A stretch of DNA of 35,302 nt from Octopus sinensis (taxonomy: Eukaryota), in contig NW_021828053.1 in the NCBI RefSeq assembly GCF_006345805.1, positions 1-35,302 on the forward strand, written 5' to 3'. Positions 1 through 35,302 of the stretch are shown piece after piece; position 1 is the stretch's first letter; each line of letters begins with the position of its first letter. The notes beneath the pieces are model-generated. The model was given only the letters and a program-made list of their open reading frames with translations. It ran no database searches and was not told where the DNA came from. The translations under genes and the position numbers were made by a program.

Positions 1-177
1 TATGAATTTCTGTATGTGTGTGTTGTGTGTGGTTAAATATATATTCCTCTGTGTAAACTAGTGTGTATGTTTATATGGTCATTCACTATGTATGATGATC
101 TCTATATTTATTTGAAAACCATTTCCTTAGAAACCTCACATCTGTTGCACTACATAACATTATGGATTTTTCTCCAT

Positions 178-250
178 TAACGTTCTGAGTTCGCTTCCTG
201 CCGAGGTCATCCCCATCACCTTATCCTTCCAGGTTTACGAAAATAGATCG
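178..250 (+). mobile_element. Degenerate fragment of SINE family B
   Basis: CGTTCTGAGTTC...GCCGAGGTC...ATCCTT matches the reverse complement of the well-preserved copies at 13255-13873 and 15988-16222. Confidence 0.45.
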
Positions 251-569
251 ATTCGATTCGATGTTTCCTTGATTTCGTGCCAGAGAAGTGACATTAAGCA
301 TGAAATCCTACCTGATGTTATTACAAATATTTTCATTGAATTTTCCATTTAGATCGAGAAAATCAAACTTGTTACTCTTGCCATATTCAGTGTTCTGGAA
401 ATGCGCATGTGATTCTTCTTCGCATCAACTTTTGTTATTTTTTTTCTCTCCATTATATTATGTAACACGATTTTTGTCCTTGTATAGCAACTCTTATTAT
501 TTCCTATTTGTTTACTCCTAGAAAATATGAAAAAACGGCTAATATTTCCTTCCAACTTTACCTTTCTTA

Positions 570-730
570 TATTTATTCAAACCCCTCAAAATCTCTCTCA
601 GCACATGGCTGTGTTGCTCCTTCACTACTCCTGTTCATAATCAGAGACGTACAAATTGTCAGCCTCTAAGAGATATGGTCAAGCAACTGACAAGCAAATC
701 TGTGGAATTGAGCAGAATATTTGTTATAAT
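570..730 (+). mobile_element. Fragment of retroelement 3' region (family also at 18255-18720 and 30745-31001)
   Basis: Shares CAACTGACAAGCAAATCTGTGG.ATTGAGCAGAATATTTG and upstream sequence with 30745-31001. Confidence 0.65.
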
Positions 731-746
731 GATATTTCTGCTTTAG

Positions 747-1116
747 TGGTTAGGGCAGCGGACTCGCGGTCATAGAATCGCGGTTTCGATTCCCAGACCG
801 GGCGTTGTGAGTGTTTATTGAGCGAAAACACCTAAAAGCTCCACGAGGCTCCGGCAGGGGATGGTGGTGATCCCTGCTGTACTCTTTCACCACAACTTTC
901 TCTCACTCTTACTTCCTGTTTCTGTTGTACCTGTATTTCAAGGGGCCGGCCTTGTAACTCTCTGTGTCACGCTGAATCTCCTCAAGAACTACGTTAAGGG
1001 TACACGTGTCTGTGGTGTTCTCAGCCACTTGCACGTTAATTTCACGAGCAGGCTGTTCCGTTGATTCGGATCAACCGGAACCCTCGTCGTCGTAACCGAC
1101 GGAGTGCTTCCATCCC
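747..1116 (+). mobile_element. tRNA-derived SINE family C (tail X), 5'-truncated, 13-bp TSD
   Basis: A box (TGGTTAGGGC) and B box (GGTTTCGATTCCC); ATTTCTGCTTTAG repeated at 734-746 and 1117-1129; head identical to 28373 copy. Confidence 0.85.
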
Positions 1117-1614
1117 ATTTCTGCTTTAGCAACTCAGTACTGAATTTGTCTGAAATGTAATGGGGAAAAACAGGTCAGTTACAAAACCTTGATATCCAGG
1201 TCATAAAAGCACAGTTTGGAGAGAATAATAGTGAACTCCTTTGATTTCTAGATAGAAACAAATAAGAAATAACACTTACTGACCAAAGACAAGAAGCAAA
1301 TCTGTGCTATTGAACAGAATGTTTGCTGTAACAACATTTCTGCTTCAGCAACTCAGCACTGAATTTGTCTGAAATGTAATGGAAAACAGGTCAATTTCAA
1401 AACATTGATGTCCAGGTGACAAAAGCAAAGTTTGGAGGGAATGCTAGTCATTTCCTTTGATTTCTAGATAAAAGCACCCCTAGAAAAATGTCAAGAATGG
1501 CTAATATTTCCTTCCAACTTTGCTTTCCTCAAGCGTGTCCCCATTTTGACAGTTAGAAGTAAACTGAACTGTTGAGCTTACAGTTCCTGTACTTATACTG
1601 CTGTTTATGTTGCC

Positions 1615-1693
1615 AGAATGTTCTAGAAATTCTTGAAACTTTTAGAAATTTCTTGAAAGTTCTTGAAATCTCTAGAAAGTTCCAGAAAATTCT
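1615..1693. promoter_or_regulatory. Extended heat-shock-element-like array of alternating nGAAn/nTTCn pentamers
   Basis: 13 in-phase units at 5-bp spacing from 1630 to 1692 (11 perfect), plus 3 units at 1616-1628 shifted by 1 bp. Confidence 0.5.
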
Positions 1694-1851
1694 GCTTCAG
1701 AAACTCAGCACTGAATGTTCGAAATGTTAATGGAAAAATAGGTCAGTTTCAAAATAATGATGTCCAGGTGACAAAAACAAAGTTTGAAGGGAACAGTAGA
1801 TCATTTCCTTTGGTTTCTATACAAAAGCAAATAGGAAATTGACCAAAGCAA

Positions 1852-1869
1852 AATAATAATAATAATAAT

Positions 1870-1909
<40 letters not shown>

Positions 1910-1938
1910 TAATAATATAATGATAATAATAATGATAA

Positions 1939-1996
<58 letters not shown>
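1852..1996. repeat. (AAT)n microsatellite
   Basis: Direct reading. Confidence 0.95.
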
Positions 1997-2133
1997 GCTT
2001 TGTTACACAGTGTTATAACTCGGTAGGAAAATAATACCTATGACCCTTTATAGGGCCTCAGAAAGGTGGGCGGAAGATGTGTTCAAACCGGAAATCTGAT
2101 CTCAGTGCTTGCAACAAAAGGTTTCCACTAAAA

Positions 2134-2412
2134 CAGTAGTTCTGATCAAGGTTCATATGATCCCTAAGGGTCCATTTAAAACTTTGATTTAAATGTATTT
2201 GTTGCAAGAACCTTCTGGGTTTGGTTCTCTAACATTTTACACAGTTCAACCTACACAGGTAAATGCGTGAAAAGCCAAACGGGAATTTTGAAAGAATTCT
2301 CTATAAACCTAGTTTCTAAACATCCATTGGCTTTTGCGGTCCTTCAGAATAAAATGGTAATCAAAGGGTTCAATAGATAGAAAAAAATGGTTAAAAAAAA
2401 ACAGAACCGTTG
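2134..2412 (+). mobile_element. Old hAT/Charlie-like MITE
   Basis: Degenerate CAGTGGTTCT-type TIRs (CAGTAGTTCT / AGAACCGTTG); interior homologous to inverted copy at 9526-9910; flanks CACTAAAA / TATTAAAG match 5 of 8. Confidence 0.55.
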
Positions 2413-2484
2413 TATTAAAGGCGCATCACAAGCCAGACAGTGCTATTAAACTGGATTATCGATTAAAGCTATCAGTTAACTGAG

Positions 2485-2579
2485 TTAAAGCTGAATTTGA
2501 ACCCCGTATGCAAAATTGATTACAAAAGGATCCGGTTCGACCTTCTGCCAATCCGCTACCCTGAATTCCTTTAATAATT
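2485..2579 (-). CDS. Candidate terminal coding exon (LLKEFRVADWQKVEPDPFVINFAYGVQIQL*), product unknown
   Basis: Pyrimidine-rich acceptor TTTATTTTTTCATTCATCCTATCAG, then 30 open codons in non-repeat sequence; no homology confirmed. Confidence 0.2.
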
Positions 2580-3462
2580 CTGATAGGATGAATGAAAAAA
2601 TAAACCGCAACGGGATATGTTTTTTCCTTATTAAGTTTTAATTGAGACCCCTGGAATTCAGATCCTCTTTTTGTTTTTGATTGTATTCTGCTACTGCGAA
2701 CCTGGAGCCATTGTAATATTCTTTTTTTACACTCATGCTTCCGCTTATAGCAGTGAATCATCACGGCTGTGACCTCTAATAATCAGAATATAAAGTAAAC
2801 CAATCAGAAATGGTCACTTTGAGACAGCGACACGACACAACTCAGGTGAGTCAAAGCGAACTATCACATCCGCAATCCTACCCCCCTATGACACATTTTA
2901 AAACAAATATGTACGGCCTGTGTGTTACTCGAAACCAAAAACCCTAGATTACCAAAGCTTCTTGCAGTGACTCGTAGACACAGCTTATGTGTGTCTAAAA
3001 AAACAACCACATCAGCCATAGCTTACTTGTGACTCATAAGCACAGACTATGTATATGACTCACAAGCACATTTTCTATGTAACTCGCATCCATATCCTCT
3101 TCATAAGTTCTATCAACAGGTTGTATGTAACTCGAAACCATAGACACTGTTGAATCATAATCGCAGCTTATTCTCAAGACATAACTATGGACACTATGCG
3201 GTCGGTAATCAGAGCGATTGCACGATTTCATACGATTGTTGGTGACAGTCTCCACGTGAGTAGTAAAGCAAATTTAATATGAATGATTGATTTGCTCAAA
3301 GATAGAATTGGTGTGAGAGATTAAACCCATGCTATGACGGCGGTTCGAGGTAGTTATGAATACTTCACCTAGCGTATATCATTTCAACATGAGGATTAAT
3401 GATATTTATATACGTAAACACGTATATTTCTTTTTCTGTCACTCTCTCCCCCATCCTCTCTC

Positions 3463-3466
<4 letters not shown>

Positions 3467-3498
<32 letters not shown>

Positions 3499-3594
3499 TG
3501 CATGTGATATATAATAATTACATATGCATACATATATATATATATATATACTATATATATAACATTACATTCAGAACAGATATATAAATGTTTG

Positions 3595-3634
<40 letters not shown>

Positions 3635-3642
3635 CATAATAT

Positions 3643-3685
<43 letters not shown>

Positions 3686-3692
3686 TAGATAG
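3467..3692. repeat. Interrupted (TA)n microsatellite
   Basis: Direct reading. Confidence 0.9.
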
Positions 3693-3803
3693 ATTCAAAT
3701 GAATATGGTACTTAAGTCAGATACACCAGAATTTTGTATGGTGTTATCCATATAAATCCATGGGCTGATTATAATCAAACTAAGCAACAAGAATATCTTC
3801 GGT

Positions 3804-3893
3804 AATTTGGCACGATCGTTTCACGCTACATCATTTTATTACACATTCTAAGTATTACAGCAGTTTTAAAATGTTGAGCAATCTTCAGCCATT
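3804..3893 (-). ncRNA. Mirror hammerhead-like motif, probably inactive
   Basis: Same layout on the minus strand, but the cleavage triplet is GUG (3811-3813), which violates the NUH rule. Confidence 0.4.
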
Positions 3894-3981
3894 CATAGAG
3901 GTTTTCCATCAATACACATACTTATTTCCATATACTTATTAACATGGAAATAAGTAGATGTATTGATGGAAAACCCCTATG

Positions 3982-4070
3982 AATGGCTGAAGATTGTCAA
4001 CATTTTAAAACTGATGTAATAGTTACATGTGTAATAAAATGATTGTAGCGTGAAACGATCGTACCAAATT
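3982..4070 (+). ncRNA. Type I hammerhead-like motif (right arm of palindrome 1)
   Basis: CTGAAGA 3987-3993, long imperfect stem II, GAAA 4052-4055, palindromic stem III ACGATCGT, GUA 4061-4063; stem I weak (TGG/CCA). Confidence 0.55.
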
Positions 4071-4184
4071 ACCGAAGATATTCTTGTTGCTTATTTTGAT
4101 ATATATAAATATATGTATATATATAATATTATATATATATATATACATATATTTATATATTATCAAACGATAGACATATTTATA

Positions 4185-4228
<44 letters not shown>

Positions 4229-4415
4229 TAGTTGAATGAATTATCTTAGTATGGATAATTCGGTTAACCGATACCTGGGTAGCAAATTCACGTCAGAAAA
4301 ACACGGTTGAAGCTACATGCCAAGGGCAGAGATCACGTGCTTTCGTGTGGAAATGTGTGTGTTTTTTTTAATACAAATAAATGAAAGAATGGAGTTGAAC
4401 GACGATTTAACAAAA

Positions 4416-4515
4416 TTCCTTTATTCTCGACATATGTTTCGAAGGCTGCATATTCCTTAATTTCGAAGGAATAAGAGGTACATTATGCCTCCTTCTCATC
4501 AGGAAAAACAAGGAA
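4416..4515 (-). ncRNA. Type I hammerhead ribozyme (left arm of palindrome 2)
   Basis: Reverse-complement copy with intact CTGATGA (4496-4502), GAAA (4437-4440) and GUC (4429-4431). Confidence 0.7.
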
Positions 4516-4584
4516 CTTATATCAGCATCAAGATGAACAAAAGAGTCATCTAAAAGTTTTTGCTCATCTTGATGCTGACATAAG

Positions 4585-4683
4585 TTCCTTGTTTTTCCTG
4601 ATGAGAAGGCGGCATAATGCACCCCTTATTCCTTCGAAATTAAGAATATGCAGCCTTCGAAACATATGTCGAGAATAAAGGAA
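4585..4683 (+). ncRNA. Type I hammerhead ribozyme (right arm of palindrome 2)
   Basis: CTGATGA 4598-4604; stem II GAAGGC/GCCTTC plus GCATA/TATGC; GAAA 4659-4662; palindromic stem III ACATATGT; GUC 4668-4670; stem I TTCCTTGTTTTTC/GAGAATAAAGGAA. Confidence 0.75.
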
Positions 4684-4789
4684 TTTTGTTAAATCGTCGT
4701 TCAACTCCATTCTTTCATTTATTTATATATATATAATATATATATATATATATGTACATACCTACATATATATGTATATATACATGGAT

Positions 4790-4955
4790 ATATGGGTACA
4801 GGACAGCAGAAAAACTTAGAAAGAATGAGAAACGAGAACATAAAGTCAAAAACATAGAAAACGAACAAACGTAAAAAAAACGAACAAACAGAGAAACGAA
4901 ACATGCAACATTAAGAACATTCCCTTCATCAGTTGTCCCCCGGTTTATCTACTCC
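4790..4955. repeat. Unclassified interspersed-repeat fragment (A-rich, AAACG motifs)
   Basis: Bounded by (TA)n; resembles octopus repeats from recall only. Confidence 0.3.
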
Positions 4956-4978
4956 GCGGCATATGATATATACATATT

Positions 4979-5084
4979 TACATATACGGAATATGTATGT
5001 GTATATATATATAATTATATAGAATGTAATACAAATACATATAAAATATATGATATATATTATGCATATCATGCAATTTTGATT

Positions 5085-5124
<40 letters not shown>

Positions 5125-6000
5125 AAGGAAAGTTTATATTTAAAGGAAACTTTGATCTATTACTAGAGATGTGAAATGATGTTATTGCTCCGTGTCCTCC
5201 CAAGTAGAAGTGAAATCTGAGATACTGGTAGCCTGGGTAAACTAGGGGTGTTGTAATTGATGAAAAGGTGAGAGGAAGATAATCTGAATAGAGGACGTAA
5301 GACTGTTTGTCCAGGATAGGATTACACAGCCACAGCAGGAAATGTATCAGGACCTGAAATATAAAAGCCGGACTAGACTACTTCATGCGCAACTCCATTG
5401 TCTCCCGAGACAGAAAGGATGCCAATACAATAACATATGCATACGACCACACTTTACACACTTCACTTTCTTGCTCAGTTGTTAACAATGAAAGTCAACG
5501 AGAAGTTGATAACTTTGTGCGCATGTGCAACAGATTTTAAGGTCAACCTGTGCCAAGCGACTTTACTTTGCATATTTTAACTCCATTACCAAAGCGACAG
5601 TCTCGATACTTTTTGATCAGACCTCGTATGTATATATGTATGAGCAGATATATGTATAGCAGTTCGAAGCATGTATCGAGTGAAAAAAAATCACCGCATC
5701 AGCGCAGCACATTACATTGAAATGTCGGTGAACTGTCTAAAAATGACAGAATATAGATTTTAACACGATCAAAAGAAAAACTACAACAACAACAACAGCA
5801 ATATCAACTACAAACTCTAAAAGACAAAGAAGAACAAAGTCAAGAGCAAAGTCCAACCGAATCTATAATAAATGTCCACAATATATTATGTATGACAGGC
5901 ATTGTCGACATTTGATTGGCTGCCGGCCACTTCATTCAACAGATCTGTATACACACAATCAATAAAACAAGTAATCAATGCGGCGGGTGAGGTCAACCTG

Positions 6001-6039
<39 letters not shown>

Positions 6040-6210
6040 TATATATATATATATTATATGCATATAGGATATGTAAGTGGTATATATATAATATATATAA
6101 TACATATACGGAATATGTATGTGTATATATATATAATTATATAGAATATAATACAAATAATATAAAATATATGATATATTATGCATATCATGCAATTTTG
6201 ATTGTATATA

Positions 6211-6244
<34 letters not shown>

Positions 6245-6410
6245 TTAAAGGAAACTTTGATCTATTACTAGAGATGTGAAATGATGTTATTGCTCCGTGT
6301 CCTCCCAAGTAGAAGTGAAATCTGAGATACTGGTAGCCTGGGTAAACTAGGGGTGTTGTAATTGATGAAAAGGTGAGAGGAAAATAATCTGAATAGAGGA
6401 CGTAAGACTG
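4979..6410 (+). repeat. Recent direct duplication: 4979-5305 and 6101-6410
   Basis: 167-bp non-microsatellite core (5139-5305 vs 6244-6410) differs at one base; preceding AT-rich segment also shared. Confidence 0.9.
5380..5628 (-). mobile_element. Mariner-like element 5' end
   Basis: Minus strand TACGAGGTCTGATCAAAAAGTATCGAGACTG (5598-5628) is a mariner-type TIR with TA target, followed by a mariner-like 5' UTR. Confidence 0.6.
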
Positions 6411-6559
6411 ACACACTGGCACACATGTAGACACTCACATATAGACAGATATACAAACGCACGCTTATGCTTCCACACATACAGTGAGGAAATTTTCTCG
6501 GAAGATTCGATTGAGGTGCTCTCAAAACTTGTATAGAATAACGTTAATACAACATATCC

Positions 6560-6645
6560 AGATAGTATATATATACGTACACACACACACACACACACAC
6601 GCTCAAACACAACATACAAACATAGTACATATATATATGTATATG

Positions 6646-6695
<50 letters not shown>

Positions 6696-6731
6696 TGCTC
6701 ATTTCTATCTATCTAATATATTATCTATCTG

Positions 6732-6826
<95 letters not shown>

Positions 6827-6905
6827 CTTATACATATATATATATATGTACTATGTTTGTATGTTTGTGTTTGAGCGTGTGTGTGTGTGTACGTATATAT
6901 ATATA
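6560..6905. repeat. Compound (CA)n/(TA)n/(TC)n microsatellite
   Basis: Direct reading. Confidence 0.9.
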
Positions 6906-7546
6906 TACTATCTTCACCACGTCTAATCGTAATCTTCACCACGTCTAATGGTAGCCTAGAGGCAAATACAAGGAGATTTTACGTTGAGTAAATGATGGCG
7001 ATAATTTCTGATTGCACTAGCGTTGCTGCTATTTCATATTTGAACTTAATTTAGTATTCAGCAGACATGCCTTGTGAATGATACATTAATAAGTTTGAAT
7101 CACCAGAAAGTATCTGCACAGGTTAAACGGTATAACGAGGATGGGTTGAGGTTTGCTTACTTTCGGGATGTATAATGGCATAGATATATGATTGCAATAA
7201 AGAATTGCGAAAGACATAGGACAGACGTTGGCAAATAACTGACATTAGGGATTTTTAACATTGACATGTGTGAATTTTAAGTGATGAGAGGATGTGATGG
7301 TAGGAAGTTCGATACGATAGTGTCAATGCAGGCTGGCAAGATGCTTTTAAATATGTTATTGCAAAACAAACATGTTGAGACCTTCAGATGTGACGAGTTG
7401 TCAAAGAATAAAAGAACAACTTTGATGTAGATATCGGCATAATTTTACAAAATTACGAAGATTTGATGTAAAGCATTTCTTTTGTCAGATGTTCGACTGG
7501 TATTTTTGATTGACGATATATGTATCATATATGTGTGTGTGTATGT

Positions 7547-7592
<46 letters not shown>

Positions 7593-7827
7593 ATGTGTGT
7601 GTTTGTGCGAGTGTATTCGGATATAAGATTTCCCGCTGAGGAAATTGTTACGGGGAAAAAAAAAAACTCATTCCCAAGATGACGTGTGAAAACGCCCTGG
7701 GCTGTTAGAGTTTTGATTGATGCATTAAGATGCTGTGTTTCTCCGTTCATTTTCTCAGCTACAAACACAGCGTGTGTCATTCACAATCCGATATGAATAA
7801 ATTCTCTTATATCTAACAATTTTCAAA

Positions 7828-7874
7828 ATGTATGTATGTATGTATGTATGTAAGTATGTGTGTGTGTATATATA

Positions 7875-7909
<35 letters not shown>

Positions 7910-8416
7910 ATACTATACTATAGATATATATATAATAGATTATATATAATAATAATATATATATGTATGTTATGTATGTATGTATGTATGTATGTATGTA
8001 TGTATGTATGTATGTATGTATGTATGCATGTATGTATCTATCATCTATCTATATCTAATATATGTGTATGTATATATACACATATATATATATGTACACC
8101 CACTAGAATGGGAGCAACGCTATCCGAATGATTGATATCTTGTAAAAATGTAATATATAAATAAATATCTACAAATATGAACATCTGATCTGATTACCTT
8201 ACCAATATTTTTTCTAATATATATATATATATATACATATATATTATATATATATATATATATATATCTACATATATATATATGTGTATATATACATACA
8301 CATATATAGATATAGATAGAAGATAGATACCTACATGCATACATACATACATACATACATATACATACATACATACATACCCATACATACATACATACAT
8401 ACATACTTGCATACAT
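7828..8416. repeat. (TATG)n, (TA)n and (CATA)n tracts with a short unique spacer
   Basis: Direct reading. Confidence 0.9.
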
Positions 8417-8417
8417 A

Positions 8418-8654
8418 GGCGCAGGTGTGGCTGTGTGGTAAGACGCTTGCTTCCCAACCACGTGGTTCCGGGTTGGGTCCCACTGCGTGGCACCTTGGGC
8501 AAGTGTCTTCTACTATAGCTTCGAGTTGACGAAAGCCTTGTGAGTGGATTTGGCGGACGGAAACTGAAAGAGGCCCGTCATATACATACATTCATACATA
8601 CATACATACATACATACATACATACATACATACATACATACATACATACATACA

Positions 8655-8690
<36 letters not shown>

Positions 8691-8917
8691 TGCGTTTGTG
8701 TGTATGTCTCTCTGTGTGTCTGTATCGTCTCACCTGCCACCGCTTGACAACCAGTGTTTACATCCCCGTAACTTAGTTTTTCGGCAAAAGAGGCCGATAG
8801 AATAAGTAGGAGGTTTTAAAGAAACATTCCGTGGGTGGATCTGCTAGACTAAAATCCTGCAGGGTGATCCTCCAGCATAGCCGCAGTCAAATGACTGAAA
8901 CGAAAGAATGAAAGAAT
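8418..8917 (+). mobile_element. tRNA-derived SINE family A, full length, internal microsatellite
   Basis: GGCGCAGG head, A/B boxes, CORE-like CACCTTGGGCAAG, tail CAGTCAAATGACTGAAAC; eight copies in window. Confidence 0.85.
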
Positions 8918-9525
8918 ATAAATATCTTGTTGACCCTTGGGAACGTCATTACGCCAATAATAACACACGCAATGGTTCGATACCACTTCTTTATTGTTGG
9001 TCAATTGGTTAATTATCTAGCCAACTAATTAATCGATCATTTGTTTAATACACTATAGACACCTCAAGAAAGAATAACCTATTAAATTAACTTTTCATTT
9101 ACGTCGCATAACTATGACCTGGGTCAAATCCCAACTTGGTCTTCGTCACACTATTTTGACCTGGTCATTATCATTTAAATAAAAGGGTTGGGAACCACGG
9201 TGAAAATTTTGGGAACATCTGATCTAGAGGTATTCGCCGCAATCTTAAAACACGTTGATTACAGAAGGAGGACTAGTAAATTCGCAACAGGTGAGATGCC
9301 AGTGAAATCAATGAACAGGTTTTGGTGCTTCAATGAATTTGGCATATCTCAACAGAAAATAGCTTCAGACCTGATATCCCTCAACAAAAGATAGATTCGT
9401 ACATAAAACCTCTTTCCGCTGTTTCAGATAAGGATAATGGAACTTTGAATAAATATATCTGATTTCCGCAGTAAAAGAGTAAAGGAAGAATGGACACATT
9501 GAACAATATAGTGTCTGATCTATGG

Positions 9526-9910
9526 CAGTTATTATCAGCCATTCTTTTTTTTTTTTTTTTTTTTTTACTTACAGAGCCTTTTGATTTCTGTTTTATTCTG
9601 GTGGAACCCTATAGCCATTCGATGTTTTAGAAACTATTTTTATAGAAATGTCTTTCAAAAATTTCTGTTTTGTTTTTCACACGTTCACTTGCATACATTA
9701 GCAAGAAACATGCTGAAATATTTTTAAGCGTTGGAGAAAGAAACATGGCTGTTTCTTGCTGAATTTTTTTCATGGACCTTTGAAAAAAAAAAATACTATG
9801 GATCCCTAATTTACTATTTTGCTTGCCTGAACCCCCAGAATTCTCTTTTTTTCTCCCCCACCACCATCATCAGCCCCCGGGATCATACGAACCCTGGCTG
9901 AGAAGCACAG
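9526..9910 (-). mobile_element. Old hAT/Charlie-like MITE related to 2134-2412
   Basis: Ends CAGTTATTATCAGCCATT and GGCTGAGAAGCACAG; interior aligns by eye with 2265-2380; no TSD seen. Confidence 0.5.
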
Positions 9911-10289
9911 ATTGTCATATCAAGAATGCCCCTGATTTAAACATAGGTCCGTCTCGATCACGAATGATTCAGGGGTCACTCAGCAACAGATACTGCTTCT
10001 AAAGCAGGAGAAATGCATAAAGAGATATGATAAGAGTGAAAAAGAGAGAATGAGAGAGGGAGCAGAATAAAAGGTTGTTATATAGCATTACACCAAGAGA
10101 AAGAGAGAGAGAAAGAGAGAAAGAGAGAGAGAGAGAGAAAGACAGACAGACGAACAGAAAAAAAGATAGGCAGCATAAGTGAGATACGGAGTTCAAGAGA
10201 AAGATGTAAAGAATGAGAGATGGCGAGTTATATGGAGTTTGGGAGAGGGAGTTTATCTCTAGTCAGTGTGTTATAGTTAAAAAGGATGT

Positions 10290-10840
<551 letters not shown>

Positions 10841-11079
10841 TGGAGAGAGGTGCGGGGTGTTAAAGAGAGGAGAGTTGCAGAGAAAATTACAAAATCAAAG
10901 AGAACTCATGTATCCGTGTTGCTTGTGTGTTTGTGTTTGTGTGCCAATGTGTGTGTGCGTGTGTGAGCACGCATATACATATATGTGTATGTAGAGAGAG
11001 AAAAAGAGAGAGAAAGAAATTGAGAGACTGAGATCTATAGATTCCAAGAGGAACCTAGTTATATCATCTTAAAAATAGG

Positions 11080-12480
11080 TATATGGAATTTTGGAGAGAA
11101 TGAAAGGCGAAATAAAAGAGCGAGAAAGAGAAAAAAAGAAAAAAAGAAGATAGAAAAGGAAGAATGAAAGAAAGAAGAGAAAGAAAGAAAGAGAGAGGAA
11201 AAAAGAAACAGAAAAAAAAAAGAAACAAGACAAAGAAAGTAAGAAGAATGAAAGAAGAACTTGCGAAAGAAAGAAAAGAGAAACACAAAACAGGGAAAGA
11301 AAGAAGGAAAAGGGAAAAAGAAAGGGAGAAGAAAGACAGAAAGCCATAAGGAAAGCGGAAAGGAAAGAAAGAAAGGTGGGAAGTAAGGAAGTGAGGAAGG
11401 GTGAGACGAAGGAAGAAAGACTGAATACCAAAAGAAAGAAAGGGAGAAAAGAATAAAAAGATAATGAGAGAAAGAAACGAGAAACTAGGAAAGGAAGAAG
11501 GAGAAGGGAAAAAGAAAGAGGGAAGAAAGACAGAAACGAATAAGGAAAGCGAAAAGGAAAAAAAGAAAGAAAGAATGAATGAAAGGAGGGAGGAAGGGAG
11601 GTTGGAAGGAAGGAAGGAAGGAAGGAAGAGAGGAAGGAAGAAAGACTGAAAACAAAAAGAAAGAAAAGAAGAAAAGAAGAAAAAGAAAATGAAAGAATCA
11701 AGAAACAAGGAAAGGAAGAAGGGAAAAAGAGAGAAGAAAGACAGAAAAAAAGGAAAGAGAAAAGGAAAGAATGAAAGAGAGGAAGGAAGGGATTAAGGAA
11801 GAAAAGGAGAGAGAAAGAAAGAATGAAAACCAAAAGAAAGAAAGGAAAAAAAGAAGAAAAAGAAAATGATGGAAAGAAATAAGAAACAAGAAAAGGAAGA
11901 AGGAGAAGGGAAAAAGAGAGAAGAAAGACAGAAAAATAAGGAAAGAGAAAAAGAACGAATGAAAGGGAGGAAGGAAGGGATTAAGGATGAAAAGAAGAGA
12001 GAAAGAAAGAATGAAAACCAAAAGAAAGAAAGGAAAAAAAGAAGAAAAAGAAAATGATGGAAAGAAATAAGAAACAAGAAAAGGAAGAAGGAGAAGAGAA
12101 GGGAAAAAGAGAGAAGAAAGACAGAAAAAAAGGAAAGAGAAAAGGAAAGAATGAAAGAGAGGAAGGAAGGGATTAGGATTAAGGATGAAAAGAAGAGAGA
12201 AAGAAAGAATGAAAACCAAAAGAAAGAAAGGAAGAAAAGAAGAAAAAGAAAATGATAAAAAGAAAGACAGTAAGAAGGAAAGCGAGGAATAAAGAAAGAC
12301 AGAAAGGAAGGAAGGAAGAAAGAAAGAAAGAAACAAAGAAACAAACAAACAAAGAAAGAAAGAAAGAAAGAAAGAAAGACAGGAATAAAGAAAGAAAGGA
12401 GGAAAGAACGGTGGAAAGGAATGAAGGAAGGAAATAGTAAAAGATCGCCAGAAAGACAGGAGAGCAAAGGAAAAAAAATG
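11080..12480 (+). repeat. ~1.4-kb polypurine (AAAG/GGAA/GAA) tract with ~190-bp higher-order unit
   Basis: Anchor GA(A/C)TGAA(A/T)AC(C/A)AAAAGAAAGAAA at 11419, 11644, 11821, 12009, 12207. Confidence 0.85.
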
Positions 12481-12902
12481 TCAATGCTGCAGAAATGAAG
12501 ATACAAAAGATTTTATTTTTAATTTTTTCGATTGAACCAATTCATGATTGCATTGGAAACTGCAAATTATTAGCGGTTAACGATCAGAAAAGCCGTGAAT
12601 TTTGTATCTGCAGAGTTTCCATACTTTAAACCTGAAAGAGGAAAGAAGCTTCACAAATCGCTGCTGTTGCGTTTGTAGCGCGCGCGAAAATTATGGGGTT
12701 TCTTGGGTGGCCATATAAATATATTACATCAATAGGCATACTGCGCTCTGATACGCACGCACACACGCACACATACACACACACACACGCACACACATAC
12801 GCACACACAGATACACACTAACACACACACGTATATAAACGCATATATACAGGAACCCATGCATGCGAGAAGATAGCTTTTGAAATCCAGTGTTAATGAA
12901 CT

Positions 12903-13873
12903 AAGGGGGAATATTGATTTCGGAATTTTGGCACAAGGCCCAGCAGGAGAGAGCGGGAGAGGGACTACGTCCATTACATCGACCTCAGTATGTAACTGGG
13001 ACTTAATTTAGTTTATCGATTCGGAAAGGCTGAAATGCAAAGTCGACCTTGGCGGAATTTGAACACAGAACGTAAAAAACGAAGAAGGGCATAAGTCGAT
13101 TACATCGACCCCAGTGTTCAACTGGTACTTATTTTGTCGACCAAGAAAGGATAAAAGGCAAGGTCGAACTGAACCCTGACCGTAAAGGCAGACGAAGTGC
13201 CGCTGAGCATTCTGCCCGGCCTGCTAACGATTCTGTCAGCTCGTCGCCTTATCTGAGGGAAATATTGGTCTCAAATGTTTACACAAGGCTAGAAAGTTCG
13301 TGGGGGTGGGACGGAAGGGTTAGAGTGGGTCGGAAGGTTGATTACATCGACCCCAGTGTTTCACTGGTATTTATTTTAGCGATTCCCGAAGGATGAAAGG
13401 CAAAGTCGACCTCGGCGGAATTTGAACTCAGAACGTAACGGCAGACGAATTACTGCTAAGCATTTCGCAAGGCGTGCTAACGTTTCTTATTTCTTTATTG
13501 CCCACAAGGAGCTAAACATAGAGGGGACAAATTAGTTCAGACAAAGGGGTTAAGTTTTATCACATCGACCCCAGTGTGTAACTGATACTTAATTTATCGA
13601 CCCCGAAAGGATGAAAGGCAAAGTCGTCCTCGGCGGAATTTGAACTCAGAACGGAGCGGCAGACGAAATACCTATTTCTTTACTACTCACAAGGGACTAA
13701 ATACAGAGAGGACAAACAAGGACAGACAAACGGATTAACTCGATTATATCGATCCCGAAAGGATGAAAGGCAAAGTCGACCTCGGCGGAATTTCAACTCA
13801 GAACGTAACGGCAGACGACATACGGCTCAACATTTTGCCCGGCATGCTAACAGCTCTGCAAGCTCGCCACCTT
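12903..13873 (-). mobile_element. Five head-to-tail SINE family B copies (12903-13084, 13086-13250, 13255-13486, 13487-13672, 13673-13873)
   Basis: Each carries GGCAAAGTCGACCTCGGCGGAATTTGAACTCAGAACG or a degenerate form (B box on minus strand). Confidence 0.85.
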
Positions 13874-14053
13874 CTTCAGAGGGAAATATTAACAACAATA
13901 TTTTTGTAGTCTATAATTTTGTTTACTTCATGTGTACGTCCCGTAGGGGAATTATAAAGCTCCTGATTAATGTAGTTTCTTGTTCAATACCACTACGCGG
14001 CATGTAGCACGGGTACTTTCTTTTATTCTTTTGGGGTTTTTTTGTGGATATTT

Positions 14054-14435
14054 GCGCAGGCATGACTATGTATTTAAGAAGTTAGCTTAGCATTTACAGA
14101 GTTTCGGGTTCAGCCTCTCATGCCGTGCACCACCTTGAGCAAATATCTTTGCGCGACCTTGAGCAAACGCTTTGCTCGAGAAGCTGTTAGATCGAAATTG
14201 TGAGGAATACCATAGTATGTTTTTGTTTGTGTGTGCGTGTATGGGGGCTATGTGTGTGGTGTACGCATCTTTCTTTTTGAATTTCCGGTGTCGGTTTCAT
14301 TACGTCCTCCGAATCTAGACGCTCGGCAAAAAGTGATAATAGACAGAACTATATTCCAGACTTCGAAACGATAACTGAGCTTAATTTTTCCGGCAAAAAA
14401 CCCTTCAGCTTGGTAAGAGTCTAGTGACTGGAACA
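14054..14435 (+). mobile_element. Highly diverged SINE family A copy
   Basis: GCGCAGGGCATG head, CACCTTGAGCAAATATCTT, CTCGGCAAAAAG and TGACTGGAAC tail remnants. Confidence 0.55.
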
Positions 14436-14440
14436 TGTCA

Positions 14441-14450
14441 AATAATAATA

Positions 14451-14488
<38 letters not shown>

Positions 14489-14509
14489 GTAATAATAATA
14501 ATAATAATA

Positions 14510-14545
<36 letters not shown>

Positions 14546-14621
14546 GTAATAATAATAATAATAATAACAACAAAAACAACAACAACAACAACAACAACAA
14601 CAATAATAATAATAATAATAC
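14441..14621. repeat. (AAT)n/(AAC)n microsatellite
   Basis: Direct reading. Confidence 0.95.
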
Positions 14622-14785
14622 TTTAGAAGCAAGGACAACTGATACAAATAGCGGCAAAACACGAGCAAAACAAAAAACTGTTCTCAGTATTTTCGGAAGC
14701 TGACAAATACAAAGAAGAAATCATACTAACAAATATGAAGAAGAAGAAGAAGAAGAAGAAGAAGAAGAAGAAAGAAGAAGAAGAT

Positions 14786-15045
14786 TTTGCCAGCTCGCCC
14801 CCTTAAATGAGGGAAATATTGGTTTCAAATTTTGGCACGAGGCCAGCAATTTCAGGCGGATGAGATAAGTCGATTACATCGACCTTAGTGCTCAGCTGGT
14901 ACTTTTTTATCGACCACGAAAAAAAAAAAAAAAAAGAAAGCCAACATTGACCACGGTGGTGTTTGAACCCAAAACATAAAGACGGACGAAGCGCCGTTAA
15001 GTATTTTCCCCCGGCGTGCTAACGACTCTGCTACATCGCCGACTT
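14786..15045 (-). mobile_element. SINE family B copy preceded by a head remnant of another
   Basis: GCCAGCTCGCCCCCTT remnant, then GAGGGAAATATTGG...GCTAACGACTCTG. Confidence 0.75.
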
Positions 15046-15099
15046 AGCGTTTCTGACAAAATGCTTGGTAGCAGCATTGGATGGAGAAAGCTGTGGGCA

Positions 15100-15467
15100 T
15101 GCGTGTATGTATGCTTATATAAAAGGTTATGCATATGTGGTGTGTATGTGTTATATGTATGTAGGGTGTATGTGTTTGTGTATTTGTGTGTGTATGTGTG
15201 TATGGCTGCGCGGCGTGTGTGTACGTCTATTTGTGTGTTTATTTAGCGGTGTTGTGTATAATTTTTGTGCGTTTGTGGTGTATGTGTTTGAGTTTGTGAG
15301 TTGTTTTTGTTTGTTTCTGTGTGTGTGTAAGAGAGAGAGAGAGAGTGTGTGTGGGGGGGGGGAGAGAGAGAGTGTGTGTGTGTGTGGGAGAGAGAGAGAG
15401 AGAGTATGTGTGTGTGTGTGAGAGAGACAGAGAGAGAGAGTGTGTGTGTGTGTGTGAGAGAGAGAGA

Positions 15468-15538
<71 letters not shown>

Positions 15539-15640
15539 TGTGTGTGTTTGTGTGTGTGTGAGAGAGAGAGAGAGAGTTGTGTGTGTGTGTTTCTCGTGTG
15601 TGTGTATGAGAGTGTGTTTCTTTGTGTATATGTGTGTGTG
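15100..15640. repeat. Alternating (GT)n/(GA)n blocks
   Basis: Direct reading. Confidence 0.9.
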
Positions 15641-15924
15641 CTACTTCTTCATTGCCATTACATTTCTATGGAATCCCCTACAAAAGCAAAAATTTTCTGG
15701 CTTTTAAGGTTACAGGCTTTCTATAAAGTTGATTTCACATTCACTTTCACTTTCCATCAACATCATCATCGTTACCATCGTCGTCGTCGTCATCACCGTC
15801 ATCATCATCATTGTCGTTGTTGTCGTCGGCGCTATCGTCGTCGTCGTCGTCATTTAATGTCCAATGTTCTATGCTAGCATGTGCTGAAATTTTTTTACAG
15901 GATGCAATGGTTCCAAGGACCACA

Positions 15925-16250
15925 TTGTGCTCCAGCATCTGTTTTGGCATGTTTTTTTACGGCTGGATGCCCTTCCTAACGGCAACCTATTTCTTTACTA
16001 CCCACAAGGGGCTAAACACAGAGAAGACAAACAAGGGTAGACAAACGGATAAAGTCGATTATATCGACCCCAGTGCGTAACTGGTACTTAATTTATCGAC
16101 CCCGAAAGGATGAAAGGCAAAGTCGACCACGGCGGAATTTTGAACTCAGAACGTAACGGCAGACGAAATGCCGCCAAGCATTTCGTCCGGCTCGTTAACG
16201 TTTCTGCCAGCTCGCCGCCCTTCCTAACAGCAACCACTTTCCAACGTACA
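15925..16250 (+). mobile_element. RTE-like LINE 3' tail fragment interrupted by a SINE
   Basis: TTTTACGGCTGGATGCCCTTCCTAAC.GCAACC resembles RTE-clade 3' ends. Confidence 0.5.
15988..16222 (-). mobile_element. Full-length SINE family B with long TSD
   Basis: GCCCTTCCTAAC(G/A)GCAACC at 15969-15987 and 16217-16235. Confidence 0.85.
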
Positions 16251-16756
16251 TTTTATTTTATCTTTCTTCTTTTTCGTACGATTGGCACTTGCGATGTTAC
16301 CATGCAACTCGCAAAACTCACAGGGTGCGGCAGAAAGTTTGCCCCGATTTCAAAAGTTAATAAAAAAAGAAACGCATGAAGATAAAAGAAAAAAAAACGA
16401 TGCTCTCCACTCCAGGCCATGGTGGGTACTAACTGAAACAGAAGTAGAAATGGCATTTAATAAACTTCATAGAAATACAAACACACAAAAACCGAGTTTT
16501 CGGATTTTTTTTCTCAGCGGATTATGTTTTCGATGACGGAGATTCCGAATATGCAAAAAAATCACGTTTTTAAAATTTTTAATTCTTCCCCCACAATTTT
16601 TTAATTTTTAACTTTTTACCACGTATTGGTAAAAGCTTTGTCGATGTAAGAACGATTACAACCGATGTATACTAACGTTTCTGCAGCATAGTGAGTTTCT
16701 TTGCCCTAGGTGTCGGGAAGACAATAGCTAAGAAATGGAAAGAAAACCGAAAGTAG

Positions 16757-16771
16757 AACTACTACTACTAT

Positions 16772-16808
<37 letters not shown>

Positions 16809-16865
16809 ACTACTACAACTACTACTACTACTACTAATAATAATAATAATAATAATAATAACAAC

Positions 16866-16897
<32 letters not shown>

Positions 16898-16925
16898 AAC
16901 AACAACAATAATAATAATAATAATA

Positions 16926-16963
<38 letters not shown>
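16757..16963. repeat. Compound (CTA)/(CTG)/(AAT)/(AAC) microsatellite
   Basis: Direct reading. Confidence 0.95.
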
Positions 16964-17136
16964 TTTAAAACAAACATAATTTTCGTATGGTTTTTTTTTA
17001 GGCATTCACTAGTGCAACACTAAGTACAAAACCAAATATATGGCACCCTAGGCATAACACCAACATGAACTTCCAACTTGTCTATTGAGGTCTCTGTTAT
17101 TATAATAATAACAACAAGAACAACAACAAGAACAAC

Positions 17137-17345
17137 AACAAGAGCACTCAGAGAGGGCAAACCTCCGCCAAGGCAACACCAACATCCTCTCAACGATTAG
17201 CCTGGTGCCAGTCACGAGGTCAAACATCTCTGAAAGTTTCATACAAATCCATCCGGCGGTCTTTGAGATATCTTGTCCACTGACAAACAAACAAACAAAC
17301 ACAACTGAAAACAATGCATTCACCTTCGCTAAGGTGGGGCTAAAT
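17137..17345 (-). mobile_element. Helentron-type non-autonomous element (HINE-like), internally deleted
   Basis: Hairpin CACCTT-CGCT-AAGGTG at 17321-17336, (AAAC)n, subterminal ACCTCCGCC at 17161, terminal GCACTC-AGA-GAGGGC hairpin. Confidence 0.6.
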
Positions 17346-18136
17346 AACCTGCTTGTTCGTTCACCTGTAATACATTAGCTATTTAGAGAGGTGAAAGTGG
17401 AGTGTGTAAGTGGAGTATGAGTGAGAAAGAGAGAGAGAGAAAGGGAAGAGTGGACAAAGAAGACAGGAAGAAGTTCAGAAAGGGGATTGATATTAAAAGA
17501 AAAGTGTATTAATATTAATACACTTAGGCCAAAATACGTGGCCAAGAACGAGAGAAAATCAGAGATGTGTTGATGACGTGTGGTTGAGTGGGAAAGGTAT
17601 ACATATCACGTGGTTAAGAACTTAGCTGAATGGAAAGGTAGATAGAGATGGACAGGGGAGGCAGTTACATTGAGAAAGATAGAGGAGGGTGAAGCAGACA
17701 GTGGTGATGGTGATGGCGGTGTGTTGATATTGAAAATTATTTCTTTTTATTGAACTGATTTCTTTTATAGCGGGCCATCGCCTACGCATAATTGCAAATA
17801 ATTTTTTTGTCTGCTCGCTTAAAAAAAAAATTGATATTTGTTTATAAAGGTTAATTTAGCCTAAAATCAGGATTCAAAAGAAACACGGTTGCAAGCCGTT
17901 TGACAGACGATGCACAGTTATAGAGCATGGATCAGAGTAGAAGGGCGAGAAGATATAAATAATTAAAAGAAGGAAAAGACAACGCTGACGGAAACGTGAG
18001 CAAATGAATGTAGGTGAACGCCAAGAATATATTTAAAGAAAGCTAAACTATGGATGCTAGAAAAATGCAAATTCGGCTTTCTCTTTCTTAAATAGGTCTT
18101 CTTGATATCTTCTATTTTGTGGAATTTACACCGGTC

Positions 18137-18137
<1 letters not shown>

Positions 18138-18167
<30 letters not shown>

Positions 18168-18223
18168 ACTACTACTACTACTACTACTACTACAACTGCT
18201 GCTGCTGCTGCTACTGCTGCTGC

Positions 18224-18254
<31 letters not shown>
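18138..18254. repeat. (CTA)/(CTG)/(AAT) microsatellite
   Basis: Direct reading. Confidence 0.95.
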
Positions 18255-18258
<4 letters not shown>

Positions 18259-18720
18259 GCCCTGATGTAGTACCAAGCAGTGGCTCTCATGGCTTCTGAT
18301 CTTAACTGATTGGAAGTGTTATCATGTACATTGTTTTGTCTTTGTATAAAAGATGGGCTACAGCAAATATTCTGCTCGATACCACAGATTTGCTTGTCAG
18401 TTGTTTGATCTTAACCAGTTGAGTATGTCCCTTAGTGGCTGACGATATGTGCATCTCTGATCACGTGCAGAAGAAGTGGGGGAGCATCATAGCCATGTGT
18501 TGAGAGGGATTCTTTGGGGTTTGAATAATTCACCTTTGGAAATATTGGTGTTTCGTTCAACATCCTTAAACAATCCTTATTCAGGGACCTTTTCAGCGGG
18601 ATGGGTTACTCAACCAGAAGAAAATTCTAACTGGGCCCCACCTGCAAGGTCATGCGTTGCTTATCTTGATATGAGATTACCATGTCGCGCACATATGGTT
18701 GTGATGCATGTGCCTGGTGT
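18255..18720 (-). mobile_element. Non-LTR retroelement 3' region ending in a (TTA)n tail
   Basis: Near-identical reverse complement of 30745-31001; both abut (TTA)n. Confidence 0.75.
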
Positions 18721-18721
18721 A

Positions 18722-18919
18722 TGCACAAAACCTGAAATTTCATGGGAGAGGACTAGTCGATTACATCGATCCCAGTACTTGACTGATACTCAATTTATCG
18801 ACGCCGAAAGGATGAAAGGCGAAGTCGACCCCGGTGGAATTCGAACTCAACGAAAGGACGGACGAAATGCCGCTAAGCATTTTGATCGGCGTGCCAACAA
18901 TTCTGCCAGTTCGCCGCCT
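18722..18919 (-). mobile_element. SINE family B copy
   Basis: GTCGATTACATCGA...GGATGAAAGGCGAAGTCGACC...TTCGCCGCCT. Confidence 0.8.
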
Positions 18920-18924
18920 GAATA

Positions 18925-18955
<31 letters not shown>

Positions 18956-18978
18956 GGATGAGGATGATGATCAGTACT

Positions 18979-19092
18979 CAACTATCAACATGGTTGAAAA
19001 AGGTCGGTGCAAGTGTGAAGATAGTAGAACACCTACAAAATTCGGCACTGTTTGGAACTGCAAGAATTCTTCGCAAGGTTCTTGAAGCATGA
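18979..19092 (+). pseudogene. C-terminal fragment of an R4/Dong-like (restriction-like endonuclease) LINE ORF
   Basis: Translates to TWLKKVGASVKIVEHLQNSALFGTARILRKVLEA*, matching the LQxxALLGTARILRKVL C-terminal motif. Confidence 0.7.
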
Positions 19093-19104
19093 CCAGTAAA
19101 CAAA

Positions 19105-19312
19105 TACTCTTTACTTGTTTCAGTCATTTGACCGCGGCCATGCTGGAGCACCACCTTTTTTTTAATTTTTAGTCGAACAAATCGACCCCATGACTTATTC
19201 TTTGTAAACCTAGTACTTATTCTATCGGTATCTTTTTGCCGAACCACTAAGTAACGGGGACGTAAACACACCAGCATCGGTTGTCAAGCGATATTGGGAG
19301 AACAAGCTTATG

Positions 19313-19347
<35 letters not shown>

Positions 19348-19510
19348 GACAGGCTTCTTTCAGTTTCCATCTACCAAATTCACTCACAAGGCTTTGGTCG
19401 GCCCGAGGCTATAGTAGAAAACACTTGCCCAAGGTGCCATGAAGTGGAACTGAACCCGGAACCATGTGGTTGGTAAGCAAGCTACTTACCACACAGCCAC
19501 TCCTACGCCT
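19105..19510 (-). mobile_element. SINE family A, full length
   Basis: Reverse complement of the 8418 and 24751 copies. Confidence 0.9.
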
Positions 19511-19644
19511 AAATGTAAACTTCTCGTTTAGAGTTGCTACTAGTTTCGTCAGGCTACTACTAGTTTCGTGGGGCGAGGAGGGGTTCATGAAGTAAGAATT
19601 TATAGGTAATGGCCTCGTTTAACGTTATTTCATACATATCTAGA

Positions 19645-20089
19645 AGGAGCACTCCGTCGGTTGCGACGACGAGGGTCCCAGCTGATACGATCAACGGAAC
19701 AGCTTGCTCGAGAAATTAGAGGTACAAGCGGCTGAGCACTCCACAGAAACGTAGTTCTCAGTGAGATTCAGCGTGACACAGAATGTGACAAGGCTGGCCC
19801 CTTTTGAAATACAGGTACAACTCATCATTTTTGCCAGCTGAGTGGACTGGAGCAACATGAAATAAAGTGTCTTGCTCAAGGACAAAACGCGTCGCCTGGA
19901 ATTGAACTCATGACATTACAATCGTGGCAAGGCTGGCCCTTTGAAATACTACTCATTTTTGTCTGCTGAGTGGACTGGAGCAACGTGAAATAAAGTGTCT
20001 TGCTCAAGGACACAACGCGTCGCCGGGAATTGAACTCACGACTTTACAATCGTGAGCCGAATACCCTAACCACTAAACCACGCGCCTTC
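19645..20089 (-). mobile_element. CORE-type tRNA SINE family D (tail X) with internal tandem duplication
   Basis: Minus strand GAAGGCGCGTGGTTTAGTGGTTAGGG head and GTGTCCTTGAGCAAGACAC CORE motif; 19789-19926 duplicated at 19928-20054. Confidence 0.85.
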
Positions 20090-20439
20090 AATCATACATA
20101 TATGTGTTTATACACATATACATACATACATGGGGATACATACACACATACACACATACATGATAAGCATTTATTCCTTTGTCATCTTTCTTACACACAA
20201 ACACACACACGCATACACACACGCACTCATACACACACACGCATACACACACACAGATATATGTACACACGTATAAAAGCACTCACAAGAAACCTTTCAT
20301 GGCTGCAGGTTTGCCAATATCACATGATGGCTTTCTTTACACATTCGTGTGTTTGTGTGTGTGTCAATATCTGCGTGTGTATGTGCACATATATATATAT
20401 ATGCATATATGGTGTGTATGCACATATATATATGTGTGT

Positions 20440-20499
<60 letters not shown>

Positions 20500-20540
20500 G
20501 TGCATATATATATATATGTGTGTGTGTGCATGTGTGAAAA
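20090..20540. repeat. (CA)n, (TA)n and (GT)n tracts
   Basis: Direct reading. Confidence 0.85.
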
Positions 20541-20874
20541 ATAATGAGATAAAGCAACAGGGTCTAACCTCTGATCTGTGAGTATGAACGCATATACTGC
20601 ATTAAGAGGCACATTAGACGCATATTCGCATAAGATGCACCGCTATTTTATAAGGATATCATATAGAAATGAAAGAAGTTCAGTACGCTCCAACACATAC
20701 TTATTGAAAGGCATTTGAGGGGCCGGATATCAGATTTTGGTTCTGTGTATCCAAATACATCGCCGCAGTAGACGGGAGAAAAATGTGAAACCATGCGTTT
20801 ATCACCAATGGGAGAACTGTATCGCAACGCTATCGTCTTTCCGATCAGCTATATTCTTGGTTATACTATGGTTA

Positions 20875-21390
20875 ACAGAATGGCCCTGTTGGATCAAAAG
20901 CGCGAAATTCTGGCTGTGACATACACACACATGCACACACACACACGCACACACGCACGCACACATGAATGCATGCACATAACCACGTACACACGCGCGC
21001 ACACACACGAACACATACGCACACACGCACGCACGTACGCACACACGCATACACACACATACACGCGCACACACACACACACACACGAACGCACGCACGT
21101 ACGCACGTATACACACACATACTTTGGTCAGCAGAATTGCCCGATTGGATGTAATGCACGAAATTTTGGCTGTAACACACACACACACACACTCGCGAAC
21201 ATGTACACACACATACACACGCGCGCGCACACACACACACACGTATGCACACATACACATGCACATGCACACACACACACACACACAGAGGCACAGAGGC
21301 ACGCACTCACACACTCACACACGCACACACGCGTACATACGCACACGCGCGCCAACACACACACACAAACATACGCACATATATATATAT
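20875..21390 (+). repeat. Two copies of a ~50-bp motif each followed by long CA/CG-rich microsatellite
   Basis: CAGAAT.GCCC..TTGGAT...GC.CGAAATT.TGGCTGT.AC at about 20876 and 21133. Confidence 0.6.
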
Positions 21391-21542
21391 CCTTTAAATT
21401 CGTTTACAGGAAATATTTTGAATATGCATATATACACTCCTGTTCTATTATACCAGCTACAGTCTAATGGTACCAACTGGCAATACCATTTTTTTAGGGT
21501 TGCACCGAGCTGTGCCAGTATACCAATATAGCAATAATAATA

Positions 21543-21803
21543 ATAATAATTCTCGGATGGAATTTATAAATATTTTAATGCATCGCTACGCGCGTTTCCA
21601 CAAATCACATGTTTCTTAACATCATAGTCCGTATTCCTTCGATGATTTACAGTACAGTCCATAGTATCCATAGATATCTGTTAGATCATGTCCATGCATT
21701 CATTTCTATTGGCGATATGACATTATCGGATCCAATGAATACGAACTGTGGTCTTAAGAAACGTGACTGAGAATATGTATATATTCCATCCAAGGATTAT
21801 TAT
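21543..21803. mobile_element. Unclassified old inverted-repeat (MITE-like) element
   Basis: 21-bp terminal IR with 2 mismatches (21543-21563 / 21783-21803) and an inner ~30-bp IR. Confidence 0.5.
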
Positions 21804-21874
21804 CAGTGTTATACATATACTAGCAGATACCTGAAGTTTGTGTTTATATTATAGAGACAGTGTGTGTGTAAGAG

Positions 21875-21924
21875 GTTGAGAGAGAGAGAGAGAGAGAGGA
21901 GAGAGTGAGAGAGAGAGAGAAATC

Positions 21925-21986
<62 letters not shown>
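21875..21986. repeat. (GA)n and (GATA)n microsatellite
   Basis: Direct reading. Confidence 0.95.
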
Positions 21987-21988
<2 letters not shown>

Positions 21989-22260
21989 TGTTTCTTTATT
22001 AGCCACACAGGGCTGCACACAGACAGAACAAATTACCAGGTAGAGCTTTTCTTTCGAGGATAAAAAAAGGGGGTTGGTTTTCGATCAAAAGGGATCGTAA
22101 AAGGAAAGAAAGACGACAAAAAAAGGGGCGGGGGAGGAAAAAAAAAGAAAAGGGGAGAGGAAAAAAAATTGATCAATAGGGATCGTAATCACAGAAATGT
22201 CAATATGAAGTGTAAAGGGGAGGATAGGTGAGGTTTACCCGTGGAAATAAAGCCTACGGA
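21987..22260 (-). mobile_element. Probable LINE 3' UTR fragment within (GATA)n
   Basis: Minus strand ends GCAGCCCTGTGTGGCTAATAAAGAAACATA(TCTA)n; (GATA)n on both sides. Confidence 0.5.
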
Positions 22261-22302
22261 TATAATAGATAGATAGTAGATATATAGATAGATAGATAGT
22301 AG

Positions 22303-22375
<73 letters not shown>

Positions 22376-22564
22376 TATTGGGTTGAGGAATAACTCATGG
22401 CGTTTTTTTTTGTGTTTTTTTTTCAAATTTAAAAAAGCACTCAGAAATAAAATGGTTTGGCAAAATGTTGTATGTTATTTGAAAGAAAACTTTCTTGCTC
22501 TACAAGGTACTGTGTTTTGATTTTTTAAATTTCATTGATTTTTGTGTATTTTCAGATCATAAAA

Positions 22565-22906
22565 ATAAAATGTCAAGTGGACCAAACTGAGCATTTTCAA
22601 CACCATTTGCTTTTTGCGTTTAATCGAAGTGCTGATTCCGCCATCGCTGCTCGTGAGATTTGTGCTATGTATGGAGAAGGGACAGCGCCTCAAATTACTG
22701 ACCGCCATCGGTTTTCGTGCTTCAAAAATGCGAATTTTGTACTCAGTGACGGATCACACACCGGTCGACCAACTGAGTCCGTCGAAGAGCGATTGAATGA
22801 ACTTCTTCAAGAAAATCCACGTCAAACGACCAGAGAACTGGCGGAGCAGATGGATTATGATAAAAAAAAAAAAACTGTGGTGGACCACCTTCACTCAATG
22901 GGCAAG
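22565..22906 (+). pseudogene. Mariner transposase N-terminal DNA-binding region (start codon now ATA; truncated)
   Basis: EHFQHHLLFAFN...AAREICAMYGE...HTGRP...LLQENPRQTTRELAEQM...VVDHLHSMGK matches Hsmar1/SETMAR-type HTH domains. Confidence 0.9.
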
Positions 22907-23127
22907 CTCCATCGAAATCGATTGGTCGACCAGTGTGTGATCTATCCTTGAGGTCAAAATTCCCATTTTCGAAGCGCGAAAACCAACGATAGGCAGTACT
23001 TCGAGACATTACTCTTTCTCCATACACAGCACAAATCTCTCAAGCAGCTTCGGCGGCCATAACACTTCGATCAAATGCAAAAAGCAAATGGTGTCGAAAA
23101 TGCTGTTTTGTCTACTTGGCATTCCAT
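22907..23127 (-). pseudogene. Second mariner transposase N-terminus, frameshifted
   Basis: MECQVDK...YGERVMSRSTAYRWFSRFENGNFDLKDRSHTGRPIDFD. Confidence 0.9.
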
Positions 23128-23150
23128 TTCAATGATCTGAAAATACACAA

Positions 23151-23566
23151 CTCTCTTTTACTCTTTACTCTTTTACTTCTTTCAGTCATTTGACTGCGGC
23201 CATGCTGGAGCACCACCTTTAGTCGAGTAAATCGACCCCGGGACTTATTCTTTGTAAGCCCAGTACTTATTCTATCGGTCTCTTATTGCCGAACCGCTAA
23301 GTGACGGGGACTTAAACACACCAGCATCGGTTGTCAAGCAATGCTAGGGGGACAAACACAGGCACACAAACATATACACACACATATATATATACATATA
23401 TACGACAGGCTTCTTTCAGTTTCCGTCTACCAAATCCACTCACAAGGCTTTGGTCGGCCCGGGGCTATAGCAGAAGACACTTGCCCAAGATGCCACGCAG
23501 TGGGACTGAACCCGGAACCATGTGGTTGGTTAGCAAGCTACTTACCACACAGCCACTCCTGCGCCT
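23151..23566 (-). mobile_element. SINE family A, full length, inserted in the mariner 5' UTR
   Basis: Mariner UTR is continuous across the insertion when compared with 22440-22560. Confidence 0.9.
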
Positions 23567-23715
23567 AGATCAATAAAAATTTAAAAAATCGAGACACTAT
23601 CTTGTACAGCGAAAAATTTTCTTCAAAATAACAGAAAACATTTTGTCGATGCATTTTATTTCTGAGTGCATTTTTAAATTTGAAAAAGACTTCCATGACT
23701 TTATTCCTCAACACA

Positions 23716-23716
<1 letters not shown>

Positions 23717-23801
<85 letters not shown>

Positions 23802-23813
23802 CAAACTAACTAA

Positions 23814-23904
<91 letters not shown>

Positions 23905-24110
23905 TGTATGTATGTAGAGATGTATATATATATATATATATTTATTTATATATATATATGTATGTATGTATGTATGTATCCATGTATGTGTATGTATGTA
24001 CACATAATATCTTATCTACTATATTTGTGTATATGCATTCCGTAAAATATAAACATGCTCACACACACACACGCACACACGCACACACGCACGCACACAC
24101 ACTCACACAC
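23717..24110. repeat. (TATC)n/(TA)n/(TATG)n/(CA)n microsatellites
   Basis: Direct reading. Confidence 0.9.
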
Positions 24111-24750
24111 ACGTCCACACATTCCATACGCGTAGATATGGATCTTAAAATTCTTTTAATACAATTTGTTATCCTTCTTGAATCCGGAGTTTACTGCTGA
24201 TGAAAAGCAACGATTTTTCCCCTCCTAATTCAAATTATAAATAATGTTCTGTCATTCTGTTTGACGATTATAATAGCTAAGTGTCATTTGCAAATCAATT
24301 CTGGTTGAATAATTGTTGATATTAGTCAGCATGAAGCCTTAGGTACCAGAAAGCTAAGTTCTCCAAAAACAATACTTTATCCTCTTTCCTGTTGTCGAGT
24401 GCTTATTCATCCGGTCCGTTACTGGTGTATAAAATTTATTTGTGTGCGTAGGTGGATATGTTTATTCGCATGTCTGTCTGTATGTTTGTGGACATATGCG
24501 CGAGTTTGCGTACACATAGATGCATACATAAATACATACATATATGCTTACGTAAATACATACATGTACTTATAAATGTATGTGTGTGTTTGTAAATTTA
24601 CGCACGAAATGTGTATGTATGTATACTCACATATAGACGCATATATATATTCACTTACCTGCTTTTGTTCTCACATTTACTACGCATAAATACGTACGCA
24701 CACACAGACATTTGTATATACATATATACATATATATACACATACATATA

Positions 24751-24945
24751 GGCACAGGAATGGCTGTGTGGTAAGTAGCTTACTTCTCAGTCACAGGGTC
24801 CTGGGTTCAGTCCCACTGCATGACAACTTGGGCAAGTGTCTTCTACTATAACCTCGGGCCGACCAAAGCCTTGTGAGTGGATTTGGTGGGCGGAAACTGA
24901 AAGAAGACTGTCGTATATATGTGTGTGTGTATTGTGTGTGTGTAT

Positions 24946-24976
<31 letters not shown>

Positions 24977-24991
24977 ATGTGTGTGTGTGTG

Positions 24992-25026
<35 letters not shown>

Positions 25027-25236
25027 TGTGTCTGTGTTTGCCCCACCAAAATTGCTTGACAACCGATGCTGGTGTGTTTACTTCCCCGTAAAGTAGCGGT
25101 TCGGCAAAGAGACCGATAGAATAAGTGCTAGGCATACAAAGAATAAGTCCTGGGGTCGATTTGCTCGACTAAATGCGGTACTCCAGCATGGCCGCAGTCA
25201 AATGACTGAAACAAATATAATAAAAGAATAAGAGAA
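24751..25236 (+). mobile_element. SINE family A, full length, internal (GT)n
   Basis: Head, CORE-like motif and tail as in 8418 copy. Confidence 0.9.
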
Positions 25237-25616
25237 TACACACACACACATACACACACACACACCACACACACACACACACACACACCCGCACCACATA
25301 TTTCATTTAATTAGTCAAGGAACTTAAGACCCTTAAGGGATGCGAGGATCCTAGTTCCCTGGTTTATACCAGCGTTCGGAGAGAACCAAGTATATTACTT
25401 TATCACCGAAGCGTTTTTAAATAAGATGAAGAAAACGGATAAAAATTTAATTACTGATGTTTTTATTTAAAGACATTCAAATTCATTCAAATTCATTCAG
25501 AAACTCGTACCTGCATTTGGATTGAGAATTCAGGAGTAATCAAGAATATGGAATCATGATACATGTTAAATTTTTCTTTGCCTGAAAAACTCACCAACAA
25601 TATAGCAAACGGAAAC

Positions 25617-26135
25617 TGCTACTACTACTACTACTACTACTACTACACTACTACTACTACTACAACTACTACTACTACTACTACTACTAATACTAATACT
25701 AATACTACTACTACTACTATTGTGTTATTCTTTTTCGTTCATCATCATCTTTATATTTTTCCTCTTCTTCATCCACCTTCTTTTTCGTCTTCTAATTCTT
25801 CCTCTTCTATTTCTTCCTTTTCTTCTTTTTCTTCTTCTTCCTCCACTTCTCTTTCTTCTTCTTCTTCTTCTACCTCCCCTTCTTTTCCTTCTCCTCCTTC
25901 TCTTCCTCCTTCTTCTTCCTCCTTCTTCTTCCTCCTTCTTCTTCCTCCTCTTTTTCTTCTTCTTCTTCTTCTTCTTTTTTCTTTTCTTCAATTATCCTCC
26001 TCCTCCTCCTTCTTCTTCTTCTTCTTCTTCAATTATCCTCCTCCTCCTTCTTCTTCTTCTTTTTCTTCTTCTTCTTCTTCACTTATCCTCCTCCTCCTCC
26101 TCTTCTTCTTCTTCTCCCCCTCTCCTTCTTTTCCT
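25617..26135. repeat. (CTA)n followed by polypyrimidine (CTT/CCT)n
   Basis: Direct reading. Confidence 0.9.
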
Positions 26136-26569
26136 TCTTCTTTGCCCCTCAACACCGAAATTCCCGAGCCGCTGCCAGATGTTGAAACCGTTACATATGG
26201 ATATACAAACACACACACACAAAAGCACAAAACACAAAAAACTTGAACTACCCGAGTCGGTTCATCTGTTTTTGATCTTAATTACGATGTGTCATGTCTG
26301 ACCTCCACTAAACATCAGTGATGCTACACACTTGATCTTGTCACAGCGGATTTTGCTCTGGGAAAGTTCTACTCTTAACGATTTTTAATTTACAAAGAAG
26401 CTGATTTTCAATGAATGGAGAAACCGCTAATTAAATAATTAATAATTAGTTTGATTATTTAATTAAGCAGGTGTTATTTATTTTAGCAAAACTTTTGTCC
26501 TCACACTTTACCAAGATGAAATATCAAGTTTACCGCTTCCTTTTGTTGTTGCAGAGTTATTTGGTTTCC

Positions 26570-26960
26570 TTTCGTCGCCGTCGTCGTCGTCGTCATCATC
26601 ATCATCATCATCATCATCAACATCATCATCATCATCAGCATCAGCAGCAGCAGCAGCATCAGTGTCGTCGTCGTCATTGTCTTGTCGTTCTTCCTCTTTC
26701 TCTTCTTCTTACCTTCTTTTTCTTCTAGTTATTTTTCTTCTACCTACTACTACTACGAATACTACGAATACTACTACGAATACTACTACGAATACTACTA
26801 CGAATACTACTACTACGAATACTACGAATACTACTACTGCTGCTTCTGCTGCTACTACCACCATCACTACTACTACTACTACTACTATTACTACTACTAC
26901 GACTGTGTTTTTCTCTTTCGTTCATTATCATCATCATCATCTTCGTCGTCGTCCTCCTCT
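26570..26960. repeat. Compound trinucleotide repeats including (TAC)2-4-GAA units
   Basis: Direct reading. Confidence 0.9.
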
Positions 26961-27259
26961 TATTATTTTCTTCTTTTTCTTCGTCTTGTTTTTACTTCTC
27001 CACTTCCACTTTTTTCTCTTTCCTTTTTCTCTCTCTCTCTCTCTCTTCTACCATCACTTTGTCTCACTCTCTCTCACACACACACACACACTCTCTGTCT
27101 CACTTTATTTATTTCTCTTTATCTGCGTTCTTCCGGTTTTCAATCTTCAAATGCATCATGTCTAGGTCACCACGTTTAAGATTTATACTTGTACATATTT
27201 TTCGATCCATATTTGTCGAACTGCGAAATTACGGTACATAAACATACTCAAAATAAACA

Positions 27260-27480
27260 TCCGGGAGGGTGCTGAAAAGTTCCTGGCTTTAAAGGTATCA
27301 CAAAAGGCCTGGCTGGAGACTCAAACTTCCGAGTTCTTTACGGGGCTTAGAAAAACTGTAAGACCGCAGCAATAAGTGTGTGAATCTCAGAGGGGAAATA
27401 TGTCGAATAAAATCATAATTAACTGATCTTCCTGTATTTTCTTTTACCCAAAGCCAGGAACATTACAGCACCTCTTCATA
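27260..27480 (+). mobile_element. ~220-bp mariner-derived MITE, copy 1
   Basis: TIR core GCTGAAAAGTTCCTGGCTTT / AAAGCCAGGAAC; interior encodes a transposase C-terminus. Confidence 0.8.
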
Positions 27481-27509
27481 TATATATATATATATATATA
27501 TATTGTATC

Positions 27510-27910
27510 TGAAGTCAATCCCAATAGAATTAAATTTGTGTCAATAACTCTAAGATTAAAAATTCTATATACCAGTTGTATAATCAGTACTCGTAATAAG
27601 TACAATTTTACATTGGAAGCACATCGTTATAGTTATCTAAGAGAATTTCTATCCATTACTCAACATTTAGGATAGAAATAAACGGAATAGTACCGTCTCA
27701 GCAAACTGATTTGGAATTTAAAAGACCACAATGAACAATTTCATTTGGAATGTTGTCCTCTCAATTCGATACCATATACAAAGGCAAGAAATTCTGTCTT
27801 CTAATTCTGAGCTATTTTTCATTATTTTTCTAAAAATACTCTAGTAAACACGGTATAGAACGAGCATCAGATGTAAGCATTGGCAAACATACTTTTAGTG
27901 CATATAAGTA
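27510..27910 (+). pseudogene. Decayed Penelope-like GIY-YIG endonuclease
   Basis: Across frameshifts: KNSIYQ..I, FYIGST (YIG codons 27609-27617), KRISIHYSTFR, RNST.LSKLIWNLKD, PYT.GKKFCL, CKH (27872-27880). Confidence 0.75.
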
Positions 27911-28098
27911 GTCTCTATCATATATATAGTTTAGACTTTAATTTCCTTATATTTTTAACATTCACTATTAATATCCCTACTCTTCTGTTAGCTACTTATG
28001 ACGTTATATCATATACGTTTTTTTAAACAATATTAATAGCGTTCTGTCATCGCTATACAATCCATCATTTTTTGCTAAATTCGTATTGACAAGTTTCG

Positions 28099-28195
28099 TT
28101 TTTCCCTTTCCCGAAGAGAAGATTGCATTGTTATACCTTTTATTCTTTTGAATAAGTATCAGTGGAATTTTTGAAACATATGTAGAAAGAAAAAA
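28099..28195 (+). ncRNA. Hammerhead-like motif in the Penelope 3' pLTR (core CCGAAGA, U4C variant)
   Basis: Stem I TTTTT-CC-CTTTC / GAAAG-AAAAA; long stem II capped by TTATTC-TTTT-GAATAA; GAAA 28173-28176; palindromic ACATATGT; GUA 28182-28184. Confidence 0.6.
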
Positions 28196-28233
28196 TACTG
28201 TTTAACCTGCGTTAACTCCATTTTTTTTTCCTA

Positions 28234-28256
28234 CTATATATATATATAGATATATT

Positions 28257-28344
<88 letters not shown>

Positions 28345-28371
28345 TATATATATATATATATATATATATAT
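28234..28371. repeat. (TA)n microsatellite
   Basis: Direct reading. Confidence 0.95.
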
Positions 28372-28372
28372 G

Positions 28373-28653
28373 GGGAGGAGGTGCAATGCCCCAGTGGTTA
28401 GGGCAGCGAACTCGCGGTCGTAGGATCGTGGTTTCGATTCCCAGACCGGGCGTTGTGAGTGTTTATTGAGCGAAAACACCTAAAAGCTCCACGAGGCTCC
28501 GGCAGCTCTTTCACCACTCTTTCTCCCACTCTTTCTTCTGTTGGCCTGCTCGCTTAGCCAGCAGGGTGGCGTCATTCGAAGGCTAAAACAATGCGAACGC
28601 ATTGTGACCAGCGATGTGTAACTACATCAGATGGACTGGTCGGTCACGTGATA
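28373..28653 (+). mobile_element. SINE family C head with alternative tail Y
   Basis: Head and body nearly identical to 747-860, then an unrelated tail ending GGTCGGTCACGTGATA. Confidence 0.8.
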
Positions 28654-28873
28654 CGCGAGGCCGTGTTGAAAAGTTTTAGGCTGTAAGGGTATCGCGTAAC
28701 GCCTGACTGGAGGCCCAATCATCCAAGTTCTTTTACAGGGTTTATGAAAACTGAAGGACCTCTGCAATGAGTGTGGGAATCTGAGACAGAAATATGTTGA
28801 ATAAAATCATAATTAACTGATACTCCTCTATTTTCTTTTATCCAAATCCAGGAACTATTCAGCACTCCTTGTA
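28654..28873 (+). mobile_element. Mariner MITE, copy 2
   Basis: Collinear with 27260-27480. Confidence 0.8.
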
Positions 28874-28924
28874 TGTATGTGTGTGCGTCCGTGTATGTAT
28901 GGTGTGTGTGTTTGTGTGTGTGTG

Positions 28925-29145
28925 TGAAGGAGAGCTGAAAAATTCCTGGCTTTAAGAGTATCGCTAAAGGCCTGATTGGAGGTCCAAAATCTCCGAGTGC
29001 TTTTACAGGGCTTAAAAAAACTGAAGGACCGCTGCAATAAGTGTGAATCTGAGAAAGGAATATGTTGAACAAAATCATAATTAACTGATCCTCCTCCTGT
29101 ATTTTCTTTTACCCAACACTAGGAATTTTTCAGTACCCCTTCGTA
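28925..29145 (+). mobile_element. Mariner MITE, copy 3
   Basis: Collinear with 27260-27480. Confidence 0.8.
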
Positions 29146-29297
29146 GACATGGATGTACACACATCCACCTGAAAGGTTCCAAATTCCCCTACACTGGGTA
29201 TTAGAAAATGGAGCTTTTCAGTTATAATACAGCAAAGAACACTCTTCATGTCTATTGAGTTCTGTAATTTAACGCTTCTTGTGGATCAACAGATTGA

Positions 29298-30014
29298 TAC
29301 ATACATACATACATACATACATACATACATACATACATACATACATTACATACATACATACAACTTATGTATGTATGCATGCATGCATGCATACATACAT
29401 ACATACATGCATGCATACATACATACATACATACATACAAACATACATACATACATACACACACACACATACATACATACATACATACATACATACATAC
29501 ATACATACATACATACATGCATGCATGCATACATACATACATACATACATGCATGCATGCATGCATAAATACATACATACATACATACATACATACATAC
29601 ATGCATACATACATGCATACATACAAACATACATACATACATACATCACACATACATACATACATACATACATACAAACATACATACATACATGCATTTG
29701 TGTATATGCATTCCGTAAAATATAAACATGCATACATACATACATACATACATACATCAATGCATGCATGCATAAATACATACATACATACATACATGCA
29801 TACATACAAACATACATACATACACTACATACAACACACCATACATACATACATACTACATATACATACATACATACATACATACATCAACATACTACGT
29901 ACGTACGTACATACATACATACATACAGCGTACGTACGCGTACATACATACATAATACATACATACGTACGTACGTACATACATACATGTTGCATGCATG
30001 CATGCGTACGTACG

Positions 30015-30048
<34 letters not shown>

Positions 30049-30272
30049 CATACATACATATATACATACATACATACATACGTACGTACGTACATACATA
30101 CATACATACATACATACATACATACATACATACGTACATACATACATACATACATACATATGTACGTAGGTACATACATACATACATACATACATACATA
30201 CATACATACATACATACATACATACATACATACATACATACATACTTACATACATACATACATACATACATA
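29298..30272. repeat. ~975-bp (CATA)n tract with CATG and CGTA variant domains
   Basis: Direct reading. Confidence 0.95.
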
Positions 30273-30490
30273 CGGGGAGTGTTGGAAAATTCCTGGCTTT
30301 GAGTAAAAGAGAATACAGGAGGATCAGTTAATTATGATTTTATTCAACATATTCCCCTCTCAGATTCACACACTTATTGCAGTGGTCCTTCAGTTTTTCT
30401 AAACCCTGTAAAAGAACTCGGAAGGTTGGGCCCCCAACAAGGCCTTTCACGATATCCTTAAAGCCAGAAACTTTCGGGCACCCCTTCGTG
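30271..30490 (-). mobile_element. Mariner MITE, copy 4
   Basis: Minus strand reads LLQGLEKLKDHCNKCVNLRGEYVE*, a mariner transposase C-terminus, between TIRs. Confidence 0.85.
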
Positions 30491-30568
30491 TATATATTTT
30501 TTTGTGTGTGTGCATACGTGCGTGTGTGCATACGTGCGTGTGTGCATATATATATATATATATATATG

Positions 30569-30688
30569 TAGGTCCCGGGTTGAGTCGGGGTTAACCACAG
30601 TTAAAAGAGCTTCCTGATGATTTCTTTTGAATGAAACAGTTCTAGTCCTGTAGAAGCTCCTTCTATAAAATAAAAAAAAATAAAATAT
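30569..30688 (+). mobile_element. Short A-tailed insert in (TA)n carrying a hammerhead; probable retroelement 3' end
   Basis: About 120 bp unique sequence ending ATAAAATAAAAAAAAATAAAAT, with (TA)n on both sides. Confidence 0.55.
30607..30659 (+). ncRNA. Compact type I hammerhead ribozyme
   Basis: Stem I GAGCTTC/GAAGCTC (7 bp); CTGATGA 30614-30620; stem II TTC-TTTT-GAA on a U.U pair; GAAA 30633-30636; stem III CAG/CTG with 8-nt loop; GUA 30650-30652. Confidence 0.8.
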
Positions 30689-30744
30689 ATATATATATAT
30701 ATATGCGCCCCCTTCGTAGATACATGCATAAATACATTATATAT

Positions 30745-31001
30745 GAATCCCTCTCAATACACGGCTATGATGCTCACAAAATACTTCTGCTCATGATCAG
30801 AGATGCACATATCGTCAGCCACTAAGGGACATGGTCAACTGGTTAAGGTCAAACAACTGACAAGCAAATCTGTGGTATTGAGCAGAATATTTGCTATAGA
30901 CCATCTTTCATACCAAGACAAAACAATGTACATGATAACACTTCCAATCAGTTAAGATCAGAAGCCACGAGAGCCACTGCTTGGTACTGCATCAGGGCAT
31001 T
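30745..31001 (+). mobile_element. Non-LTR retroelement 3' region with (TTA)n tail
   Basis: Matches 18255-18520 in reverse complement; followed by (TTA)n then (TTG)n. Confidence 0.75.
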
Positions 31002-31009
31002 AATATTAC

Positions 31010-31055
<46 letters not shown>

Positions 31056-31379
31056 GTTGTTGTTGTTGTTGTTGTTATATACCAGCGTGGAAAACGGATG
31101 TTAAACAGTGGTGATGATGATGATGATGATGATGGTGGTCAGGAGACGTGAGTCGCCTGACATTTTATTTTTGTGTTTCTAGGCCTGTGTTAGCCAAAAT
31201 AATTGAAATGTTTTAACCGTTTCACCGTGAAATTAAATTTCATGGTTATTCTAGTAATTATGTTAAACATCGACCAAATAATTAAAATTGGTATTTTCTG
31301 CAAGTCTCACGCTGACTCACTAAACTTGACATAACTCAACAAAAAATAGCTTCAAACAAGTGATTCCTCAACAGAACTT

Positions 31380-31928
31380 GGCGCAGGAGTGGCTGTGTGG
31401 TAAGTAGCATGTTTACCAACCACATGGTTCCGGGTTCAATCGTCAGGCCTGGTCGGCGTTTGTGAGAGATGCAGCATTGAGGATGAATGAGGATGAATCA
31501 ACCCACCCCGGGTGAATGCTGTAAGAAGAAGAAGAAGAAGGGTTCAATACCCCTGCGTGGCAGCTTGGGCAAGTGTCTTCTACCATAGCCTCGGGCCGAC
31601 CAAAGCCTTGTGAGTGGATTTAGTAGACGGAAACTGAAAGAAGCCCATCGTATATATGTATATATCTATATATATATGAGTGTGTGTGTGTGTATGTGTG
31701 TGAATATGTGTGTGTATATATTTGTGTGTCTGTGTTTGCCACCCCCCCCCCAAACATTGCTTGACAACTGATGCTGGTGTGTTTACGTCCGTATAACTTT
31801 GCGATTCGGAAAAAAGAGACCGATAGAATAAGTACTAGGCTTACAAAGAATAAGTCTTGGGGTCGATTTGCTCGACTAAAGGCGGTGCTCCAGCATGGCC
31901 ACAGTCAAATGAGTGAAACAAGTAAAGA
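31380..31928 (+). mobile_element. SINE family A, interrupted in its B box
   Basis: Head resumes after a 99-bp insert at the duplicated GGGTTCAAT. Confidence 0.9.
31441..31539 (+). mobile_element. 5'-truncated RTE-like LINE 3' end, (GAA)n tail, 9-bp TSD
   Basis: TCAACCCACCCCGGGTGAATGC-(AAG)n; GGGTTCAAT at 31432-31440 and 31540-31548. Confidence 0.75.
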
Positions 31929-31944
31929 TATATATATATATATA

Positions 31945-32098
31945 TGACAGGCTTCTTTCAGTTTCCGTTTACCAAATCAACTCACAAGGATTTGGTCAGC
32001 CTGAGGCTATAGTAGAAGACACTTACCCAAGGTGCCACGCATTGCAACTGATCCCGGAACCATGTGGCTTGTAAGCAAGCTTCTTACCACAGAACCAC
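31945..32098 (-). mobile_element. SINE family A 5' half
   Basis: Reverse complement of head through GAAAGAAGCC. Confidence 0.8.
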
Positions 32099-32169
32099 TA
32101 TTCTATACATGTGTGAGTATATGTTTTGTATCCATGAGTGTGTTTTTCCAAAAATTATTCTGCATGTGT

Positions 32170-32589
32170 ATACGTACGTAGTACACATAGACATTCAGCG
32201 TGATGCTGTGTGTATGTGTATAACCATGTACCCACATGTATGTTTGTGTGTGTGTGTGTATTTATCTAAGGGTGTGTCTGTGTGTGTATTGCAAGATGTG
32301 TGTGTGTTGTTTATTTGTGTGTGTAAATGAATGTAGGCGTGAGTGTTTGGAATTAAAACAAATAAATGTGTTTGGTGTGTGCATGTGTGTTGGGGGGGGT
32401 GCACGTGTGTGGGATGTGTGCATGCGTGTGTGCATGTGTGTGTGTCTGTATGTGTTTGTGTAGAAGCATGATTATGAAAGCGCGTGTGTGCAGAAGTATG
32501 ATTATATATATGTGTGGTGTGTGTGAGTGTGTGTGTGTGTGTATACGTATCAGAATACATCTGTCTGCGTGTGTGTACATATAAGACTA

Positions 32590-32621
<32 letters not shown>

Positions 32622-33179
32622 GGGGCACCAGTGTGTATGCACGTATGAAAGGCGGGGCTCAGTAACGCTAAGAAAGCCTCGAACGAACTGAAGCGACAAC
32701 GATTAAACGTTGTGATGCCAAATAAATGGTTTCGTTTGTAATTACCTCATTTGCTCTTTCTACAAGATAAATTACTTGCTAGTGTGCATGCATGTAACTA
32801 TTAGTGTATGTATGTGTATAACCATGTATGCATACGTGTGTGTATATATATATTTATATATATATATATATGCATGTATATACATGAACATACATATGTA
32901 TATATGTATACATCTTTATCCATCTATCTATGTATATGTATATATATATATTATATATATACAGAATATATATAAAACATATATACACACAAATATATAA
33001 TATATGTATACATATATATAAACACATATTTATATATATATTTATATATATATATATACATATATATATATACATATAAATATTCATATATATATGTGTG
33101 TGCATATATATATACACATATATTTATATATATATGTATACACCTACGAGCGCACAAATACACACACATATATATAAGC

Positions 33180-33212
<33 letters not shown>

Positions 33213-33230
33213 TGTGTTTATGTATGTATT
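32170..33230. repeat. Degenerate (GT)n and (TA)n tracts with a short unique spacer
   Basis: Direct reading. Confidence 0.85.
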
Positions 33231-33571
33231 GGCATAGACCACTCTGAAACACACATAAAAGAAATTGTTATTACCCTGTATATAAAAACTATAAATGAAC
33301 GTTTTTTCTCCTCTCTTTCAATTCTTATACTTAAAACATTGTGTGAAGAATTAGAAGAGGAAACATTCCATAAATTTTCTCCGTGCTGTAATTAACTTAA
33401 TCGTAACTTTTACTGAAATGACTCTCTTGGTAATATATTTAATTGAACAAACATACAGGTTAAGCCATGCTGAAGGTTTCTAAAAAGGATGAAATATTAC
33501 TTGATATGATTAATGCTAAGTAGAATTTCTAAGAACTTCACAATAGATAAATAAAAGCTACGAATGTGTGT

Positions 33572-33619
<48 letters not shown>

Positions 33620-33685
33620 CTCTTTCTATCGTTTACATATTCCTAGGGTTCGACATCAAAGAATTTAATCCCGTCTCCCGTAGTT

Positions 33686-33928
33686 TCCAGGATGTTCCAG
33701 CACCTCGTTACCCAGTTTTTTTTTCAATGGTTTCAGCAGTGTGACGCTGGAACACGCGGGCGTGCATTATCGTTGAAAGATAACATTTACTTTGACAAAA
33801 AGACCTTGCTGTTCGGTGTGATTTGCTGGTTTCAGTTTGTCCATGGGTTTTTCGCTGTAGTCTGCACTGGTGATTGTAGACCCCTCTTCCAGGCAATCCC
33901 TCAGTGTAATCCCTTTTGCGTCCCAAAA
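33686..33928 (-). pseudogene. Mariner transposase catalytic-domain fragment
   Basis: FWDAKGITLRDCLEEGSTITSADY...KLKPA, then after frameshifts a DNARP-like motif, TAETIEK and EVLEHP. Confidence 0.8.
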
Positions 33929-33940
33929 TGAGATATATAT

Positions 33941-34534
33941 TCTTCTATTCGTTTATTCTTTCACTTGTTTCAGTCATTTGACTGCGGCCATAGTGGAACA
34001 ACATCTTTAGTCGAACAAATCGACCCCGGGAATTATTCTTTGTAAGCCTAGTACTTACTCTATCGGATCCTTTTGCCGAACCGCTAAGTTGCGGGGACGT
34101 AAACACAGCCATATTTATGTATTCTTTATCTGTTATTTTTTATATGCTACGTACTTATTTATTATCCCTTTTTATCCAACCGCTAAGTTACAGGGACCGG
34201 TGTTCGAGCAGCGGTGGGAGACAAACAGACAGAAAGTCTCACAAACTTAGATACAAACACACACATAAATACATACATACATACATACATACGTCCGCAG
34301 TACATACATACATAGTACATGCATACATACGCACATACATACATACGTACATACACATACACGCGCACTTAGGGCGAGCTTCTTTCAGTTTCCGTCCACC
34401 AATCGACTCAGACGACTTTGGTGGGCCTGAGGCTATAGTAGAAGACACATGCCCAAGGTGCAACGCATTAGAACTGAACCTAGAACCATGTGGTTGGAAA
34501 GCAACCTCCTTACCGCACAGCAAAGCCTGCGCCT
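33941..34534 (-). mobile_element. SINE family A, diverged, with AT-rich interruption
   Basis: Tail 33941-34110 and head 34375-34534; AACCGCTAAGTT repeated at 34079 and about 34179. Confidence 0.75.
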
Positions 34535-34611
34535 CTATTATAGATATGCTTATGGCAGCCGCCATGTTGTTCTTCGTGGCTTCTTTGGGTAACTTTTGAA
34601 ATTTTCAGGAT

Positions 34612-35087
34612 TGATGATGATGGTGGTGGTGGTGGTGGTGGTGGTGGTAGCGGTGGAGGTGGCGGTGGCATTGGTGGCGGTGGCATTGGTGGCGGTGGCA
34701 TTGGTGGCGGTGGCATTGGTGGCGGTGGCGGCGGCGGCGGCGGTAGTGGTGGTGGTGGTGTTGGTGGAGGTGGTTGTAGGGGTTGTGGTGGTGGCGTTGA
34801 TGACAACGACAGAATTTTATAAACGATAGGAATAATGACTGTGGGTTTTGGTAAGAAGTGGTGATGGCTGCACAGTTGTTGCTGCTGCTGCTCCTGCTGC
34901 TGATGATGATGATGATGAGTTGATGATGATGATGATGAGTTGATGATGATGACGACGACTGTGGTGGTGATCGTGGTCGTCGTTGTGGTGGTTTGGTGGT
35001 GGTGGCGATGACGATGGCAATGATGATGACGTTTGATGACAATCATGTTGATCTTGATGATGATTATGATGCTGTTGGTGCTGATCC

Positions 35088-35124
<37 letters not shown>

Positions 35125-35302
35125 ATGATGATGATGATTTTGTTGTTGTTGTTGATGTTGATGATAATGATGATGTTGACGATAATGTTGATAATGTGAT
35201 GTTTATGCAGATGACAATGATGTTGATGATGACGATGATGATGATTATGATGATGATGACGACGACTGTAGTGGTGGTGTGGGCGTGGTCGTCGTCGTTG
35301 TG
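34612..35302. repeat. GGT/GGC/GAT compound repeat including (GGTGGCGGTGGCATT)4 at 34658-34717
   Basis: Direct reading. Confidence 0.9.

What the first reader, a model, noticed from the sequence alone, without database searches (positions are those of the whole stretch)
30569..30688. Compact hammerhead ribozyme in a 120-bp A-tailed retro-insert
Seen: all three stems and the full core fit in 53 nt: 7-bp stem I, CUGAUGA, 3-bp stem II on a U.U pair, GAAA, a true 4-bp stem III with 8-nt loop, and GUA. Unlike the Penelope-type motifs here, it should fold as a monomer. It sits just before an A-rich tail. It follows a GC-rich segment (30573-30596) with two overlapping pairings, CCCG/CGGG and GGTTGA/TTAACC, which is pseudoknot-like. 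No Penelope ORF or palindrome is adjacent. Established: LINE-associated ribozymes are mostly 5' HDV-like motifs. Inference: a retroelement or retrozyme using a 3' hammerhead for end processing, possibly undescribed.
Basis: partly seen in the sequence, partly recalled or inferred. Interest (0 to 1): 0.85.

Follow-up and report, generated by a model that had tools for sequence, protein, structure and literature searches.

The report
Hammerhead-like motif in octopus SINE fragment
A 53-base stretch in an Octopus sinensis contig carries every consensus base of a type-I hammerhead ribozyme. It sits in a truncated, A-tailed SINE-like insert, so it most likely belongs to an already known kind of ribozyme-bearing retroelement, and its cleavage remains untested.

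Summary
It has a 7-bp stem I, CUGAUGA, a 3-bp stem II resting on a U.U pair, GAAA, a 4-bp stem III, GUA, and a predicted cut after A30652. It is not a random match: a null model checked against the real window expects 2.6e-7 motifs this good per window, and about 0.02-0.06 in the whole 2.7-Gb genome.

The window is a complete Octopus sinensis contig. The 118-nt unit (30568-30685) lies between two (TA)n runs. It begins with a 16-mer that matches the B-box region of the abundant tRNA-derived octopus SINE, and it ends in an A-rich tail. I read it as a 5'-truncated SINE-like retro-insert.

Several points count against a working ribozyme:
- Stem II is marginal (-0.1 kcal/mol).
- The hammerhead fold makes up only about 5% of the predicted ensemble.
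- Rfam hammerhead models score 13-17 bits, against a gathering score of 48.5.
- I could retrieve no second copy, so conservation and covariation could not be tested.

The proposed role in 3' end processing does not fit, because the A-tail lies downstream of the cut site. Hammerhead-bearing SINE-like elements (Sm-alpha) and animal retrozymes are already described, including one family with a U.U pair at the base of helix II.

My verdict is a probable fossil copy and a new member of a known kind. Interest is modest.

The parts
30481..30497 (+). Direct repeat, copy 1 (CCCCTTCGTGTATATAT). It is a possible target-site duplication and also the 3' end of the upstream ~220-bp interspersed repeat.
   Evidence: Local alignment of the two flanks gives 14/17 matches. 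1% of 2000 shuffles score as well. The upstream repeat family is shown.
30498..30567 (+). Simple-sequence block: a T run, a perfect 16-nt tandem repeat GTGTGTGCATACGTGC x2.7 (30506-30548), then (TA)11 at 30546-30567.
   Evidence: TRF, a regex scan and the sequence itself. The Rfam mir-297/mir-466 'hits' here are microsatellite hairpins, not genes.
30568..30685 (+). Unique 118-nt unit with 36.8% GC. I interpret it as a 5'-truncated SINE-like retro-insert.
   Evidence: No other copy exists in the window by blastn or nhmmer. The unit is bounded by (TA)n runs on both sides.
30571..30586 (+). B-box / T-arm-like 16-mer, GGTCCCGGGTTGAGTC.
   Evidence: It matches the B-box region of the abundant tRNA-derived SINE (GGTTCCGGGTTCAGTC) with 2 mismatches. 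The window has 7 such matches and the other 6 are copies of that SINE; 0.00 are expected from 100 shuffles. The body downstream does not align to that SINE.
30574..30596 (+).
   Evidence: The complementarities can be read directly from the sequence. The MFE fold uses only the first hairpin. Forming both at once would need connecting loops of 0, 2 and 1 nt (inference).
30607..30613 (+). Helix I, 5' strand (positions 2.7-2.1), GAGCUUC.
   Evidence: Pair probabilities are 0.92-1.0.
30614..30620 (+). Hammerhead core C3-A9, CUGAUGA.
30621..30632 (+). Helix II and loop 2: U10.1.U11.1, then U-A, U-A and C-G pairs, with a UUUU loop.
   Evidence: The isolated hairpin is worth -0.1 kcal/mol and its pair probabilities are 0.13-0.18.
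30633..30636 (+). Core G12 A13 A14 plus A15.1 (GAAA).
30636..30651 (+). Helix III: ACAG/CUGU, which includes the A15.1-U16.1 pair. The 8-nt loop UUCUAGUC has the palindrome CUAG at its centre.
   Evidence: The isolated hairpin is worth -1.4 kcal/mol and its pair probabilities are 0.30-0.35.
30652..30653 (+). Predicted cleavage site: the GUA triplet ends at A30652 (H17), and the cut would fall between 30652 and 30653.
   Evidence: The position follows from the hammerhead consensus. Cleavage was not tested.
30653..30659 (+). Helix I, 3' strand (positions 1.1-1.7), GAAGCUC.
30667..30685 (+). A-rich tail AAAATAAAAAAAAATAAAA, which contains AATAAA at 30669-30674.
30685..30704 (+). (TA)10 microsatellite on the 3' side of the unit.
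30709..30725 (+). Direct repeat, copy 2 (CCCCTTCGTAGATACAT). It is a possible target-site duplication.

Best explanation
The 118-nt unit at 30568-30685 is a solitary, 5'-truncated copy of a short non-autonomous retroposon of the tRNA-derived SINE-like type. What remains is a B-box region, a body and an A-rich tail. The unit inserted into A/T-rich simple sequence in Octopus sinensis.

Its body carries a genuine type-I hammerhead motif, meaning one that did not arise by chance. In transcripts of the parent element this motif would fold into three helices around the CUGAUGA / GAAA core. It would then cleave itself after the GUA triplet (the equivalent of A30652), leaving 2',3'-cyclic phosphate and 5'-OH ends. 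In Sm-alpha elements and animal retrozymes, this reaction cuts multimeric or read-through RNA to unit length and allows the RNA to be circularised.

This particular copy is most likely a fossil. Its helix II is very weak and no loop-loop contacts are visible, so any cleavage should be slow and depend on high Mg2+.

Shown: the motif, its statistical significance, the B-box homology, the A-rich tail and the flanking repeats. Inferred: retroposition, membership of a multi-copy family, and catalysis.
For: - The full core and all three helices are present, with 14 Watson-Crick pairs.
- Chance expectation is 2.6e-7 per window and at most about 0.06 per 2.7-Gb genome. The null was validated with permuted-core decoys on the real sequence.
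- The hammerhead fold is within 0.3 kcal/mol of the MFE, both alone and in context.
- The loop-3 centre CUAG is palindromic, as is typical of metazoan type-I hammerheads (PMC4209133).
- The 16-mer at 30571-30586 matches the B-box region of the abundant tRNA-derived SINE. The window has 7 such matches against 0.00 expected.
- The unit has an A-rich 3' end containing AATAAA and is flanked by (TA)n runs. A 17-nt direct repeat flanks the whole block (p about 0.01).
- The same contig carries two canonical Penelope-type hammerheads, so elements bearing hammerheads are active in this genome.
- A U.U mismatch at the base of helix II occurs in the roughly 60,000-copy axolotl HHR_Amex2 family, which still self-cleaves (PMC7229834).
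- tRNA-derived SINE-like elements with hammerheads are known (Sm-alpha / Sj-alpha, PMC2770079).
Against: - No second copy was found in the window or in any collection I could reach. Conservation and covariation are therefore untested.
- The near-universal G10.1-C11.1 pair is absent (PMC4209133).
- Helix II is worth only -0.1 kcal/mol, and all three helices form together in only about 5% of the ensemble.
- The folding z-score is only -0.9.
- The best Rfam hammerhead score is 13-17 bits against a gathering score of 48.5. C/D snoRNA models score just as well.
- ARAGORN and Rfam find no tRNA head.
- The unit is not in a tandem array.
- The target-site duplication is weak, and it lies outside the microsatellites.
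Confidence: 0.5

Rival explanations
1. This is a chance hammerhead look-alike. The unit is the 3' fragment of an ordinary SINE or LINE. Its terminal 7-bp stem-loop, perhaps a recognition hairpin for the partner reverse transcriptase, happens to enclose CUGAUGA...GAAA...U in the right places. It has no ribozyme ancestry or activity.
For: - The non-canonical U.U at 10.1/11.1, the A/U-only helix II (-0.1 kcal/mol) and the lack of visible tertiary-contact loops fit this reading.
- Rfam hammerhead models give only 13-17 bits.
- The folding z-score is -0.9.
- There is only one copy, with no tandem partner.
- A 21-base core-plus-stem-II pattern found unrelated chance matches inside bacterial coding sequence at about the expected rate.
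- The number of windows and genomes the scan covered is unknown. A loose descriptor expects 5-16 such motifs per Gb.
Against: - At the observed quality (all pairs Watson-Crick, 7-bp helix I), the calibrated null expects 2.6e-7 per window and at most about 0.06 per octopus genome.
- The palindromic loop 3 and the position inside a retroposon in a genome rich in Penelope-like elements and hammerheads both favour a real motif.
Confidence: 0.36
2. One reading: an undescribed retroelement or retrozyme that uses an active, monomeric 3' hammerhead to process its own 3' end.
For: - Helix III (4 bp) is more stable than the 1-2 bp helix III of Penelope-type motifs, so monomeric folding is conceivable.
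- The motif lies 8 nt from the A-rich tract.
- No paper in the held library describes a hammerhead in a non-Penelope element of cephalopods.
Against: - The cut site is upstream of the A-rich tail. A processed RNA would lack the tail that this DNA copy carries.
- The hammerhead fold is only about 5% of the ensemble.
- The kind is already described: Sm-alpha / Sj-alpha, non-LTR retrozymes, and hammerheads of Penelope-like elements.
- No family or parent element could be shown.
Confidence: 0.08
3. This is a retro-copied C/D-box snoRNA-like RNA with a terminal stem and a C box (UGAUGA, 30615-30620) but a decayed D box.
For: Rfam C/D snoRNA models align the terminal stem and the C box at 13-19 bits, as high as any hammerhead model (SNORD102 19.3, SNORD11 13.3). 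The unit is A-tailed, as snoRNA retro-copies are.
Against: - The D-box position reads CUGU (30648-30651), not CUGA.
- There are no D' or C' boxes.
- 53 nt is too short for a eukaryotic C/D snoRNA.
- All scores are far below the gathering scores (47-55).
- The hammerhead description uses 13 fixed bases and 14 pairs with no violation in the core.
Confidence: 0.03

Closest known systems
Sm-alpha / Sj-alpha SINE-like retroposons of schistosomes (tRNA-derived, carrying a type-I hammerhead)
   Same: Both are short non-autonomous retroposons with a tRNA-type pol III head. Here only the B-box region survives. Both carry a type-I hammerhead in the body, are A/T-rich and are dispersed (PMC2770079).
   Different: - There is no sequence similarity, and the Rfam hammerhead models built partly on those motifs give only 13-17 bits.
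- Helix II here is U.U plus 3 A/U-rich pairs, rather than a G-C-closed helix with loop contacts.
- Helix III here is longer.
- Sm-alpha has more than 10,000 copies, whereas only one copy is demonstrated here.
- The host is a cephalopod, not a flatworm.
Animal non-LTR retrozymes (type-I hammerhead in 170-400-bp low-GC tandem repeats; circRNA intermediates), including axolotl HHR_Amex2
   Same: Both have a type-I topology, low GC (36.8% here) and a palindromic loop-3 centre. The U.U mismatch at the base of helix II has a direct precedent in HHR_Amex2, which still cleaves (22% in 1 h as a monomer). Solo 'monomer' copies of retrozymes are common (PMC7229834; bioRxiv 10.64898/2026.07.22.740005).
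   Different: - There is no tandem arrangement here.
- The unit is only 118 nt and ends in an A-rich tail.
- Circular RNA was not tested.
- Helix II here is weaker than any described example that I could read.
Hammerheads of Penelope-like elements (pLTR min-HHR), as present in this same contig at 4380-4720
   Same: Both are type-I motifs linked to retroelements in the same genome. Penelope-like elements are usually 5'-truncated, carry the hammerhead near the 3' end, and prefer microsatellite targets such as (TA)n (PMC8557442; PMC4209133).
   Different: The local Penelope-type motifs have G10.1-C11.1, a 5-6-bp helix II with a roughly 42-nt loop, and a helix III of C-AUAU-G (2 bp counting the A15.1-U16.1 pair, palindromic). 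They also sit in an inverted pair. The candidate has none of these features. It shares only TTCCTGATGA with them, and no RT or endonuclease ORF lies nearby.
The abundant tRNA-derived SINE of Octopus (7 copies in this contig)
   Same: The two share the B-box / T-arm 16-mer with 2 mismatches. Both end in simple A/T-rich sequence.
   Different: The body and tail do not align. That SINE has no hammerhead core. The candidate lacks the A-box half.

Membership tests
Hammerhead ribozyme, type I | The conserved core: C3 U4 G5 A6 N7 G8 A9, G12 A13 A14, the A15.1-U16.1 pair, and H17 not G. | tested here: met
   CTGATGA 30614-20, GAAA 30633-36, U30651 and A30652.
Hammerhead ribozyme, type I | Three helices meet at the core, with helix I open (type-I connectivity). 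| tested here: met
   Helix I has 7 bp, helix II has 3 bp plus the U.U pair, and helix III has 4 bp, all Watson-Crick. Chance expectation is 2.6e-7 per window.
Hammerhead ribozyme, type I | A G10.1-C11.1 pair closes a stable helix II. | tested here: not met
   Positions 10.1/11.1 are U30621.U30632, and helix II is worth -0.1 kcal/mol. PMC4209133 calls this pair 'highly conserved'. A natural exception with U.U at the base does exist (HHR_Amex2, PMC7229834).
Hammerhead ribozyme, type I | The hammerhead fold is the preferred secondary structure. | tested here: inconclusive
   The fold is -10.2 against an MFE of -10.5 kcal/mol for the 53-mer, and -21.0 against -21.3 in context. It makes up about 5% of the ensemble, and the z-score is -0.9.
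Hammerhead ribozyme, type I | The sequence reaches the curated score of an Rfam hammerhead covariance model. | tested here: not met
   The best score is 17 bits, or 13.4 bits on the 61-nt slice, against a gathering score of 48.5. This test carries limited weight, because the canonical Penelope-type hammerheads at 4380-4720 get no hammerhead hit at all.
Hammerhead ribozyme, type I | Conservation of the core and covariation in the helices among homologues. | not testable with these tools
   No homologue could be retrieved. The window holds none. Scans of the metagenome, genome and viral contig collections returned only chance hits or nothing. Protein-word searches also returned nothing.
Hammerhead ribozyme, type I | Site-specific, Mg2+-dependent self-cleavage. 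| not testable with these tools
   This needs a bench assay.
Animal non-LTR retrozyme | A head-to-tail tandem array of 170-400-bp units, each with a type-I hammerhead. | tested here: not met
   TRF finds no repeat with a period above 28 nt anywhere in 29000-32500. There is a single copy in 35 kb. Solo monomers are known, however.
Animal non-LTR retrozyme | Low GC content (<45-50%). | tested here: met
   36.8% GC across 30568-30684.
Hammerhead of a Penelope-like element (pLTR) | A helix III of 0-2 bp with a palindromic loop, a large helix II closed by G10.1-C11.1, and a location in a pLTR next to an RT / GIY-YIG ORF or in an inverted pair. | tested here: not met
   The candidate has a 4-bp helix III with an 8-nt loop, a U.U pair at the base of helix II, and no palindrome. 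No RT or endonuclease domain lies in 26-35 kb. Compare the true Penelope-type motifs at 4598 (+) and 4502 (-).
tRNA-derived SINE-like retroposon (Sm-alpha type) | A pol III head with A and B boxes derived from a tRNA. | tested here: inconclusive
   The B-box-region 16-mer is present and significant. The A-box half is absent, with simple repeats in its place. ARAGORN and the Rfam tRNA model find nothing.
tRNA-derived SINE-like retroposon (Sm-alpha type) | An A-rich or simple-repeat 3' tail and target-site duplications. | tested here: inconclusive
   The A-rich tail at 30667-30685 is present. The only candidate duplication is the imperfect 17-nt repeat (14/17 matches, p about 0.01), and it lies outside the flanking microsatellites.
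C/D-box snoRNA (retro-copy) | A C box RUGAUGA and a D box CUGA flanked by a terminal stem, with a guide region. | tested here: not met
   A C-box-like UGAUGA and a terminal stem are present, but the D position reads CUGU and the RNA would be only 53 nt. Rfam scores are 13-19 bits against gathering scores of 47-55.

The most novel reading that the evidence does not exclude
Octopus genomes may harbour a multi-copy family of tRNA-derived SINE-like elements whose body encodes a compact type-I hammerhead able to act as a monomer. That hammerhead would have a miniature helix II based on a U.U pair. Such a family would be a lineage of 'ribozyme SINEs' in molluscs, independent of flatworm Sm-alpha and distinct from the Penelope-type motifs of the same genome.
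Probability: 0.15. Interest if true: 0.5.

Novelty: new member of a known kind. Interest (0 to 1): 0.3.

Why it matters
If genomic copies and a cleavage assay confirm it, this would add cephalopods to the animals that carry hammerheads in SINE-like or retrozyme-like elements. It would also give a second natural example of a hammerhead that tolerates a U.U pair at the base of a very short helix II. That is useful for setting the limits of hammerhead search descriptors. It would not change the current picture of what these ribozymes do. If it is not confirmed, it shows how convincing a single-copy look-alike can be.

Tried and rejected
- **Rfam, gathering mode, whole window:** no hits. In E-value mode there were only sub-threshold hammerhead and snoRNA hits, and the mir-297/mir-466 'hits' at 30492-30562 are microsatellite hairpins. 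Running Rfam on the Penelope-type palindrome as a positive control also gave no hammerhead hit, so I gave the Rfam negative little weight.
- **Second copy within the window:** blastn, blastn-short and nhmmer found none.
- **Exact-pattern scans of public collections:**
  - The flank 21-mer found nothing in the metagenome or viral contig collections.
  - The core-plus-stem-II pattern found one hit in the metagenome contigs and one in the prokaryotic genome contigs. Both lie in unrelated, apparently protein-coding sequence and are chance matches.
  - Two more viral scans found nothing.
- **Reaching non-coding octopus DNA through the protein index:** A peptide translated from the abundant SINE gave none either. 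Exact look-ups of two window ORFs found nothing on record.
- **Mariner ORF search:** it identified the organism as Octopus sinensis but returned only this contig for that species. The two ENA contigs that carry related mariners share only microsatellites with the window.
- **Diverged copy of the abundant SINE?** Rejected: only the B-box 16-mer aligns.
- **Extension of the upstream 220-bp repeat or the downstream (ATT)n SINE?** Rejected: other copies of both end before reaching the unit.
- **Pseudoknot reading of 30573-30596:** rejected on loop lengths.
- **C/D snoRNA reading:** rejected because there is no D box.
- **Supplementary consensus sequences of octopus Penelope-like elements (PMC8557442):** not held. 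The Sm-alpha primary paper (PMC108972) is not held either.

Full report
**What is there.** GAGCTTC (30607-30613) pairs with GAAGCTC (30653-30659) as a 7-bp helix I. CTGATGA (30614-30620) supplies C3-A9. TTTC-TTTT-GAAT (30621-30632) forms a helix II of three Watson-Crick pairs resting on a U.U pair at positions 10.1/11.1. GAAA (30633-30636) supplies G12-A15.1. ACAG/CTGT (30636-39 / 30648-51) forms a 4-bp helix III with the 8-nt loop TTCTAGTC. A30652 is H17, so the cut would fall between 30652 and 30653. Helix I is the open helix, which makes this a type-I hammerhead. An A-rich tract (AAAATAAAAAAAAATAAAA, 30667-30685, containing AATAAA) starts 8 nt after helix I.

**Is it chance?** I wrote a descriptor that accepts anything at least as good as this motif: CUGAUGA; a free 10.1/11.1 pair plus at least 3 pairs; GAAA; A15.1-U16.1 plus at least 3 pairs; H17; and at least 7 pairs in helix I. 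Using the window's base composition, the expectation with Watson-Crick pairs only is 2.6e-7 per window and 0.007 per Gb, or about 0.02 per Gb for all three topologies. With G.U pairs allowed and helix I of 5 bp or more, it is 2e-4 per window and 5-16 per Gb. A Monte Carlo run agreed with the formula (11 observed against 9.4 expected). I then tested the null on the real sequence by replacing the two core strings with all 2,516 permuted decoy combinations. Decoy hits matched expectation (17 against 21.7; 1 against 1.2; 0 against 0.5; 1 against 0.5), while the true core gave its single hit at 30614. The motif is therefore far beyond chance for one window. It would be unexpected (at most about 0.06) even in the whole 2.7-Gb genome. 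I do not know how many windows and genomes the scan covered, and the definition of 'as good' was made after seeing the motif, so I keep chance as a serious rival.

**Does it look like a working ribozyme?** Only partly.
- The hammerhead fold of the 53-mer is -10.2 kcal/mol against an MFE of -10.5, with a z-score of -0.9 against shuffles.
- In the 123-nt context it is -21.0 against -21.3, and all three helices form together in about 5% of the ensemble.
- Helix I is solid, with pair probabilities above 0.9. Helix II alone is worth -0.1 kcal/mol and helix III -1.4.
- No internal loop in helix I or special loop 2 suggests the loop-loop contacts that make natural hammerheads fast at cellular Mg2+. 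That requirement comes from established knowledge and is cited in PMC4209133.
- Rfam finds nothing at gathering thresholds. In E-value mode the best hammerhead-clan score is 17 bits, or 13.4 on a 61-nt slice, against a gathering score of 48.5. C/D snoRNA models score as high because of UGAUGA plus the terminal stem.
- I give the Rfam result little weight. Two textbook Penelope-type hammerheads in the same contig get no hammerhead hit at all.

**Context.** A mariner-derived ORF at 22535-22951 is 100% identical to an NCBI protein named SETMAR-like from Octopus sinensis, and that protein's only contig is 35,302 bp long. The window is therefore a whole contig of that species.

The unit at 30568-30685 (36.8% GC) lies between (TA)11 (30546-30567) and (TA)10 (30685-30704). 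Upstream, at 30260-30490, is a roughly 220-bp interspersed repeat with three more copies in the window. Downstream, at 30745-31035, is a SINE-like repeat with an (ATT)n tail and two more copies. Other copies of both families end before reaching the unit, so it belongs to neither.

The GC-rich start of the unit is not a pseudoknot. GGTCCCGGGTTGAGTC (30571-30586) matches the B-box / T-arm region of the abundant tRNA-derived octopus SINE (GGTTCCGGGTTCAGTC) with two mismatches. The window holds seven such matches, and the other six are copies of that SINE; 0.00 are expected from shuffles. Beyond these 16 bases the unit does not align to that SINE.

An imperfect 17-nt direct repeat (CCCCTTCGTGTATATAT 30481-97 and CCCCTTCGTAGATACAT 30709-25, p about 0.01) brackets the unit together with its simple-repeat flanks. 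No RT or endonuclease domain exists within 26-35 kb; the only domain found is a mariner fragment near 33.8 kb.

Taken together, this is a 5'-truncated, A-tailed, tRNA-derived SINE-like retro-insert in A/T-rich simple sequence. Its A-box half is missing or has been overwritten by repeats.

**Related sequences.** I could not obtain any.
- There is no second copy in the window.
- Exact-pattern scans of the metagenome, prokaryotic genome and viral contig collections gave nothing, or single chance matches in unrelated, apparently coding sequence.
- The protein index holds no ORFs from this unit or from the abundant SINE.
- The only octopus locus reachable through proteins is this contig.

The decisive test, whether related copies keep the core and covary in the helices, therefore remains open.

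**Comparison with what is known.**
- Metazoan type-I hammerheads typically have a 6-bp helix I, a 4-bp helix II closed by a highly conserved G10.1-C11.1 pair, and a short helix III with a palindromic loop. Penelope-type variants have a larger helix II and almost no helix III, and they act as dimers (PMC4209133).
- The contig's own Penelope-type pair fits that description. The motifs are the + copy (core 4598-4604, GAAA 4659-62, C17 at 4670) and the - copy (core at 4502, C17 at 4429). Each has a GAAGGC/GCCUUC helix II, a GAAAC-AUAU-GUC helix III and an inverted arrangement. The candidate does not fit it.
- The candidate resembles the 'canonical' type-I motifs of non-LTR retrozymes more closely. 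Its oddest feature has a precedent: the roughly 60,000-copy axolotl HHR_Amex2 has a U.U mismatch at the base of helix II and still cleaves, at 22% in an hour as a monomer and better as a dimer (PMC7229834).
- Solo retrozyme monomers and 5'-truncated Penelope-like elements are common. Penelope-like elements favour microsatellite targets such as (TA)n (PMC8557442).
- tRNA-derived SINE-like elements that carry hammerheads are long known in schistosomes (Sm-alpha / Sj-alpha; PMC2770079).
- The held literature mentions no hammerhead in a non-Penelope element of cephalopods.

**Mechanism and rivals.** My best reading (confidence 0.5) is that this is a fossil copy of a hammerhead-bearing SINE-like or retrozyme-like retroposon. 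In the parent RNA the motif would cut after the GUA triplet, trimming multimeric or read-through transcripts. At this locus it is probably inert or very slow.

The cut site lies upstream of the A-rich tail, so a processed RNA would have lost the tail that this DNA copy retains. The template of this copy must have been uncleaved or re-ligated.

**Verdict.** If real, this is a new member of a known kind rather than a new mechanism. Interest is 0.3.

Noticed in passing
window 4380-4720: This is a near-perfect palindrome carrying two canonical Penelope-type type-I hammerheads in inverted orientation. The + copy has its core at 4598-4604, helix II GAAGGC/GCCUUC with a roughly 42-nt loop, GAAAC-AUAU-GUC, and C17 at 4670. 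The - copy has its core at 4502 and C17 at 4429. Rfam gives no hammerhead hit here even in E-value mode; only miRNA-like hairpin hits appear.
   Followed up: partly
window 22535-23039 and 33770-33952: These are mariner-type transposon remnants. An HTH_48-type ORF is annotated at NCBI as 'SETMAR-like [Octopus sinensis]' (100% identity, and this contig is its only contig). A second HTH fragment lies on the minus strand, and there is a Transposase_1 fragment near 33.8 kb. This is what identified the window as a complete 35,302-bp Octopus sinensis contig.
   Followed up: partly
window, B-box positions 8464, 19463(-), 23519(-), 24797, 31426, 32061(-), and also 34487(-): An abundant tRNA-derived SINE (AGGCGCAGGAGTGGCTGTGTGG...GGTTCCGGGTTCAGTCC...GGAAACTGAAAGAAGCC) is present about seven times in 35 kb. 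Each copy is followed by (TA)n or (TG)n microsatellite. The copy at 31426 carries an insertion of about 120 nt just after the B box.
   Followed up: partly
window 30260-30490, 28670-28884(-), 28926-29132(-), 27267-27489(-): This is a roughly 220-bp interspersed repeat family with copies 82-84% identical. Two copies lie head to tail, separated by a (CA)n run. The family's nature is unknown, and I saw no obvious tRNA head.
   Followed up: no
window 30745-31055, 18224-18512(-), 590-728: This is a SINE-like repeat of about 290 bp ending in an (ATT)n tail. The copies at 30745 and 18224 are 92% identical.
   Followed up: no
window 29297-30273 and throughout: The microsatellite load is extreme. Examples include (ATAC)~245 directly upstream of the finding, and long (TA)n, (TG)n, (AAT)n, (GA)n/(GT)n blocks near 15.3-15.6 kb. 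In Rfam E-value mode these produce many false miRNA-family hits (mir-297, mir-466 and others).
   Followed up: no
window 11000-12500: This is a purine-only strand-biased block (GC skew up to 0.76, AT skew up to 0.81). It is made of GAA/GGA-rich units that recur about every 190 nt, for example at 11716, 11903 and 12093, which suggests a minisatellite.
   Followed up: no
L001 2711-2735(-); L002 312-336(+): The 21-base pattern CCTGATGATTTC-N4-GAATGAAAC occurs once in the metagenome contigs and once in a Bacteroidetes MAG. Both lie in otherwise unrelated sequence that reads as open frame (peptide context PDDF..MKQ). This is about the number expected by chance, and it illustrates how a core-only match can mislead.
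   Followed up: yes
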